A DNA stretch of 59,290 nt, from the IMG/VR virus record IMGVR_UViG_3300025789_000042, positions 1-59,290 of that record; one strand, written 5' to 3'. The translations under genes were made by a program, and so were the position numbers. The notes below the pieces were generated by a model that was not told the DNA's origin, did not search any database, and saw only the letters and a list, made by a program, of their open reading frames with translations. This document shows positions 1-59,290 of the stretch, piece by piece. How positions within the stretch are numbered: position 1 is the first letter of the stretch; the number at the start of each line of letters is the position of its first letter. This DNA is from a virus. Taxonomy: Duplodnaviria; Caudoviricetes.

Positions 1-175
1 GCAACTATCGTGCCAGAGTGGCAGCGTGGCCAACTTGGCATGATTCTTGCTAGGGCAACTATCGTGCCAGAGTGGCAGCGTGGCACGCTTCTTGCTTGGC
101 CTAGCAAGTTCTATGCCAGCGGCTGCGGGCTGGCAGGTTGGCACGATTCTTGCATGGCAAGCAAGTTCTATGCCA
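1..175. promoter_or_regulatory. Array of 7 sigma-54 (RpoN) -24/-12 consensus boxes, both strands
   Basis: TGGCAY-N5-TTGC on + at 36-50, 81-95, 139-153 and on - at 1-15, 55-69, 104-118, 161-175; 30-bp exact direct repeat at 1-30/55-84. Confidence 0.8.
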
Positions 176-570
176 GAATGCTTAGGAGGGTGGCCCTCTT
201 TTTTCCGGCCATACCCCCAAAAAGGATTCCAATGGTCCAGCGGGCGGGGGGCCCACTCAGACAGCAAGTTCGTCAAGCCTCCTGTTTACCAAGAAACCCG
301 GACCCTCAAATTTTTTTATAAAATGTCGTCAAGATGACAATGTACTACTTTAGTTAATCGCGGTGTCTGGCTGTTCTAACATTGGCCATGTTAGTGAACC
401 GGTTTGATGTTACGTCGGTGGTTTTTGACAAGTACCGACGCTTTTCTCTAATTAGAACTAAAGTTAATCTGCGCCATGGGTTCGCCTTGTTCCAGTGGGG
501 GGAAATCATAGGTATCCCGACGAAAACAGTATCGGATGTTCAAGCGTTTTAACTCTATCTTTATTTATTT

Positions 571-607
<37 letters not shown>

Positions 608-786
608 ACAATATATACCCCGACACCCATCCTACCCTACACAGTTATTGTCGGGACACCGCATGGAATAAGGGCTGCCGCCAAGTTAACCACGACAAGT
701 AGTGTGTAGGATGTCCACGACGACTGTTTGGTTTTTTCGGAGTTTGCCTCTCAGTTGACGGGATACATTCCTCAATTTTGCTTTTA

Positions 787-825
787 GGGCGATAAGTCGG
801 GGATAAATGTGTTGTTGTATGCAGG
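787..825 (+). promoter_or_regulatory. Putative phage late promoter, copy 1
   Basis: GGGCGA-N14-ATGTGTTGTTGTATGCAGG, same spacing as six other copies; upstream of the TerL operon. Confidence 0.6.
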
Positions 826-850
826 AAGAGTGCAAATTTCAAGGATAACG

Positions 851-1237
851 ATGACTCAAAGAATGAACCCGCAAACCAACCAGCCTTTTAAGCGGGGTGA
901 TGAGCGCGAAGATGGCCGGTTGTTTTATAAGTACACCCGCAGACTGAAGGCGGACGGAACCTATGTTGAGATTTGGCTTGTCCCCGAATCACTTGATCGT
1001 GTCCGCAACAAGGATAAGTCGCTACGGATGGGCAAGTACGTCCGAACTTCTGACCGACTACCTAAAGGGTGGTTGAACATGATTACTGACCCGGAAGAGT
1101 TGGCTTTGTGCCGAAAAGCGTATCGTCAAATGCGCCGCCAACCAGTCACGTTGGAGAAACTCCATGAGACGTTAGGTGATTTCCCCTTGATGGTCAGGTT
1201 GCTGACCCCCTTCACCAGCGATTTCAATGGGGTTTGA
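851..1237 (+). CDS. Hypothetical basic protein
   Basis: ORF 809..1237; ATG 851 preceded by AAGGA; Arg/Lys-rich. Confidence 0.7.
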   Translation: MTQRMNPQTNQPFKRGDEREDGRLFYKYTRRLKADGTYVEIWLVPESLDRVRNKDKSLRMGKYVRTSDRLPKGWLNMITDPEELALCRKAYRQMRRQPVTLEKLHETLGDFPLMVRLLTPFTSDFNGV

Positions 1238-2114
1238 CGCGCGCATCCCGGTGCCCACCACAAAGGGCTGGCTGCCGGCGGGAATGATTCAGGTTGGTGA
1301 TGAGGTGTTCGGGCAGAATGGCCGGCCAGTCAAGGTCACGTTGGTTCAGAAGTACACGCCGCGCAAGTGCTTCAAGGTCTGGATGAAAGATGGCCTGACC
1401 TTGGTGGTAGACGGGCGCGCAGGGATTCCGGCGTACTCCTACATTGAGTTCACCTCGTTGCGGCTGTGGAGCGCCAGCAGGATATTGCCAAGAAAGGGCA
1501 CGGTCACACCCAAAAACGCGGAGAGCATCATGCGCAGAGAGGCGGGCCGCTGCCGCATCCCTGTGTGTCAACCGATCCGCCCCATAGAGGCTGCGCTGCC
1601 AGTTGACCCGTATGTGTTCGGCCAATGGATCATGGAGCCAAGGGAGCGGCGGCGCATGGCCCAGACGACGATCAGCCGCGAACTCATGGAGCGGTATGCG
1701 ATTGTGCCCAACCGAATACCGGAAGAATACCTGTTTGCGTCCTTTGAGCAGCGGCTGGCGTTGCTGAGGGGCATACTGAGCAAGAAGCCCAAATGTTTCA
1801 ACAAAACAACAACCCTGTTCTCTCTGGCCGTGATGGATCAGACCTTGGCCCGGCAGATTCAGAATCTTGTGGAGTCGTTCGGGATGCGCAGTTCCATCGT
1901 CTACAACAAACACAGCTTCTATTTTCGTGTCAGCTTCAGGAGCTTTATGAGACTGATCGAAGATCAGCTGCCACCAAACAAGCCACTGGACCTAGAGTAC
2001 CGGCGCGTCCGGCGCGTGGAAGATGCGCGGGTCAGGGAGTGCGTGTACTTGAAGACTGAAGACCCAGCAAATGCAATCCTCGTCAGCGAGGGATTTATCA
2101 CTTTGATACCATGA
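1227..2114 (+). CDS. Free-standing degenerate intein (Hint + LAGLIDADG-like) protein
   Basis: Block A-like IPVPTTKGW..IQVGDEVFGQNGRPVKV; LPVDPYVFGQW and IPEEYLFASFEQRLALLRG (LAGLIDADG-like); block F/G-like C-terminus without His-Asn. Confidence 0.8.
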   Translation: MGFDARIPVPTTKGWLPAGMIQVGDEVFGQNGRPVKVTLVQKYTPRKCFKVWMKDGLTLVVDGRAGIPAYSYIEFTSLRLWSASRILPRKGTVTPKNAESIMRREAGRCRIPVCQPIRPIEAALPVDPYVFGQWIMEPRERRRMAQTTISRELMERYAIVPNRIPEEYLFASFEQRLALLRGILSKKPKCFNKTTTLFSLAVMDQTLARQIQNLVESFGMRSSIVYNKHSFYFRVSFRSFMRLIEDQLPPNKPLDLEYRRVRRVEDARVRECVYLKTEDPANAILVSEGFITLIP

Positions 2115-3550
2115 CACCAGCACAAGAGAAGATTCTGGCCGACTTTGCGGCCAAAAACAAAGGTTGGCCAAAAGAGGCGCTTGACTTCGCGCTGTGGAAG
2201 GTGCGTTGGCACCTGACCGCCCTCCCTCACCAACGAGAGCCCGAGGACAACGAGTACGATACGTTCTTGCTGTTGGCCGGGCGCGGATCGGGCAAGACCC
2301 ACACGGCATCGAACTGGATCGGCCTGCGCGCGGCGGAGTTTGACAAAACGCGCTGGTTGGTGACAGCGCCAACCTCGAACGACATTCGGGCCACTTGCTT
2401 TGAAGGGGACTCGGGGTTGCTCAACATCGTCCCGCAGTCGCTGATCAAGGACTACAACAAATCGCTGTTTGAGCTTACGTTGAAGAATGGGTCAATGATC
2501 CGTGGCATCCCGGCCTCCGAGCCGGAGCGCTTCCGGGGTACACAGTGGCACGGCATGTGGGCGGACGAGTTGTGTGCGTTCGAGTACATTGACGATGCGT
2601 ATGACCAGATTCAGTTCACGCTCCGTCTGCGCGATCCCCGCATCGAGCGGGTGCAGTCGATCATCACCACCACACCCAAACCCTTGGAGCTGATCACCGA
2701 CTTGAATGAGGGCAAGGTGGGTGGCGATGTGTACGTCTCCCGTGCCAGCTCTTATGACAACCGCAGCAACTTGTCCGCCACGTTCTTCAAACAACTGGAG
2801 CAGTATGAGGGCACCGACCTTGGCAAGCAGGAGATTTACGGTGAAATTCTGGACCCAGAGAACGCGGGTATTGTCAAGCGCAAGTGGTTCAAGATGTGGC
2901 CGGCCAACCGACCAACCCCCACGTTGGAGTACGTGATTGCCTCGTATGACCCCGCCGCGTCGGAGAAAACGCACAATGACCCGACAGCCTGTGTGGTGTT
3001 TGGCATCTTTGAGCGTGAGGACGCCGGCACCTGCGCGATGATCCTTGACGTATGGGACGAGCATTTGTCCTATCCTGAGTTGCGCCGCAAGGTGCGCGAT
3101 GACTACAAGGAAGTCGTTTACGGTGCGGACAACACATTCGCCAAAGGCAAAAAGGCGGACTTGATCTTGCTGGAAGACAAGAGCGCTGGCATCTCGCTGA
3201 TCCAAGAACTCCAAGCTGGCGGTATGCCGGTGCGCTCGTACAACCCGGGCAAAGCGGACAAGGTGCAGCGCATGAACATTGTGGCGCCCTTGATTGCCAA
3301 GGGCAAGGTGTACATCCCCGAAGACCCGGAGAAGCCGGGCGAGGTGGCGCCTTGGGCCAAACGGTTTATCCGCCAAGTGTGTTCGTTCCCAGAGGCCAAA
3401 GGCCACGATGACTACGTGGACGCCTTGAGCCAAGGGTTGCGCATCCTGCGCGACTCAGGCTGGCTCCAGCTCGACCCCCTACCCGACAGGGACTTCCGCC
3501 ACGCAGACGAGATTGCATCCCGCAAAGTCTACAACCCATACGCAGCATGA
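2111..3550 (+). CDS. terL: Terminase large subunit
   Basis: Walker A GRGSGKT, Walker B MWADE, TTTP coupling motif, RNase H-like C-terminus (SYDPA, HDDYVDA). Confidence 0.95.
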   Translation: MTPAQEKILADFAAKNKGWPKEALDFALWKVRWHLTALPHQREPEDNEYDTFLLLAGRGSGKTHTASNWIGLRAAEFDKTRWLVTAPTSNDIRATCFEGDSGLLNIVPQSLIKDYNKSLFELTLKNGSMIRGIPASEPERFRGTQWHGMWADELCAFEYIDDAYDQIQFTLRLRDPRIERVQSIITTTPKPLELITDLNEGKVGGDVYVSRASSYDNRSNLSATFFKQLEQYEGTDLGKQEIYGEILDPENAGIVKRKWFKMWPANRPTPTLEYVIASYDPAASEKTHNDPTACVVFGIFEREDAGTCAMILDVWDEHLSYPELRRKVRDDYKEVVYGADNTFAKGKKADLILLEDKSAGISLIQELQAGGMPVRSYNPGKADKVQRMNIVAPLIAKGKVYIPEDPEKPGEVAPWAKRFIRQVCSFPEAKGHDDYVDALSQGLRILRDSGWLQLDPLPDRDFRHADEIASRKVYNPYAA

Positions 3551-3885
3551 TACACATCCGCAAAGAAGGCCAATCGCTACACATTGGTTTGAATATCTCC
3601 CTGCAAATGACACGCAGAGGTGTCAGCTTGACGCTCATCTGGGCCGGGTACGATGTGGCCCGGCGCAAACTGAAAACGCGCCGGCTTAGGTTTCGATCCT
3701 ACCTGCGTCCGTTTTTCATTGTTGAAAAGCAAGAAGGCGATGTGGTGGACAGCTTTCTGACCCAAAACGATCTGATCGCGGTGCCGCGCGAGTTGCTGGA
3801 GGATCACGCCCCCAAACTGATCCCCTTGGCGGGGTACTTCATGCAGGAATTCAAATCGGGCGTGATTGGGCGCTATTATGGGTGA
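3547..3885 (+). CDS. Hypothetical protein
   Basis: ATGA overlap with terL stop. Confidence 0.6.
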   Translation: MIHIRKEGQSLHIGLNISLQMTRRGVSLTLIWAGYDVARRKLKTRRLRFRSYLRPFFIVEKQEGDVVDSFLTQNDLIAVPRELLEDHAPKLIPLAGYFMQEFKSGVIGRYYG

Positions 3886-3896
3886 TTTAATACAGG
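3858..3896 (+). promoter_or_regulatory. Putative phage late promoter, copy 2
   Basis: GGGCGT-N14-ATGGGTGATTTAATACAGG. Confidence 0.65.
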
Positions 3897-3944
3897 AGGC
3901 CGGAGTGGCAACCAAAAAGAACAATAAACCCACCCGAGACTTTA

Positions 3945-5090
3945 ATGCCCAATTTAATTAAAACCCCGATGCAGATGATGTACGAAAATGCTCACTTGCC
4001 CCACTATGCGGGCGGAGGCCAGATCGCCGAAGATATTTTGAAGCAGTTTGGCAACCGAATCCAACAAGCAATTCGTCAGTACACCCGAGCAACGGGCAAA
4101 GCACCTTCAGCGGAAGAAGTCAAGCAGCTAGAAGACCACATTGTCTCCTTGGCCAAGCCAGCACCCCAGCCCGCACAAACGGCGGCGCGCACAGCAGCTC
4201 AGGAGCCGTTCGCCAATCAGCTGGTTGACAGCTCAGGCCGTCCATACAGCACCATGCCGCACCCCGTGACTGGCGAGCCTGTCACCCCCGAGCGCGCCAA
4301 AGGGTTCACCCGCGACCAGTTCGGCACGTCGCCCGTCAACCAGTCGGCCCGCGCCAACGTCATGGCGCCACCGCACGTCAACGCTTTCCCCCAAGATGAG
4401 TTCATGTCGCAGGCCAACACAGGCCGCACATCGAACCGCACATGGAACAAGTCCTACACCCCCTCGACCGAAGAGCTGGCCGCGCGCCAACAAATGGGCG
4501 AGATGGCGCCGGAGCTGCCCGAAGAGGCTGGCGGTCTGGGCGCGTTGCGCACCACCGAGGGTGATATCCCCCAGATGACCAGCGCCAGCGAGCCGTTTGC
4601 CAATCAGGCCGGCGCGTTGGAGGCCCCGTCGATGGATCGGTTGTCAGATGAAATCATGTTGGGCAAACACGACAAGCTGATCGATCAAGCGATCCAGAGC
4701 TTCCGCTTGCATGGCATCGAGCCCGATCATGAGGATGTGCTCAACGCAGTCCATGCGTCGATCAACCCCTTGCGCCACAACTACACAGGGCTCAACCCAA
4801 TCGCAGAGCGCCCATCTGGCCGTGCAGGCATTGAGGATTGGCGTGACGTGGCCCGTGCATCGGGCGTGTCAGAGCGCGCGGTGTCGAAGCACCCATCTGA
4901 CTGGGAGCCCAAATTCAAACGTGACTACTTGTTGGACACCGCACCAGAACAGCGCGGCTCGTTCGCCAAGGACTGGAGCTTGGAAGAAGTGCAAGATAAG
5001 CGTCGCCGCCCAACAGAAAAATATGCCGCCGGCGGCATGATCCCCAGCCCCCGTGACATGAGGGCAGCCCTCATGGTGGGAGGCCGCTGA
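3945..5090 (+). CDS. Hypothetical (probable internal virion) protein
   Basis: 381 aa; YAGGG near N-terminus and YAAGG near C-terminus; lies between terL and portal. Confidence 0.7.
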   Translation: MPNLIKTPMQMMYENAHLPHYAGGGQIAEDILKQFGNRIQQAIRQYTRATGKAPSAEEVKQLEDHIVSLAKPAPQPAQTAARTAAQEPFANQLVDSSGRPYSTMPHPVTGEPVTPERAKGFTRDQFGTSPVNQSARANVMAPPHVNAFPQDEFMSQANTGRTSNRTWNKSYTPSTEELAARQQMGEMAPELPEEAGGLGALRTTEGDIPQMTSASEPFANQAGALEAPSMDRLSDEIMLGKHDKLIDQAIQSFRLHGIEPDHEDVLNAVHASINPLRHNYTGLNPIAERPSGRAGIEDWRDVARASGVSERAVSKHPSDWEPKFKRDYLLDTAPEQRGSFAKDWSLEEVQDKRRRPTEKYAAGGMIPSPRDMRAALMVGGR

Positions 5091-5092
5091 TA

Positions 5093-6280
5093 ATGGCTGA
5101 CGAACTGAAAGCGTGGGAGCCAACGCTCAGTGAGCGCCTTGGTGATTATGGCCAACGTGGCCTAGAAGCAATTGGCATTCGTCGCCCAATTGCGCGCCGA
5201 GCGGCGCAGACCGCAGTGGGCGGCCCGTCGAGCGCATTGCCCATGAACATGGGTTTGGTGGATGCGGTTGGCATGGTCAATCCGGTGGCTGCGGCAACGT
5301 CAGCGGGTTTGGGTGTTGACCGCGCGGTCCACTCCATCCGCGAAGGTGACACCGTGGGCGGCGCCATCGATTTGGCAATGAACTTGCCCCAGTTGGCTGA
5401 GTTGCGCGCCGCACGCGCGGCTGCAAAAGCAGTTCCCAAAAACCCGGAAGCGCAGCTGGCCGAACAGTACATGAAGCGCAACCCGGACTTACCGACATAC
5501 AAGTTCCAGCACGAAGCTGGAATGAGCGCGCCGTCCAGCGCCGAACGCCAAGAGTGGATCGGGAAAGCTCACCAAGCCGGTGTGCAAGCGTACAAACTGA
5601 ACGATCCTGCATACAAGGCTGCGGTTTTTCATGCTATCCGTAAAGCCAACCCAGATTTGATTGCGCAAACAGGCGCGCAGCACTACGATGACTTGATGAA
5701 AGCGTCGTATGCGCAAGCAGCCAAAGAAACCAAAGAGCAATTCAAGACTATTCCGAACAAGACGGAATGGTGGGGCAATGCCGACTACGAGCAAAAAGAC
5801 TACTTGCACCGCGCCAAACAGGCTGGACTGCGCCCTGCGCAGCTGATGCGCCAAGAGTTGGAGCAAGGCAAACCGCTTCAAGTGTATGGCGATCGTGAAG
5901 GCAATGGCCATCCGTACCTCTCGGACATCGATCCTGAGACTGGCGCCAATGCCAACGAGCTATTCCGCGCAGTGCATGACTACTATGGCCACCTTGGCCC
6001 AGCAACCCCGAACCAGTTTGGTCCGAAGGGCGAAGAAAACGCATGGTTGTCGCACCGCCAGATGTATTCCCCGCTGGCTGAACCTGCCATGACCGCTGAA
6101 ACACGCGGCCAAAACAGCTATGTGAACTACGCCGACCCAGAAAACGTGGCTTTGCGGGCTCAAGGCAAACCAACAGTCAATTTTGCTGAAAATGTGCCGG
6201 TTTTGTTGCCTCCAGAGGCATCTGACCCCGCGTATAAAGGCGGATTACCATCCCAATACCGAGGAATTATCCCAGAATGA
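5093..6280 (+). CDS. Putative virion protein with possible metallopeptidase-like HDxxGH motif
   Basis: NELFRAVHDYYGH...GEENAW...ETRGQNS segment recalls domains of phage polyvalent proteins. Confidence 0.55.
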   Translation: MADELKAWEPTLSERLGDYGQRGLEAIGIRRPIARRAAQTAVGGPSSALPMNMGLVDAVGMVNPVAAATSAGLGVDRAVHSIREGDTVGGAIDLAMNLPQLAELRAARAAAKAVPKNPEAQLAEQYMKRNPDLPTYKFQHEAGMSAPSSAERQEWIGKAHQAGVQAYKLNDPAYKAAVFHAIRKANPDLIAQTGAQHYDDLMKASYAQAAKETKEQFKTIPNKTEWWGNADYEQKDYLHRAKQAGLRPAQLMRQELEQGKPLQVYGDREGNGHPYLSDIDPETGANANELFRAVHDYYGHLGPATPNQFGPKGEENAWLSHRQMYSPLAEPAMTAETRGQNSYVNYADPENVALRAQGKPTVNFAENVPVLLPPEASDPAYKGGLPSQYRGIIPE

Positions 6281-9075
6281 GTCAAAATCCCCTACTCCCA
6301 ATCCAAGCAGGCGGTAATTTGTCCGCTTTGTCGCATGTTGAGAGCGACAATGAGGACTTGGACAACCAAAAAGAGGTCGAGGCAATCGCTGATGCGCTTG
6401 ATTTGGACACAGAAGACGTCGAGCAAGAGGTAATCGAGCTTGAAGACGGTTCGGTTGTCGTCAACTTCACCGAAACTCAAAAACCGTCAGAAAACCCTGA
6501 TTTTTACGTCAACTTGGCCGAAGAATTGGATGAGGGTGTTCTGGACAACATCGCATTTGAGTATTTGGACCTGATCGAGATCGACCGTGAGTCGCGCAAA
6601 AAGCGTGATGAGCAGTATGAAGAGGGTATTCGCCGCACCGGCATGGGCAATGACGCCCCCGGTGGTGCAAGCTTCCAAGGTGCGTCCAAGGTGGTTCACC
6701 CAATCATGGCGGAAGCCTGCGTGGACTTTGCGGCAAATGCAAGCAAAGAGCTGCTGCCGGCGGACGGCTTGGTCAAGAGCAAAATCAAAGGCGACGTGGA
6801 CACTAGCAAGCTGGCGTCTGCTGATCGCAAGACCAACTTCTTGAACTGGCAGCTGACAGAGCAAATCGAGGAATACCGCGATGAGATGGAGCAGTTGTTC
6901 ACTCAGTTGCCCTTGGGCGGCAGCCAATATTTGAAGTGGCGATTTGACCGCGACTTGAATCGTCCGGCGTCTGAGTGGATTCCGATCGACAACATTCTGT
7001 TGCCTTTCTCCTCGACCAACTTCTACTCCTCAGCGCGCATCACTGAACAGCAAGACATCACTCAGGATACGTATGAGCAGCGCGTCGAGATGGGCGACTA
7101 CCGTGACGTGGAGCTGTTCAAGGCTGAGTTGGACATTGAGCATGTCACCCGCTCAGAGAAGGCCAACAACAAAATCGAAGGCCGGGAAGAACCAAGCAAG
7201 AACGTGGACGGCCTGCGCCGTGTGTACGAAGTCACATGCTACCTGCGTTTGGAAGATGATTCTGTTTCCAAGGGTGCCCGCGCACCATACATCTTGACCA
7301 TTGACGAGCTGTCTGGCAAGGTGCTGGCGCTGTACCGCAACTGGGAGTCCGGCGACACCCGCATGCGCAAGCTGGACTGGATTGTCGAGTACAAATTCAT
7401 CCCTTGGCGCGGCGCTTACGCGATCGGCATGCCTCACTTGATCGGTGGCCTCTCAGCCGCTTTGACTGGCAGCTTGCGCGCGCTGATGGATTCGGCGCAC
7501 ATCAACAACAGCCAGACCTTGTTGAAACTCAAGGGTGGCCGCATCGGCGGGCAGACGGATCGCATCGAGCCAACCCAAGTGGTTGAGATCGAAGGCAGCC
7601 CCGGCGTGGATGACGTGCGCAAGTTGGCCATGCCAATGCCGTTCAACCAACCGTCAAACGTGTTGTACAATCTGCTGGGTTGGTTGACTGACGCAGCCAA
7701 AGGCGTAGTCAAGACAAGCGAAGGCCGGATTGCCGAAACCAACGCCAATGCGCCAGTGGGCACCACCCAAGCGTTGATCGAACAAGGCTCGAAGGTCTTC
7801 TCCAGCATCCACGCGCGCATGCACCGCAGCCAAGCCAAGAGCTTGCAGATTCTGTCGCGCTTGAACTACTGGTACTTGGACGATATGGACAACCAGTCCG
7901 GCGAAGAGATCGAGGTTGCCGACTTTGCGGACAACAGCGACATTAGCCCGGTCAGCGACCCCAACATCTTCAGCGAAACTCAGCGCATCAGCCAAGCACA
8001 GACTGTCATGCAGCTGGCCGGCCAAGCGCCTCAGCTGTACGACATGCGTGAAGTCCACTTGCGCATCCTGCGCCAGTTGAAGGTGCCAGACATTGAGAAG
8101 GTGTTACCAAATCCGCAAGGCGTCAACGAAAGCAACCCAGCGCTGGAGAACGTGCAGATGACCATGGGCACCCATGCCGCTGCATTCCCAGACCAAGATC
8201 ACCTTGCGCACATCAAGGTTCACTTGGCGTACATGGCCGACCCAGCATACGGCGGCAGCCCGCTGATCGCGCCTCAAGTGACACCGCTGATGATGGAACA
8301 CATCAAGCAGCATTTGACACTGCACTATCTGTCATCCATGCGCGCGTATGTGGCCCACGCCGCCGGCGGCGAAGATGCGTTCAAGCTGAATGAAGAACGT
8401 CCGCTCGACAAGGACGCCCAAGAAGCGTTGGCCATGGCCGCGCAGCTGGTCAACCAAGACGCGCAGAAGACATTCGGGGGCATCAACCCAATCATCGGCC
8501 AACTGGTCCAGCAAATGCAGCAAGCCCAGCAAGCCCAGATGCAGCAAGCCGCAGCAAGCGATCCTGCCGCGCAGGCCCTGTTGCAAACACAGATGGCTGA
8601 AACCAAGCGCAAGTCCGAAGAGGCTGTGGCCAACCAACAGCTTGAACGTGAGCGCATGCAGGCCGAGTACGCGGACAAGGTGCGCGACTTGGAAGCCAAA
8701 CTGGCCGAAGCACAAGCGAAGATGGGTCTGGAGCAACGCCTCGCAACGAACGACAACGCCTCGAAGATTGCGATTGCCGACATCAACAACGCTTCACGCG
8801 AACGTGTGGCAGCCATCTCAGCCAAAGCGCAGCTCGACGGCACACAGATGGAGCAACAGCATGCCCAAGAGCTAAATGCCTTGCAGGCAGAGCAAGAGGC
8901 ATACGCAGACCTTCGCCAACACGGCTTGCAAGAAGTACAGAACGAGCGAGACCGCGCGCACCAAGCAAGTATGGCCGCGCAACAACAAATGACACAACAG
9001 CAAACCCAGCAAGCGCAACAAGCGCACGAGGCCAGCATGGCCACACAACCACAACCAACCCCGACAGGAGAATGA
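6277..9075 (+). CDS. Portal protein with long Gln-rich C-terminal coiled coil
   Basis: 932 aa; position after terL; VVHPIMAEACVDF and YKFIPWRGAYAIG motifs; helical barrel-like tail as in P22-type portals. Confidence 0.85.
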   Translation: MSQNPLLPIQAGGNLSALSHVESDNEDLDNQKEVEAIADALDLDTEDVEQEVIELEDGSVVVNFTETQKPSENPDFYVNLAEELDEGVLDNIAFEYLDLIEIDRESRKKRDEQYEEGIRRTGMGNDAPGGASFQGASKVVHPIMAEACVDFAANASKELLPADGLVKSKIKGDVDTSKLASADRKTNFLNWQLTEQIEEYRDEMEQLFTQLPLGGSQYLKWRFDRDLNRPASEWIPIDNILLPFSSTNFYSSARITEQQDITQDTYEQRVEMGDYRDVELFKAELDIEHVTRSEKANNKIEGREEPSKNVDGLRRVYEVTCYLRLEDDSVSKGARAPYILTIDELSGKVLALYRNWESGDTRMRKLDWIVEYKFIPWRGAYAIGMPHLIGGLSAALTGSLRALMDSAHINNSQTLLKLKGGRIGGQTDRIEPTQVVEIEGSPGVDDVRKLAMPMPFNQPSNVLYNLLGWLTDAAKGVVKTSEGRIAETNANAPVGTTQALIEQGSKVFSSIHARMHRSQAKSLQILSRLNYWYLDDMDNQSGEEIEVADFADNSDISPVSDPNIFSETQRISQAQTVMQLAGQAPQLYDMREVHLRILRQLKVPDIEKVLPNPQGVNESNPALENVQMTMGTHAAAFPDQDHLAHIKVHLAYMADPAYGGSPLIAPQVTPLMMEHIKQHLTLHYLSSMRAYVAHAAGGEDAFKLNEERPLDKDAQEALAMAAQLVNQDAQKTFGGINPIIGQLVQQMQQAQQAQMQQAAASDPAAQALLQTQMAETKRKSEEAVANQQLERERMQAEYADKVRDLEAKLAEAQAKMGLEQRLATNDNASKIAIADINNASRERVAAISAKAQLDGTQMEQQHAQELNALQAEQEAYADLRQHGLQEVQNERDRAHQASMAAQQQMTQQQTQQAQQAHEASMATQPQPTPTGE

Positions 9076-9266
9076 CAATGGCAAACGAAGACATGGGCTT
9101 TCGTAAAAATTACAAAATGACAGGCAAACCCGGCTTTGCGGGAGGTCCCGGCTCCCCCGTGGAGCAAGGCCCCTCTGGTTCCAAACGAGCAGACAACGCC
9201 AAACGTGCTTTGGCCCAAGTGCCCGAAGTGAACAGCAAAGGCTTGAGCGACGCCAAGAAAAAGTGA
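9072..9266 (+). CDS. Small hypothetical protein
   Basis: AGGAG RBS; overlaps portal stop. Confidence 0.6.
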   Translation: MTMANEDMGFRKNYKMTGKPGFAGGPGSPVEQGPSGSKRADNAKRALAQVPEVNSKGLSDAKKK

Positions 9267-9283
9267 ATTTTATGCCCCTAGCG

Positions 9284-9322
9284 GGGCGAAAAGCACTAAA
9301 TTAGTGTGTGCTTACTTATAAG
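9284..9322 (+). promoter_or_regulatory. Putative phage late promoter, copy 3
   Basis: GGGCGA-N14-GTGTGTGCTTACTTATAAG upstream of the head-assembly operon. Confidence 0.6.
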
Positions 9323-9335
9323 GGAGGGCCTTTGA

Positions 9336-9527
9336 ATGAAAGACCCGGTTTACGAATCATTATTCGCCATCAGGGAAGAACTTACTCGAATGAATGAGAG
9401 CTTGCTTGAAGGCGTAGACAGCTGGGACAAATACAACCAGCTTGTCGGAAAAGCCCGAGGTTTGAAAGAAGCCTTGGATATCATCAATAATGTCCTGCAT
9501 GAGGACGAGGAAAAAGATGTCAACTGA
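9336..9527 (+). CDS. Small hypothetical protein
   Basis: GGAGG RBS; YNQLVGKARGL helix of the kind seen in pre-GroES genes of such phages. Confidence 0.7.
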   Translation: MKDPVYESLFAIREELTRMNESLLEGVDSWDKYNQLVGKARGLKEALDIINNVLHEDEEKDVN

Positions 9528-9948
9528 GAGCAAATATCAAGTTGATGGTCGGAGTGAAGCCGACTGTTTCCCGGAAGTTGATCCGGGGTTTCAACCACAA
9601 GGCAACCGAATTTTAGTTCAGTTGCGCAAAGCCAAAGACGTTTCACAGGGCGGCATCATCTTAATCGGTGACACCAAAGCCACAGAGAAATGGAACGAGG
9701 TGATTGCCAAAGTCGTCAAGCATGGGCCTCTGGCCTACAAAGACATCAGCACCATGCAACCATGGCCTGAAGGTCCTTGGGCAAATCCCGGCGATTTGGT
9801 TCGAGTCATCAAGTACGGTGGCGACCGCTGGGCGGTTCCACACGGCGACGGTGAAGTGGTGTTTATCGTTTTGCAAGATCGTGAAGTGATCGGCAAAATT
9901 GATAGTTTTGAAGTAGCACGGACAATGTTCCCTGCATTTGTTGAATAA
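9517..9948 (+). CDS. groES: Co-chaperonin GroES (Cpn10)-like protein
   Basis: PQGNRILV..SQGGIIL..AKVVKHGP..GDLV..KYGG; start at ATG 9517 after GAGG. Confidence 0.85.
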   Translation: MSTESKYQVDGRSEADCFPEVDPGFQPQGNRILVQLRKAKDVSQGGIILIGDTKATEKWNEVIAKVVKHGPLAYKDISTMQPWPEGPWANPGDLVRVIKYGGDRWAVPHGDGEVVFIVLQDREVIGKIDSFEVARTMFPAFVE

Positions 9949-9959
9949 GGACTTTCGAG

Positions 9960-10961
9960 ATGAAAGCAGCAGATAAAACGGCCCAACAGGCTGAAGCAGC
10001 GATTGAAATCAAAGAGCGCGAAGACGGCACCGCTGTCACAACTCTTGAAGATAAAGCAGACCCCTTTGCCGAAGAAAGCAAAGAAAATACCGAAGGCAAT
10101 CCAACCCCCAATGAAGAGGTTGTGGATGCAGCCGACGACCATGAACTCAATGACGCGGAAGATGACGAAGAACGTGAAGCGATCCGTCAAGCCCGTCGTG
10201 AAGAGCGCAAGCTGAAAAAAGAGCTGGCCAAGCAGCGTGAAGCCAGCGCCAAGCACAAGATCAGCGCACTGGAGCGCCGCAATGAAGACTTGGCCCGCCG
10301 TTTGGCAGAGGTCGAAAATGCCGCAGCTGGCTTCCAGTTCGCACAAATCGATCGCCTGATTGAAGACGAGGCCACTCGCGTCGAATACGCGAAGATGAAG
10401 ATGACCCAAGCCGCCCAAGCCGGCGACATGGCATCACAGGTCGAATACATGGAACAATTCCATGAAGCCAAAACAAAATTGGCTCAAGCTCACCAGCTGA
10501 AACAACAGCAAATCGAGCAAGCCAAACGTCCGAAAAACAACGTGCCGAACCCGGCAGCGGACACGGTGCAACGCAACGCATCGAGTTGGTTGAACAAGAA
10601 TTCGTGGTATGACCCAAGTGGTCGTGACACAGATAGCCGCATTGCCAAAGTGATCGACACCGATCTGGCTGCGGAAGGTTGGGACCCAGCAGACCAAGAG
10701 TATTGGGAAGAGCTGGACAACCGATTGAAAGAGCGTTTACCTCATCGGTATACGGGCAAGCAAGGAGAGACGCGCAACCGTCGTGCAGGCACTACAAGTG
10801 GACGAGCTGACGTGAATGGTAGCCCATCGGCTAAGAATACATTCACACTGAGCCGTGAGCGTGTGCAAGCATTGAAGGACGCAGGCATGTGGGATGACCC
10901 TACTAAACGTGCCCGTGCTATCCGCAATTACGCGGAATTCGACCGTAACAACCGTAAGTGA
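9960..10961 (+). CDS. Putative capsid scaffolding protein
   Basis: Acidic N-terminus, long coiled coil, position upstream of capsid genes. Confidence 0.7.
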   Translation: MKAADKTAQQAEAAIEIKEREDGTAVTTLEDKADPFAEESKENTEGNPTPNEEVVDAADDHELNDAEDDEEREAIRQARREERKLKKELAKQREASAKHKISALERRNEDLARRLAEVENAAAGFQFAQIDRLIEDEATRVEYAKMKMTQAAQAGDMASQVEYMEQFHEAKTKLAQAHQLKQQQIEQAKRPKNNVPNPAADTVQRNASSWLNKNSWYDPSGRDTDSRIAKVIDTDLAAEGWDPADQEYWEELDNRLKERLPHRYTGKQGETRNRRAGTTSGRADVNGSPSAKNTFTLSRERVQALKDAGMWDDPTKRARAIRNYAEFDRNNRK

Positions 10962-10971
10962 GGAATAAAAA

Positions 10972-11532
10972 ATGGCCAACAATCGTATCTCTCGTGATTT
11001 AGACGACCGCTTGCAAGGGCGAGTCGATGAAGTATTGGCGCGTCAGGAAACTGGCTCGCCTGATGAAGCAGTGCGTCGAGAAAGGCTGGATGCTTTTCGG
11101 GACAAATGGGCCAACAATGCACTGCCGGACATCCCGAAGGAAACAATTCCCGGGATGCACCTCTGCTGGTTGTCAACGACAAACCAGTACGATTCAATCG
11201 ACAAACGTATGGCATTGGGCTATGAGCCAGTTAAAGCCGCCGAATTAGGCCGAGGCTTTGAAAACTTGGGCAAAATGAGTTCGGGCAAGTTTGAAGGTTG
11301 TGTTTCTTGCAATGAGATGGTTCTCTTTAAACTACCGGAAGACATCTACCAAGAAGTGATGAAGATGTTGCACCTTGAAGACCCGTTGGAACACCAACGC
11401 AATATTACGGCGCAAGTGCGTTCGGCTGCAATCAATGCAGGCAAGGGCGGCAGTTCAATCTTGGAGGGTGGCTTGTTGGAGATGGAGAAAGAAGCCAATC
11501 GAAGTTCCGCAGGTAATCTGCGGTTCCAATAA
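10972..11532 (+). CDS. Head-module hypothetical protein
   Basis: GAGG RBS; lies between scaffold and capsid genes. Confidence 0.7.
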   Translation: MANNRISRDLDDRLQGRVDEVLARQETGSPDEAVRRERLDAFRDKWANNALPDIPKETIPGMHLCWLSTTNQYDSIDKRMALGYEPVKAAELGRGFENLGKMSSGKFEGCVSCNEMVLFKLPEDIYQEVMKMLHLEDPLEHQRNITAQVRSAAINAGKGGSSILEGGLLEMEKEANRSSAGNLRFQ

Positions 11533-11559
11533 ACCAAAAACTAATAGGAACCAAAAAAC

Positions 11560-12153
11560 ATGAGTGCAACTTACGCTCCTTTTGGCCTGAAGCCCGTTTT
11601 CCACCCAAGCGGCATTACTCGCGCAATGAACTACACTGGTGCTTATGACACCAACGCAGTTTTTTACAGCGGTACTGTTGTTTCGTTGAACAACTCTGGC
11701 ACGGCCTCTACTTTGGGTGTTGCTTCCAACACCCCTACATCGAACCAACGTCTCGCTGGCGTGTTCGGTGGTGTTGAATATACTGACGCCTCTGGCCGTC
11801 GTACAGTCAGCAAATGGTTCGGTCCCGCTCTGGGCACCGCTACTAACGTCGTGATGTGGGTATTCATGGACGATCAAATCGTTTATGAAGCACAAGCAAA
11901 CGGCTCCTTGGCCAACACAGCAGTGGGTCAAGAGTTCAATTTGACAGCCAACAGCTCTGGCCAAATCATCGGCAACGGTGGCTTGGGCACCTCACTTGGC
12001 GCTATCGACCCCACAGACGTGGGTGCCGGTGGCCAAGGTCAAATCGAAGTTGTGAACTTGGGTCGTGGCATTGACAACGCATGGGGTGATACATACACCG
12101 TCGTGGAAGTCAAGTTGGCCAATACCAAGTTTGACGCCGTTGATCCAGAATAA
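11560..12153 (+). CDS. Putative capsid cement/decoration protein
   Basis: MSATYAPFGLKP N-terminus; beta-rich; directly upstream of the major capsid gene. Confidence 0.6.
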   Translation: MSATYAPFGLKPVFHPSGITRAMNYTGAYDTNAVFYSGTVVSLNNSGTASTLGVASNTPTSNQRLAGVFGGVEYTDASGRRTVSKWFGPALGTATNVVMWVFMDDQIVYEAQANGSLANTAVGQEFNLTANSSGQIIGNGGLGTSLGAIDPTDVGAGGQGQIEVVNLGRGIDNAWGDTYTVVEVKLANTKFDAVDPE

Positions 12154-12171
12154 TTAGAAAGGACCTAGCAA

Positions 12172-13089
12172 ATGGCAACCCCAATGCGCAGTACGGACTT
12201 TCGTGCAGTAGTCGAACCGATTCTGAACGAAGTCTTTGATGGTGTTTATGAGCAACGTGATGACGAGTGGAAGGGTTTCACAACCCAAATCACCGGTATC
12301 CCCCGTAACTACCATGAAGAAGTGATGCTCTTCGGTATGAATACCGCCCCTGAAATGCCTGACGGCACCCCCGTCTCGTATGATCAAGGTGGTACTTTGT
12401 ACATCACACGATTCATCTACAAAATCTATGGTTTGGCATACGCCTTGACCAAAGTGTTGATGGAAGACGGCGACCATATCCGTATCGGTTCGACCTTCTC
12501 CAAGCACTTGGCTCAATCCATGATTGAAACCAAAGAGACTTTGTGTGCTAACTTGTTGAACTTCGCGTTCACATCCGGCTATGTCGGCGGTGATGGCGTG
12601 ACTTTGGTCAACAGCGCCCACCCAATCTCCCAAGGTCGTAGCTTCAGCAACCAGCTGTCTACCGCTGCCTCGATGTCTCAAACTTCGGTTGAGCAAATGT
12701 TGATTCAGATTCGCTCTGCGATCGACAACAACGGCAAACGTATCCGCCTGAAAGCTGAACAGTTGATCGTTCCCCCAGCCTTGGAATTCCAAGCTGAAGT
12801 GATCTTGAAATCTGTCCTCCGCTCTGGCGGCGCTGACAACGATTTGAACCCGATCAAGTCCACCGGCATGTTGCCTAACGGCGCGCATGTGGTGACTCGT
12901 TTGAGTTCAAGCAAAGCATGGTTCGTCCAAACAAATGCTGAAAACGGTTTGATGTTGGTGATGCGCCGTCCGTTGGAACGCAGCACAGAAGGTGACTTCG
13001 AGACCGATTCTATGCGCTACAAGGCCACCGAGCGTTATGCTACCGGCTGGCACGATGCGCGTAACATCTACGGCACCGCAGGTCTGTAA
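12172..13089 (+). CDS. Major capsid protein (HK97 fold, Mu gpT-like)
   Basis: 305 aa; GGDGVTL..SAHP, LIVPPALEF, GDFETDSMRYKATERY motifs; followed by a terminator. Confidence 0.85.
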   Translation: MATPMRSTDFRAVVEPILNEVFDGVYEQRDDEWKGFTTQITGIPRNYHEEVMLFGMNTAPEMPDGTPVSYDQGGTLYITRFIYKIYGLAYALTKVLMEDGDHIRIGSTFSKHLAQSMIETKETLCANLLNFAFTSGYVGGDGVTLVNSAHPISQGRSFSNQLSTAASMSQTSVEQMLIQIRSAIDNNGKRIRLKAEQLIVPPALEFQAEVILKSVLRSGGADNDLNPIKSTGMLPNGAHVVTRLSSSKAWFVQTNAENGLMLVMRRPLERSTEGDFETDSMRYKATERYATGWHDARNIYGTAGL

Positions 13090-13151
13090 TCAACTTCGGG
13101 CGTAAAGAAGCCCGATTTAACCAAGGCATTCTCGTGAGAGGCAGCCTGTCG

Positions 13152-13179
13152 AAAAGCCCACCCACAAGGTGGGCTTTTT
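13152..13179 (+). terminator. Rho-independent terminator after the capsid gene
   Basis: AAAAGCCCACC-cacaa-GGTGGGCTTTT(T). Confidence 0.85.
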
Positions 13180-13288
13180 GTATTGTGGGATATGGGTTAT
13201 TTAATTTAAGAGGGAAAAGGTTTAGCGGCCCTGTTTGTGCTAGTTCCACAAACTACCTCGTCAATTCAGTCGAACTAGGACACATCAC

Positions 13289-13831
13289 ATGCAAACCAAA
13301 CTTTGCCCCAAGTGCGGGGAAAACCACCCCCTATCGGCGTTCAACAAAGACAAATCAAAACCCTCAGGTCTATGCAGCTATTGCCGCGTGTGCGCGTCAA
13401 AAAACCATAAGTCATGGGTAATCAAAAACCCAGAAAAACCAAAAGAAAACATGCAAAAATGGCTGTCGTGCAACGGGGAGAAAAAGAAAAGCTCAGACAA
13501 AATTTGGAGAGATAACAACAAGGAAAAAATTAGAAAATATTTAGCTGAGTATTACGAAACCAACACGATTGAGTTTTTAGCCCGAGTAAACAAACGAAGA
13601 GCTGCCCGAATACAAAGAACCCCCCGTTGGTTGACGGAAGAACATTACCAGTCAATCAAGGAGATGTATGAAATTGCTCAAATGTTTCGCTTATACACAG
13701 GACAAGAATACCATGTTGACCACATCATTCCTTTGCAAGGCAAAACCGTAAGTGGGCTACATGTGCCTTGGAACCTTCAAATTCTTACTGCCTCAGATAA
13801 CATAGCCAAGGGGGCGAAGTTCACAGGCTAA
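13289..13831 (+). CDS. HNH homing endonuclease
   Basis: N-terminal CPKC/CRVC zinc ribbon; YHVDHIIPLQGKTVSGLHVPWNLQILTASDN. Confidence 0.92.
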   Translation: MQTKLCPKCGENHPLSAFNKDKSKPSGLCSYCRVCASKNHKSWVIKNPEKPKENMQKWLSCNGEKKKSSDKIWRDNNKEKIRKYLAEYYETNTIEFLARVNKRRAARIQRTPRWLTEEHYQSIKEMYEIAQMFRLYTGQEYHVDHIIPLQGKTVSGLHVPWNLQILTASDNIAKGAKFTG

Positions 13832-13850
13832 ATGGGTAGTTCTTTACAGG
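13812..13850 (+). promoter_or_regulatory. Putative phage late promoter, copy 4
   Basis: GGGCGA-N14-ATGGGTAGTTCTTTACAGG. Confidence 0.65.
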
Positions 13851-13913
13851 AGCATCTTAGCTGTGCAGACTATTCTTTAAGCTCCTGAATAGACGCGATG
13901 GCGACGGCACAGC
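13847..13913 (+). ncRNA. Pseudoknotted structured RNA, candidate Mu-gpT-DE-like motif
   Basis: CAGGAGC(13847)/GCTCCTG(13881) crossed with GCTGTGC(13860)/GCACAGC(13907); downstream of a gpT-like capsid gene. Confidence 0.55.
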
Positions 13914-13937
13914 AAAACTTCCCATCAGGAGAAATAA

Positions 13938-14471
13938 ATGTCAGTAACATTCAACACCCCCATCCGCGTTTTTAAACGCAATAATGCAACCAACGACGGC
14001 ACAATCGCCCCAGATAACACTGGTGCAGTGGCAGTCACTCAGCAATCGTACATTGCCCCTATCAGCGCGACTCAAGCCGCTGGCGCTTTGCCCACCTATG
14101 ACTTAGGCCAAACCACAGCGACACCTTTTGTGATCCCCGCTGGTGCAATCATCACCAACGTGAAGTTCTATCAAACCAGCGCTCCCTCAGCGTTGACCGG
14201 TGGCGTGGTCACTGTGAACGTGGCCGGCACTGACGTGGGTACGATCACCCCCACAACTTCTGGCGGTGTGATCACAATCGCGCTCACCAACAGCGCAGCC
14301 GTGGCCGCAGTGCTGGCAAACGTGGGTGTGAATGATGCGACTGTGACCTTCACGGCAACTGCCATCTCTGCCATCACTGGCACTTTGGCCGGCACCTTCA
14401 CTGTGGACTACACATCCCGCAACGCTGACGGCTCGATCACCGCCGTGGGCGCTGGTTACACCAACCAATAA
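13938..14471 (+). CDS. Virion structural protein
   Basis: AGGAG RBS; Thr/Ala-rich beta protein (VIPAGAII). Confidence 0.7.
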   Translation: MSVTFNTPIRVFKRNNATNDGTIAPDNTGAVAVTQQSYIAPISATQAAGALPTYDLGQTTATPFVIPAGAIITNVKFYQTSAPSALTGGVVTVNVAGTDVGTITPTTSGGVITIALTNSAAVAAVLANVGVNDATVTFTATAISAITGTLAGTFTVDYTSRNADGSITAVGAGYTNQ

Positions 14472-14480
14472 GGATAAGAA

Positions 14481-14759
14481 ATGCGTCAAGTAACTGTCGG
14501 CAATAACGTACCCGTGCCCGTCGATCAGTACGTGACGCCTTTCAACGTATCCTACGTTGCTTCTGGCGGCACAGTACAGATCAGCTATTCTGATCCATTC
14601 CCCTTGAATGCGCAAGGGTATCCCATTCCGGGTGCCCCTACGCTTACGTGGGTTAGCGCCCCTGCCAGCCCGATTGTGAATCAACCTTTCCGCGCGATTC
14701 AAATCACTGGCGGCTCCGGCACCGACACACTCACAGTTATTCAAGCTGGAGTGCGCTAA
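14481..14759 (+). CDS. Small structural protein
   Basis: AAGGA RBS; ends IQAGVR. Confidence 0.65.
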   Translation: MRQVTVGNNVPVPVDQYVTPFNVSYVASGGTVQISYSDPFPLNAQGYPIPGAPTLTWVSAPASPIVNQPFRAIQITGGSGTDTLTVIQAGVR

Positions 14760-15154
14760 TGGGCAACGCCTATTTTGGCGGGCTCTATGTAGACACGCTC
14801 GGACAGTCTGTACTGTCCGTAGCGGTTTGCGACCGTTGCAGTCGCAAGATGGCGTACACAATGCTACGCCCCGATCCCAATTCCCCCGGCCTGATGGTTT
14901 GCCCTGACGACTACGATCAATATGATCCGTGGCGTCTTGCTGCGCGTCAGACCGAGACAATCACATTGCGTCACCCACGCCCAGATGTCTCTGTGGCTAT
15001 CCAAGGTAAGGGCAAACCAATCCCGAACGCGCCAAACGTGGCGAACCTCAACGAAGGCCCGGATATGATTGGTACTGGCTCAGACGCATTCACACCAGCA
15101 CTTTACGGCAACGAGACTCCGGTTTCGACTGACGGCGACATCAAAAAGACATAA
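14759..15154 (+). CDS. Hypothetical protein with CxxC motif
   Basis: AVCDRCS...GLMVCPDDYD. Confidence 0.7.
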   Translation: MGNAYFGGLYVDTLGQSVLSVAVCDRCSRKMAYTMLRPDPNSPGLMVCPDDYDQYDPWRLAARQTETITLRHPRPDVSVAIQGKGKPIPNAPNVANLNEGPDMIGTGSDAFTPALYGNETPVSTDGDIKKT

Positions 15155-15157
15155 ACC

Positions 15158-17881
15158 ATGGCAGATATTAGCATCCTGCAACTGCCGCCAACGACTTACG
15201 TTCAGGCGAATGACGTGACAGTCGTGGTGCAAGATGGCATCACGAAGAAGGTTGCTGCGTCCGTATTTCAAAATGGTGTGGTTGGCCCCACAGGCCCTAC
15301 AGGGCCTCAAGGCCCAGCCGGTGTTGCTGGCGCGCCCGGGCCACAAGGCCCACAAGGCAATGCCGGCCCTGCCGGCCCGCAAGGCCCTGCCGGCCCGCAA
15401 GGCCCGCAAGGCGCCGTTGGCGCGCCCGGCGATCAAGGCCCCGTCGGCGCTACAGGTGCGCAAGGACCACAAGGCTTACAAGGCCCGCAAGGTGCGACAG
15501 GCCCAACTGGCCCGCAAGGCCCCGCAGGCGCGGATGGCCAAGATGTCATGGTCAACGTGGGCACCACCACAACTTCTGCGCCCGGCGGCAATGCCAATGT
15601 CATTAACGTCGGCACACCGCAAAACGCGGTATTGAATTTTGTGATCCCCCAAGGGATTCAAGGGCCTACTGGCCCTACAGGCCCACAAGGACCACAAGGC
15701 AACACCGGCACAGCGGCCACAATCGCTGTAGGCACCACAACAACCGGTGCAGCGGGCTCTTCTGCCACTGTGACCAACAGTGGTACATCGTCAGCCGGCG
15801 TTTTCAATTTCACAATCCCCCAAGGGATTCAAGGGCCTACTGGCCCTACAGGCCCACAAGGACCACAAGGCAACACCGGCACAGCGGCCACAATCGCTGT
15901 AGGCACCACAACAACCGGTGCAGCGGGCTCTTCTGCCACTGTGACCAACAGTGGTACATCGTCAGCCGGCGTTTTCAATTTCACAATCCCCCAAGGGATT
16001 CAAGGCATCCAAGGCCCCACTGGCGCGACAGGCGCGGGTGTGCCCACTGGAGGCACGACAGCGCAGGCGCTAGTCAAGATCGATGCGACCAACTATAACA
16101 CGCAGTGGGCCAACATTGTAAATTCAGTGAATGGCTACACTGGCGCGGCCACGTTAAGTTACGCCGACGTGGGCGCACCATCGGTGTCAGGCACCAATGC
16201 CACAGGCACATGGGCAATTGCAATCTCAGGCAATGCAGGCTCTGTAACCAACGGAGTCTATACAACAGGCTCGTATGCCAATCCTGCTTGGATCACATCG
16301 TTGGCCACTACAAAATTGTCGGGGACCATTGCCAACACGCAACTGGCAAATAGCTCGATCACAATCAACAGCAGCTCAGTGAGCCTTGGCGGCTCAACGA
16401 CTGTCACAGCCAACACAACCAATGCGCTGACAATTGGAACTGGCCTGTCGGGCACCAGCTTCAATGGCAGCGCGCCAACCACGGTTGCAATTGCGAACAG
16501 CGGCGTGTCCGCTGGCACATACGGTTCTGCATCCGTGGTGCCAGTGATCACGGTCAATGCGCAAGGCCAAATCACCAGTGTCAGCACACAGCCGACCAAT
16601 GCTCCATCCTACCAAGGCGTTTGGAATGCGAGCACCAACACCCCAACTTTGACATCAAGCGTCGGCACAGCAGGCAACTATTACGTTGTCAACGTGGCTG
16701 GCAACACGACACTCAACGGTGTGTCGGGATGGAACGTGGGCGACTGGGCCATCTTCGAGAACAACGTCTGGCAAAAAGTTCCCGGATCGTCAAGTGAATC
16801 GTTCACCAACCTGACGACCACCAACTTGGCGGTGACTGGACTGACAGGCTTCATGTACGCCAATGGTTCGGGCAACGTCACGGCGGCGTTAACAATCCCG
16901 AACTCGGGCCTGACAAACTCGACCATTTCTGGCGTGTCGCTGGGCTCAAACTTAAATACGCTAACCATTGGCACAGGCTTGTCTGGAACAAGCTACAACG
17001 GTTCGTCAGCAATCACGATTGCAAACACAGGCGTTTTATCATTCAGTGGCGGCACCACGGGGCTAACACCAAACACAGCATCAAGCGGGACCATTGTATT
17101 AGCAGGAACATTGTCTGTCGCCAATGGTGGTTCAGGTGTCACCTCAGCAACAGGCAGCGGCGCGGGCGCCAACCTTGTATTGAGTCAAGCACCTCAGATC
17201 AATTCACCAATCATCACCGCTTACTCGACCACTACAGTGCCTTTGAAAATTCAAGGTTTGAGTGGGCAGTTCACTGAGTTGTTGGATGTGTACACCTATA
17301 ACGGCGGCTCATTGGTTTTCCAGTTAAACAACACGGGAGCCATTTCCGTCGGTACATGGAACGGCAGCACAATTGGTGTTGCTTATGGCGGCACAGGTGT
17401 TACATCATCCAGTGGGGCCAACTCTGTTGTGTTGCGCGACACAAACGCAAATATTGTTTGGAATAACGAAGCTCCCGGGTATTCAGCGATTACATCCGCT
17501 GGCACAGTGACTACACTAACTTCTGCTTCGGCGTATTATCAAAATATCCAAGGCACTCAAACCCAAACTATCAAACTGCCAGCGGAAAATACAGTTGGGA
17601 CAGGCACCGCGTATGTGATCGATAACGATTCGACACAAAACGTCACCGTGACTGACAGCGCCGGCAACACTTTAGCATCCGTCACCCCCGGCATGGCAGG
17701 GTATATTTACTCGACATCAAACAGCGCAGCGACAGGCGGTTGGGCAGGGTATGCGTATGTTCCCGGATCAGGGCCTACAGGAGCGATCACATGGGGCACA
17801 GCAGGGTTAAACTTAGGCGGCGGCACGTTGACAGGATCGACGGGCACATTCACATCGGGCATTTCAGGGGGAACTTTCTAA
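15158..17881 (+). CDS. Tail/head fibre with collagen-like G-X-Y repeats
   Basis: Long GPQ/GPT tracts; Thr/Ser/Gly-rich fibre repeats; ends ISGGTF. Confidence 0.85.
15644..16005 (+). repeat. Exact 171-bp tandem duplication (57 aa) within the fibre gene
   Basis: 15644-15814 = 15815-15985, plus a 20-bp partial third copy. Confidence 0.9.
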
Positions 17882-18141
17882 TGGATTCACAGCAAATTTT
17901 TGACGCTTTGTTTGGTGTCATCTGTGTGTTGTTTGGTGCAATCATCAAAGCGATGTGGGACGCAGTGCGCGACCTTAAGACGGACATGAAAGACATTACA
18001 CACAACCTTCATGACAATTTCGTGCGCAAAGATGACTTTAAAGACAGTATGAAAGAAATCAAAGAGATGCTGAGTAAAATCTTTGATAAGCTGGACGACA
18101 AAGTTTCCAAAGACGATTTTCAAAAACACAAAAATGATTAA
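17881..18141 (+). CDS. Membrane-anchored coiled-coil protein (holin/antiholin candidate)
   Basis: [24 protein letters not shown] helix; first gene of the lysis cluster. Confidence 0.6.
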   Translation: MDSQQIFDALFGVICVLFGAIIKAMWDAVRDLKTDMKDITHNLHDNFVRKDDFKDSMKEIKEMLSKIFDKLDDKVSKDDFQKHKND

Positions 18142-18367
18142 GATTCTAAACGACTTATTCACTGGCGCGGACAACGAAACCCAAGACATTGGGCGTTGGT
18201 TCGCAGCTATGTCCGGCGCCGCCGGAGTGTTTTTGCAAGGGTGGTCTGTGATTGTGCATCATGTGCCATTCGACATGCAGTCGTTTGGTGTTGGTGTTGG
18301 CTCCTTGGCAGCCGGTATCGGCGCCATGATCAAACTCAAAGAAAACACCGAACCACATGCTAAGTGA
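18134..18367 (+). CDS. Putative holin
   Basis: 77 aa; two hydrophobic segments; next to spanins and endolysin. Confidence 0.55.
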   Translation: MIKILNDLFTGADNETQDIGRWFAAMSGAAGVFLQGWSVIVHHVPFDMQSFGVGVGSLAAGIGAMIKLKENTEPHAK

Positions 18368-18779
18368 AATCAAAATCTTTGCCGTGATTGCAGCCCTTGT
18401 TGCCTCTTTCTTTGGTGGCATGCACTACTCCGAGCTGGAGTGGGAAGCCAAAATGGCCAAGGCAGATAAAGCGGCGCACACGCAGTACGTTGCCCACGTC
18501 GAGCAAATCGGTTCCCTACAAACAGCTTTGGAGAAAGCCAATGAAGATGCAAAACTTAAAGATGATCAGCTGCGCGCTGCTTTGCGCGCTGGTACTCAGC
18601 GCTTGTACGTCCCTATCGTCACCGCCACAACAAGTGCCACCTCTGAGCCTACAGAAGAAAGAGCCCAACTTGACCCAACGGTTGCAGACGCTCTTGTCAC
18701 CATCGCCCAAGACGGCGACACAGCAATCCGGGAATTGAACATGTGCATCGACGCATACAATACGCTGAGGACAAAATGA
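18357..18779 (+). CDS. rz: Rz-like inner-membrane spanin
   Basis: N-terminal TM, coiled coil, LRAGTQRLYV and GDTAIRELNMC motifs. Confidence 0.8.
   Translation: MLSEIKIFAVIAALVASFFGGMHYSELEWEAKMAKADKAAHTQYVAHVEQIGSLQTALEKANEDAKLKDDQLRAALRAGTQRLYVPIVTATTSATSEPTEERAQLDPTVADALVTIAQDGDTAIRELNMCIDAYNTLRTK
18541..18738 (+). CDS. rz1: Rz1-like outer-membrane lipoprotein spanin embedded in rz (+1 frame)
   Basis: MKMQNLKMISCALLCALVLSA-C lipobox followed by a Pro-rich tail, fully inside rz; exact start uncertain. Confidence 0.75.
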   Translation: MKMQNLKMISCALLCALVLSACTSLSSPPQQVPPLSLQKKEPNLTQRLQTLLSPSPKTATQQSGN

Positions 18780-19291
18780 AACAGAATTTTGATCTATGTT
18801 TGAAAAAATTGCTGCAAGACACGCGAGAAGGCGGCTTCTCAAATAATTCCAAAGACCCCGGCGGCATCACCAACCATGGTGTGACCAAGCGCGTCTGGGA
18901 AGCATGGGCTGGCCACCCTGTCACCGAGCAAGACATGCGCGAACTGACTACCCAGCAAGTGGCACCTCTTTACCACAAAGAATATTGGTCAGCAATCAAA
19001 GGTGACGACCTGCCTGCGGGGTTGGATCACTGTGTATTTGACTGCGCGGTCAACAGCGGCGTGGAGCGCGCCACGCGCTTTTTGCTCCATATCATGGAGC
19101 AACCTCAAGATGGCACGATCAACCCTGACGATTTGATTTCGCTTGAAGGCAAACAGGTGCGGCCATTGATCAACCTCTACTGCGACCTGCGGCAAGGCTT
19201 TTTGGAGACTTTGCCCACGTTTGAAACCTTTGGCAAAGGCTGGACACGGCGAGTCAGCGAAGTCCGGGCCGAAGCCCTGATCATGGCCTGA
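18776..19291 (+). CDS. Endolysin, glycoside hydrolase family 108
   Basis: EGGFSNNSKDPGGITNHGVT, FDCAVNSG, FGKGWTRRV. Confidence 0.92.
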   Translation: MKQNFDLCLKKLLQDTREGGFSNNSKDPGGITNHGVTKRVWEAWAGHPVTEQDMRELTTQQVAPLYHKEYWSAIKGDDLPAGLDHCVFDCAVNSGVERATRFLLHIMEQPQDGTINPDDLISLEGKQVRPLINLYCDLRQGFLETLPTFETFGKGWTRRVSEVRAEALIMA

Positions 19292-19293
19292 TT

Positions 19294-19332
19294 GGGCGAA
19301 AAACACCCCTCTGATGGGTAATTATCTATAGG
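19294..19332 (+). promoter_or_regulatory. Putative phage late promoter, copy 5
   Basis: GGGCGA-N14-ATGGGTAATTATCTATAGG. Confidence 0.7.
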
Positions 19333-19340
19333 AGAGTTAC

Positions 19341-19673
19341 ATGGCAAAACTTAATTACACCCCCCGCATCGACCACAGCAAGAAAGACCTTGAAGTCGGC
19401 GATGACATGACACAAGACAAAAAACTCGTCAAAAAAGCATTCAAAATGCACGACGAACAAGAGCACGAAGGCGAGAAAACCGACTTGAGCAAGCTCAAAA
19501 AGGGTGGCCGCGTGAAGAAAGAAAAAGGCACCGTGCGCGAGTTCTGCGGCGGCGGCATGACTGGCAAGTACAAAGAAGGTGGCCTGATCAAGGCAACTGA
19601 GCCAACCAAGAAAGCCTCCGGCAAGCCTTCAGCGCAAGGCCCCGACAAGTTCAAAAAAGGCGGGAAGTGCTAG
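19341..19673 (+). CDS. Lys-rich small protein with four GG motifs
   Basis: LKKGG, FCGGG, YKEGG, FKKGG. Confidence 0.7.
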   Translation: MAKLNYTPRIDHSKKDLEVGDDMTQDKKLVKKAFKMHDEQEHEGEKTDLSKLKKGGRVKKEKGTVREFCGGGMTGKYKEGGLIKATEPTKKASGKPSAQGPDKFKKGGKC

Positions 19674-19674
19674 T

Positions 19675-19830
19675 ATGCCTTTGAAATCGAAAGCACAAGA
19701 GCGCCTGATGCAGGGCGTCAAAAACAACCCCGAATTCGCCAAGAAGGTGGGCATCCCCCAAAAGGTTGGCAAAGAGTTCGTAGCATCTGGCAAGGCCAAA
19801 AGCAAACTGCCTGAACGCAAGAAAAAATAA
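19675..19830 (+). CDS. Small basic phage protein
   Basis: MPLKSKAQERLM..NPEFAKKVGIPQKVGKEF (51 aa, read manually). Confidence 0.7.
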   Translation: MPLKSKAQERLMQGVKNNPEFAKKVGIPQKVGKEFVASGKAKSKLPERKKK

Positions 19831-20870
19831 TGGCAAGCAACTACAACAACACCTCAAACACGACAGCTCAAACAACCATCACGGTTGATGAGATGATTGC
19901 CCATGCCTACTTGGAATCGGGCAAGCTGGCTGAGGAAATGACACCGGAGTATGTGAATGCTGCCCGTCGTGCGTTGTGGTACATCTTGATCAACCTGTCC
20001 AACCGTGGTGTCAACCTCTGGTTGTTGGACTACGTGATGTTTGGCGGCGAAGGACAAACTCGCCAATACACCATGCCGCGCGGCACCGTGGATGTGCGCG
20101 TGGCAAACTACCGTCTTGTGACTCGCCCAAGCACCACGCTGGATACTCTCTTTGGGGCGTTCAACACCACCAGCATCGCGGTGCCCTATACCATTCCAGC
20201 GGGTGGCAACGCGATGGCATACTATGAGACTGCTTACGCTTTCTTGAGCGCGGGCTTTTACTCCACAGAGAAAATCACACTGGAAGTAGATTACAGTTAC
20301 GACAACATAACTTGGACCAATCTTGGCCAAGTCAGCAATGGTGTGGTCAACAACTGGGGCTACTTGCAGATCGACGGATCGCCCACGGCGTCGTATTGGC
20401 GCTTTCGCAACGCTTCGGCATCAAATGTGGTGGTCAATGCTTTGTCACTGGGCTCGGTACAACAAGACATCCCCTTGGCGCGACTCAACCGCGACAGCTA
20501 TTTTAACTTGCCAAACAAAGATTTCGAGAGCAACCGCTCGTTGCAATTCTGGTTTGATCGCCAAGTCACCCCAATCATGAACTTGTGGCCTGTGCCACAA
20601 GATGCCTTTCAAGCGTTCCAAGTGCTCTTGGAATTGCAGCCCCAAGACGTGGGCAAATTGACCAATGAGCTGGCGGTGCCAGACCGATGGATGCCTTGCA
20701 TGCAAAAACAACTCTCAGCTGCCGTGGCCAAACTGCTGCCCGGAATTGACGAGAACCGCATTGGGCGCCTTACCATGGAAGCCAAAGAGCTGACGTTGCA
20801 GGCTGAGGAAGAGGATAGAGACCGTTCGCCTTTTTACATCCAACCTAACATTTCGTATTACACTAAATAA
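19830..20870 (+). CDS. Putative head-tail adaptor/neck protein
   Basis: ARRALWYILINLSNRGVNLW; LWPVP; helical C-terminus as in podovirus adaptors. Confidence 0.6.
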   Translation: MASNYNNTSNTTAQTTITVDEMIAHAYLESGKLAEEMTPEYVNAARRALWYILINLSNRGVNLWLLDYVMFGGEGQTRQYTMPRGTVDVRVANYRLVTRPSTTLDTLFGAFNTTSIAVPYTIPAGGNAMAYYETAYAFLSAGFYSTEKITLEVDYSYDNITWTNLGQVSNGVVNNWGYLQIDGSPTASYWRFRNASASNVVVNALSLGSVQQDIPLARLNRDSYFNLPNKDFESNRSLQFWFDRQVTPIMNLWPVPQDAFQAFQVLLELQPQDVGKLTNELAVPDRWMPCMQKQLSAAVAKLLPGIDENRIGRLTMEAKELTLQAEEEDRDRSPFYIQPNISYYTK

Positions 20871-20882
20871 AGGACCATAAAG

Positions 20883-21161
20883 ATGGCCGCAACCGGATAT
20901 ACACCGCTCCAACTGTACTACAGCTCTACAACAACCAACGTGCCTTCGGCTGCCAACTTGCTCAACGGCGAGTTGGCAATCAACATCACTGATGGTTTGT
21001 TGTTCTACAAAGACAACACATCGACAGTCCAAACGATTGGATACAAAATTCGTCCCGTTTCAGCGGGCGGCACTGGCGCCACCACGGTGGCTGGCGCCCA
21101 ATCAAATTTGCAAGTAGACCCTGCCGGCACGGCAGTCGCAATGTCCATCGCATTAGGGTAA
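20883..21161 (+). CDS. Small fibre-associated protein (Mtd N-terminal-like)
   Basis: PSAANLLNGELAINITDGLLFYKD; ends AVAMSIALG. Confidence 0.6.
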   Translation: MAATGYTPLQLYYSSTTTNVPSAANLLNGELAINITDGLLFYKDNTSTVQTIGYKIRPVSAGGTGATTVAGAQSNLQVDPAGTAVAMSIALG

Positions 21162-21170
21162 GGAAACAAA

Positions 21171-21500
21171 ATGGCAACAAATACATTCACACGATACACG
21201 GCCAAGAACGTGGGCACGTCCCCCGTGGTCTTGGTCACAGCCGCATCGGCAACCCAAACAACCGTGATTGGCATGACAGTGGCCAACACCACATCATCAC
21301 CCATCACAGTGAGCGCGTACATCACCGCGTCAGCGACCAACTACTATGTTGTGAACAATGCAACTGTGCCCGTTGGTGGCTCGCTGGCCTTGTTCGGCGC
21401 CGATGGCAAAATCGTTTTGAACACCGGTGACGCATTCACCGTGGTGTCTGGCACAGCGTCTTCCGCTGACGTCATCTTGTCTTGCTTGCAAATCAGCTAA
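21171..21500 (+). CDS. Small tail structural protein
   Basis: Beta-rich; KIVLNTGD motif. Confidence 0.65.
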   Translation: MATNTFTRYTAKNVGTSPVVLVTAASATQTTVIGMTVANTTSSPITVSAYITASATNYYVVNNATVPVGGSLALFGADGKIVLNTGDAFTVVSGTASSADVILSCLQIS

Positions 21501-21509
21501 GGATAGCAC

Positions 21510-22487
21510 ATGAGCTATATTGGCAATACACCAACAACACAGTCGTTCACCCCGGCCATTGATTATTTCAGCGGCAACGGTTCCTCGACTGCGTTCACTT
21601 TGTCGCGCCAAGTCGCGTCTGTTGCGCAAGTCCAAGTGACCATCAGCAACGTGCCGCAAACACCGGGCGTGGCATACACAGTGAGTGGCAACACAATCAC
21701 GTTCACGTCTGCGCCGCCCACTGGCACAAGCAATATTTACGTTTATTACACCAGCCCGGTGACTCAGGTGATCTCCCCCGGTCAACAGACCGTAGGCACT
21801 ACCCAACTCTCAGCAACAGGCACTCCAAGCTCATCCACCTACTTGCGTGGCGACAATACTTGGTCAACCATCTCGACAGGCTTACCCGGCGTCCTTGGCC
21901 AAGCGTTCACCACAACTGGCTCAGGCCAAACATTTACCATCCCGACAGGCGTGACAGCGCTGAAAGTGACTGTGGTGGGCGCAGGAGGAGGAGGAGGCGG
22001 CGGACAAGGCTCCGTTGTTTGCGGATCAAACCTTATAGGCTCTGGAACAACAGGGGGCGCTGGCGGTGTTGCTGTAAGTTATTTGTCTGGTCTTACTTCT
22101 GGAGCAACACTTACAGTAACTGTTGGAGCGGGTGGGTCTGGCGCAAGTTCTACAACGGCCAGCACTGGCGGAACATCTAGCGTCGCATCAGGTACGCAAA
22201 CTATCACAACAATTACAGCAACTGGCGGGGGGGGCGGTACTTCCAACGGCGGTACTGCGGGGAGTCCGGGTACTGCTTCAGGCGGGGCGTTAAATTTTGG
22301 TGGTGGGTATAACGGCCTCTCTGGCTGCAGTGTTTTTGGCTATGCAGGAAAAAACGGAGGAATGGCAACCAACGGATCAACTGGTGGGAATTATGGCGGT
22401 GGCGGTGGTTATGGAACATCTCCTGCTGGCTCTGGTTCTGCAACTGGTGGTGCTGGCGCTGCTGGCGTAGTCATTTTTGAATGGTGA
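21510..22487 (+). CDS. Tail fibre protein with glycine-rich domain
   Basis: MSYIGN N-terminus; TYLRGDNTW; FTIPTGVTALKVTVVGAGGGGG. Confidence 0.75.
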   Translation: MSYIGNTPTTQSFTPAIDYFSGNGSSTAFTLSRQVASVAQVQVTISNVPQTPGVAYTVSGNTITFTSAPPTGTSNIYVYYTSPVTQVISPGQQTVGTTQLSATGTPSSSTYLRGDNTWSTISTGLPGVLGQAFTTTGSGQTFTIPTGVTALKVTVVGAGGGGGGGQGSVVCGSNLIGSGTTGGAGGVAVSYLSGLTSGATLTVTVGAGGSGASSTTASTGGTSSVASGTQTITTITATGGGGGTSNGGTAGSPGTASGGALNFGGGYNGLSGCSVFGYAGKNGGMATNGSTGGNYGGGGGYGTSPAGSGSATGGAGAAGVVIFEW

Positions 22488-22492
22488 TAAAC

Positions 22493-22732
22493 ATGCAAGC
22501 ATTGATTTCACAAATTGAACCCCGTGAAACGGGTTATCGAGTTGCTCAAGTCGAGCCTGACGATCAGACATTCCCAGTTGCTGCTGGGTTGTTCTGGACT
22601 GCCTGCGCTGACAATGTAGTGGCCGATCAGTTCTGGTACGACCCCGCTGACAACACAATCAAACCAATCCCAGCGCAATCCCTTGGCATTTCCCCAACAC
22701 AACCAATTTCAACTGGGGCACAAACCCTATGA
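22493..22732 (+). CDS. Putative tail fibre assembly protein
   Basis: Follows the fibre gene; FPVAAGLFWTAC..QFWYD. Confidence 0.55.
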   Translation: MQALISQIEPRETGYRVAQVEPDDQTFPVAAGLFWTACADNVVADQFWYDPADNTIKPIPAQSLGISPTQPISTGAQTL

Positions 22733-23010
22733 CAATCTTGGTTGTCCCAGTCCACAGCGTGACCTATGACGGTGTTTCGGTATACGTCTACCACGCCAAC
22801 AAGGGCGAAGGTTTGCCCAAGCACGAGCACACCTTTGCCCACTTGACCATGTGCCACGCTGGGTCAGCGATTGTTCGCAAAGAAGGCCGTGAGTTGGTGA
22901 TTGACAAGACAACGCAGCCCGTGAACCTCACGGCCAACGAATGGCATGAGATTGAAGCACTTGAAGACGGCACGGTCTTTGTCAACATCTTTGCAGAAGG
23001 AAAATATTAA
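22729..23010 (+). CDS. Cupin-fold protein
   Basis: PKHEHTFAH...WHEIEALED. Confidence 0.75.
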   Translation: MTILVVPVHSVTYDGVSVYVYHANKGEGLPKHEHTFAHLTMCHAGSAIVRKEGRELVIDKTTQPVNLTANEWHEIEALEDGTVFVNIFAEGKY

Positions 23011-23528
23011 TGCCAATCAGCTATATCACGAACGTCAGCACACAGGGCGTCATCACACAAGGCACAGCGGTTGCCTCAACCAGCGGCACGTCGATCACGT
23101 TCACTGGCATTCCATCTTGGGCCAAACGAATCACGGTGATGTTTAACGGTGTTAGTTTTAGCGCTGGTGCTCAACTTTTAATTCAGTTGGGGTCTGGATC
23201 GCTCACTACTACAGGATATTTAACTCAGGCAACAGTATTTACAGGAAGTGGAGCAGGTACAGGAACTTCTGTCACTTCTGGTATTCTTGGTGAAGGCAGC
23301 TCAGGGTCTTTAACCTCATCAACTGTTCGATATGGTCATGCAATTTTGACGATGGTTTCTGGCAATACATGGGTTGGCTCCGTTAATACTCAACATACAG
23401 GCACAACCACAGGTGGGCTTGGGGCTGGGTCTATTTCTCTTGCTGGCGCATTAGATCGCGTATCAATCACAACAGTAGCAGGAACAGCAACATTCACCGC
23501 TGGTTCAATCAACATCTTGTACGAGTAA
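23010..23528 (+). CDS. Tail fibre/tip protein, paralogue A
   Basis: STSGTSITFTGIPSWAKRITVMFNGVS...AGSINILYE. Confidence 0.7.
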   Translation: MPISYITNVSTQGVITQGTAVASTSGTSITFTGIPSWAKRITVMFNGVSFSAGAQLLIQLGSGSLTTTGYLTQATVFTGSGAGTGTSVTSGILGEGSSGSLTSSTVRYGHAILTMVSGNTWVGSVNTQHTGTTTGGLGAGSISLAGALDRVSITTVAGTATFTAGSINILYE

Positions 23529-23531
23529 ACA

Positions 23532-24494
23532 ATGAGCTATATCGGCAATCAACCAACTCAAGTAGCGTTCCTGACTGATACGTTCAGTGGAACGGGCTCG
23601 GCCACAGCATTCACCATGTCTGTGGCTCCGGCCAACTCAGCGTCCGTGCTCGTCGCCATCAGCGGCGTGGTGCAGGCACCATCCACGTACAGTGTCTCTG
23701 GCACCACGTTGACATTCTCCTCGGCGCCAGCCAGTGGCACAGGCAACATCTCTTGCCGCTACTTGGGCATTCCCGCATCGGGGGTGACAAACACAGCCTA
23801 CCGCACTGTGACTGAGTTCACCGCGACATCGGGCCAAACCACTTTCACCCCTCCAAGCTACACAGCCGGTTTCATCAACGTCTTTCGCAACGGTGTGCTT
23901 CTTGGGTCTGCTGATTACACAGCGACCAACGGCACAACTGTTGTGCTTGGTACTGGCGCCACGCTGAACGATTTGATTGCCATCGAGAGCTTCCAAGTAA
24001 GCTCGGTGCTCAATGCCATTCCCGCTACTGCGGGGGCTGTGGTATCAAGCTATTTGGCTCCGAGCTTGACATTGACCACACCAACCATTGGTCAAATCAA
24101 CTCAGCGGCAAGCTTGACACCACCGCTCTTTTATGACAACGCAGGCAATCAGATTGGTACGCTGTGTCGTGCTTGGGTTAATTTTAATTCTTCTGCTGGT
24201 TCGGTCGCAACTGTAAATGCTGCTTTCAATGTTAGCAGCATTACATATACCAGCACTGGCACATATACGGTTAATTTTACAAACGCTTTTGTCGATGCAA
24301 ACTATTCAATGTCAGGAATTGGCTCTTTAGCTGATGGCACATCAGGCAACACTGATATTATTATTATTGGCCCATCAAGGGCGACTACAACACCCTTTAC
24401 AACTACTTCGGCTGCAATTCAAAGTACAGCTAGAACTGCAACTAACACAACTTTTTTTAACGCAAAAGTTGCTTGTTTATCTTTTTTCCGGTAA
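23532..24494 (+). CDS. Tail fibre protein
   Basis: MSYIGN N-terminus paralogous to 21510; C-terminal CRAWVNF..FNVSSIT..YTVNFT domain. Confidence 0.75.
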   Translation: MSYIGNQPTQVAFLTDTFSGTGSATAFTMSVAPANSASVLVAISGVVQAPSTYSVSGTTLTFSSAPASGTGNISCRYLGIPASGVTNTAYRTVTEFTATSGQTTFTPPSYTAGFINVFRNGVLLGSADYTATNGTTVVLGTGATLNDLIAIESFQVSSVLNAIPATAGAVVSSYLAPSLTLTTPTIGQINSAASLTPPLFYDNAGNQIGTLCRAWVNFNSSAGSVATVNAAFNVSSITYTSTGTYTVNFTNAFVDANYSMSGIGSLADGTSGNTDIIIIGPSRATTTPFTTTSAAIQSTARTATNTTFFNAKVACLSFFR

Positions 24495-24503
24495 GGACTC
24501 ACA

Positions 24504-24926
24504 ATGACTCAAGTAATTATCTATTCTCAAAATGGTCAAGTGGCTGTTTGTATACCCACTGGTGAAATGTCTATTGAAGAAGTAAAAGCCAAAGACACGC
24601 CAGAGGGTTCAATCATTGTTGACGACAGCACACTGCCTAACGCGGACGGCGACTTCTTTAACGCTTGGGAATTGAACGGCTCAACCGTTAGCGTGAACAT
24701 CACCAAAGCAGTTGCACAACAACAAGCTGTTTTGAACGCATTGGCTAAAACAGAAGCAAATCACCGCGCGACAAATACTGGCGCGGGAATTGCCAACAAA
24801 TTGGCTGATGCTGATTGGTTGGATTTGTTGACTACAGCGCGAACAGCAGTCGCTTCAGCAACCTCTACGCAAGGCTTGCGGGATGCAATCGCGCCCGTGC
24901 AAGCATCCATCGCAGCTAACGAATAA
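24504..24926 (+). CDS. Putative tail fibre chaperone
   Basis: Follows the fibre gene; FFNAWEL motif. Confidence 0.55.
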   Translation: MTQVIIYSQNGQVAVCIPTGEMSIEEVKAKDTPEGSIIVDDSTLPNADGDFFNAWELNGSTVSVNITKAVAQQQAVLNALAKTEANHRATNTGAGIANKLADADWLDLLTTARTAVASATSTQGLRDAIAPVQASIAANE

Positions 24927-24934
24927 GGATAGCA

Positions 24935-25462
24935 ATGACAAAATCAGCAAACTTAGCTGCCGTTGGTGCCAACGCCAACTCCGGCGGCACATTGATCACA
25001 TCGGGCACAGCACAGGCCAGCACTAGCGGCACGTCGATCACATTTACTGGTATTCCTTCATGGGCGAAGCGAATCACTGTGATGTTTAACGGCGTGTCAA
25101 CATCGGGAACATCAAATTTATTAGTTCAATTAGGCAGCGGCTCTACTACTACATCAGGATATACTGAAACTAATAGTAGTATAAAAAACGGTGTTTCCCC
25201 CGGTGTAGGAACTGTTACAAATGGATTTGTTATTGGCAGCGCTATTTTAGCGTCAAGTTTAAATTCAGGACAAACTGTTTTTACAAATATTAGCTCTAAT
25301 ATTTGGACTTGTTCATCACAATTAGCAGATTCTGTTCAACCGTCTTTAAGTTATTGTGCGGGAGTAATATCGCTTGCAGGAGCATTAGACCGAGTAGTCA
25401 TCACAACAGTCAACGGCACGGACACCTTTGACGCTGGCTCAATCAACATCTTGTACGAGTAA
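24935..25462 (+). CDS. Tail fibre/tip protein, paralogue B
   Basis: Shares both ends with 23010..23528. Confidence 0.7.
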   Translation: MTKSANLAAVGANANSGGTLITSGTAQASTSGTSITFTGIPSWAKRITVMFNGVSTSGTSNLLVQLGSGSTTTSGYTETNSSIKNGVSPGVGTVTNGFVIGSAILASSLNSGQTVFTNISSNIWTCSSQLADSVQPSLSYCAGVISLAGALDRVVITTVNGTDTFDAGSINILYE

Positions 25463-25465
25463 TAA

Positions 25466-26083
25466 ATGACAGCACAAGCGATGACCTATGACAGCCTTGT
25501 TCAGGATGTCATCAATTATTCAGAACGGAACGACGCGCAATTTCTTGCACAGATTCCGCGCCTGATCATGATGACTGAACAGGCAATCGCGGCTGAACTG
25601 AAAACACTGCTCCAATTGAACGTGGTCAACACGACGCTGGAGCCGGAAAACTTTGTGCTGGAAAAACCAGTGCGCTGGCGCAAGACGATCAGCATGAAGA
25701 TCAACGGCGTCCCTGTCACCAATCGCTCAATGGACTACGTGACTCAGTTCCAGTCTGAATCAGATGCTGGACAGCCCATCTACTACGGCGACTATGACTA
25801 TGATCATTGGGCGCTGGCACCCAAACCAGATCAATCGTACCCACTGGAAATCATTTACTACAGCCGCATCCAGCCGCTCGACGAAGAGAACCAAGAAAAT
25901 CTTTGGACTCGTGAAGCACCACAAGCTCTTCTGTATGGTACCTTGTTGCAAGCACAAGGCTACTTGAAGAGCTTGGAAAAAATTTCTGTGTGGAAAGGCT
26001 ACTACGATGACGCGATTGCCGCCATCAAGGGTGAAGATTCACGTCGGATGGCTGATCGTAACACTGTGAGACAAGAACCATGA
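25466..26083 (+). CDS. Putative adaptor/tail tubular protein
   Basis: MTYDSLV..LAPKPDQSY..ALLYGTLLQAQGYLK. Confidence 0.6.
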   Translation: MTAQAMTYDSLVQDVINYSERNDAQFLAQIPRLIMMTEQAIAAELKTLLQLNVVNTTLEPENFVLEKPVRWRKTISMKINGVPVTNRSMDYVTQFQSESDAGQPIYYGDYDYDHWALAPKPDQSYPLEIIYYSRIQPLDEENQENLWTREAPQALLYGTLLQAQGYLKSLEKISVWKGYYDDAIAAIKGEDSRRMADRNTVRQEP

Positions 26084-27357
26084 CAACATACACCTCCGCC
26101 TTTACCGGCAACGTGATTCAGCCCACTGATGTGAGTTACGCATCAGTTGCCCTCACACAAAGCATCCAACTGTATTGGCCACAGTACGCCAATGATACGC
26201 AGCAAACAACCGCACGTATCATGGAGTTCACTGCCAATAACACGGGCTACGCAGTCACGTTGCCCGATGCCACTCAGGCATCTGTTGGCCAAGACATCCT
26301 GATCCGCAACACCGGCACATATCCAATCTTTTTTCAGCGCTTTGATGGCACGGGATCATTCACCGTCAACGGTGGCCAAGTGTTCTACACCTACATTGTG
26401 GATGATAGCACTCAAGCTGGTGTATGGGCTTTGTTGCAGTTTGGAACTGGCACTTCAACCGCCGATGCAACCACACTGGCGGGCAACTCCACTGCGGCTA
26501 TTTTAGGCAAGATTGAAGCTGCGTTTGTGACCAGCGAATACATCACTGCGCCAGCCATCAATGACGCCTCACGAGGCAACTGTTTGGTTTGGAATGGTGG
26601 TGTTGGTACTTGGGCTTTACCATCGGTAAACAGCCTCTCACAAGGCTGGTTCATTCTGGTGCGCAACAACGGCACCGGCGCGCTAACCATCAACCCAGCA
26701 ACGGGCTCATCTTCGCTGATTGACGGTTTGGGTAGCTTGACGTTGCCTCTGGGCGACTCATGCTTCATCTGTGTGAACCGCGATCCTGCCGTCCAAGAGT
26801 TTTTCACTGTCGGTCGATCACGCCCAAACAGCCTGACATTCACATCAGCCACGTATGACGTGGACGCCATCTCAGGCGCTTCGCTCAACTTGGTCAGCAA
26901 TACGCCGATCATTCAGCGCTTCACAGCGCTGGCCGGCACCCGCGCATCTTCCTTATTGGTCGAGCTGCCCGCCGTGACTCAGGTGTACTACCTGTTGAAC
27001 GACACCAACCAAAGTGGCTACTCCATCAATTTCCAAGTGTATGGTTCATCCCAGACACCATTCAGCTTGGCAAGCAATTCCCAAGCCATCATCCTGAGCG
27101 ATGGCAACAATGTGTGGCCGTTGATTCAGGCCAACGTGGGCACTCAATTGGTCCAGCGGGGTACAGCAGTCAATCCAGCGTATTCGTTCGCAGCGGACCC
27201 CAACTCGGGCATGTATTCGCCTAACAACGGGATGCTTGGTTTTGCTGCGGGCAGCAACAACATTGCGACCATGGACGTGACTGGCGGCACAGGCAACTAC
27301 ATCACTACATTTATTGGTCGCATTCAAGCAGACCTAATTACTGGGGGCCAATTCTAA
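26080..27357 (+). CDS. Tail structural protein
   Basis: Beta-rich repeats; ends ITGGQF. Confidence 0.65.
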   Translation: MTTYTSAFTGNVIQPTDVSYASVALTQSIQLYWPQYANDTQQTTARIMEFTANNTGYAVTLPDATQASVGQDILIRNTGTYPIFFQRFDGTGSFTVNGGQVFYTYIVDDSTQAGVWALLQFGTGTSTADATTLAGNSTAAILGKIEAAFVTSEYITAPAINDASRGNCLVWNGGVGTWALPSVNSLSQGWFILVRNNGTGALTINPATGSSSLIDGLGSLTLPLGDSCFICVNRDPAVQEFFTVGRSRPNSLTFTSATYDVDAISGASLNLVSNTPIIQRFTALAGTRASSLLVELPAVTQVYYLLNDTNQSGYSINFQVYGSSQTPFSLASNSQAIILSDGNNVWPLIQANVGTQLVQRGTAVNPAYSFAADPNSGMYSPNNGMLGFAAGSNNIATMDVTGGTGNYITTFIGRIQADLITGGQF

Positions 27358-29486
27358 TGGCAGACCAACAGCAAGCAGCACAAGGACCTTCAAAAATCTT
27401 TACGCTTGCCAATAAGCCCGGCATCAAGCGCGACGGTACAAAATTTGAAGGCGATGAATTTGGCGATGGCCAATGGATTCGGTTTCAACGTAACAAAGCC
27501 AAAAAGATGAATGGCTACCGCCAAATGTTTGCGTCCCCTAACGCAATCCCGCGCGGTGTCATCACCAACCCGCAGAACGGTGTGAACTACATCTTCGTGG
27601 GCAACCAAAACGGCATTGAAGTTTACACCACAGGCACTGATCAAGGTGTTGGAGTTGGTCCTGTTCAAGTGGAATTCAACACCACCTACGTGGTGACAAA
27701 CCTGACAACCAACGTGATTCAAGTCGTTGGCAATGTGGTGTCTACGTTCCCTTCTGGAACTGTGTTTTGGTCGTACAACACATCCAATGTGCGCACCAAC
27801 TACACAACGACAGGGACACCAACCTACAACTCAGGCACCAATCGAACAACGATTACGTTGACCAGTGCAGCGGGGTTTTCGACTGCAACCACCGTGGAAA
27901 TTTACATCCCCGGAAGCCTAGCATCAAACCCGTATTACCTCTGGCAGTTTGACATCGGGTATGACTCTTCAGGCAATGGAAATTCTAAGTTGTTGGCCCA
28001 TCCCGGTCAAAATTTGAACAACGTCGATTCCAACGTGGTGACGAGCTTGTACGCGGGCAGCTTCATGCCAGACCCAACAACGGGCAAGTACGTGCTGACC
28101 CAAGTTATGGATTCTTCAGGCCAATACCCGACATACCAACCAATCAATGTCTCCGGCGGTGTGGTTGTTTTGCATCCGTTTGTTTTTGTGTTTGGTACGT
28201 CCGGGTTGCTGCGCAACAATAACGTCATCTTCAATACGCCAACAGGCAATGTATCCACATTCAGCGACTGGAATGGTACGCTGGCCAACGAAACAAACAT
28301 GGCTTCGGGCAAAATCGTGGCCGGTATGCCTTTGCGTGGCGGCTCGCTGTCCCCCGCTGGTTTGTTCTGGGCGACAGACTCTTTGGTGCGAGTGTCGTTT
28401 ACATCGACCACGCCGTACTTCTGGAGATATGACATCCTTTCAAATAACACCTCGATCATGTCGTCCAACTCCGTGGTCGAGATGGATGGCGTTTATTTTT
28501 GGATGGGTGTTGACCGATTCTACCTATACAACGGTGTGGTTCAAGTTCTACCAAACGACAAGAACGTGAACTACTTGTTCGACAATTTGAACTACAGCCA
28601 GCGTCAAAAAGTGTGGGCCACCAAGGTGCCTCGCTTCAACGAAGTTTGGTTCTTCTACCCGCGCGGCACATCGACAGAGTGCAACGATGCCATCATCTAC
28701 AACGTCAAAGATCAGACGTGGTATGACGCGGGCATGGCTGAAGGGTCGCAGCGCTCATGTGGCTACATGACGGAAGTGTTTCCTTACCCTGTATGGTGTG
28801 ATTGGAATTTCACAGGCAGCTTCGGCGCAACATACTCTGTATTGTATGGACCAAATCACTCTGGCACACCATCAACCAATGCGTATCAAATCGTATTGTC
28901 AGGCGACCAAACAACGAATCCAGCGGGCTCGTATATGTCGTTCAATAACAGTGCAAGCAACACTTTTACGGCGATCAACCAAATCGCTGGCGCAACATTT
29001 ACCGATAACGCTTCCGGCGGGTACACGGTGATGACATTTGCCAGCCCGGTGATCAGCAACGCGACCACGGTGACTCAAGCATTGGGCGGGTATGCCATCT
29101 GGCAACACGAATATGGCAAAAACAAAATCACCGACAATGGGGTCTTCGCCATTGACTCGTTTGCTGAAACCTGTGACATCTCTTTTGTAGGGGGCACCCC
29201 CGCCGAAGATGTGACGATCACGGCAAACCGCCGCATGCACATCACGCGGATCGAGCCTGACTTCCGTCAAGTGGGGCCTATGGAGATGATGGTGATCGGG
29301 CGCCCATTTGCGCAAGGCGCCGAACAAGATGATGGGCCTTATGTGTTCCAAGATACAGATGGCAAGATCGATTTGAGGGTTGAGCACCGCCTAATCAATT
29401 TGCAGTTCCGCAGCAACGTGGTGGACGGCGACTTTGAATTTGGCCGCATCATGATCACTGCCGAACTTGGCGATGAGCGTCCCTGA
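27357..29486 (+). CDS. Putative tail nozzle/DNA stabilisation protein (P22 gp10-like)
   Basis: 709 aa; beta-propeller-like YFWMG..FYLYNG and FNEVWFFYP motifs. Confidence 0.65.
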   Translation: MADQQQAAQGPSKIFTLANKPGIKRDGTKFEGDEFGDGQWIRFQRNKAKKMNGYRQMFASPNAIPRGVITNPQNGVNYIFVGNQNGIEVYTTGTDQGVGVGPVQVEFNTTYVVTNLTTNVIQVVGNVVSTFPSGTVFWSYNTSNVRTNYTTTGTPTYNSGTNRTTITLTSAAGFSTATTVEIYIPGSLASNPYYLWQFDIGYDSSGNGNSKLLAHPGQNLNNVDSNVVTSLYAGSFMPDPTTGKYVLTQVMDSSGQYPTYQPINVSGGVVVLHPFVFVFGTSGLLRNNNVIFNTPTGNVSTFSDWNGTLANETNMASGKIVAGMPLRGGSLSPAGLFWATDSLVRVSFTSTTPYFWRYDILSNNTSIMSSNSVVEMDGVYFWMGVDRFYLYNGVVQVLPNDKNVNYLFDNLNYSQRQKVWATKVPRFNEVWFFYPRGTSTECNDAIIYNVKDQTWYDAGMAEGSQRSCGYMTEVFPYPVWCDWNFTGSFGATYSVLYGPNHSGTPSTNAYQIVLSGDQTTNPAGSYMSFNNSASNTFTAINQIAGATFTDNASGGYTVMTFASPVISNATTVTQALGGYAIWQHEYGKNKITDNGVFAIDSFAETCDISFVGGTPAEDVTITANRRMHITRIEPDFRQVGPMEMMVIGRPFAQGAEQDDGPYVFQDTDGKIDLRVEHRLINLQFRSNVVDGDFEFGRIMITAELGDERP

Positions 29487-29719
29487 TGCAACTTGATTTC
29501 CTGCCCGACTTTAGTACTTGGGAGCAGTGGAATGGCAACCTGATCCTCTATTTTGGCGACCAACAGTTCCCCTACGTCACTGAAGAAAATTGGAAACAGG
29601 TTGCCTCATCTATGGTGACAAACAGCATATTTAGCCAATTCAACGTACCCGCTCCAGATCAGTTTGATACTTGGCAAGGGTGGGCAAAAGCAGCAACTCA
29701 GGCCGTAAATGGTCCATAA
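29486..29719 (+). CDS. Small Trp-rich hypothetical protein
   Basis: Overlaps the nozzle stop. Confidence 0.65.
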   Translation: MQLDFLPDFSTWEQWNGNLILYFGDQQFPYVTEENWKQVASSMVTNSIFSQFNVPAPDQFDTWQGWAKAATQAVNGP

Positions 29720-29739
29720 AATGGGTAATTTTCTATAGG
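29701..29739 (+). promoter_or_regulatory. Putative phage late promoter, copy 6
   Basis: GGCCGT-N14-ATGGGTAATTTTCTATAGG. Confidence 0.65.
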
Positions 29740-29749
29740 ATATACGTAC

Positions 29750-30112
29750 ATGACACCTTCAGAAATTATCACTGCCGATTGCCAACAACATGGAGTCAAC
29801 CCTGAAAAGGTGTTGGCTTTTGTCGCTTCTGTGGTTCAAAAGGGTAAAGGCCATATCATGTCCGCAGGCAATAGCGTCCTGTTGATCCGAAACATCGACA
29901 AAAAAGATGCTGAACTGCATCTTTTCACTCAGGATTCCCCAATGCAATTGGTGCAGAGCTTGCCTCATTTCATCAGCATCATTCGCAAAACACCGGTTCG
30001 CTGCGTGTACGGCAAAGCGGACAATCCCGGGATTGTTCAAATGCTAAAACGCCTTGGTGTTAAAGTAGAACATTCAGATCGCCACCAATACAACTGGATG
30101 GCGAAAGTATGA
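29750..30112 (+). CDS. Hypothetical protein
   Basis: AGGA RBS; precedes the ejection genes. Confidence 0.65.
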   Translation: MTPSEIITADCQQHGVNPEKVLAFVASVVQKGKGHIMSAGNSVLLIRNIDKKDAELHLFTQDSPMQLVQSLPHFISIIRKTPVRCVYGKADNPGIVQMLKRLGVKVEHSDRHQYNWMAKV

Positions 30113-32196
30113 AATCTCATTTTCTTTTAGACATTCCTGATTTGCCAATTGGTGCGTTTGAGCATTGTGGCAACAGAAAGATAAAATTGTTTGGGCCAGC
30201 GGCGGCGGTAGTAAATGCTGTTGCAGATACCGCATCAAGCGTGGTCAACACAGTAGCCAACGTCGCTTCTAGCGTCGTAAACACGGCTGTCAACGTGGTT
30301 GACAGCGCCGTTACAAGCGCAGTCAATGACCCAATTGGAACAATCGCCAAAGTGGCTGCCGTGGCGACTGGCAACGCTGAATTGCTGCCTGCCATCTCGG
30401 CGGCTGACACGATTGCCAACGGTGGTAATTTAGGGCAAGCCCTTTCCAGTGCCGCCGTATCTGAAGCCGGCTTGCAGGCTGGCCAATACGTTAGTGGCGC
30501 CTTAACAGGCACACCTGCTGACGCCAGCGCCGCAACCACTGACACTGGCGCAGCAGCCGCCCCCACTGACACTGGCGCAGCAGCCGCCCCCAGTGACACA
30601 TCCTCTGGGTTGTCCCCCACCACGATCAAGGCTGCCAGCGCGGCGGCTTCTGGCGCGACTCAGGCTGCCCTGTCTGGCGGCAACCCAATCGCTGGCGCGG
30701 TGAACGCTGCCGCATCAAATTACGCCTCTGGCGCGCTCAATAGCGCAGTCAACGCGGGCGGCGCTTCTGGCGGCACACCTAGTGACACCCCCACGACCGC
30801 ACCAACAGATACCCCTAGTGCAGCATCGACCTACGTGGCGCCGGTGGACACCACTTTGACACCCCCTGTTGACACAACCTCCGGTGTTCAGGCGCCGGTA
30901 GACACTAGCGCGACAACCAACCTAACGCCTCCAATTGACACAACATCTGGCGTTCAACTGCCAGCGGACGCAGGCCCGATAGCAGCGTTGACGCCCACAG
31001 TCCCTGCGACCCCCGTGGCCGCGCCAACGCCGGCTGACACAACGACCCCCGTGGCCGCGCCAACGCCGGCTGCCAATGTGAATGTGCCTGTTGCCACAGC
31101 ACCAACCGATACAGGCATTGTCGAGTCCGTATCGCCTGTGGTTGACACAACACCCTTGGACGTTTCATTGGCGCCTGTGACTGGCTCACAAGTGCCTCTG
31201 GACACAACGGCGTCATACAATCTGGCAAACACCACACCAGTGGCTGCCGACACAGGTAATGCGACATATTCGCAGTCGCCCAATTTGACCTCCATGAATG
31301 GTGGGCAAGGCGTCACAGTACCCACGGTTACAGGGACAACCAGCGCGATCGGCACCACAGCAACTGGATCGTCTCCCAATCTGGGCGACCCAAATTCGAT
31401 CATCAACAATCCGAACGTGACTGGAACACCCGTTGCGCCAACGGACACATCCACCAACATTCCTACACCGAGTGTGTCGGCAAACTTGATTCCTGCTGCG
31501 GCAGCCACAAGCTTGACCAAATTAAATGGATCAGCATCGAGCAACACAGCGACTCCAACCCAGCAAGTTGCGCAACCCGAGCAACAAAGCTCGTCCCTGA
31601 TTTCAGACACAGCGCCAGCCCCGTTGAATCCTTTATTGTTTTCCTTGGCTGGGTTTCAAACACCACGATCAAAAACCACGGACTTCGGCGATTTGTCTCT
31701 CTTAACATCCATTTTTCATGGCGCTGGTGATGGCGATTTGTCTCCTTTGCAGTCGGATGTGACCACAGCGCCGACATACACTCAGGCAAACTCCTACGCG
31801 CCCACCACCGTGGCTTCTGTTCCCGCAGGCAACGACTATGTTGACCCAGCCCAAAATGTGGAGCCTTTGGCATCCTACGCACAAGGCGGTTTGACAATGG
31901 CGCACCCGGCGGGCGAACCTCAATTCCATTCCCAAGGCGGCTTGGGCAACATGCACGTCAAGGGTGACGGCGATGGCACCTCGGACAGCATTCCTGCCAT
32001 GGTGGCGCGCGACGAGTTTGTGTTGCCTGCCGATGTGGTGGCAGCGTTGGGTAATGGATCATCCGACGCTGGCGCGTCCAAACTTGATGAAATGGTGAAA
32101 GCGATCCGTTCGCGCGCCCATTCAGCTTCCCCCAGCGAACTGCCGCCCTCTGCGCATCAGTCGCCGCTAGATTATTTGAAAAAGGACCGAGCATGA
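30109..32196 (+). CDS. Putative internal virion/ejection protein
   Basis: Ala/Thr/Pro low complexity with short repeats; C-terminal GDGDGTSDSIPAM..EFVLPADVV motif. Confidence 0.65.
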   Translation: MKSHFLLDIPDLPIGAFEHCGNRKIKLFGPAAAVVNAVADTASSVVNTVANVASSVVNTAVNVVDSAVTSAVNDPIGTIAKVAAVATGNAELLPAISAADTIANGGNLGQALSSAAVSEAGLQAGQYVSGALTGTPADASAATTDTGAAAAPTDTGAAAAPSDTSSGLSPTTIKAASAAASGATQAALSGGNPIAGAVNAAASNYASGALNSAVNAGGASGGTPSDTPTTAPTDTPSAASTYVAPVDTTLTPPVDTTSGVQAPVDTSATTNLTPPIDTTSGVQLPADAGPIAALTPTVPATPVAAPTPADTTTPVAAPTPAANVNVPVATAPTDTGIVESVSPVVDTTPLDVSLAPVTGSQVPLDTTASYNLANTTPVAADTGNATYSQSPNLTSMNGGQGVTVPTVTGTTSAIGTTATGSSPNLGDPNSIINNPNVTGTPVAPTDTSTNIPTPSVSANLIPAAAATSLTKLNGSASSNTATPTQQVAQPEQQSSSLISDTAPAPLNPLLFSLAGFQTPRSKTTDFGDLSLLTSIFHGAGDGDLSPLQSDVTTAPTYTQANSYAPTTVASVPAGNDYVDPAQNVEPLASYAQGGLTMAHPAGEPQFHSQGGLGNMHVKGDGDGTSDSIPAMVARDEFVLPADVVAALGNGSSDAGASKLDEMVKAIRSRAHSASPSELPPSAHQSPLDYLKKDRA

Positions 32197-33110
32197 GTGC
32201 TTTTGATACCTCATCCACAGCAGCGACGACGCTGCCATCGTGGTTCACCTCTGCACAACAAAATATTGGTCAAGCCGCCACTGGCGCGCTGTCCAGCGCA
32301 GTCAACCCCCAAAGCACAGTGGCTCAGGGTTTGGTTGAGTCGCTGGGCTCCAATACAAACCCCTTCACCCAAGGCACGGCCACGTTGCAAAATATTGCAT
32401 CTGGTATCACCAATCCATGGTTGCCAAACGGCCAACCTAACACGGGCACAACCCTTGGTGGCCTGTTCGCTTCTGAAAACGCGCAACTCAATCAGATGTT
32501 GCCAACGATTGCATCAACGCAAGGTGCTGCGGGAATTGGCTCTGGTCAAACAGGCTCTTTGCGTGACCAAACAGCAATCGATGCGTCCAAAGCAGGCGCA
32601 TTGACTACATTGGCCGCAAACCAAAATACAACTGCTGAGAACGCATTGACTCAAGCCATCCAAGCAGAAGCTGGCGCAGGTAATCTTGGATCACAATATG
32701 GCACCACAGCACTCAACACAGCCAACTTCCAAGAGCTTGGTGCATTGCCTGCGGTCAACCAAGCGGCCACTGCACTGGGCAACATTGGCCAATCTGTGCC
32801 AAGAACGACAACAACGACAAACAACCAAGGATTGACCGCCAACCTGACACAAGCAGGCAACCTTGCCAACAACTTGGGCAACTTGGGTCAAGGGGCGTTA
32901 AACGCACTGACAGGCACAGGCTCATCAGCAAACTTGCCAAGCTGGTTGTCTAGTTTGTTGTCTTCATCCAGCACACCAACCTACACTGGCACCCCCCAAC
33001 CAATCGACACAAGCTCGTATGGTGGCGGCGGCGACTATTCAGGGTACACTACTGGTTCAGATACCAACGCCACATCGGTTGACGCAAATGGCAACCCAAT
33101 CACCCAGTAA
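32193..33110 (+). CDS. Putative ejection/DNA pilot protein
   Basis: Gly/Ala/Gln/Thr-rich; position in ejection cluster. Confidence 0.6.
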   Translation: MSAFDTSSTAATTLPSWFTSAQQNIGQAATGALSSAVNPQSTVAQGLVESLGSNTNPFTQGTATLQNIASGITNPWLPNGQPNTGTTLGGLFASENAQLNQMLPTIASTQGAAGIGSGQTGSLRDQTAIDASKAGALTTLAANQNTTAENALTQAIQAEAGAGNLGSQYGTTALNTANFQELGALPAVNQAATALGNIGQSVPRTTTTTNNQGLTANLTQAGNLANNLGNLGQGALNALTGTGSSANLPSWLSSLLSSSSTPTYTGTPQPIDTSSYGGGGDYSGYTTGSDTNATSVDANGNPITQ

Positions 33111-33118
33111 GGACAAAC

Positions 33119-34771
33119 ATGGCAGACACAGAAAACCAAAGCGGACTGGACGCAATTGATCAATCTTCTGACACGCCCGTAGTCAGCGGATTGAGTATTG
33201 CTGGCCAAAAGAAAGTGAGTCTTGGTGGTCCTCAAAGCCAAGAAGTCAAAGACCAACTCATGAAGATCATCCAGCAACGCGAAGCTGAGAAAAATAGCGT
33301 ACTGGGCAACTTTACAGAGAGTATGGCTCGGTTTGCAGGCCCTACCTCTGGCTGGGCCGGACAACAACAAGCGTACAATCAAACGCAAGAACAGCGTAAC
33401 AACGACATCACACAAGCTCGCGTTGCAATGGCAAACATTGACTCGCAACAAGCCCAACAAGCACAAGACCAAGCGGTGTTTAATCGCATCATCGGTGCAG
33501 GCGGCGCACAGCCTCAAGGGCAAGGTGCTTCACAGCCTCAAGGGCAAGGTGCTTCACAGCCTCAAGGGCAAGGTGCTTCACAGCCTCAAGGGCAAGGTGC
33601 TGCACAAGCCGATTTGGCTCCTATCCTTGGCGGTCAAGTGCCTTTGAGCCAAGAGCAACAATTGCAACTCTACGCACTGCATCGTGTCAACCCACAAGCT
33701 GCAATCACCAAAGCCATTGAGTTGCGCAAGCTGACCGACACTCAACGTGAGTTGGTGTCTGGTGGCGTTAAGCCCGGCTCAGATGCGTGGAACCGCGCTA
33801 TGATGCTGCATGCAGCCGGCGCCGGCGCATTCCAGCCTCATGAAATGAACGTGCCCGGCGGTACGGTGCAACAAACCCCATGGGAAGCTGTGCCAACGGC
33901 TGGGCAAGGCCCCGCACCTCAGTCTGGTGCTTTGCCTTCTGCTCCAGTGCCTGCGCCTACCCCTGCGCCGGCTGTGCGCGGTGGTGCGCTGCCTTCAACT
34001 CCCCCTGTTGCTCAGGCTCCAGCGCCAGCGCCAGCGCCTGCACCCGCGACAGGCACAGGGTTTATCCCCGGCTCTAAACAAGACTTGGCAATCCGCGAGG
34101 CTGAAGCCAAATCAAAAGCCGCCGGCTTGGAGGCCGAATCGCGCAAAGTGGGCGAGAACTATGCCGCACAACAAACCGCACATGAAACGGAAGCGATGAA
34201 CGCTCCTGACAATGCCGCACTGGCCCAACGCATGCAGCAAGACATCAAATCTTCAAACGGCGTGTTGGGCAAGTTGGCCAAGCCCGGCGCCATGAGCGCG
34301 TTCTTGGGCCTCGTGGACCAAGGCGTTCAACTGGGTGAGTTCGGCGCTGTCAAAATCCCCGGCCTGCAAGACACGTTGGTCAAACTCGACCCGGCGGCCA
34401 AAGACAAAAATGTCATGGACGCATACGTTCGTTTGGGTCGTGACTTGACAAAAATGCAACTGGACTACAGCCAGAAAGTGCTCAAGGGCCAAGGGTCTGT
34501 TTCTGACAATGAGCGTCGCTTGATGGCAGAAGTGATTGGCGACCGCGCGCATTCGACGCCTGCTTCGCTGATGCAAATGGCCAAAAGTGTTGAACTCGAA
34601 GCCCGCAACCGCGTGGAGCAAGATCGCTTATGGAAAGAAATGAAGAAAGCTGGCCATCGTTGGAGTGAATTCCAAGACAGCCCTGAACTGGCCGACATGC
34701 GCAAGAAACAGTTCTACCGCACAGCCAAAGTGTTTGGCCGCGCTGACGCTAAGTATCCCGGGGATCAATGA
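33119..34771 (+). CDS. Putative ejection protein
   Basis: Helical, Gln/Ala-rich; GQGSVSDNER motif. Confidence 0.6.
   Translation: MADTENQSGLDAIDQSSDTPVVSGLSIAGQKKVSLGGPQSQEVKDQLMKIIQQREAEKNSVLGNFTESMARFAGPTSGWAGQQQAYNQTQEQRNNDITQARVAMANIDSQQAQQAQDQAVFNRIIGAGGAQPQGQGASQPQGQGASQPQGQGASQPQGQGAAQADLAPILGGQVPLSQEQQLQLYALHRVNPQAAITKAIELRKLTDTQRELVSGGVKPGSDAWNRAMMLHAAGAGAFQPHEMNVPGGTVQQTPWEAVPTAGQGPAPQSGALPSAPVPAPTPAPAVRGGALPSTPPVAQAPAPAPAPAPATGTGFIPGSKQDLAIREAEAKSKAAGLEAESRKVGENYAAQQTAHETEAMNAPDNAALAQRMQQDIKSSNGVLGKLAKPGAMSAFLGLVDQGVQLGEFGAVKIPGLQDTLVKLDPAAKDKNVMDAYVRLGRDLTKMQLDYSQKVLKGQGSVSDNERRLMAEVIGDRAHSTPASLMQMAKSVELEARNRVEQDRLWKEMKKAGHRWSEFQDSPELADMRKKQFYRTAKVFGRADAKYPGDQ
33507..33601 (+). 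repeat. 24-bp tandem repeat x4 (QPQGQGAS)
   Basis: CACAGCCTCAAGGGCAAGGTGCTT x4. Confidence 0.9.
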
Positions 34772-36138
34772 TGGGGATGTTTGATTCACTCAACGAAAAG
34801 CAACGCGCCACCGCTGAGAAGGTGATGGCCTCTGCTGAGAAGTATGGTGTGCCCAAAACACTTGCTTTCGGTATGGCAATGCAGGAGAGTGGGTTTGACC
34901 AAAGCAAACATTCAAAAACAGGCCCTGTGGGCGTGATGATGCTTGGTCGTAAAGCCGCCAAAGACATGGGTGTTGACCGATACAACGAAGATGAGAACAT
35001 TGACGGCGGCATGCGCTACGCGCGCCAATTGCTCGACAAGCACAATGGCGACTGGGACAAAACTTTGGTGGCATACCATGATGGCCCCAACAGCCCGTAT
35101 TTCAAAGGCGGCGAGATGAGTCCCGAAGCCAAAACACACATTCAAAAAGTAAAAGGATATGCTGATATGGCAGGCCCTAATAGTACACAATTCAGCACCG
35201 ATGTTGAAGACATCGAGCCCTTGGATTTGTCTGGCATCAACGACACAACACAAACCGTGGATCAAGGCCGCGACATGGATGTCACCGATGCCATGTCCGG
35301 CGGCGCGGGCGCGCTTGCTGGCGCCATGGGCGGCGCTGATCGCAAACGCACAGAAGCCAACGTGCGCGCGCAGACAGCCAACGCCAATGTCGTGCGCGAT
35401 GCTAACCGTACTGCCCAATTGCAGCACCAAGATCAATTAAAGAATCTTGATCGCCAAGACAAGTATGCTCTTGAGTTGCGCAAAGCTGCAATGGAGCATG
35501 CAGCTGCAATGCAAAAAGCCTCAGAGCAAGCCGCAGCAACCGCGCAAAAGGCCGCAGGCCAAGACCCCCGCAATTGGATTCGAGGCCAGTTTGGTGGTGA
35601 TATTGCCGACGTGGAAGGCCGCAATGTGTTGAGCCAAGCCGAAGCCCAACAAGCCGGCACTCAAGGGGTTAGTCGTGTGCGTCAAGCTCAAAGCATGATG
35701 CCCGGCGCTGCGCCCGACCCAACAACTGGTTTGTGGCTTGGCCAAGATGTTCTGGCATCACGCCCTGCTGCACCAGTGCCGCAAGCGCCCAAGGTGCCAA
35801 ACTTCCCCATGCCCAAACCACTGCCGCGCCCTAACGCACCAGCCGCCTTGCCCGTCCCTCACATTGAGGCTGGCAGCCGAATTGGCAGTGCGTTGAACGC
35901 AGGCACTGGCGCCATCATGGGCCAACAAGCCAAAGAAGCCATTTTGGCAGCGCAAGAAGGAGACTATTTGCACTCCGGGTTGAGTGGTCTGGCTTCGGCA
36001 GGCGCCGGTGCAGCCACGTATTCTCGTAACCCAAAAACAAAAGCGATTGGTGCTGGTGTTGTGGCTGCTGCAAAAGGCGCGGACTACCTCAAAGACTACA
36101 TCATGAACAAGATTAACCCGCAACCTGCGGGGCAGTGA
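34768..36138 (+). CDS. Ejection protein with lytic transglycosylase (SLT) domain
   Basis: AMQESGF, GPVGVMML, NIDGGMRY, LVAYHDG. Confidence 0.85.
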   Translation: MMGMFDSLNEKQRATAEKVMASAEKYGVPKTLAFGMAMQESGFDQSKHSKTGPVGVMMLGRKAAKDMGVDRYNEDENIDGGMRYARQLLDKHNGDWDKTLVAYHDGPNSPYFKGGEMSPEAKTHIQKVKGYADMAGPNSTQFSTDVEDIEPLDLSGINDTTQTVDQGRDMDVTDAMSGGAGALAGAMGGADRKRTEANVRAQTANANVVRDANRTAQLQHQDQLKNLDRQDKYALELRKAAMEHAAAMQKASEQAAATAQKAAGQDPRNWIRGQFGGDIADVEGRNVLSQAEAQQAGTQGVSRVRQAQSMMPGAAPDPTTGLWLGQDVLASRPAAPVPQAPKVPNFPMPKPLPRPNAPAALPVPHIEAGSRIGSALNAGTGAIMGQQAKEAILAAQEGDYLHSGLSGLASAGAGAATYSRNPKTKAIGAGVVAAAKGADYLKDYIMNKINPQPAGQ

Positions 36139-36142
36139 TTTT

Positions 36143-36190
36143 AGGCTTGGAAGAAGAGCGGCCTAAGCCGCCCTCCAGCCTCTTTTATTT
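36143..36190. terminator. Hairpin at the convergence of the late and replication transcription units
   Basis: GCGGC-ctaa-GCCGC core within an imperfect longer stem, followed by TCTTTTATTTT. Confidence 0.55.
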
Positions 36191-38128
36191 TCTGTAGCGC
36201 GTATCGACCCATGACTCCGCCGCAAGAGGGAAATCAGGTGCCCACTTTGGCGGGGTTGTCAGTACAGTCATAAGCCGCTCCTCGGTGTATTTAGCATCCT
36301 CCACTAAACTTAATGTGAGGTTTTCATCATGGATCAGGTTGACTACCGCTATACCTTCAGCATCCAAAGCAAGCGCAGATTCAGCAAGAAAATCTCGTGC
36401 TGCGCCTTGTACGCTACTTTGAAAGATCGAGCTACCGATCAGCTTATTGCGCCCCCACTTGCGAGTGAAGGTGTTTTGGCTGGTGACGTAAACAACATCA
36501 GCAGGTTTTCCCCATGGTGTCAGCTCCTTACGGATGTCGGGTGCTTGCCAGCAAATTAAGCGTCCCGAGGGCAACTGCATCCACAGCACGTTGTTCGCCA
36601 CCTTCATCGTAACCCGGCCCGCCTTGAACGGCTGGCCGGGATTTTTTATGCAGTCAAGCGCGGCTTGGCCCATTTGATACCAGCAATTCTTCACCCGACC
36701 ATACGCCAAACGGTAGGCGTTCACGGCATCCTCTGCCTGCTCCAAGGTCAAAATCACCCCCATCGATTCCGCATAAGCCACGAGCCCTTTGGCTCCTTGG
36801 CCAAACATGCACCCAAGCACCGCCGACTTGCTGACTTGGCGCTGATCCTTTGTGACCTCTTCATAGGGCACGTAGTACAGGCTGGTTGACGCAAAGGTTT
36901 TGTACTCGTCCAACCCCAAGCGGAACAGCTCCAGTTTGTCAATTTGGTTGGCCATCCACGCGGAGACGCGGTTCTCAATCGAACTCAAGTCGGCATCGAC
37001 GTACACATAGCCCTCTGGCGCCTTGATGGCATTGCGGACAATCGATGAGCATGCCTCCATGGTCTTGTCGCCAAACCGCGCGCGCATGGCCTCGTAGTCC
37101 CCGCGCACCAGCGCCAGCTCAACTGCGTCGTTGATGTCTTGGTCTTTCATCCAGATTGCCGGACGTGCAATATTTTGCAGGTTGATCCCGCGACTGGCCC
37201 AGCGGCCCGTGGACGCGCCATGGTAGACGAGGCCATTTCGGATGCGCCCGCCAACCTGCATCTCGGCCATCTTGGCAAACTTGGTCACAGAGGTCTTAGC
37301 GCCCTCCATACGGAGCTTGAGCACTCGGTTGACAGTCTCGTCCCCATGGCCCTCTTTGGCAGCCTTTTCGATGGTTTCTGCGGTCATATCTGGCAAGTCC
37401 AACCCATGGTCGTAGAACCAGTTCTTGAGTTGGTCGCGCTTGCTCACCTCAATACCATCCGTCAACCCCATGATCTGCATGTTGATCGAATCCAATTCTT
37501 GCTGAACCACCGAGTCAACGCGGGCCAGCTCTTGTGGATCGACCGCAACACCGCGCTGGTTGATCTTCTGAGTGAGCACCCACACACTTTGCTCATGCGC
37601 GGAGAGTGGGCGCAAGGGCTCGACAACAGCAATCTCAGTCTGCACGTCACGGACGCAGTACTGGCGGAACTCTTCCAGCAACACCGGGTCGGTGTTGAAC
37701 GTGCCGTCTTTTTGGGGCTTGCTCAACAGCTGAATCAGCTTCTTGCCGCGCTTGTCTTTTTGAAACTGTGCGTTGGTGACTTCACCAGCGGTGTCCAAAT
37801 CCTGTGGCAGGTTGTTGGCCGCTGCAATGGCCATCGCGTCAATGCACTGTTCGAGCTTAAGCTCAGGCCAACCCAGCCGCGCGCCAACGCGGTTCCAGAT
37901 GTGGTACTCGAACGCCGCATTCCAAGCACGAATCAGGCCACCTTTGGCCACGTAAGTGAGTACCCACTCAGGGATGTCGTCGGTGAGCCAACCGTCAGTG
38001 TGTTCGGCGCGAAAGCCAGCGGCCAAACAAACAATCTCAGTGCTGGGGTCGCTGGAGTAGACATCAAGCCCGCGATCCTTCAAATCAATCCGGCTGCGTG
38101 TCTCAAAGTCGATGCTCAAAATCTTCAT
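36185..38128 (-). CDS. polA: DNA polymerase family A (SPO2-like) with 3'-5' exonuclease
   Basis: IDFET ExoI; motif A DADLSSIENRV; motif B RQVSKSAVLGCMFG; motif C IHDE. Confidence 0.93.
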   Translation of the reverse strand: MKILSIDFETRSRIDLKDRGLDVYSSDPSTEIVCLAAGFRAEHTDGWLTDDIPEWVLTYVAKGGLIRAWNAAFEYHIWNRVGARLGWPELKLEQCIDAMAIAAANNLPQDLDTAGEVTNAQFQKDKRGKKLIQLLSKPQKDGTFNTDPVLLEEFRQYCVRDVQTEIAVVEPLRPLSAHEQSVWVLTQKINQRGVAVDPQELARVDSVVQQELDSINMQIMGLTDGIEVSKRDQLKNWFYDHGLDLPDMTAETIEKAAKEGHGDETVNRVLKLRMEGAKTSVTKFAKMAEMQVGGRIRNGLVYHGASTGRWASRGINLQNIARPAIWMKDQDINDAVELALVRGDYEAMRARFGDKTMEACSSIVRNAIKAPEGYVYVDADLSSIENRVSAWMANQIDKLELFRLGLDEYKTFASTSLYYVPYEEVTKDQRQVSKSAVLGCMFGQGAKGLVAYAESMGVILTLEQAEDAVNAYRLAYGRVKNCWYQMGQAALDCIKNPGQPFKAGRVTMKVANNVLWMQLPSGRLICWQAPDIRKELTPWGKPADVVYVTSQNTFTRKWGRNKLIGSSIFQSSVQGAARDFLAESALALDAEGIAVVNLIHDENLTLSLVEDAKYTEERLMTVLTTPPKWAPDFPLAAESWVDTRYRK

Positions 38129-38304
38129 TTTTGCTCCCCAATGTTGAAATGTTTAAAAAGGGCTTTGGCCACAATGCTATCCAATTCGTCTTGCCCCTTT
38201 TGTTTATATTCAGCGTATTCTTTCTCCGACACTGGAACCCAGTCGTGATGCTCATCTTGCTTTAACCACCATGGTTTCCCATCTTTTTGTCCTAATACCC
38301 ACAT
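38125..38304 (-). CDS. Small hypothetical protein
   Basis: AAGGAG RBS; MWVLGQKDG... Confidence 0.55.
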   Translation of the reverse strand: MWVLGQKDGKPWWLKQDEHHDWVPVSEKEYAEYKQKGQDELDSIVAKALFKHFNIGEQK

Positions 38305-38340
38305 ATCAATTGCTCCTTGGCTGCGGACGAATCCGCGTTG

Positions 38341-38370
38341 AAAAAAAGGGTGGGACGTGAGCCCCACCCT
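38341..38370 (-). terminator. Rho-independent terminator
   Basis: AGGGTGGG/CCCACCCT stem with a U-run on the - strand. Confidence 0.7.
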
Positions 38371-38418
38371 GTAAAGCGCCCACCATCGGGCGCACACCAT
38401 GAACTCAACTTCAGTATA

Positions 38419-38655
38419 TCACACTTTTTCGTATGTGGCTTCAAAGATGTCTGGCTTGCATGGGTAGTGTTCGCCCTTGACGCCAGTGATGATCCAGTCG
38501 CCCGGCGTCACAACGTGACCTCCTTCAAGAGTATCTACCCAACCGCATTCGCCGTCATAAAATTTTGGTGCTGGTTTTCTTACAGCAGGATGGTCGCCCA
38601 TCTTGAACCATTGCGTAGCTTCAATTACAACGGGCTTTTTACGATACTCTGCCAC
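38419..38655 (-). CDS. Conserved phage protein (PGDWII..GEHYPCKPDIF family)
   Basis: Recognisable widespread phage motif. Confidence 0.8.
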   Translation of the reverse strand: MAEYRKKPVVIEATQWFKMGDHPAVRKPAPKFYDGECGWVDTLEGGHVVTPGDWIITGVKGEHYPCKPDIFEATYEKV

Positions 38656-38863
38656 TGTTCTTCTCCAGTTCGATTAGCATCTCAGCGAAGTGTTTGATCT
38701 TCTCCAAGTCCTTGATGCCGCCTTTGTCGCGCCAGCGTGTGGCGTACTTGACGATGCAGCCCTCAATGAAGGGCATGCTGTTGGCGTGGATGTACTCCAC
38801 GGGTTGGATTTTCAGTTTCTTGTAGTGGTCGCCCGCTACTTGAACGTCAAGAGGATTTGTCAT
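38639..38863 (-). CDS. DUF3310 (T7 gp1.7/SaV-like) protein
   Basis: QVAGDHY..IQPVEYI..GCIVKYATRW..KGGIKDLEK. Confidence 0.85.
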   Translation of the reverse strand: MTNPLDVQVAGDHYKKLKIQPVEYIHANSMPFIEGCIVKYATRWRDKGGIKDLEKIKHFAEMLIELEKNSGRVS

Positions 38864-39248
38864 CTTTTTTCTTCCCGAAAATTTTGTCCCAATTGTCCCG
38901 GAACTTATCAGGCTCCGGGATGGGTCTTGGTTTAGACCCTTTGCTCATCAGAACGCCCTCCAAGCGTAACGAGTGAGATGAATCATCAAACCCACCCAAA
39001 TGGAGAAACCCCATGAGCAGAATGCGATAGCCGCTACCCAACTCAGACTTTCAGTGATGAAGTTCATATCAGTAGTATCCTAAAACAGCGCCCAAGGGGA
39101 AAAGAAACAAACCCACAATACGCAAAACAAACATGGTGGTAATCTGCATGTCTGTTGTTTGGATCAACGTGATCAAATTGCTGATCCACCCCACGACTCC
39201 AAAAATCCACGCGGCGACAAAGACCAAGAGAACAAAAATACGTGACAT
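38847..39248 (-). CDS. Three tiny ORFs (38847-38948, 38948-39067, 39069-39248), two of them membrane peptides
   Basis: Read manually; abutting starts and stops; hydrophobic. Confidence 0.5.
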
Positions 39249-39249
39249 G

Positions 39250-39498
39250 TTAGTGACTCCAAGTTACTGCTTTGACGGCCCACATTTGAGCGGTCTGGAT
39301 TTCTGTGATTGCAATGCTCAACATACGGCGCACCTCTGCGCCCGATGTGTTCTCTTTGGCGGACAGCTGGCGCAGGGTTTCGAGTCCGTCAACCAGTTCC
39401 GCGCACTTGCGCTTGATGTCATCAACCACAGGATTGCCCCCGGGGTTGAATGAAACTCCACATGCCTTTTCTCCAAAAGTCAATTCACTCATTTTCAC
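39250..39498 (-). CDS. Acb2/Tad1-like helical hairpin protein (candidate anti-defence sponge)
   Basis: FNPGGNPVVDDIK...RMLSIAITEIQTAQMWAVKAVT resembles the C-terminal helix of the Acb2/Tad1 family. Confidence 0.6.
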   Translation of the reverse strand: MKMSELTFGEKACGVSFNPGGNPVVDDIKRKCAELVDGLETLRQLSAKENTSGAEVRRMLSIAITEIQTAQMWAVKAVTWSH

Positions 39499-39504
39499 TC
39501 CTTG

Positions 39505-41373
39505 TTAAATCTCACATACGCCTGCGACGCAGGCCAACATTTGCGCACCTTCTACGTTGTCAGTGTTCTCCGAGAACTGGCTCCAATTGATCTTGGGCAG
39601 TTTGGCCAACAATGACTCGTACTCTTCCTTGGTGCATTCCTCGTAAGGCGCTTGGCGATATGTTCCGCCGTCATGGGGCAAGAACGACACGCCCGACATC
39701 TCATCGAAGTGCTCCCAAACAAACGCACCAACCTTCGGCCACTCTTCCTCTTTGACCGAGATGGTCACGGAGGGTTTGTGTTCACACCAGCTGCGTTGGT
39801 ATGTCAACCACAACTTCAAGTGGCTGATTGCATCCACGTCATCGCGCGTCACCAAGCCCTCTGGTGCTTTTTGTGGGAAGCTGAACACCGTGGTGGTCGT
39901 GGGCTTCATCACGCAAGCCTCGGCGGGGATGCCTTGGTTGACCAAAAACTGAGTCAACGGGTCTTTGTTGTCTCCGCGCACACGGCGAACGTAGTATGGC
40001 GCGTGGCGTGGGTGAATGCCGCTTGCTGTGTCGGTCAACTGGCTCACAGTGCCGCTTGGTTTGACAGCGGTGATGGCGGTTGACTTGGGGATACCCAATA
40101 ACTCAGCGTACTCCGCGTTTGCCTCACCGGCCACAACACGCAAATGCTCCAACCAAGGCGCGGCCTTCTTGCTGTCGCCCATGATCACATGGTCGTAGAT
40201 GCCAGTCAGCGAAACACCCAACAAACGCTCTTCTTCCGTGTTGCGCTGCCAGACCTTGCGCAGGTATGGGAAGTGCGTGAAGTTGGATTGGATCGTGCCC
40301 AAAATGGATGCCATGCGCACTTTCTGTGCGAGGCTGTCCAGTGTGTCTTCAGGGCGCACCATCACTTCGGTCAAGTTGCAGAACTGGTACGGGCGCAAGA
40401 TGATCTCAGAGCATGGGTTGGTTCCGAACTCAAAATTCTCATCACGTTTGCTATATTTGGCAACCATCTTCTTGGCTGCTTCACGGTTGAAAATGCCACG
40501 CTCACCCGAGTGGCTGTTGTACAGCGATGTCCATTCTTCCAAGAAAGTGCCCACCGTGGGTTTGGTCTCATACACAGCGCTATTGTTGGCCAGCGCGCGG
40601 TGGGGGTGTGTCTCCCACCAATTACCTGACTTGGCGTGACGAATGCGCTCGTCATTCAAGTCGCTCAATGAAATCATGGCAGAGCGGCGCACACCACCAA
40701 CCACAACAACCTCACCAATCTTGCACATCAAATCATGGCACTCAAGAGTGTGCAGTTTGCGACCCTGTGCAGCCTTGAAAGTTTTAATGGTGAAGCGGAA
40801 GAGGTCTTCCAGTGGCTCGGGGCCTGATGCACGACCACCGAAGGTTTTGAGCGGTGTGCCTGCGGCGCGTACCTTGCTCACGTCCCATTTTGGAATCTCG
40901 CCGGAATACAAGCTGGCGATCAGCAGGCGATACGATTTGGCCCAGCCTTCTTTGCTGTCATGCACGGTGATCAAGTGTTCGGAATCATACAAGCGTTCAG
41001 GCACGTCTGGCAGCTTGTTGACGTACTTGGATTCAACCGAGAAACCAACGCCTGTACCACACAGCAGAATGAACATTGCTTCGTCAAATGACTTGACGTC
41101 ATCCACGGGCAAGTACGAGCAGTTGTACACGCAGGTGTTGTCACGGTCTGCTGCTTTGCCTGCTGTCATCACGGCGCGCATACTGGGCATGATGTGGTGG
41201 CCAGCGATGGCGTTGAAGATGTCTTGTTTGTTGTCCGCGTTCAAAGCAGGGTGCTTATCGAACACATAATCCACATAGCGCTGGACTGTCTCGTTCCAGT
41301 CTTCCCTGCGACCGATTTCAGGTTTGAATTTGGCGTATCGGCTTTTGTGGATGTACTCTTGATATTGATTCAT
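39505..41373 (-). CDS. nrdJ: Class II (B12-dependent) ribonucleotide reductase
   Basis: PSMR, YNC, TNPCSEI, VKPSGT, C-terminal CxxxxC; no beta subunit nearby. Confidence 0.92.
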   Translation of the reverse strand: MNQYQEYIHKSRYAKFKPEIGRREDWNETVQRYVDYVFDKHPALNADNKQDIFNAIAGHHIMPSMRAVMTAGKAADRDNTCVYNCSYLPVDDVKSFDEAMFILLCGTGVGFSVESKYVNKLPDVPERLYDSEHLITVHDSKEGWAKSYRLLIASLYSGEIPKWDVSKVRAAGTPLKTFGGRASGPEPLEDLFRFTIKTFKAAQGRKLHTLECHDLMCKIGEVVVVGGVRRSAMISLSDLNDERIRHAKSGNWWETHPHRALANNSAVYETKPTVGTFLEEWTSLYNSHSGERGIFNREAAKKMVAKYSKRDENFEFGTNPCSEIILRPYQFCNLTEVMVRPEDTLDSLAQKVRMASILGTIQSNFTHFPYLRKVWQRNTEEERLLGVSLTGIYDHVIMGDSKKAAPWLEHLRVVAGEANAEYAELLGIPKSTAITAVKPSGTVSQLTDTASGIHPRHAPYYVRRVRGDNKDPLTQFLVNQGIPAEACVMKPTTTTVFSFPQKAPEGLVTRDDVDAISHLKLWLTYQRSWCEHKPSVTISVKEEEWPKVGAFVWEHFDEMSGVSFLPHDGGTYRQAPYEECTKEEYESLLAKLPKINWSQFSENTDNVEGAQMLACVAGVCEI

Positions 41374-41397
41374 TTTTCTTTTTGGTGTGCTAGAGGG

Positions 41398-41426
41398 AAA
41401 AAAGGCCCCGAGGGTTAGTCGGGGCC
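41398..41426 (-). terminator. Rho-independent terminator
   Basis: GGCCCCGA/TCGGGGCC stem with a U-run on the - strand. Confidence 0.75.
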
Positions 41427-41447
41427 GGCTTGTTGCTTAATTGCTAA

Positions 41448-41606
41448 TTAAGCTTCGGGTAGCCCTACGGGCTCTGGTGGTGTGGCTTGAGGCATTGCTT
41501 GAGAAACAATACGGCCAATCAACTCGTTCACTTCTGCATAGGGTTGGCGACCCAGTGATGCAAGAACTGCGTTCACATCGGGAATGGACAGCTTCAATTC
41601 AATCAT
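41448..41606 (-). CDS. Small hypothetical protein
   Basis: MIELKLSIPDVNAVLASLGRQPYAEVNELIGRI (read manually). Confidence 0.6.
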   Translation of the reverse strand: MIELKLSIPDVNAVLASLGRQPYAEVNELIGRIVSQAMPQATPPEPVGLPEA

Positions 41607-41776
41607 TCGCTGGCCTCTACATAGGCTGCTTCGACTTCAGCGATTGCTGTTTGCAAATCCAAAAACTTTTGCAAGTCGGAGGTATGAATTGCAACTCGTG
41701 TACCATCGGACAATGTGATGTTTGTGGTGTGCTTCGGGGACGTCTCGGTTGAAATTGCGTACATTTTGAAATCCAT
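41603..41776 (-). CDS. Small hypothetical protein
   Basis: 57-aa ORF, ATGA-coupled to the next gene. Confidence 0.45.
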   Translation of the reverse strand: MDFKMYAISTETSPKHTTNITLSDGTRVAIHTSDLQKFLDLQTAIAEVEAAYVEASE

Positions 41777-41789
41777 CAAAAAAGTTTTA

Positions 41790-41863
41790 TGGTCAGGGTG
41801 GCAAGAATCGAACTTGCACTACAAGGTTCCAAACCTCGGCGACTACCACTATCATACACCCTG
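41790..41863 (-). tRNA. tRNA-Pro(UGG)
   Basis: CAGGGTG/CACCCTG acceptor, TT-TGG-AA loop, GTTCGATT T-loop, encoded CCA. Confidence 0.85.
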
Positions 41864-41867
41864 AATT

Positions 41868-41943
41868 TGGCTCCCCAGCGTGGGCTCGAACCACGGACAA
41901 CACGGTTAACAGCCGTGTGCTCTACCAACTGAGCTACTGGGGA
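41868..41943 (-). tRNA. tRNA-Asn(GUU)
   Basis: TCCCCAG acceptor, CT-GTT-AA loop, GCCA end. Confidence 0.93.
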
Positions 41944-41946
41944 ATT

Positions 41947-42023
41947 TGGTTGCGGAGAGCTGGACTCGAACCAGCGACCTTGGGATTATGAGTCCCCTGC
42001 TCTACCAACTGAGCTATCCCGCA
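41947..42023 (-). tRNA. tRNA(CAU), Met or Ile2
   Basis: CT-CAT-AA loop, TTCGAG T-loop, ACCA end. Confidence 0.85.
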
Positions 42024-42032
42024 TTGAACCGA

Positions 42033-42548
42033 TTAGACCGCGAAGTCTTCTGCTGCGGACTTACCGCCGCCCAGACGTTCGCCGTCTTCCAATTTCTGAA
42101 GGTTGCCCAAACCACATGCGATACCCTTGGAGCCTTGTTGGTTGTATGGGTAGAATGTCAGAGACACACGACCGTAGCAACCGCTGTAGAACTCGTCAGC
42201 ATCCAAGATTGGTTCGAGGTTGGCGTCAACGACACCGGGCTTTTGCACTGAGTTTGCGTTGATGAAAAATGCACCTTGATAGGCCGCATCATCTTTCTCC
42301 GCATCACCGTCACGCAAACCACCTTTGAGGCCTTTGGGCACTGTGCCGCCGAAGAAGGCTGCGCTGGCGGCTTTGGCTTTCTCAAAGGCCGCGTTGATTT
42401 TGGCGACCGTTTCCTTGTCATTCTTGTCAATAATCACCGACACAGAATACTTAGGTGTCTTGCCCTCTTCTTGCGCAACGGGCTTGAACACGTTTGCATA
42501 GGAAAAACGGACTTTACCTGTAATCACACGCTCATTAACTTTTGACAT
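42033..42548 (-). CDS. ssb: Single-stranded DNA-binding protein (DUF2815/gp2.5-like)
   Basis: VRFSYANVF, KYSVS, LRDGD, FYSGCY, GIACGLGNLQKLEDGERLGG. Confidence 0.9.
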   Translation of the reverse strand: MSKVNERVITGKVRFSYANVFKPVAQEEGKTPKYSVSVIIDKNDKETVAKINAAFEKAKAASAAFFGGTVPKGLKGGLRDGDAEKDDAAYQGAFFINANSVQKPGVVDANLEPILDADEFYSGCYGRVSLTFYPYNQQGSKGIACGLGNLQKLEDGERLGGGKSAAEDFAV

Positions 42549-42573
42549 ACTGTTTGACTTTCAAATCTTGAAC

Positions 42574-42609
42574 GACAGCACTTGGAACTGGCGGCTGTCA
42601 TTTGCCAGT
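42574..42609 (-). promoter_or_regulatory. H-type pseudoknot in the ssb leader
   Basis: - strand ACTGGC aaat GACAGC c GCCAGT tccaagt GCTGTC. Confidence 0.65.
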
Positions 42610-42631
42610 GAATTCAATAACCCATTTTTCG

Positions 42632-43762
42632 TTATGTGAAATCTGCCTTGGCGGATTTCTTGGCCAGAACCAATTTGACCTCGCCCTCTGGGCGCACAAC
42701 CAAATCACCCAGCGCCGCGTTCACGCCTTCTTTGTCCAGCTTCTCCAGCTGTGCAATTGACTTGAGCGTGGGTGGGGCAAAGATGTCTTCCTCTTTGAAC
42801 CCGGCCTTGATCAGCTTGGCTCGTGCGGCTTCAACATCTTCGATCTTGCGGTTGGTCTTGCTGCGACCCAGCTCGTAGCCTTCGGGCACAACGCCATCAT
42901 CCGTGGCTCGGTCCAAAATGTATTGCTCCACGTCACCCAGCCACTTCTTGATGGCGGAAGATCGGCGCAACACGTCGATGATCTCAGCTTCAGTCAGCAG
43001 GGCTGGCGCTTTGAAGTCGCGGGCTGCATCCATGTCGTTGAACTCAGCGCGCGCGCGGCATTGCTGCTTGGCACGACAGAACTGGCAATGATCGCCGGGA
43101 ATGAAGTCGCCATCGCCGTTCCATGCCTTTTTGGCCTTGGGTTTGACAAAGTGGATCGCCCAATCCAACAGCTTGGGCAGCGTGGTGGTGTCGGTCGTGA
43201 TGCTGTCAAGTCGCGGCTGGTGGATCGTGTACTCAATCTCGGACAAGTTGGGGTGCGCATCCTTGTATTTCCACCATGCGCCAATGGCGTACAGTCGCAG
43301 TTGTGGGTTGTCTTCGGCATCGACAGCCACGCCTTTACCAAACTTCAAGTCGATCACACGGATTTTGGTGTCACTGATGATCACCACGTCTGCCGTGCCG
43401 AACCCGTCAGGAACCCATTCACTGAAGTCCACGCGCTGCTCAAAATATGGTGTGTCGCCTTCCCCAATTTGAGAGCGCACATACAGGACGTAGTTGTCCA
43501 CGTAGCGCTCAAACTCTTCGTCGTAGTAGGGGGTTGCCTTGACTTCGTTGAGGGCTTCAACATATTCCTTGGCGGTGATTTGGCCGTAGTGGCGTTTGAG
43601 CTTGGCCTCAGCCAAGTTGTGCGCTGTTGTGCCCTCCGCGCTGACGTCAAAGGCTCCGGTCTTGCGTTTGGGTTCGGGCAGGACTGCTTCCAGTCTGGCA
43701 CTTGGGGTGCAGGTCAACCACCGCTTTGAACCGGAGGCTGATAAAAGTGCATGTGCTGTCAT
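42632..43762 (-). CDS. DUF2800 Cas4-like PD-(D/E)xK nuclease
   Basis: HALLSAS..RWLTC, GTADV, IDLKFG, QLRLYA, CQFC..CRAR. Confidence 0.9.
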   Translation of the reverse strand: MTAHALLSASGSKRWLTCTPSARLEAVLPEPKRKTGAFDVSAEGTTAHNLAEAKLKRHYGQITAKEYVEALNEVKATPYYDEEFERYVDNYVLYVRSQIGEGDTPYFEQRVDFSEWVPDGFGTADVVIISDTKIRVIDLKFGKGVAVDAEDNPQLRLYAIGAWWKYKDAHPNLSEIEYTIHQPRLDSITTDTTTLPKLLDWAIHFVKPKAKKAWNGDGDFIPGDHCQFCRAKQQCRARAEFNDMDAARDFKAPALLTEAEIIDVLRRSSAIKKWLGDVEQYILDRATDDGVVPEGYELGRSKTNRKIEDVEAARAKLIKAGFKEEDIFAPPTLKSIAQLEKLDKEGVNAALGDLVVRPEGEVKLVLAKKSAKADFT

Positions 43763-43784
43763 TCAATATCTTTCTGCAAAGATT

Positions 43785-43806
43785 AAAAAGCCCGCCGAAG
43801 CGGGCT
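43785..43806 (-). terminator. Rho-independent terminator after terS
   Basis: AGCCCGC-TTCG-GCGGGCT-TTTT on the - strand (UUCG loop). Confidence 0.85.
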
Positions 43807-43826
43807 GCTTGGTTTGGCTGATGAGG

Positions 43827-44222
43827 TCAGCCAGCCTTTTTGAGACTTGCGATCAAGTCATTCACCGCACTGCCAAAGTCCACTGTGACTTCGGCCTTGA
43901 GATCAACCTTCTGGGTTCGATCTTCGCGGTAGGTGTCCCCAAACTGGCCTCGAAGGGCAATCTCAGCCAAACGGGAGTTGAAAGCTTTGTTGCTCAAATT
44001 GGCCAAAAGCTCACGCTCCCAATACGCTTGACTGTGAACCAAAGCCATATCCAGTGCATCGGCAAACTCAGGGTGGTTCTTTTTGAACGTCTGCGCGGCG
44101 CCCGCGCTGATGCCCAACTCAGCCCAAATCATTTTTTGGGAGCTGCCCAGTTTGCCCAACTCGATCATGCGTTCGCACATCTCGGGCTTGAATACGTATT
44201 TGGTTTTTTTCTTTTCGGCCAT
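43827..44222 (-). CDS. terS: Putative terminase small subunit
   Basis: KYVFKPEMCERMIELGKLG..AELGIS HTH..HPEFADAL..SQAYWE pattern typical of TerS. Confidence 0.7.
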   Translation of the reverse strand: MAEKKKTKYVFKPEMCERMIELGKLGSSQKMIWAELGISAGAAQTFKKNHPEFADALDMALVHSQAYWERELLANLSNKAFNSRLAEIALRGQFGDTYREDRTQKVDLKAEVTVDFGSAVNDLIASLKKAG

Positions 44223-44233
44223 GGTGGGATTCC

Positions 44234-44272
44234 TCTATTAGGAATTACCCATTTTGAGTGGGTGAGTCGCCC
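44234..44272 (-). promoter_or_regulatory. Putative phage late promoter, copy 7
   Basis: - strand GGGCGA-N14-ATGGGTAATTCCTAATAGA directly upstream of terS. Confidence 0.7.
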
Positions 44273-45144
44273 GTGGTGGGTGCTAGGTTGGCGTCACGCA
44301 CGGCGGCGCGCTGCTTGGCCTCGGCCACGGCTTGGTTATAGACCATGCGCGTGATGGCTCCGGCCATCTCTAGGCGTTTTTGCTCGGTTGACTTAACGCC
44401 CAAGCTGCCCATCAGTTGTTGTGCTTCGTTCATTTTTTCTCCTTGAGTTGTTGCAATCTAAATGCTGTGAGTTCACCGAGAATTACATCTCGTTCTGCTA
44501 AATCTTGGAATTCCCAAATACCAAGAACCTCTTTGGTTTTGTCAAACATCGGTTCGGTGACGGACAGTTGAATTTCAATGTCGTTTGTTCCGTTGTCTGT
44601 CACATACTCGACAATGAAGCCGTTCATGTTTGTCCCCTTTCTCTTATCAGCTTAGACAATCCTTTCATCCACTTGTACATGTCGTTTTTACCAACGGTCT
44701 TTGCCCATCTATCAAGTCGCTCATCACACACCTTTGCACATTCTTCGCGTTCCACTTCAACGCCGCTATCAAAGCCCGACATGAAGGCTTCTGAAATAGC
44801 AATTTGAGGTTTGTGTTTATCCAATATTCGTTTGGTAAAAACTTCAAGGCGATGCAGAAACTGTAAATGGTTTGTGCCCAAGGCGTACACATCCAATCCT
44901 GACGCTCTTGCCTCGTCAAAAATTTCATCTTGTGTCATTCTTCCTCCGGTGGTCGAACGCCGTGAAGCAATCCTTGTTCGTACCCAGCTTCAAAACCATT
45001 GTTGCGCACCTCCACAGCAAAATCAATCAGCTGGTTTGTTGTGAAGGGCTGCATGGGCACTTCCCAAATGTTGAAAATGTGTGATGACACTTGACCAAGT
45101 TTATGCTTGCTGGCAAGCATCACAACTTCTTCTGCGAACGTCAT
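44245..45144 (-). CDS. Four small hypothetical genes (44245-44433, 44430-44627, 44624-44938, 44935-45144)
   Basis: Chain of ATGA-overlapping ORFs. Confidence 0.6.
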
Positions 45145-45434
45145 ACTTTAAGTTCCTTTTTGATTTTGTTGACTGCGGACGCATACCAGTACCGCCAATA
45201 TTTTTCTGAGACAGCGAGGTCTTTGTGATTGTAGCCCATTAAGTGTGCTTCAATAATTTCACGCTGCTTATCGTTGAGTTTGTCCGCGATGATGTTGTAC
45301 ACATCTTGGATCGTTTCCGGCCCCCAAGGAGCCCAACCCATGGTCGATGGCTCAACCGAGGGGTCTTCGTTTTCCAACGGGTCTGGTTCTTCATCAGACA
45401 ACCGTTTTATGCTTGCAAATACTGTCACCTTCAT
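45141..45434 (-). CDS. Sigma70 region-4-like HTH protein
   Basis: KLNDKQREIIEAHLMGYNHKDLA..SAVNKIKKEL. Confidence 0.5.
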   Translation of the reverse strand: MKVTVFASIKRLSDEEPDPLENEDPSVEPSTMGWAPWGPETIQDVYNIIADKLNDKQREIIEAHLMGYNHKDLAVSEKYWRYWYASAVNKIKKELKV

Positions 45435-46771
45435 TAGATTTTTAACGCTTTCATTAGCGCCTCCTGTACATCAACCTTGCCGTTGCAGACGTCCATCGCT
45501 TGCTCATCCATGCTTTTTTCCATCAGCAAAAAATGAAAAATAAGCGGCTTGGTCTGCCCTTGTCTGTATAGACGTGCATTTGCTTGTAAAAAGTCTTCAC
45601 TGTTCCAAGTTATGTCGAACCAAACCACTTGCGCGGTATCTCCGACATTGCACTGTAAATTCAAACCGATACCCACACTCTTTGGGTGGCACAGCAAGTG
45701 TGTGATCTCGCCGCGCCGCCACGCCTCTTGCATTTCTTCGTCGTCTGGGTCAAGCACCTTTGCGTCTGGGAACGCAGCTTGCAGCTTGGCCAACGAGTGT
45801 TTGAAGTTGTAGAAAATCAGCGTTGGTGTCTCTTCGTCAAGCAGGTCTTTGAGGTAGTTGATTTTTTCCTCGTGGACTAGCAAAACATTTTTGAATTCGT
45901 CGTACACAGAGCCTGAACACATTTGCAGCAGTTTGCCACTGAGTGTGCCCGCACTGGGTGCTGTGATGTCAATGTCGCCAATCTCGACAACCATGTCTTT
46001 TTTGAGCGTGTTGTACATCGCTCGTCCAGCTTTGTCCCACTCAATATTGTGGTAGATGTCTTGGCGCGGCGGCATGGTCAAGTAGTCTTCTGCGCGCAGA
46101 GAAAAACAAATATCACCAACCAGAGAGTCGATCTCTTCCTTGGCTCCGGGTTTCAGTTTCCAACTCCACACCACGCCTGTTCGTCGATCCCTTGCGTCCG
46201 GCAGGAAGAACTTTTCCTTGTAGGAAGTCATCGATTTCCCGAGTCGTTGCCCCAAGTCGAGGATGCCCACTTGCGTCCACAGGTCGAGGTACGACTTCGG
46301 GGTCGGCGTCCCCGTAAGAATGAACCTGTGCGAAAACGTCTTTAGCGAGCCCTTCAATGATTTCCAGCGTTTGGACGATGGATTCTTGAACCTGCTCGAT
46401 TCGTCCAACACAAGGTTGTCCCATGATGGTAACGTCTTCTGCTCGAAGAGCCATGGCACATTCTCGGGATTGATCAAGTAAATCTCGGCATTGCTGCGCA
46501 AGGCTGCTAACCTTTCTTGCGGCGTTCCGACCAGAAGGGCGAACTTGAAGTTGGTCGTATGCTCCCATTTTTTAGCCTCCTGTCGCCACACGTTTTTGGC
46601 CACTGCCTTCGGCGCAATCAGTAGTGTCTTGCCCTTGATTTTCGTCAAGATGGTCAGCGTTGTTGGCGTCTTGCCTAACCCCATGTCCATGAACAACCCC
46701 ATGTGGGGTGTCGTCTCGGACTTGTTCACCATCGTTCGTTGGTACTCGTGCAATTGGTCGATGCGTAACAT
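45434..46771 (-). CDS. SNF2-family helicase
   Basis: MGLGKT, LDES, LTGTP, GLNLQ, ARLYRQGQ. Confidence 0.93.
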   Translation of the reverse strand: MLRIDQLHEYQRTMVNKSETTPHMGLFMDMGLGKTPTTLTILTKIKGKTLLIAPKAVAKNVWRQEAKKWEHTTNFKFALLVGTPQERLAALRSNAEIYLINPENVPWLFEQKTLPSWDNLVLDESSRFKNPSSKRWKSLKGSLKTFSHRFILTGTPTPKSYLDLWTQVGILDLGQRLGKSMTSYKEKFFLPDARDRRTGVVWSWKLKPGAKEEIDSLVGDICFSLRAEDYLTMPPRQDIYHNIEWDKAGRAMYNTLKKDMVVEIGDIDITAPSAGTLSGKLLQMCSGSVYDEFKNVLLVHEEKINYLKDLLDEETPTLIFYNFKHSLAKLQAAFPDAKVLDPDDEEMQEAWRRGEITHLLCHPKSVGIGLNLQCNVGDTAQVVWFDITWNSEDFLQANARLYRQGQTKPLIFHFLLMEKSMDEQAMDVCNGKVDVQEALMKALKI

Positions 46772-47256
46772 CAGTTGCTTCCTCCCGGTGTTTTATCTCG
46801 CGCTGCAACAATTCGAGTGTGCGCGGGAAGGATGAGGTAGGTATTTGCAGGATCATCAAAGGCGGGCGGTCTAGCACCTCCATTGAGCACTTCCTTTCTT
46901 TTGGTTTGCAGCCAGTCGGCAATGAGTCGAAGCTCATTTTCGTCGGCGTTGTTTTTGATCGTATTGGCTTTGTGCGACATCCAAGCCACGTTGCCTTTCG
47001 TGTACCCTCGTTCAGGAATGATACGGTCTAGGCTTGGTGAGTCCGGTGAAGCATGACCGTTGACAGCCCCTTTGCCATACCCCCAAAAAAGAGGGATTTT
47101 GAAAATAGGACATAGATCAGGGGCAATCGCGCAAAGAAATTTGTGATCAAGATTGAACTCAACCCCATCTTCCTTTGCGCGCTGGCGAATCGCATACATC
47201 ATTTTACTGATGTGGTTGCGCTTGTCTCGCCTCCACTTTTTTTCATCTTCAGTCAT
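46771..47256 (-). CDS. HNH-like homing endonuclease
   Basis: CPIF..SPSLDRIIPERGYTKGNVAWMSHKANTIK. Confidence 0.8.
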   Translation of the reverse strand: MTEDEKKWRRDKRNHISKMMYAIRQRAKEDGVEFNLDHKFLCAIAPDLCPIFKIPLFWGYGKGAVNGHASPDSPSLDRIIPERGYTKGNVAWMSHKANTIKNNADENELRLIADWLQTKRKEVLNGGARPPAFDDPANTYLILPAHTRIVAARDKTPGGSN

Positions 47257-47527
47257 CTAGCTGCTCAATGAATTGTTGTACCATCTCGGGCGTCGATAAA
47301 ATGTGGACTACGATGCCTAACTGTTGAAGCTGACGTATCATGTACTCTTGGCGGGCTGACAGCTTCCCCTTTGGGTCTTTCATCTCCACGGGTATGATCT
47401 TTGATTGGTAGATCACTAAGCGATCCGGTACTCCTGTCGTCCCCGGGCTTGTCCACTTCAGGCACAGTCCCCCCTTTGCCTTTACCTTCTTTACGAGCTG
47501 CTGCTCTAGCCCTTTTTCGTTCTGCAT
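47249..47527 (-). CDS. VRR-NUC domain nuclease
   Basis: EKGLEQ..KWTSPGTTGVPDRL..VEMK..GKLSARQ. Confidence 0.88.
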   Translation of the reverse strand: MQNEKGLEQQLVKKVKAKGGLCLKWTSPGTTGVPDRLVIYQSKIIPVEMKDPKGKLSARQEYMIRQLQQLGIVVHILSTPEMVQQFIEQLDD

Positions 47528-47915
47528 TGACACACTCCACGATACACTGGTGAAACACTTGCTCAACGATATGCTGCACAAGGTACGCACGGCTTTCAGG
47601 GCCGAATTGCTCTTTTGGTTCGCCAATGTGCTCAAGAATACTGTCAACAACGTGGCATGTTTCATGAGCTACTGTGCCCGCGAGGGACGCAGCGTCATCG
47701 GCGCGCAACTGAATGTCAACAATTAAAATCACCAAACACTGGCCACCCCTTGCGATGGTGTGCGTTTCCGCAACAGACCCATTCAATGGTGACGCGGCCA
47801 ACTGTTCAGGCACTTCAAAGTCTTTGAGGATTTGGTTGAATCCAGCTTCGTCAAAGCAAAGCTTGACGTGAGTGGGGTATAAACCAATATCAATGTCGTA
47901 GTATCTCAATTTCAT
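47265..47915 (-). CDS. Hypothetical protein with HExxH motif
   Basis: TVAHETCH..ESRAYL; C-terminus overlaps VRR-NUC in another frame. Confidence 0.6.
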   Translation of the reverse strand: MKLRYYDIDIGLYPTHVKLCFDEAGFNQILKDFEVPEQLAASPLNGSVAETHTIARGGQCLVILIVDIQLRADDAASLAGTVAHETCHVVDSILEHIGEPKEQFGPESRAYLVQHIVEQVFHQCIVECVNAERKRARAAARKEGKGKGGTVPEVDKPGDDRSTGSLSDLPIKDHTRGDERPKGEAVSPPRVHDTSASTVRHRSPHFIDARDGTTIH

Positions 47916-50218
47916 CCGAATACCTCTTGTGTGTCGAATCGTGTGGTGTCAACGTACCGTTGTGCTTTTGAGTTCAGTCGAACGCCTCGATAAATGTTCT
48001 GAAGCTCTCCCTCAATCCTTGCGCGATCTGCCAATACGCGATGATCTTGGGTTGCTGCCAAGAATCGACGCTTGAATGCTAAATCGCTGCCCGGAGGAAT
48101 GTTCTTAGCCAAACTCCACTTTTTCCAACACAAAAATACATCGTCTTTGTTGCACTCAGCCAGCGGGTCGTACTCCAGCGCATCGGTCACGAAAGCCCCG
48201 ATAGGGTTGCCCAACTCTTCCATCAACTCAAGCAGTTCCCTGCCCGATTGTGGCTGAATGAAGCGCTGGCCTGTGCGCGCCATGCGGCGTTGTTGGCCTT
48301 CGATTGCCCAGTTGAAAATCCCGGGCAGCTCTTTGGCCAGCTTATCCGCCAGCAGCGTATCTTCCTTGCCGTAAAACGAATTGGACATCTTCAAGACGAT
48401 CATACGCCCTGTCAACGCATTCGAGTTCTCCGTCAACTGCAACGCTTCGTTGGAGTAGATCACAATGCGCGTTGGCAGGTAGCCGCTCCATGCCTCCTTG
48501 TTTTTGCGGTTCACTGTCACCGTGTCGCCGCCGACGATCCTCAGAAGCTGGCTTACCACCGCGCCTCGGTTGCGTTCTGGCGCACGAGCATCGGTAAAAG
48601 AGGCCAACAACTTGCCGATCCAAGGCTGCAAGCCAAACGTATCGCATAGCTCCTCCAGCTGCGGCGCCACGGTGTTGTGCTGCCCCAGCAACGACACCAG
48701 CACCTTGTTGATTGTGCCCTTGCCCGAGCGGCGAGGGCCGATCAGGTTGAAGAACTTCTGTTGGCTTGAGTCACCACTCAAAATGTAGCCAAACATCTCT
48801 TGCAGCGTGATGATGCTGTCTGGATCGTCGCCCCATAGGTCGCTCAAGAACGCCAACCAAGTTGGGCATGTGGCATCTGGGTCGTAAGCAAACGGCAAGC
48901 TGTTCAGCGTGAAGAACCCCAGCGAGTGAGGAATCATCACGTTCTCTTCCGTATGAAACAACCCGTTTTGCAACGACACCAGCTTGGCCGGATCAGGTTT
49001 GTCGCGCCCGTACCCATCCAACCAAACAGGCGGGCGCGTGTTGGCTGTGTTGGGCAAGTGTGTGGCTGCCTGAATGGCGTCCAAGATACCGCTCACCGAC
49101 GAGGCGTTGGGGTTGAACGGGATAAGGTTCATCTTGCGATCGTACTTCTTGCACTTGTCCAAAAAGTTGTACAAGTGCGCGCGCACGGTGGCCGACTCGA
49201 TGTCCTCATAGTGTGTCCCCTTGAACTGGAACATGTCGCCGCCGTAGCTTGTTAGCGTGAAGCCTTCTTCGCAATTGAATTCGCTGTTTAAGAATTCTTT
49301 GGCGTGGTTAAGAGGGCCACCAGTGAGAACTTTTTCACCATTGGCAATGACCTCGGCTTCCTTGAGCTTGTTGACTTTGAACACCAGTGTGCGCAGTGTC
49401 GTGCCCGACGAGCCATGGAATGAGTCCCACTTCTTGGCGCACTCACCCACAGCGTAGGCAGAGCATTTACCGTCGTTGTCCGACCAGCGATCCCACAAGT
49501 CTAACGCCTCCACATCACCACCGAATTGGTGGTGCAGCGCCATGCCTACCTGCAACCAGTCATTGTACCCGCATTCGGGGTCTAGGCGCGGCAGCAGTTC
49601 AGTTTCGACCCGAGCCAAGTCCCAATCCTCAATGGGCGGGCTGTAGTCGGCAAAATCATCGCCCGAGCGATAGCTCTGGCGTTCAGGCACGATGGCCTGA
49701 ACGTCTTGCTCTTCGTCGGGAATGAAGCCGCCACGGGTGTGGCCTGTGACGGTGAAGTATCGGCCTTTGGGGTAAATCTCCAGACCTTTATCATGGTCTA
49801 CGTGCGCTGCATTAAGCTGTGCGCGGGTGAAGATTTTGACCCCTGTGCCTGATGGGCTTACTTCGCAGTAGCCTTGGATTTGCTGTACGATCTTTTCGGC
49901 TTCTTCGCTGAGAGAACCGTTTGGCTCAACGCAGTCGTCCAAGTCGATGCCCAGAATGCCGTCGCTACCGTCAAAGACAAAACCAACGCCATCAAAGCGG
50001 CCAGTTTGGTAGGCTTCTTGTGCATGTAAAAAGTCCGTCCAAGTGTTAGGGTTTGATGAGCTTGCTGATGTGCCCGAAGATTGAAGAGGCAGCTTGCTCC
50101 ACCGCTTGTTTGATTCGGCTCCAACCTCGACTAAACGCCAAAGCACCCAGCGAGGTATTTTCTTGAGTGCGATCGGAATGTTCTCGAATTGCACCGGCAG
50201 CACTGATGGCTTGGTCAT
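47912..50218 (-). CDS. Primase-polymerase/PriCT-2/D5-like SF3 helicase
   Basis: GIDLDDC, EVSPSGTG, RYFTVTG; WLQVGMAL; GPRRSGKG Walker A. Confidence 0.9.
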   Translation of the reverse strand: MTKPSVLPVQFENIPIALKKIPRWVLWRLVEVGAESNKRWSKLPLQSSGTSASSSNPNTWTDFLHAQEAYQTGRFDGVGFVFDGSDGILGIDLDDCVEPNGSLSEEAEKIVQQIQGYCEVSPSGTGVKIFTRAQLNAAHVDHDKGLEIYPKGRYFTVTGHTRGGFIPDEEQDVQAIVPERQSYRSGDDFADYSPPIEDWDLARVETELLPRLDPECGYNDWLQVGMALHHQFGGDVEALDLWDRWSDNDGKCSAYAVGECAKKWDSFHGSSGTTLRTLVFKVNKLKEAEVIANGEKVLTGGPLNHAKEFLNSEFNCEEGFTLTSYGGDMFQFKGTHYEDIESATVRAHLYNFLDKCKKYDRKMNLIPFNPNASSVSGILDAIQAATHLPNTANTRPPVWLDGYGRDKPDPAKLVSLQNGLFHTEENVMIPHSLGFFTLNSLPFAYDPDATCPTWLAFLSDLWGDDPDSIITLQEMFGYILSGDSSQQKFFNLIGPRRSGKGTINKVLVSLLGQHNTVAPQLEELCDTFGLQPWIGKLLASFTDARAPERNRGAVVSQLLRIVGGDTVTVNRKNKEAWSGYLPTRIVIYSNEALQLTENSNALTGRMIVLKMSNSFYGKEDTLLADKLAKELPGIFNWAIEGQQRRMARTGQRFIQPQSGRELLELMEELGNPIGAFVTDALEYDPLAECNKDDVFLCWKKWSLAKNIPPGSDLAFKRRFLAATQDHRVLADRARIEGELQNIYRGVRLNSKAQRYVDTTRFDTQEVFG

Positions 50219-50399
50219 AAATAGTCGTTACCTTAACAATTGATCCGTAGGGGGTGTCGATGGATGGGCGGATGCCCTTGAGCATCGCCCCGATGTGGCG
50301 CGGATTGCATTCCAGTTCCTCAGCGCACTGCTTGATGCTGGGAAATTCGTGGAGCACAGGCTCCCCTTTTAATGTGACTCGAAGAAGATGGATTTTCAT
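50046..50399 (-). CDS. Small HTH (NUMOD1-like) protein
   Basis: EFPSIKQCAEELEC; overlaps the primase start. Confidence 0.5.
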   Translation of the reverse strand: MKIHLLRVTLKGEPVLHEFPSIKQCAEELECNPRHIGAMLKGIRPSIDTPYGSIVKVTTIYDQAISAAGAIREHSDRTQENTSLGALAFSRGWSRIKQAVEQAASSIFGHISKLIKP

Positions 50400-51754
50400 T
50401 TGGTGACGCCTTTCACAATGTCGGCAAACAATTCGCGGCGCGACTTGGCATTTTTAATACTCGCAATCAAGTCAACAAGAACGCCCTCTAAACGGCTGAT
50501 GACGTTATCCATCTCAACCACGATTGGCCAACCGTATTTGGATGCCGCTTGCTGATCATTCAACCCTTCTTCCAAGGCCTTGTTGATCAAAGGAGAGAAG
50601 TTTTTTTGCTCTGACGCGCTGACTGTGTGGAATCGCAAAAACCCTGTGAGTTCCAGCACAATAAAGATCACCGCTGGCGCAAGCACAATGATTGGTAGTG
50701 CTTGAACTGGGTCTAGCAAATCTGCTGCGACATAGGTGATCAGTGCGCCGATCAAATACGCTACGTAAAGAATTGTTCTCATTGTTGGCCTTTCTGTTCT
50801 GGCAATAACCCATTTTCCACATTGTGCAATCTATCCTTGGTTGCCTGATGTGAAGCTTGTTCTTCTTGCAGCTCTCGTTCGAGGCGAAGATTTCTCTCGC
50901 GCAAGAATCGATGCTCCATTTCTAGCTCGTCTACGTTGATCATTTTTCTGCTCCACTAGACAGCCAGTCATCGGCTTCACCAAAGTCGCCGTTTGACATG
51001 CGCGCACGGCTCTCATAAATGTACTTTGGCTCAACGGCGCGCCACGCGGCCTTGAGTTCTTCGTACCTCACAAACGGTTCGTTGACAATGAATACAGGCG
51101 TCAACTCACCATCGTGCTTGATGGAACCACAAAAAATGTCCGGCGCTGTGCCGGACAACTGCCATGCCTTGTAGGCTTTGCGCATCGCCAACCATGCGGC
51201 TCGGACTTGTTCTGTCCATTGTGCCGCGTGTTCGGCAGGCAACCACGCTACCTTACGCTGAAAGTCACTCTTTTCGTGAGGTGTCATTTGAGATGCTTTC
51301 TTTTAAAATTCTTGCAAAACCGAAGCGAACCAATACCGCGAGTCCCCTGCCCGACAAACGCACTGTGGCGTCCGCCGAACCATCGTGGTTTTCTCTGATG
51401 TGCATGACTCGGATGTCTTTGTCCCAATCATGAATGTCTACTTCACTGATCATTCAATTTCTCCTTTTCGCGCATAATGACACCAAACTTCCATTCTAGG
51501 TGCGCCCGCAATGCCACTGTCGCACCCAAGGCTTCTTCAACCGTTAACGTGCTTCCTTTTTCTTGCAAGACATCAAAAAACGCTTCAAGTAGTTCTTTCA
51601 TTTTGTTTCCTTATTTGACTGTTATGTACAAGCCTACGTTGGCCATGGCATAGCTGATGTACATCAGCGCCATGCCCGCGTTGCCCTTGGTGAACTGCTC
51701 CACTGCCACGTAGGCGTAGATCAATCCGGTGAGGATGATTAGGTTGCCGCTCAT
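50396..51754 (-). CDS. Cluster of small hypothetical/membrane genes (50396-50782, 50940-51287, 51265-51453, 51611-51754)
   Basis: Co-oriented ORFs with RBS; two are hydrophobic. Confidence 0.55.
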
Positions 51755-52653
51755 CAGAATAACTCTCGTTTGAGTTCTTTAATGCGCGCCGTCACATAAC
51801 CACTCAACAACTTGAAATTGATTGTTGGATTTTTGAATTCCTTCAAAATTTCCCACATTTCTTCCGTGATGATATCATAGTAGACCGTGTGCAGCAACCG
51901 AGGAATCATTTTGCTGTGCCACCCCTCACCCGTCTCGTTGATGATTTTGGCGTGAACCTTATCGACGAGATGTTGAGTCACAAACTTTTCAGCAATCCGA
52001 GCCTCAATGATGTCGCCAACGATTTCAGTCGCGCCCATTTCTTTGGTGTGGCGCTCTTTGAATTCATTGGTGACGATCTTTGCCCACACTGTACGACCGT
52101 ACTTATTTACAAAGTCGTAGTTTTTTATGACAACGCCCTCGCCAATACCATGGCCGTCTTTAATCAGCACCTTATTGAGTTCAATACTTTTGCTGAACAT
52201 CTCATGGCTGCCGTTTTTGATGGTTTGGATTGGAGCAAGGTAATCGATACCATGGTTGATTAAAGTGTTCACATAATCATCATACTCGTAAAACTCTCCT
52301 GTACGGCGGCTCACCACGTCAAAGACGTAGAACTTGCGCCATGCGTCATCACGGTACGTTTTGAGTGTGTGCGGCACAAGCCATTCGCCATACAAAATGG
52401 CATCAGGGCAGTTCTCAAAAAATGCTTTGTATCTCGGGTCTTCACGCATGTGCGCGTGAAAACCTGCGTTGTCTTCCTCTGAGCTGAGTTCTCGGTTGCG
52501 AGAACCCGCACAGAGAGTGCCGTAGTCGTCTCTCCATATTGAGGCGTTTGTGCCGTCAAGTTTAGGGAAAACGTAGCATGTGCCTATTTCAATTCCCTCA
52601 ACTTCAGCCGTGCCAAACTTCTCGACGTGCATGTACTTTTGAAAGCCGCTCAT
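51754..52653 (-). CDS. ATP-dependent RNA ligase (Rnl2-like)
   Basis: Motif I KLDGTN, YGEW, FDV, EGVVIK, WAK. Confidence 0.85.
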   Translation of the reverse strand: MSGFQKYMHVEKFGTAEVEGIEIGTCYVFPKLDGTNASIWRDDYGTLCAGSRNRELSSEEDNAGFHAHMREDPRYKAFFENCPDAILYGEWLVPHTLKTYRDDAWRKFYVFDVVSRRTGEFYEYDDYVNTLINHGIDYLAPIQTIKNGSHEMFSKSIELNKVLIKDGHGIGEGVVIKNYDFVNKYGRTVWAKIVTNEFKERHTKEMGATEIVGDIIEARIAEKFVTQHLVDKVHAKIINETGEGWHSKMIPRLLHTVYYDIITEEMWEILKEFKNPTINFKLLSGYVTARIKELKRELF

Positions 52654-52662
52654 AGGTTGTCC

Positions 52663-53163
52663 TTAGTTGAGTGCGAAGGGGCTGACGACAATGCGAGGCT
52701 CAATGTACAGGGGTTGTGCCTTGCCCGTCTTGTGGTCAACACACAGTACCCAAGTACCGTCCGCGCTGGCGGGGCTGTACAGCCCGTTGGGGTCGGCTTG
52801 TGGCAAGGTGACGTTGCCGTGGTCGGGTGTTTCGCTCATGCGTGCCACTCGTTGCGGGTTGGTGTACTGGGTGGCATAGGGCAAGCCAAAGCCAACAGAA
52901 TCACACACTTTGTGCATATTGCCGTTCATGTCCATAATGTATGTGGTGGTGGCCACATTGCGGTCACGCAGCTCCAAGATGTCTTTCATCATGCGCTTCT
53001 CAGCGAAGTTCACGATGGCAGGCATACCCACTTGTTGAACTGCATTCAAGCTCAACTCTTCTTGCTTGGCGCGTTCGATTTGAGTTGATGTTGGGTGTGG
53101 CGCGTCACATGCGGCCAAGAGGATGGTGACAGCGACGAGGAGAGTTTTCAAAATGGTTTTCAT
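52663..53163 (-). CDS. Lipoprotein
   Basis: Signal peptide with LLAA-C lipobox. Confidence 0.75.
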   Translation of the reverse strand: MKTILKTLLVAVTILLAACDAPHPTSTQIERAKQEELSLNAVQQVGMPAIVNFAEKRMMKDILELRDRNVATTTYIMDMNGNMHKVCDSVGFGLPYATQYTNPQRVARMSETPDHGNVTLPQADPNGLYSPASADGTWVLCVDHKTGKAQPLYIEPRIVVSPFALN

Positions 53164-53486
53164 TGTCCTGCTTTCAGTTGGTTGTAGAAATTACGCAAGT
53201 TTGCGGGCATGCGGTCTTCGGGGTACACAGAGAAGCGGTGAAGCACGATGGCTCGTAACGCTTGTTTGTGTTCTGCATCGGCGTTATTGTACGCCAATTC
53301 AAGCTCCTCCAAGTCGCGCACCATGCCATCGTTGTATTGCTCCGACTCCTTGAAGGTCTTGTAGTCCGTGGCTCGATACCGTGGAGCAAAGTAGTTGTAT
53401 GCCTCATAGCTTGCTAAGCTGAGAGCAAAAATCAAAGCCAGTGTGGCCATGACCAGCGTGATGCCTTCGATTATTGTGCGGATCAT
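53160..53486 (-). CDS. Membrane-anchored hypothetical protein
   Basis: N-terminal TM; coupled to the lipoprotein gene. Confidence 0.65.
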   Translation of the reverse strand: MIRTIIEGITLVMATLALIFALSLASYEAYNYFAPRYRATDYKTFKESEQYNDGMVRDLEELELAYNNADAEHKQALRAIVLHRFSVYPEDRMPANLRNFYNQLKAGQ

Positions 53487-53821
53487 GTTGTTTCCTTTTC
53501 GGTTTGTTTGTCAGTGGACTGCGCGGGTTGTTTGTCCCTGATAGGGAACAGATACTCATCGGCGTATACTCGTTCAAAACATTGATATACGTTTCCTGTC
53601 TCTGTGCGCACGGTCAAAGGAGAACCCTCTGTTTGGACAACCCATGAAATACACTTTTTGGTTTTCAAGTATTTTATTGCCTCGCCGTTAACTGTATTAT
53701 GACTTGACCCATCTACAGCTTCACTCACCACCTTGACAATTTTCCCGATGTTTTCGGGGCAGCGTGGTGACTTGATGATGATTGCCAAATCACCAACTTG
53801 GCAAACTGGTTTTTTATTCAT
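53483..53821 (-). CDS. Hypothetical protein
   Basis: MNKKPVCQVGDLAII..ENIGKIVKV. Confidence 0.6.
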   Translation of the reverse strand: MNKKPVCQVGDLAIIIKSPRCPENIGKIVKVVSEAVDGSSHNTVNGEAIKYLKTKKCISWVVQTEGSPLTVRTETGNVYQCFERVYADEYLFPIRDKQPAQSTDKQTEKETT

Positions 53822-54350
53822 TCTCTTGCTCCTCTGCAAGTTGATCGCGGTTGAATGCGTCAAGACTGATTGGTTGTCGTTGCATGATGGTGTATCGGTC
53901 GCGCACCACCTGAACAGGCAAGCTCGTGCGTCCGGCAATCTCGTAAATTGTCGGCTCGCGGCACAACTCTTGTGTGAGTTGATTCTCGGCCTTTTTGATT
54001 TTACGGATGCTTTCTTGCACGGGGATTGGCACATGGATGATGAGTCCCGTGTTCTCGATGGCGCGCATGACTTGGCTGTAAATCAGTTTGCGCGCATAGG
54101 TTGCAAACCGATTCTTTGGCTCCCATGTGCGCGCAGCGCGCATCAAAGCGATGTTGCCTTCTTGCACCAAGTCATCACGGTCTAAGCTGCTGCTGAGATT
54201 CCACGCTGGTAGCTTCTGCACAACAAACACCACGAGGCCAAGGTTGGCCAACACCAGTTGGGTGCAGGCGTCCTCGTCCCCGTGCTCTTTGATGCGTCGA
54301 GCCAGTTCAATCTCTTCCTCGGCGGTGAGCCTTGGTGTTTTTTTGCTCAC
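53814..54350 (-). CDS. Sigma70-family factor (regions 1.2-3, lacking region 4)
   Basis: LTAEEEIELARRI, LVLANLGLV, DLVQEGNIALMRA, RFATYA, IHVP, REPT, ISLD then stop. Confidence 0.88.
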   Translation of the reverse strand: MSKKTPRLTAEEEIELARRIKEHGDEDACTQLVLANLGLVVFVVQKLPAWNLSSSLDRDDLVQEGNIALMRAARTWEPKNRFATYARKLIYSQVMRAIENTGLIIHVPIPVQESIRKIKKAENQLTQELCREPTIYEIAGRTSLPVQVVRDRYTIMQRQPISLDAFNRDQLAEEQENE

Positions 54351-54810
54351 TTGATCACCTCTGCTGATTTCAGTTTGCCCGTCCCACCATCAAAGGTGAG
54401 TTTCAGGTTGTCTCTTGAACCCGACCAATCTGTAAACCCACTTGTCAGGCCAGTGTGTGCTATCCAACCAAGCAACACAGTATCTTTGGATTTGACGCGG
54501 TACTTGTTGTCATCCATCCATTGTGGGAATGGTATATCAACCCAACATCCATCGTTCAATATTTGGATTTGTGCTCCATCAGCCCATGCTTTAATGGTTT
54601 CAGCGTGTACGTGAGGTTTGTTCATATTGCATCCTTTCCTAAGACCACTTTGGCGCAGAACTTGCGCACTTCTAAAAGAGGTTGATCTTCAAACGATTTG
54701 TAGCAATGCGCTACTGCGCGGTCTTGCGCGTTGTTGTCGCCGTATTGCGCGCCGCCCAAAAAGACCAGCCAAACACCTGCGGCGACCATGATTTTTTCAA
54801 CTGTTGACAT
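54347..54810 (-). CDS. Two small hypothetical genes (54347-54625, 54622-54810)
   Basis: Coupled ORFs; HAETIKAWADGAQIQ phage motif. Confidence 0.6.
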
Positions 54811-54812
54811 TC

Positions 54813-56018
54813 TTAATTTCCTTTCACGCAGAGTACCTGCTTGAGTTGATGAACGACCTCAACGAGATCGGTTTGATTGGCCATCACTTGGTCAATGTCT
54901 TTGTAGCTGGCTGGGATTTCGTCAATGACTCCTTCGTCTTTGCGGCACTCGACTCCCATGGTCTGATCAATGAGATCAGTGAGGGAAAATCGGCGCTTGG
55001 CTTCTGCACGGGACATAGCCCGACCCGCGCCGTGCGAGCAAGAACAGTAAGCTTGAATGTCGCCGCGACCTCGTACAATGTAGCTTCTTTGGCCCATGCT
55101 TCCCGGAATAATTCCGAGATCACCAAGTCGCGCTCGAATAGCGCCCTTGCGTGTAACCCACATATTTCGTCCGAAGTGGTTTTCTTTTTCAACATAGTTG
55201 TGGTGGCAGTTGATTGCCTCCTGTGTGATGGTGAATGGCTTGGTGATCTCTTGGCGCAACGCCGCGATGACCTCTTGCATCATGATGCGTCGGTTCTCAA
55301 GCGCGTAGTTCTGCGCCCAACCCACAGCGGCCATGTAGTCATCAAAGTTCTCGGTGTCTTCGGGGAAGTACGCAAGGTTGTCGTCAGGCAGGGACACAAA
55401 AAACTTCTCCATGTCGCGCTTGGCCAGCCCGATGTAGTGCGTACCAATCATGTTGCCAATGCCGCGAGAGCCTGAGTGCAGCATGATCCACACATCTTGG
55501 TTCTCGTCAATGCAAATCTCAATGAAGTGGTTGCCACTGCCCAGCGTACCGAGTTGGCTTGCGGCCTTTTCGCGGAACTTCTGCATATTATTTTTATACA
55601 AAGGTTGCACCACTGAGTTCATAAATTCCGCATTTATAGGCGTAATCATTTCAAGTTCAACTTCGCGCATATGGTCATGCCCACCACCTACACCCAGTGG
55701 CACGCGCTTCTCGATCTCATCGCGCAGGGGTTTCAAGTTGTCAGGCAGGTCGCTGGCCTTCAATGACAGTCGCACCGCGTTCATGCCACAGCCAATGTCA
55801 ACACCCACAGCGGCGGGGATGACGGCCTTCTCGGTAGCGATCACAGTGCCCACGGTCGAGCCAATCCCTGCATGAACATCGGGCATACACGCTACCCCGT
55901 TTGATGCAATGAATGGCAGGCGCGATAGGTTCTTGAGTTGGGTCAAGGCGCTGGCCTCAACTTCGTCAGTCCAAATTTTGATTGGGCGTGCGCCTTGTTC
56001 TTGAATGACTTGTTTCAT
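54813..56018 (-). CDS. rtcB: RNA-splicing ligase RtcB
   Basis: MPDVHAG, VGVDIGCG, GSGNHF, HSGSRG, HHNY, IPGSMG, SCSHGAGR. Confidence 0.96.
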   Translation of the reverse strand: MKQVIQEQGARPIKIWTDEVEASALTQLKNLSRLPFIASNGVACMPDVHAGIGSTVGTVIATEKAVIPAAVGVDIGCGMNAVRLSLKASDLPDNLKPLRDEIEKRVPLGVGGGHDHMREVELEMITPINAEFMNSVVQPLYKNNMQKFREKAASQLGTLGSGNHFIEICIDENQDVWIMLHSGSRGIGNMIGTHYIGLAKRDMEKFFVSLPDDNLAYFPEDTENFDDYMAAVGWAQNYALENRRIMMQEVIAALRQEITKPFTITQEAINCHHNYVEKENHFGRNMWVTRKGAIRARLGDLGIIPGSMGQRSYIVRGRGDIQAYCSCSHGAGRAMSRAEAKRRFSLTDLIDQTMGVECRKDEGVIDEIPASYKDIDQVMANQTDLVEVVHQLKQVLCVKGN

Positions 56019-56188
56019 TCGTCAATCTCCTTGAATACTGGTTTGGCTTCGTGCAAAACATACGACCAGCGTTTGCCACAATAGGTACACAGGGTTTCCC
56101 CTGTGCCCGTCTCTGAGTCATCCTTTTGGTATTGCATTGTGCAGTGCTTGCGAGGACAATCTTCCATTTCTTTTGGGATGATAATCAT
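56015..56188 (-). CDS. Small Cys-rich protein
   Basis: CPRKHC...CTYCG (read manually). Confidence 0.5.
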   Translation of the reverse strand: MIIIPKEMEDCPRKHCTMQYQKDDSETGTGETLCTYCGKRWSYVLHEAKPVFKEIDE

Positions 56189-56523
56189 ACAGCTTGGTAT
56201 TTTGTGACCATGACTTGCTTTGGCTCAACAAAGAGCCACTCGGTGAATTCAGCACCTTGGTAGGACGCATACCAACCTTGGAATTTGACGTACACATCTT
56301 GGCCGTCTTTGCTGAATTTGTACACCGACCAATAATCCTCCCCCTCACCCTCACCGCCGTGGTTGTCTTCGAACTCCACGGTGATGCCGTCAAGTGATTT
56401 TTTAAACTCGATGGTTTCATCCTCATCATACTCGCTCACTTTGGGGGAGAACCCAGTTTCAAAAAAGTCGTTGATAACGTCGCTTGGTGCTGCATCCAAA
56501 ATGGCTTTGATTGTGTCTTTCAT
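56185..56523 (-). CDS. Conserved acidic phage protein
   Basis: GGEGEGEDYWSVYKF..GWYASYQG. Confidence 0.75.
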   Translation of the reverse strand: MKDTIKAILDAAPSDVINDFFETGFSPKVSEYDEDETIEFKKSLDGITVEFEDNHGGEGEGEDYWSVYKFSKDGQDVYVKFQGWYASYQGAEFTEWLFVEPKQVMVTKYQAV

Positions 56524-57311
56524 GTCAATTCCTTTTTAACGTGGTTGAATTTACTTTGGTCAAAGTGACTCATCACCTCGGGGTAATGGTCGATTGCATA
56601 GTCACGAAACCAGCCTGAACAAAGTGTGGTGCACACCTTGTCTACGGCTTTGATGTATGCCTTCTTAGTTGGGTATTCCCACTTATTAGGTATCATCATT
56701 CGCTCCATTGCAATTACGTGCGCCTCTTCGGCGATGCACTTGATTTTATCCTCGTGCATTAGATTGTACCACAAGTCCTTGCTGCACCATGCCAGCGCCG
56801 AATCCGGCTGCAAGCGGGTGTACAAAGGCTTGTCGTAGTAGGCCACCAACTCATGCAGGTGGTCATGGTCGTATTTCTTCTTGACTGCATCATCAAAAAA
56901 ATCTTCCTTGGTCTGCATCAAGTTTGGGTTGCCCTGTGGGTAGGCCTCATGCGTCAGGCGTGTGCGCTCCTCCAAAAAGCTGTTGAGGTGCGCACTTCTG
57001 CTCCCCGCCAAGTGCCTGTGGTACATGGTGATGTGCTTTTGAAAGCTCAGGTCACGCCACAAGTGTGATCGCTTGATCGCGGCCAAAACGCTTGGTAGGG
57101 CAACGTAGACCATTTGACCAGCAAACTCGATGGTGTACTGAGGGGTTGTCCACCTTTGCACTTCGCTGTTGTTCAGGTGCTCGGGGTTGTGCCACTCAGC
57201 TCCCCCAATGGGCGCTTCGCTGATGATGTCCCAATCTGCATCGTTGCGCAGCTTGAAACTTTTTGACCAGTGGGCCAATGCGCGTGAGCCGATCAGTACA
57301 TTGCGTGTCAT
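56520..57311 (-). CDS. Phage protein with nucleotidyltransferase-like N-terminus
   Basis: LIGSRAL..DWDI; YDHDHLHE; TTLCSGWFRDYA. Confidence 0.65.
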   Translation of the reverse strand: MTRNVLIGSRALAHWSKSFKLRNDADWDIISEAPIGGAEWHNPEHLNNSEVQRWTTPQYTIEFAGQMVYVALPSVLAAIKRSHLWRDLSFQKHITMYHRHLAGSRSAHLNSFLEERTRLTHEAYPQGNPNLMQTKEDFFDDAVKKKYDHDHLHELVAYYDKPLYTRLQPDSALAWCSKDLWYNLMHEDKIKCIAEEAHVIAMERMMIPNKWEYPTKKAYIKAVDKVCTTLCSGWFRDYAIDHYPEVMSHFDQSKFNHVKKELT

Positions 57312-57981
57312 TCGTTTCTCTCTTTTCTTAACGTATTTTCAAAAGGAGGCCAATGCCAGTCGCTTTTGTCCTCGGGCATTCTGTGCCTGACGCTTACAGT
57401 AGTTTCCGTCACACAAAAACGCTCCATGTTTTTCCCGTCTTCAAAATCAGATATGTCTAGCTCCGTCCACGCTCCTTTTTTCAATAGGATTTTCATTCGT
57501 GGTGCTCCTTAAATGTGAACTGTATTTGACACCAAAAAGATGTCAAGGGCTTTGTGCAAACCTTCGCGGAAGGTTTTGTCGTCGAGAAAACTGTCCAAGC
57601 ATTCATGCAAAAAATCACGGTTGGCTTGACCAATAGTGCGGCCATCTTTAATTTTTAGTTTGTTCATCAGTGCTTGTTGTATGGCGTCTCCGGCCTTGAA
57701 CTCAATCGAACTCATGTCCTCTTTGCAGGCCACCGCCACACCAAGCCCGTGTTCACTAATAAGCGCATAGCCAAGTTTTAAATCTTTCATTCGTGGTGCT
57801 CCTTGAGTTGGTCGCGCCGACCCTCCCAGTTGCAGGTCAGGCAGGTTGCTGGTGAGTTCCAATCATGCGGCTTCATGCTGTGTGAATAATGTTCGCCCGT
57901 GTTCACCATGAACTTTTGATGGTGCTCTGTTGTGACCTCTGAACTGCCACATTGCGGGCAGAGGTGAAATGTTTCGCTCAT
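57308..57981 (-). CDS. Three small hypothetical genes (57308-57496, 57509-57790, 57787-57981; the last a zinc ribbon)
   Basis: AAGGAG RBS; CPQC/CLTC in the last. Confidence 0.6.
57491..57804. repeat. 20-bp direct repeat flanking one gene
   Basis: TTTCATTCGTGGTGCTCCTT at 57491-57510 and 57785-57804. Confidence 0.85.
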
Positions 57982-58526
57982 GTGTTCTTTTCCTTTATGC
58001 CGTGGGCGGCTTCAATGATTTGTTTTTCATAAGCAGCTATAGCCGCATTAAAATTTTTACCATCGTTCATCATTGCTAAGTTATACCCAGCTTTCATGCC
58101 TCGCAAATATGTTTTATCAGCTAATAATTGACCCTCAAGCTCATCCGTTAATTGCTTACGGGGTTGTGGGTGGGTGTAGAGAGGTTCGTAAACACTTCCG
58201 TCAACAGGCTCTGGGGAATCACAAAAGAAAAAACACTTGTTGTGTTCATTCCAATACCTATACGCCACAGGCTCACCCTGCTCTGCCTTGGGTTGTGGTT
58301 GTGGATGTGCGTACTCAATGTCTACACGCAACTTGTCAGCATTGCCGCATCTAGGGCAACGCAGCAAAGCTGTACGGGTTTCAATTTTCACCACGGGTTC
58401 TTGCTTCTCTGCCTCTGCGATGGCTTGGCGCAACCTATTGTTTTCTGCTTTCAACGATTCAACTTTTCTTGCGGATTCGTAGAGCGCCTCTGCTACAACA
58501 TTAAAGTGTTTCATTATTTCACTCAT
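57978..58526 (-). CDS. Hypothetical EPVA/PLYT-repeat family protein, paralogue 1
   Basis: N-terminal ~45 aa nearly identical to 58530..59039. Confidence 0.7.
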   Translation of the reverse strand: MSEIMKHFNVVAEALYESARKVESLKAENNRLRQAIAEAEKQEPVVKIETRTALLRCPRCGNADKLRVDIEYAHPQPQPKAEQGEPVAYRYWNEHNKCFFFCDSPEPVDGSVYEPLYTHPQPRKQLTDELEGQLLADKTYLRGMKAGYNLAMMNDGKNFNAAIAAYEKQIIEAAHGIKEKNT

Positions 58527-58529
58527 TTT

Positions 58530-59039
58530 TTACTCCTTGTTGACGTGCTCATCAAGCCAAGCCTGCACCTCGCCGCCTGACCACATTTTGCGTAGCATTG
58601 TTGGAAACTTCACTGGCTTGCGAATTTGTGGTGCGGGAATTGCCATATCTCCGCAGTTTGGGCACTCAATTTCCTGCCAGTTTGTTTGAAATTTTATTTT
58701 TTTACGCATTTCCTCATGCGCTTTCAACCAGCCAAACGCATAAGCGGTTTTTTCTGATTCTGTTTGACATTCAGGCGGAGCGTTTAAATATGGGTTGGTA
58801 TATAGAGGAACAAGTATGTATTCCTTAGAATCCCCATTTTCTGAATGTTGTTCAGGCCAATGCAAAGTTTTGCTTCCTCCCATTCGATGAAAAACAGCAA
58901 ATGCCACAGGCTCTTGCTGCTCTGACTCTGCAATGGCTTGGCGCAACCTATTGTTTTCTGCTTTCAACGCTCCAACTTTTCTTACGGATTCGTAGAGCGC
59001 CTCTGCTACAACATTAAAGTGTTTCATTACTTCACTCAT
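58530..59039 (-). CDS. Hypothetical EPVA/PLYT-repeat family protein, paralogue 2
   Basis: EPVA...PLYT; FPTMLRKMWSGGEVQAW. Confidence 0.7.
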   Translation of the reverse strand: MSEVMKHFNVVAEALYESVRKVGALKAENNRLRQAIAESEQQEPVAFAVFHRMGGSKTLHWPEQHSENGDSKEYILVPLYTNPYLNAPPECQTESEKTAYAFGWLKAHEEMRKKIKFQTNWQEIECPNCGDMAIPAPQIRKPVKFPTMLRKMWSGGEVQAWLDEHVNKE

Positions 59040-59042
59040 ATC

Positions 59043-59290
59043 TCACTCCTTTATGCCGTGGGCTTTTTCAATAGTTTTGACAATTTGACGCCAACTTGGA
59101 GCCTCTAGGTCTTTTGCTATTTCCCAGATTTGCTCATCCGTCAGCGGCTTGCGTTGTTGTGGATGGGTGTAGAGAGGTGTTGAATTTTTCCACAAATTTT
59201 GAACAAATGCTGGTTGTCGATGGCGAAGATTTGATTCCGTGATTGAAATTTCATCGCCACTTGAGTTGAGCATCATCCATGCCACAGGCT
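59043..59290 (-). CDS. Partial EPVA/PLYT-family protein (5' end outside window)
   Basis: The frame is open to the window edge (EPVAWM...PLYTHPQ..PLTDEQI). Confidence 0.6.
   Translation of the reverse strand, partial: PVAWMMLNSSGDEISITESNLRHRQPAFVQNLWKNSTPLYTHPQQRKPLTDEQIWEIAKDLEAPSWRQIVKTIEKAHGIKE

Follow-up and report, generated by a model that had tools for sequence, protein, structure and literature searches.

Paired sigma-54-type boxes upstream of the terminase gene of a tailed phage: putative docking sites for a host polymerase

Introduction

In a freshwater tailed phage of about 60-68 kb, the non-coding DNA between two divergent gene blocks contains a dense cluster of short boxes that match the -24/-12 promoter consensus of the bacterial sigma factor sigma-54. 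This locus raises the question of which protein reads the boxes, and whether their output is transcription or the mere presence of a protein on the DNA. Bacterial cells contain few copies of sigma-54, a factor that governs regulons for stress, motility, and nitrogen and that stays stably bound to DNA without initiating transcription. In the literature searched, no description of arrays of sigma-54 boxes in phages was found; the only related statement concerns the Pseudomonas phage YuA. The analysis covers the whole 59,290-nt stretch of DNA from this phage (the window), its relatives, and other viral and bacterial records that carry similar clusters. It follows an earlier note, which was made from the sequence of the window and had proposed an array of seven such boxes.

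Architecture of the array

The pattern TGGCAYNNNNNTTGC (TGGCAY-N5-TTGC) has seven exact matches in the window, all of them within positions 1-175, on the strands and at the coordinates that the earlier note had reported (Table 1). The number is far above that found in dinucleotide-preserving shuffles (n = 100), which yielded a mean of 0.92 boxes and a maximum of 3, with none of the 100 reaching seven. Outside the array, a scan for TGGCACN5TTGC with one mismatch returned nine scattered sites, which is chance level (16 found versus 9.5 expected). The strands alternate strictly, and the unit is consequently a face-to-face pair; the window holds three such pairs and a half pair cut by the contig end. 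Neighbouring boxes lie 19-24 bp apart from centre to centre, that is, about two helical turns, and share one helical face.

Only four distinct box sequences occur in the window, and there are exact identities between 1-30 and 55-84 and between 103-119 and 160-176. Part of the multiplicity of boxes is therefore plain, recent duplication. This bears on the earlier argument that varied spacers with fixed GG and GC positions indicate selection and not duplication: the window alone does not carry the argument, while the relatives, described below, do. The suspicion that the array extends beyond position 1 was borne out. A 210-nt public contig (2 runs) carries a further exact + box, the eighth, 4 nt from a copy of the repeat with which the window starts; the loose end of this contig lies at 55, which is equivalent to position 1 owing to the identity of 1-30 and 55-84. 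In L120, a relative with 97% TerL identity, a degenerate box is found where the left-hand partner + box of the window would be.

The array is not an assembly artefact, a concern that had also been raised, since the stretch is found in 20 runs from 20 studies. The copy number of the boxes is uncertain because assemblies break inside the array. An excess depth of an 84-nt unitig was seen in X1 (104 versus 41) and X9 (25 versus 7.8) and was absent in X12; it is partly explained by the internal 30-nt duplication and is no evidence on copy number.

Table 1. Features of the array and its surroundings, in window coordinates
Feature	Positions	Strand	Description
Box 1	1-15	-	TGGCACGATAGTTGC on the - strand; right half of a pair that the contig end interrupts
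Extra TGGCA-type half-sites between boxes	11-30		TGCCA-GAG-TGGCA-GCG-TGGC; repeated at 65-84; related stretch at 129-143
Face-to-face pair 1	36-69	both	+ box 36-50 (TGGCATGATTCTTGC), gap of 4 nt, - box 55-69
Face-to-face pair 2	81-118	both	+ box 81-95 (TGGCACGCTTCTTGC), gap of 8 nt, - box 104-118
Face-to-face pair 3	139-175	both	+ box 139-153 (TGGCACGATTCTTGC, then A), gap of 7 nt, - box 161-175
Short GC hairpin followed by a T6 run	184-204	+	immediately follows the last box; would make a weak terminator
Conserved GC-rich palindromic element	213-270		CGGGCGGGGGGCCC at 241-254 in the window; GGGTCCCATCGG...GGGGCGGGGGGCCCC...CAGCAAGTT in relatives; aligned by eye
AT-rich stretch with an A31 run	511-660		A31 at 575-605; flanked by inverted repeats 511-535 and 636-660
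First rightward ORF	809-1237	+	142 aa, no family; starts 655 nt past the last + box
Packaging genes	1227-3550	+	295-aa ORF 1227-2114; TerL 2111-3550
Small paralogous genes of the leftward block	57978-59290	-	head toward the missing left flank of the array

Genes and elements around the array

The array forms the core of a non-coding region of about 1 kb that separates a leftward replication and small-gene block from a rightward packaging and structural block, and the gene layout thus agrees with the placement between divergent blocks given in the earlier note. In G005, a complete and colinear relative, several more kb of small genes lie between the leftward block and the array. On the rightward side, the first ORF shows no conservation at the DNA level in L145-type relatives, the 295-aa ORF has PHROG matches to the N-terminal region of the large terminase subunit, and TerL is assigned by Pfam (Terminase_6N/6C) and PHROGs (phrog_15). 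The cumulative GC skew has its minimum at the window ends.

The hairpin behind the last box has a folding energy of -8.4 kcal/mol and a z-score of -0.09 relative to shuffles; its T run is kept in relatives and its stem is not. The GC-rich element is closely associated with the arrays: GGGGGCCCC occurs within 700 nt of an array in 34 loci and nowhere else, and GGGTCCCAT near an array in 26 loci and once elsewhere. It is possibly a terminase cleavage site or another cis site. The segment 511-660 is flipped in several relatives, and public contigs break there. A search of window positions 1-1000 against Rfam gave only a chance-level snoRNA match, and a consensus scan returned no sigma-70-like promoter and one terminator-like site, which is chance level.

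Conservation among terL relatives

The relatives suitable for a count of conservation are those with at least 2300 nt of sequence upstream of terL (n = 31). At least one box is present at the same place in all 31 and at least two in 29, and in this clade the arrays always lie 0.9-2.3 kb upstream of terL. Across these homologous regions, 125 sites with the N5 spacing were counted and none with N2-N4 or N6-N8; as a control, terL and the downstream DNA of the same loci (161 kb) hold 2. These regions contain 179 TGGCAY half-sites, 125 followed by TTGC at N5 and 54 standing alone. Homologous arrays that had lost the GG-N10-GC spacing, which the earlier note held would speak against its reading, were looked for among these relatives and not found.

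A position matrix of 202 unique clade boxes shows G at position 7 (84%), T at position 12 (84%), T at position 16 (66%), and A or T at position 17 (88%). Positions 7, 16, and 17 lay outside the search pattern and still match the sigma-54 consensus. The invariant spacing, together with the G at position 7 and the T or A after TTGC, upholds the claim that the -24/-12 geometry is under selection. The number, order, and orientation of the boxes drift between close relatives while the box sequence stays. Among 83 pairs of adjacent boxes, the face-to-face arrangement (+-) is the commonest with 32 cases, 27 of them with a gap of 3-8 nt, followed by ++ (26), -+ (21), and -- (4).

The closest cultured phages by TerL, namely MW202545 (53% identity) and the Caulobacter phages RW, GB2A, RLK, and KcrB (42%), give no clue to the host. 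In MW202545 and RW the gene order upstream of terL differs from that of the window, and neither record carries a box.

Distribution in other phages and bacteria

The pair pattern was found in at least 119 viral-contig stretches, ranging from 4-kb fragments to a 354-kb phage; since that pattern was the criterion by which the loci were chosen, the pairing seen in them does not count as separate evidence. The clustering within individual genomes is pronounced. Most boxes of a record fall in one region, with 8 of 9 in G005, 8 of 9 in G004, 10 of 12 in G001 (161 kb), and 17 of 20 in G002 (354 kb), and a reversed-pattern control gave 0-1 in these four. In the cultured Vibrio phage D419, all six boxes lie within 4 kb of a 114-kb genome. 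A box scan over whole records found none in T5, YuA, Caulobacter phage RW, and MW202545. With the window array as query, BLAST against cultured phages aligned only short segments, in T5-like phages of Vibrio and in an UNVERIFIED record that was left aside; the module of L043 had no match and the array of L012 only chance-level ones.

The array-bearing phages differ widely in GC content (30-68%) and in their genes. ORFs of the window have no match in G003 and only two, both short and one collagen-like, in G001; no shared phage-encoded binder is consequently visible. Clustering of neighbouring ORFs from 125 loci gave no protein family that accompanies the arrays in a majority. A TerL homologue lies within 3 kb of the array in 56 of these loci, and a 135-aa AT-hook protein adjoins it in 31. 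The clusters of D419, G001, and G002 are surrounded by small genes; that of D419 adjoins genes annotated as 'DNA transfer protein' and 'DNA binding protein', with no annotated terminase among its neighbours.

The position of boxes relative to genes is mixed. In G003, the array lies between divergent gene blocks, with - boxes 24-47 nt upstream of - strand genes, while in the rightward block seven boxes point against the genes, several of them just past gene ends. In L001, a box stands 41 nt before an ATG with a ribosome-binding site. On crude gene calls, isolated intergenic boxes aim at a gene start in 44 cases and at a gene end in 19.

In the scan of bacterial genomes, a dispersed Leptospira repeat was dominant; it was rejected as a look-alike whose hairpin happens to fit the pair pattern. 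Bacterial metagenome-assembled genomes with arrays carry rpoN in four of five cases, a figure to be read with the general commonness of sigma-54 in mind and with the possibility that the contigs are mis-binned phage. The occurrence of similar clusters in many unrelated phages suggests that phages use the host sigma-54 polymerase in a way not described before.

Motifs for other host factors occur beside the arrays. Exact DnaA boxes reach 0.231 per kb within 700 nt of arrays compared with 0.008 per kb elsewhere (46 versus 9; about 29-fold) and are found at 21 of 155 loci. Fur-like palindromes reach 0.332 per kb near arrays and 0.048 per kb elsewhere (33 of 155 loci), and A/T runs are enriched as well. 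DnaA boxes and T5-type Fur-like repeats occur in relatives, L141 and L130 among them; the available part of the window, from which the left flank is missing, contains no exact DnaA box. The paired architecture, the part played by duplication, the spread across phages that are not related, and the nearby motifs for DnaA and Fur are features that go beyond the earlier note. These features also fit an origin-like region or one resembling the T5 iss.

Sigma-54 as the candidate binder

All seven window boxes carry the GG (-24) and GC (-12) doublets 10 bp apart. The boxes of the clade, compared by eye with 29 Salmonella sites, also show the extended consensus, with G after TGGCAC, a T-rich stretch before TTGC, and A or T after GC. 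Of those 29 sites, which are intergenic and supported by ChIP (PMC3844500), only 12 conform, in a count made by eye, to the exact pattern that all seven window boxes share. The boxes are not placed as promoters usually are, upstream of and aimed at a nearby transcription unit, with partners 4-8 nt apart and the first + gene 655 nt away.

A search for the domains Sigma54_activat (PF00158) and Sigma54_DBD (PF04552) found neither in five array-bearing viral records, two of them complete. The large ORFs of the window likewise include no sigma-54 gene and, as the earlier note had stated, no recognizable enhancer-binding protein, and Pfam and PHROGs searches of array-flanking ORFs in the window and its relatives yielded no binder or activator. 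A universal host factor fits as the binder because no protein is shared, no neighbour family is common to the arrays, and GC content ranges from 30 to 68%. From the match of the boxes, sigma-54 is the predicted binder, and this assignment is judged slightly more probable than not. As boxes lie only 19-24 bp apart, not every one of them can hold a holoenzyme at once, and the capacity of a sponge would therefore be about half the box count. A binder smaller than the holoenzyme would suit the density of the boxes better.

Comparison with known systems

The boxes share with bacterial sigma-54 sites the TGGCAY-N5-TTGC core, the G after TGGCAY, the A or T after TTGC, and the strict spacing of one turn. 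Insofar as the Salmonella study can be judged from its available text, sigma-54 closed complexes are stable without an activator, many sigma-54 sites in bacteria are not promoters and are intragenic or antisense without a known transcript, and activators that lack a DNA-binding domain can act on any closed complex (PMC3844500). The bacterial sites are, however, single and dispersed, with about 70 per 4.8-Mb genome in that study (PMC3844500), whereas the phage array crowds 7-9 boxes, in overlapping pairs that face each other, into less than 250 bp and is accompanied by neither an activator gene nor a gene at promoter distance.

The phage YuA is the nearest precedent for a phage without its own polymerase that possibly uses host sigma-54. 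A sigma-54-like promoter was reported by Ceyssens et al. 2008, as cited in the accessible part of PMC10914365, and the annotation of NC_010116 labels promoter-trap fragments as '-24/-12 consensus'. YuA and the window also have in common a family-A DNA polymerase, a ribonucleotide reductase, and a primase. In contrast to the window, the annotated fragments of YuA number three, stand singly within the structural module, and form no array; no exact box occurs in the YuA record.

The untranslated repeat regions of T5, including the iss, contain eight DnaA boxes according to the portion of Davison (bioRxiv 10.1101/866236) available. Like the present locus, they make up an extensive, conserved stretch of non-coding DNA that is dense with repeats, palindromes, and binding sites for host factors (bioRxiv 10.1101/866236). 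The AAATGAGAATCATT-type repeats of the T5 iss are the same Fur-like palindromes as those beside the arrays. In the T5-like Vibrio phage, sigma-54-type boxes and three DnaA boxes lie by the 'DNA transfer protein' and 'DNA binding protein' genes, which are read as the counterparts of A1 and A2. T5 itself differs in having no sigma-54-type box; moreover, the clade of the window is not T5-like, and the function of the T5 region is itself putative.

Titration loci and iteron arrays, such as E. coli datA for DnaA, the lambda ori iterons, and the lambda cosB R sites, provide a further comparison. They too are clustered high-affinity sites for one protein, arranged in helical phase and acting by occupancy. 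Each of them, however, is bound by a cognate protein that is known, and different replicons use different sites, whereas the phage arrays use one site across unrelated phages, equal to that of a host sigma factor.

Competing explanations

The best explanation, held tentatively and graded somewhat short of probable, is that the boxes serve the host sigma-54 polymerase as docking sites and work by occupancy, in the role of a trap, a barrier, or an entry pad, and not as ordinary promoters. Host sigma-54 polymerase, or sigma-54 alone, would dock on the boxes as a lasting closed complex, which would persist because nothing in the phage can activate it. If binding is granted, it is somewhat more probable than not, judging from the arrangement of the boxes, that occupancy rather than transcription would be the output, since they overlap face to face, point both ways, share a helical face, and vary in number and orientation while their sequence is kept. 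Such occupancy may sequester the host sigma-54 polymerase, may form a protein-DNA barrier or landmark between the two transcription units, or may load host proteins on DNA that is entering or handled first. Several observations count against this reading: the origin-like DnaA boxes, AT-rich tracts, and GC-skew minimum, the packaging-site-like position upstream of the terminase, the single promoter-like boxes in L001 and G003, and the bias of isolated boxes toward gene starts. A broader proposition, at present considered unlikely, is that many unrelated phages carry a non-coding 'host-factor trap' composed of dense consensus sites for host DNA-binding proteins, with sigma-54 polymerase as the target in this phage and DnaA and a Fur-family protein as the targets in relatives and in T5. 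Arrays on entering and replicating phage DNA would then soak up low-abundance host regulators and shut down sigma-54 responses (envelope stress, RNA repair, motility, and nitrogen control), and possibly host replication initiation too, without any phage protein, so that the phage DNA itself would be the anti-host effector.

The boxes may instead be read as what their motif says, namely sigma-54-dependent promoters of both gene blocks, each block being served by the boxes that point into it and both being controlled by a host enhancer-binding protein or an unrecognized phage activator, so that phage gene expression would follow a host signal. The placement of the array exactly between divergent blocks, both in the clade of the window and in G003, agrees with this, as do the single boxes 24-47 nt upstream of co-oriented genes, the preference for gene starts, and the '-24/-12 consensus' fragments of YuA (NC_010116; the available part of PMC10914365). 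The ability of activators without a DNA-binding domain to act on any closed complex (PMC3844500) also speaks for it. The lack of an activator domain in the large ORFs of the window and in the five viral records tells against it. Transcription from facing boxes with gaps of 3-8 nt would collide, the make-up of orientations varies freely among close relatives, seven G003 boxes oppose the rightward genes, and the YuA fragments hold no exact box. The geometry, with its mostly +- adjacency and the 655-nt leader before the first rightward gene, argues against plain promoters, and this explanation is regarded as doubtful. Somewhat better placed, and still rather unlikely, is the proposal that the boxes are iterons for a phage protein, or for a host protein other than sigma-54, that mark a replication origin or the terminase region (cosB/pac), the likeness to sigma-54 sites being coincidental. 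It draws on the two-turn repeat on one face with inverted pairs in the manner of lambda-type iterons, on the enrichment of DnaA boxes and A/T runs and the AT-rich A31 tract downstream, on the GC-skew minimum, on the constant distance to terL in the clade and the frequent proximity of TerL homologues elsewhere, on the adjoining AT-hook protein, on the conserved GC-rich palindromic element, and on a box density that suits a small binder. However, unrelated initiators or small terminases normally recognize different iterons or terminase sites, whereas here the same recognition sequence recurs in phages of very different GC content with no detectable shared protein. No cognate initiator emerged, as no neighbouring gene family is common to the arrays; the clusters of D419, G001, and G002 lie among small genes; and it is improbable that an unrelated site would by chance agree with sigma-54 sites at about 11 informative positions and in the exact spacing. 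Finally, the face-to-face pairs could form hairpins or cruciforms in single-stranded DNA or RNA and serve as priming signals, structured RNAs, or terminators. Pair 1 (36-69) indeed folds clearly better than shuffles (z = -3.9), and face-to-face is the commonest arrangement, but the z-scores of pairs 2 and 3 (-0.7 and -1.5) do not set them apart from shuffles, boxes often stand in tandem or alone, and Rfam gave no match. The variable positions agree in 2.3 of 6 between partners compared with 3.4 of 6 in random box pairs; because partners agree less than random pairs, it is the TGGCA and TTGC letters that are selected and not complementarity. The folding scores and the partner agreement led to this explanation being dropped as very improbable.

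Conclusions

The pattern is not a one-off, and it connects with the repeat regions of T5-like phages, which have long lacked an explanation. A test in culture is feasible, as Vibrio phage D419 and about 290 close records carry such a cluster. If the boxes are iterons instead, the protein that binds them, of phage or host origin, would be unusually widespread and worth finding. If the reading as a sigma-54 array without a phage activator holds, it would represent a new viral route into the host transcription machinery, whether as a trap, a barrier, or a gated switch.

Box array in the window

The first 175 nt of the window contain seven exact matches to TGGCAY-N5-TTGC, and the remaining 59 kb contain none. 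The earlier note had proposed seven RpoN-type boxes here, and all were recovered, in position and strand, by exact pattern matching. Dinucleotide-preserving shuffles (n = 100) gave a mean of 0.92 boxes and a maximum of three, with 0 of 100 reaching seven, and sites with one mismatch outside the array occur at chance level. The boxes alternate strictly between the + and - strands and form face-to-face pairs, in which a + box is followed by a nearby - box (see table), with additional TGGCA half-sites between them. Only four distinct box sequences occur in the window. Because segments 1-30 and 55-84 are identical, as are 103-119 and 160-176, part of the box multiplicity is attributed to recent duplication.

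The array stretch is present in 20 public runs from 20 studies, all of freshwater or pond DNA; the window is likewise a tailed-phage contig of freshwater origin. Public contigs are interrupted at two places, 55-84 and the A run (558-618). In two runs, a 210-nt contig links new sequence to the repeat at the window start. Its final 30 letters hold a further exact + box; 4 nt separate it from the - box, and the two form a fourth face-to-face pair. The array therefore continues past position 1, as had been suspected, and a 1341-nt pond contig reaches 973 nt past that position. The repeats are genuine; the window is cut off within them, and their copy number is uncertain.

Coordinates of features in the window and of example sites in related loci
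Feature	Position	Strand	Remark
Half pair	1-15		severed by contig end
Face-to-face pair 1	36-69		TTGC-to-GCAA gap 4 nt
Face-to-face pair 2	81-118		TTGC-to-GCAA gap 8 nt
Face-to-face pair 3	139-175		TTGC-to-GCAA gap 7 nt
Rightward genes	809-36138	+	include split-looking large terminase, structural genes
Large terminase, split-looking	1227-2114 and 2111-3550	+	Pfam/PHROG matches
Leftward genes	36185 to right end	-	replication-type and other genes
tRNAs Pro/Asn/Met	41790-42023
RNA ligase	51754-52653
RtcB ligase	54813-56018
DnaA/Fur-like examples	L141 3327-3390; L013, L023, L047, L073, L080; L130 3451-3470		loci outside the window

Conservation upstream of terL

A TerL scan returned 214 related viral stretches, and 80 of these were examined; conservation was counted in the 31 relatives whose DNA upstream of terL extends for 2300 nt or more. 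Exact boxes lie 0.9-2.3 kb upstream of terL, at least one in 31/31 and at least two in 29/31 (range 1-8). Across these upstream regions (43 kb), there are 125 occurrences of the N5 spacing, seven of N9 and none of N2-N4 or N6-N8, versus two N5 occurrences in terL and downstream DNA of the same loci (161 kb). The earlier note had named loss of the GG-N10-GC spacing from homologous arrays as a result that would speak against its reading, and the array passes this test. Its picture of varying spacers between fixed GG and GC positions is borne out by the relatives, but the multiplicity in the window comes partly from duplication.

A position matrix built from 202 unique boxes of the clade, with up to two mismatches permitted, has the consensus TGGCA[C/T]G-n-[T/A]-T-C-TTGC-T-[A/T]. 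Two of its features were not asked for by the search pattern, namely G at position 7 and T/A beyond TTGC. Even close relatives vary in box number, order, orientation and spacing. Adjacent boxes are most commonly face-to-face (32, with a gap of 3-8 in 27); tandem neighbours number 26, most frequently with a 43-nt period, back-to-back neighbours 21 (gap 7-9 in 15) and -- neighbours four. The observed pair gaps place neighbouring box centres 19-24 bp apart, or about two helical turns.

Beyond the array, the clade retains a T run and a GC-rich element. The latter is seen at window 213-270, L145 3745-3810 and L048 253-305 (reverse), and reads GGGTCCCATCGG...GGGGCGGGGGGCCCC...CAGCAAGTT in relatives. 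In 34 loci the word GGGGGCCCC is found close to the array, and no locus has it anywhere else. Terminase cleavage, or some other function in cis, is a possible role for the element. Window 511-660 is an AT-rich stretch with an A31 run (575-605) between 25-nt inverted repeats, where assemblies break. In L145 (3940-4060), L130, L148, L162 and L142, the A-run segment is reversed relative to terL, appearing as T29 in L145. Either the segment is small and invertible, or inversion has happened there repeatedly.

Genome setting

The array lies about 2 kb upstream of terL. L120 (TerL 97% identical) extends leftward past window position 1 by 912 nt, and there it carries one further box, which is degenerate, then two TATAAT-containing palindromes and then - strand genes, which begin about 220 nt from the array. 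The window is colinear with G005, a complete relative of 68,390 nt whose TerL is 85% identical and which IMG/VR classes as 'direct terminal repeats'. That genome shows that several kb of small genes, missing from the window, separate the window's right end from the array. Together with the gene layout of the window, these flanks place the array within roughly 1 kb of non-coding DNA that separates divergent gene blocks, in agreement with the position first proposed for it.

The - strand block encodes a family-A DNA polymerase, class II ribonucleotide reductase, DUF2800 nuclease, Enc34-type ssDNA-binding protein, SNF2 helicase, PriCT-2/D5_N primase-helicase, RNA ligase and RtcB, as well as three tRNAs. 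With the RNA ligase, RtcB and tRNAs, the phage has a tRNA-repair kit. The rtcB gene of E. coli is controlled by sigma-54 via RtcR. A 295-aa ORF with PHROG matches to the N-terminal portion of terminase large subunits overlaps the TerL start. Its homologue in L017 (3995-4969) has a weak LAGLIDADG match, and the annotation of Caulobacter phage RW likewise shows two 'large terminase' pieces. Three neighbouring paralogous small genes occupy 57978-59285 (-), the first two sharing about 40 near-identical residues at the N-terminus (MSE[V/I]MKHFNVVAEALYES...) and having CxxC motifs. A family search for these paralogues gave no match, and relatives carry different multi-copy small-gene families in their place.

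Arrays in other phages

A scan of viral contigs for the pair pattern found at least 119 stretches, with a GC content of 30-68%, where by our estimate chance would give a handful. Four or more boxes within 400 nt occur in 49 of the 119 matches listed; the paired form was chosen by the query, the multiplicity was not. In whole-record searches of five viral records, single clusters hold 8/9 boxes in both G004 and G005, 10/12 within 3.7 kb in G001 (161 kb) and 17/20 within 4 kb in G002 (354 kb), and G003 has 16 boxes spread over 14.5-28.2 kb; the backwards-read pattern gave 0-1. In the cultured T5-like Vibrio phage D419 (OZ195672, 114 kb), all six exact boxes fall within 4 kb. The same search found no exact box in T5, YuA, Caulobacter phage RW or MW202545.

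With tblastn, window ORFs had no match in G003 (E up to 1e-3) and two short ones in G001, one of them collagen-like. When ORFs within 3 kb of arrays were clustered (125 loci), no family reached a majority of the loci; the two largest were a TerL family (56/125) and a 135-aa AT-hook protein (31/125). No Sigma54_activat or Sigma54_DBD domain was found in G001-G005.

Several local arrangements were also observed. In a 38% GC phage (G003 23100-28300; L001 240-3100), most boxes have a second conserved word, ATCCGGAC, 12-35 nt upstream. L043 carries intergenic modules (2090-2160, 2830-2890 and further copies) in which a tandem pair of boxes precedes two CTGCCATTTTGGCAG palindromes, the latter being the TGGCA half-site in inverted arrangement; the window's TGCCA-GAG-TGGCA (11-23 and 65-77) resembles them. 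A four-box array also lies on a 200-kb chromosomal contig of a Methylovulum MAG that encodes rpoN (L222 6776-6950). It is found some 2 kb short of the end of the contig, with infC-rpmI-rplT-pheST-ihfA, a MerR-family gene and a gene for a cNMP-binding regulator directly before it, and might represent the border of an integrated element. Saprophytic Leptospira (L216, L211, L249, L273 and others) have a dispersed repeat of about 100 nt, spaced about 1 kb on certain contigs, whose central hairpin matches the pair pattern; it looks unrelated to the phage arrays.

Neighbouring host-factor sites

Accompanying sites were counted in 155 loci (L001-L199 with at least two boxes), within 700 nt of the array (199 kb) and elsewhere (1102 kb). 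Exact DnaA boxes number 46 near versus nine elsewhere (about 29-fold; near in 21/155 loci), and a Fur-like palindrome (AATGAGAATCATT, up to two mismatches) 66 versus 53 (about 7-fold; near in 33/155). The available part of the window, whose left flank is missing, has neither.

The T5 injection-stop region (NC_005859 9540-9740, our L325 5541-5740) is packed with the same Fur-like repeats, apparently never so named before. Like the array surroundings, it combines them with DnaA boxes (see Davison, bioRxiv 10.1101/866236), and one array flank matches this region in many T5-like phages by BLAST. In D419 (L323 2500-3720), sigma-54-type boxes and three DnaA boxes share non-coding DNA, with CRP-like TGTGA-N6-TCACA sites discerned by eye. 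Next to the boxes are genes whose annotations are 'DNA transfer protein' and 'DNA binding protein'; we take these genes to be counterparts of T5 A1/A2.

Identity and function of the boxes

The window motif agrees with the sigma-54 element at about 11 informative positions and in exact spacing. All seven window boxes fit the exact pattern, versus 12 of 29 ChIP-supported intergenic sigma-54 sites of Salmonella, judged by eye from part of PMC3844500. Since the same motif recurs across the whole GC range in phages without a detectable common protein, and is accompanied by sites for other host proteins, a universal host factor is the best explanation, and sigma-54 is the factor known to read this sequence. 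Sigma-54 binding appears somewhat probable. A different protein, using the boxes as iterons of an origin or as a packaging site, is rather less plausible: the DnaA boxes, AT-rich tracts, GC skew and terminase linkage suit this explanation, but the site is invariant across unrelated phages. Boxes acting as hairpins are highly improbable. Compared with shuffles, better folding is seen for just one of the three pairs in the window, and face-to-face partners agree at 2.3/6 variable positions versus 3.4/6 for random box pairs, which argues that the letters are selected and not hairpin potential.

That the boxes are activator-gated divergent promoters is unlikely. The array does sit between divergent blocks, and single boxes elsewhere are placed like promoters: one in L001 lies 41 nt upstream of an ATG with a ribosome-binding site, - boxes in G003 lie 24-47 nt upstream of - strand genes, and isolated intergenic boxes point toward a gene start in 44 cases versus 19 toward a gene end, by crude gene calls with ORFs over-called inside arrays. 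In the rightward block of G003, seven boxes are oriented against the genes, several right after stop codons. Strong sigma-70-type promoters are found downstream of boxes in G001 and L043. Given binding, the overlapping two-way layout, free turnover of orientation, distant first gene and missing phage activator favour occupancy over transcription. It is tentatively suggested that the array provides sigma-54 docking sites working by occupancy, on which sigma-54 polymerase would be retained as stable closed complexes. Such complexes might instead mark or insulate the border between the two gene blocks, or load host proteins onto the first-handled DNA. Box density is a difficulty, as one holoenzyme per box at once is impossible.

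Significance

The box array is confirmed as real and conserved, and its sigma-54 interpretation is partly supported. A literature search found no description of such arrays in phages. Among the nearest comparisons are the T5 repeat regions and phage YuA, for which sigma-54-like promoters are stated in a passage of PMC10914365 and in the GenBank annotation; its record, unlike the window, has no exact box. The array is placed with two known kinds of element, sigma-54 sites and phage host-factor regions, and a sponge function, as first envisaged, is a candidate role. This type of array is far more widespread than the window alone could show, and the box cluster of a cultured Vibrio phage makes both its binder and its function testable.

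Follow-up and report, generated by a model that had tools for sequence, protein, structure and literature searches.

An Intein-derived Gene under Purifying Selection Adjoins and Co-diverges with the Large Terminase Gene in Uncultured Freshwater Phages

RESULTS

An Intein-like Gene without Exteins Overlaps terL

The window (the whole 59,290-nucleotide stretch of viral DNA analyzed here) contains a 295-residue open reading frame, intL, which resembles an intein encoded as a gene of its own and whose stop codon overlaps the start of the large terminase gene terL. The features of this locus are as follows.

809..1237, plus strand: sporadic upstream ORF, 142 aa, overlapping the intL start by 11 nt
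1227..2114 including the stop codon, plus strand: intL, free-standing intein-derived gene, 295 aa (assigned from ORF, fold and family)
1227..1607, plus strand: N-terminal Hint part of intL, residues 1-127, beginning Met-Gly
1410-1412, plus strand: block B Asp (D62) in the N-terminal Hint part
1437..1562, plus strand: basic insert inside the Hint part, residues 71-112
1608..1961, plus strand: degenerate LAGLIDADG domain, residues 128-245
1635-1637, plus strand: E137 at the catalytic position of LAGLIDADG motif 1 (helix 128-136; register taken from embedded inteins)
1785-1787, plus strand: K187 replacing the acid of LAGLIDADG motif 2 (helix 173-185; from column counts)
1962..2111, plus strand: C-terminal Hint part, residues 246-295
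2040-2042, plus strand: retained block F Cys, C272 (from column counts and the register of embedded inteins)
2111..2114, plus strand: ATGA, the intL stop overlapping the terL start (from the ORF coordinates)
2111..3550, plus strand: terL, large terminase, 479 aa (Pfam Terminase_6N and Terminase_6C; PHROG and NCBIfam matches)

The intL frame is intact and starts with its own ATG, as the first-pass annotation of this DNA had reported. Its initiator Met stands one residue ahead of intein position 1 and its stop codon falls at the intein end, with no extra domain past the Hint C terminus. The terL gene of the window is complete and intein-free, with an intact Walker A motif. GC3 amounts to 0.73 in intL, 0.76 in terL, and 0.58 in the sporadic upstream ORF. 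Database entries for the intL family are labeled just "hypothetical protein." The gene is neither a chance ORF nor a sequencing artefact, because 259 free-standing homologues share the same boundaries. The initial concern that a sequencing error might hide a fusion with a neighboring gene can be set aside as well: the gene stands free in all 259 loci, and the recurrence of the same ORF boundaries there, with three overlap geometries, rules out an in-frame fusion disguised by a frameshift.

The ORF upstream of intL is shared by L003 and L008 but by no other of the 46 core loci, and it lies outside the conserved unit. By eye, its N terminus resembles an HNH-like ORF (L290) found in the same slot elsewhere. 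One contig from run X19 diverges exactly before position 1226; in the same run, a short piece is all that covers about 671-1206, which does not argue for absence of this stretch. Contig ends just upstream of intL might suggest a physical genome end, but this reading was rejected, since breaks in the assembly at a long homopolymer explain them better. The contig ends in X9, X10, and X12 fall at 558-618, and in 7 of 23 core loci the sequence begins no more than 60 nt from such a homopolymer run.

intL and terL Occur Together across a Large Phage Clade

Similarity searches returned 265 loci, 259 of which carry a free-standing intL, and terL lies downstream in every one of these 259, so that the synteny singled out for checking in the first-pass annotation holds throughout. 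The distance between the two genes is at most 15 nt in 248 of the 259 loci, the other 11 containing an insert of 300-700 nt, and 216 of 231 loci show an ORF overlap of 4, 7, or 10 nt. When the search was started from terL and the best 80 of 214 matches were inspected, intL was present at all 73 assessable loci (those with at least 300 nt of upstream sequence, 7 further loci being too short). The sporadic occurrence of homologues that had been named as an argument against a retained gene is thus not seen. Neither is the distribution that of a sporadic mobile (homing) element, because intL is found at 73 of 73 loci (best 80 of 214) and its distances track those of terL.

The homologues all stem from metagenomic viral contigs, many of them from similar freshwater samples, and the locus counts are therefore not fully independent; intL is carried by hundreds of related uncultured freshwater phages. 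Among the cultured phages in INPHARED, 349 records match intL, all below 60% identity, and no free-standing relative was recognized; the listed matches lie inside larger annotated genes and therefore represent embedded inteins. DNA similarity among cultured phages is limited to distant relatives, MW202545 and the Caulobacter phage RW group. We found no described free-standing or domesticated phage intein in the openly accessible literature, and a preprint on actinobacteriophage inteins deals with non-canonical endonuclease arrangements within inteins, not with free-standing inteins.

The Predicted intL Structure Is Intein-like over Nearly Its Full Length

We compared the predicted structure of intL (pLDDT 92.1, pTM 0.88) to experimental intein structures. 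The endonuclease-bearing intein TliVMA aligns over 274 residues with a Z-score of 21.9, and PI-SceI over 275 of 295 residues with a Z-score of 21.6 and an rmsd of 3.2; Foldseek likewise returns an intein match, with an E-value of 1e-10. Many inteins match the model at VIA Z-scores of 14-22 spanning residues 1-295, as is expected of a Hint fold. The class 3 DnaB inteins align with Z-scores of 18.3-18.5, rmsd values of 1.7-2.2, and 21-23% identity, and they are also the best PDB sequence matches to the family profile (E-value 3.5e-8), the HMM match to 6rix and 6bs8 covering residues 6-69. The Hint and LAGLIDADG architecture proposed in the first-pass annotation is thus borne out by a confident model that matches inteins nearly full-length at Z-scores of about 21-22.

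Both LAGLIDADG helices (residues 128-136 and 173-185) are present in the model, and the second LAGLIDADG half is complete. The first half of the window subfamily is modeled without its β-hairpins and β-sheet, whereas a 330-aa relative is predicted to contain both halves. The initial description of a full intein architecture without exteins consequently applies to the missing exteins but appears too generous for the first LAGLIDADG half. The sole Pfam match of the protein is to LAGLIDADG_3 with an E-value of 0.12, compared with 1e-10 to 1e-19 for embedded relatives; NCBIfam yields no match, and no HNH family is matched in Pfam, PHROGs, or NCBIfam. The nearest embedded relatives of intL are class 3 inteins that interrupt terminases and helicases behind the Walker A Lys, and at least 4 of the 12 embedded relatives scanned are terminases. 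It is plausible from these insertion sites that intL descended from a TerL-type P-loop class 3 intein, and to that extent the earlier idea of an intein that left or split from TerL finds support. A fragment in the corresponding slot of Caulobacter phage RW may be an intein-bearing duplicate of the N-terminal part of terL, a form that would qualify as an intermediate.

Splicing Residues and Most Nuclease Residues Have Been Lost

We counted residues in the alignment columns of 256 family members. The residue following the initiator Met is Gly in the window protein, as noted initially, and mostly Ala (170 of 256) or Gly (81 of 256) in the family. In block B, D62 aligns with the Asp of class 3 inteins, whereas the His and Trp positions are occupied by Ala-65 and Ile-67; the reported loss of the block B His is thus correct for the window protein, and 89 of the 256 members have a His one column off this position. 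The Thr-His-Asn of block G has given way to Leu-Ile-Pro and the stop codon, with Leu-293 at the Thr position, and the terminal His-Asn, whose loss the first-pass annotation had already noted, is absent from the window protein and from every one of the 256 members. The block F Cys is retained in 226 of 256. From the class 3 WCT triplet, the window protein has thus lost the Trp and the Thr (Ile-67, Leu-293) and kept Cys-272. Judged by these residues, intL cannot splice, because it has no exteins and its block B His and Trp and its terminal His-Asn are gone. It is a descendant of class 3 inteins, not a working member.

The first-pass annotation had regarded both LAGLIDADG acids as missing. This holds for motif 2, where the catalytic position is Lys-187 in the window protein and Lys or Arg in 216 of 256 members, but not for motif 1, where Glu-137 of the window protein lines up with the Asp that embedded class 3 inteins have there. 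Across the family, the motif 1 position is acidic in just 66 of 256 members. As far as these columns indicate, most intL family members lack the residues required for DNA cleavage by the canonical two-acid LAGLIDADG mechanism. Some residual chemistry may be possible in the window protein, since Glu-137 (motif 1) and Cys-272 (block F) are retained.

intL Is under Purifying Selection and Co-diverges with terL

NG86 dN/dS ratios, calculated over 465 pairs, have a median of 0.122 for intL (interquartile range 0.094-0.151, maximum 0.271) and amount to 0.048 for terL; between the window and L003, the values are 0.082 for intL and 0.030 for terL. A near-identical strain differs by 10 SNPs, 8 of them synonymous, and by a single 3-nt insertion that preserves the frame. 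The ratio of about 0.12, far from the value near 1 that was suggested as the mark of a decaying relic, refutes that possibility. Compared over the same 42 genomes, TerL columns have a mean identity of 86% and intL columns one of 46%, the amino acid divergence of intL being three to four times that of TerL, and the distances of the two are correlated with a Mantel r of 0.79 that is reached in 0 of 2000 permutations. Length and termini are conserved across the family, its members are still intact after diverging to about 25-30% identity, and the Hint parts are conserved at least as well as the endonuclease part. These findings together show that intL is under purifying selection, fixed, and co-diverging with terL. 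Very probably, it is a domesticated, non-splicing intein derivative kept by selection. Having lost its splicing residues and most of its nuclease residues and yet being under purifying selection just upstream of terL, the gene thus appears to have been recruited for a new job.

intL Is Strongly Basic and Weakly Predicted to Contact TerL

The net charge of intL proteins has a median of +15 and ranges from +7 to +24; for the window protein, the pI is 10.0. The positive charge is concentrated in the Hint insert and in the LAGLIDADG halves. The insert (residues 71-112) has a median net charge of +7 in the family, is the least conserved and lowest-pLDDT segment, and may correspond roughly in position to the part of PI-SceI that recognizes DNA.

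Co-folding of intL with TerL, done with custom alignments, gave a score of 0.34 (best control, 0.01), which is a weak pass: of 80 solved complexes, 58 reach the mark of 0.34, as do 2 of 110 mismatched pairs, scores that reach the mark without exceeding 0.60 come from only 7 of the 80 solved complexes and from both passing mismatches, and unless there is a strong prior, a pass of this kind is wrong in more cases than it is right. At least 25% of contacts are shared between the runs, with a partner pLDDT of at least 78. The pass could reflect the exposure of the model to many terminase-embedded inteins. Since the intL stop codon overlaps the terL start, the two proteins are probably made together, presumably by termination-reinitiation coupling.

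A Candidate Small Terminase Is Encoded Elsewhere

One further gene bears on the terminase system of this phage.

43830..44222, minus strand: P0195, candidate small terminase, 131 aa, in the replication module (phrog_309, E-value 7.9e-9)

P0195 is conserved in all 5 related records tested, with identities of 46-69%. It has no match in Pfam, NCBIfam, or the PDB, and neither BLASTP nor profile comparison produced a usable match to the terS of MW202545. The initial statement that terS lies elsewhere is thus backed by a gene conserved in all five relatives, but the identity of this gene depends on a single PHROG match (phrog_309, E-value 7.9e-9). As a conserved candidate terS is located elsewhere, the phage may need no further specificity factor.

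DISCUSSION

We compared intL to known inteins and intein-derived proteins. Class 3 inteins combine a non-nucleophilic residue 1 with a Trp in block B, a Cys in block F, and a Thr in block G, and have been described in the P-loops of phage ATPases (PMC2807308). Like these inteins, intL has a Hint fold, a non-nucleophilic Ala or Gly as residue 1, and, in 226 of 256 members, the block F Cys; unlike them, it has no exteins and lacks the Trp and Thr of the WCT triplet, the block B His in the window protein, and the terminal His-Asn. Among intein residues, the block B His is conserved most strongly; the class 3 prototype is the mycobacteriophage Bethlehem DnaB intein, with 6bs8 and 6rix as solved examples. 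A further likeness concerns the Arth_1007 intein of Arthrobacter sp. FB24, which starts with Gly, has no block B His, and does not splice (PMC3196547, PMC2807308). There it is almost free of exteins, where intL has none (PMC3196547), and is presented as a single decayed copy without the block F Cys, judged to be a pseudogene (PMC3196547, PMC2807308). In contrast, intL forms a large family under purifying selection at a fixed position, with the Cys mostly kept.

Yeast HO and the WHO elements, like intL, are intein-derived and encoded as genes of their own; WHO elements adjoin a highly conserved gene, as intL does, and HO has been kept for a new purpose, as intL appears to have been (PMC7282813). 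HO and WHO are, however, active nucleases with an added zinc finger, whereas intL ends at the Hint C terminus and does not have the conserved acids; they occur in yeasts, and intL occurs in phages, where it is fixed rather than mobile. A parallel within phages is the HNH protein GP74 of HK97, a homing endonuclease-type protein that adjoins the terminase genes and is reported to stimulate cos cleavage (PMC9410871); intL is of the same general type, adjoins terL, and is proposed here to serve the terminase. The fold of GP74 is HNH and its stimulation of cos cleavage is reported, whereas intL combines Hint and LAGLIDADG folds with degenerate nuclease residues. WhiA resembles intL in having a LAGLIDADG scaffold without conserved catalytic acids and in its presumed DNA binding. 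WhiA carries a C-terminal HTH and is not known to have a Hint domain, whereas intL has a whole Hint domain and no HTH.

Several alternative explanations for intL have to be weighed. The gene could be a selfish free-standing homing element beside terL of the type represented by WHO elements, which are described as free-standing intein-like genes adjoining a highly conserved gene whose end they replace (PMC7282813). Such an element would cut the sensitive terL of co-infecting relatives and be copied in along with a resistant terL 5' end, and successive sweeps of new specificities would explain both the universal presence and the fast divergence of intL. Indeed, a divergence three to four times faster than that of TerL could fit an arms race, and some pairs differ by 0.10-0.15 in TerL yet by up to 0.72 in intL; residues 1-30 are the least conserved part of TerL (0.68 versus 0.76-0.96 in the other bins), the 5' neighborhood of terL is a hotspot for other endonuclease-like ORFs, and the window protein retains Glu-137. 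Against a homing element speak the canonical acids, which are replaced by Lys or Arg at motif 2 in 216 of 256 members and retained at motif 1 in only 66, and the DNA-binding saddle, half of which the window subfamily has apparently lost according to the model. There is, moreover, no presence/absence polymorphism at 73 of 73 loci (best 80 of 214 terL matches) and no pseudogene array or decayed copy in the 259 loci, dN/dS is low throughout and does not exceed 0.271 in any of 465 pairs, and intL distances follow those of terL overall (r 0.79). We therefore regard a homing element as quite unlikely. That intL is a functionless, decaying intein remnant or an annotation artefact is hardly credible and already contradicted by our observations. 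It is true that the splicing residues and most nuclease residues are gone, and a comparable inactive class 3-like intein with a Gly start and exteins totaling 66 aa has been judged a pseudogene (PMC3196547), but 259 intact free-standing copies, a dN/dS of about 0.12, conserved length and termini, confident structure models, and an ancient family intact at about 25-30% identity all speak against decay.

LAGLIDADG folds have been reused as regulators, WhiA being an example, and this precedent raises the possibility that intL is a nuclease-dead DNA-binding regulator apart from packaging. Its target would be the divergent, repeat-rich control region upstream, where it could, for instance, turn early genes off. 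The basic, nuclease-degenerate character of the family would suit such a role, as would its location: intL is the first conserved gene of the rightward structural (late) operon and adjoins the non-coding region at 1-808, with direct repeats of 16-30 nt at 1-180, and divergent early genes. We consider a regulator unlikely, as the overlap with the terL start, kept in 216 of 231 loci, better fits a protein needed together with TerL, the weak co-fold pass points the same way, intL contains no HTH or other added regulatory domain, and no binding motif has been linked to the protein. Small terminases typically evolve fast and are strongly positively charged, and both traits are found in intL, whose gene lies where terS classically would, directly upstream of terL, with an overlap in 216 of 231 loci; in MW202545 and Caulobacter phage RW, the nearest annotated relatives, the terS in that slot has no homologue in the window. 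It is nevertheless improbable that intL is the actual small terminase, an intein-derived protein that has fully replaced canonical TerS. P0195 matches the small terminase family phrog_309 (E-value 7.9e-9) and is conserved in 5 of 5 relatives, and the intL model is intein-like throughout, a predicted monomeric fold without the N-terminal HTH and ring-forming oligomerization core of known TerS proteins.

The explanation that we favor overall, with slightly less than even confidence, is that intL is an exapted intein that now helps the terminase as an accessory which binds DNA and reads its sequence. It descends from a class 3 (P-loop type) phage intein, has a complete Hint domain and an inserted degenerate LAGLIDADG domain, and now stands as a gene of its own, passed on jointly with terL across a large clade of uncultured freshwater phages. 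Phage DNA may be bound by the LAGLIDADG saddle and the Hint insert, both basic, and the protein may contact TerL, adding specificity for a packaging site or cutting site. We infer DNA binding, TerL contact, and a role in packaging, and taken by itself, the packaging-accessory role, to which synteny, gene overlap, charge, and the weak co-fold score point, is possible but somewhat doubtful. A more far-reaching version, which we think rather unlikely, makes intL an unrecognized terminase subunit derived from a dead intein, whose Hint domain docks on TerL in trans while saddle and insert read the site; the P-loop of TerL would then be the former extein of the Hint domain. Such a subunit would provide this large phage clade with a rapidly changing specificity module, in co-evolution with the DNA that it targets.

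Inteins are usually treated as purely selfish, the textbook domesticated intein being yeast HO. In intL, a whole intein including its splicing domain is kept as an independent gene under purifying selection across a large phage clade. With more than 250 natural variants, the family is also a source of stable Hint-LAGLIDADG scaffolds that do not splice and would allow for a direct test of what a non-splicing Hint domain can do. If the packaging role is true, an intein-derived specificity factor would be added to the known parts of the viral packaging motor, and intL would be a second case, following the HNH proteins, in which a terminase has recruited a homing endonuclease fold.

A conserved intein-derived gene upstream of terL

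The window represents a phage-like genome of 59,290 bp (52% G+C), and this phage was detected in 20 or more runs from freshwater or ponds. We analyzed intL, a gene for a free-standing intein-derived protein, in its genomic context.

Features of the window around intL and overall gene arrangement
~0.8 to 36 kb, + strand: structural and lysis genes
809..1237, + strand: 142-aa ORF upstream of intL, overlapping the intL start by 11 nt
1227..2114, + strand: intL, ORF of 295 aa
2111..3550, + strand: terL, complete gene for the large terminase (Terminase_6N and Terminase_6C domains)
36 to 59 kb, - strand: T7-like replication genes

Among the conserved genes of the structural operon, intL comes first, and its TGA overlaps the ATG of terL in an ATGA junction. 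Domain searches of terL revealed no intein, and no small terminase gene (terS) is found beside intL in the gene neighborhood. Upstream of intL, a non-coding region contains direct repeats of 16-30 nt and a long homopolymer; divergent early genes are also located upstream. The window also encodes an RNA ligase (51757-52653, -), an RtcB-type tRNA-splicing ligase (54816-56018, -) and a GroES-like co-chaperonin (9490-9945, +); the two ligases may form an RNA repair pair.

Word-indexed and exhaustive protein searches returned 44 full-length clusters of 42-99% identity and, two fragments aside, 289-310 aa. All 44 start with Met-Gly/Ala and end at the Hint C-terminus, and a wider set of 311-337-aa proteins shares these termini. 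Four viral-contig scans yielded 265 loci, 259 with free-standing ORFs and the remaining 6 with inteins embedded in larger proteins. terL lies directly downstream of the free-standing ORF in 259/259 cases, either overlapping it or within 15 nt (248/259) or behind a 300-700-nt insert (11/259). The start geometry of terL is variable: the intL stop and terL start overlap by 4, 7 or 10 nt in 216 of the 231 loci with both genes complete. Because the 265 loci had been picked by similarity to the intL protein, we repeated the search from TerL, and found intL in 73/73 loci having at least 300 nt upstream (among the best 80 of 214 matches; the 7 others were too short). The inserts between intL and terL carry a small ORF of 118-179 aa (6864-7220, 1663-2040 and 2056-2595 in loci L012, L083 and L290, respectively, and 8 further loci). 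The encoded products are basic, with at least one appearing HNH-like by eye; the inserts are sporadic, whereas intL is fixed.

Fold and ancestry of intL

Pfam gives only a marginal LAGLIDADG_3 match in the intL protein (E 0.12), and its first 140 residues hit PHROG profiles of intein-containing terminases (phrog_15, E 1.1e-13). In cultured phages, 349 records match intL by tblastn; the 40 matches listed share 24-27% identity and sit within larger annotated genes such as terminases, helicases and exonucleases. An AlphaFold2 model calculated from a 29-sequence alignment (pLDDT 92.1, pTM 0.88) aligns with endonuclease-bearing inteins across nearly its entire length, including TliVMA (Z 21.9, 274 residues aligned) and PI-SceI (Z 21.6, 275 residues, rmsd 3.2). 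Class 3 DnaB mini-inteins align with Z 18.3-18.5, rmsd 1.7-2.2 and 21-23% identity, and class 3 DnaB inteins are the top PDB sequence matches to the family profile (E 3.5e-8). The closest embedded relatives in a 1.8-billion-protein library are class 3 inteins inserted in ATPases immediately behind the Walker A Lys, and terminases account for at least 4 of the 12 scanned; the same insertion site and host range are described for class 3 inteins (PMC2807308). The first LAGLIDADG half consists of helices only in the window model; both alpha-beta halves are present in the model of a 330-aa relative (pLDDT 94.1).

In Caulobacter phage RW (locus L002), RW_GP097c (2445-3113) is found between terS and terL; this 222-aa protein is paralogous to the N-terminal ATPase part of TerL. 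It shares 29% identity with window terL (E 7e-22) and occupies the slot held by intL in the window clade. intL may derive from an intein that sat in the P-loop of a duplicated, RW_GP097c-like TerL N-terminus and outlived its decaying exteins.

In the nearest annotated relatives the intL slot holds terS genes, for which the window has no homologue. A candidate small terminase, P0195 (131 aa; 43830-44222, -), is encoded within the replication module. It hits phrog_309, a small-terminase family (E 7.9e-9), and is kept in 5/5 related records at 46-69% identity; Pfam, NCBIfam and PDB provided no further support. If P0195 truly is a terS product, its location is unusual.

Splicing and nuclease residues

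An alignment of 256 distinct family members was set against six embedded class 3 inteins.

Intein and LAGLIDADG positions in the window protein and in the family
Residue 1: window Gly; family Ala 170/256, Gly 81/256
Block B Asp: window D62; kept in 254/256
Block B His position: window A65; His one column off in 89/256
Block B Trp position: window I67; lost in the family
Block F Cys: window C272; kept in 226/256
Block G Thr-His-Asn: window Leu-Ile-Pro then stop; His-Asn end in 0/256
LAGLIDADG motif 1 catalytic position: window E137; acidic in 66/256
LAGLIDADG motif 2 catalytic position: window K187; Lys or Arg in 216/256

The first-pass annotation had reported the motif 1 acid as absent from the window protein, wrongly, as E137 aligns with the catalytic Asp of embedded inteins; family-wide this acid is not conserved. 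The intL protein is thus unable to splice, and the family as a whole does not maintain the canonical two-acid nuclease site.

Selection and inheritance

The median dN/dS of intL is 0.122 (IQR 0.094-0.151, maximum 0.271) versus 0.048 for terL (Nei-Gojobori, 465 pairs); between the window and its closest relative the values are 0.082 and 0.030. In a near-identical strain from another run, 8/10 intL SNPs are synonymous and 2 conservative, and the single indel is in frame. Mean column identity in the same 42 genomes is 86% for TerL and 46% for intL, and family members have diverged down to about 25-30% identity. TerL residues 1-30 (window 2111-2200) form the least conserved TerL stretch, with a mean top-residue frequency of 0.68 versus 0.76-0.96 elsewhere (42 genomes). 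The intL and TerL distance matrices correlate despite some outliers (Pearson 0.79, 0/2000 permutations as high), and Hint segments are conserved at least as well as LAGLIDADG segments. Third-position G+C is 0.73 in intL, 0.76 in terL and 0.58 in the sporadic upstream ORF. Relic and artefact readings are thus rejected by dN/dS, SNP pattern, co-divergence, conservation and codon G+C, and these sequence comparisons also speak against an element that is repeatedly gained and lost.

The upstream region

The 142-aa ORF (809-1237, +) is sporadic, occurring in 2/46 core-family loci (L003 and L008; tblastn). By eye, its N-terminus resembles that of the 179-aa ORF inserted between intL and terL in L290, which has an HNH/endonuclease VII-like C-terminus. 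A contig from another sequencing run (X19) agrees with the window from 1226 on and diverges upstream. The 142-aa ORF probably represents an endonuclease-type mobile gene, either intact or in remnant form.

A non-coding 31-nt poly(A) run is located at 575-605. In 21/24 core-family loci with enough flank, a homopolymer of A or T spanning 12 nt or more (median 27 nt) is located ~120 nt upstream of intL, and contigs from other runs break there. Window 1-180 contains direct repeats (30 nt x2, 16 nt x3, 17 nt x2; spacing 45-58 nt). The first 84-134 nt have ~3x the neighboring depth in two other runs, with a loose end at 55, which suggests more repeat copies than assembled. These repeats may serve as iterons or binding sites; at the same place, related phages carry other repeats, as judged from repeated peptide strings.

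Function and evolutionary placement of intL

We conclude with high confidence that intL is a free-standing, non-splicing intein derivative, fixed beside terL and long under purifying selection. Yeast HO and the related WHO elements provide a precedent for domesticated free-standing inteins (PMC7282813). The main rival explanation follows the WHO elements and regards intL as a still-selfish element beside a conserved gene. The fast divergence of intL and the variable TerL N-terminus fit this model, but the catalytic acids are lost, polymorphism and pseudogene arrays are absent, and dN/dS is uniformly low. Alternatively, intL may be a regulator.

Proteins of the family are strongly basic (net charge: median +15, range +7 to +24; window intL pI 10.0), with charge concentrated in the variable Hint insert (residues 71-112) and the LAGLIDADG halves, a composition compatible with DNA binding. 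Co-folding of TerL and intL, each given as a 42-row alignment, scored 0.34 (runs 0.34, 0.34, 0.44) versus 0.01 for the best of 3 controls. The calibration is only rough with custom alignments, and the model may 'remember' terminase-embedded inteins. The calibrated mark was reached by 58/80 solved complexes and 2/110 mismatched pairs; at 0.60 or under were 7 of those 80 complexes plus both mismatches that passed. At least 25% of contacts agree between runs, and partner pLDDT is at least 78. The co-fold model thus lends weak support to a TerL-intL contact.

The family appears in the searched sources as 'hypothetical protein' only, and our literature searches found no published account of phage inteins that are free-standing or domesticated. 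The closest item described (PMC3196547) is one inactive class 3-like intein flanked by 66 aa of exteins, which was judged to be a pseudogene, whereas the intL family comprises many free-standing copies without exteins. HK97 GP74 sets a precedent for a terminase recruiting a homing-endonuclease-type protein (PMC9410871). We place intL among domesticated homing-element proteins; it would be produced together with TerL, bind DNA and serve the terminase.
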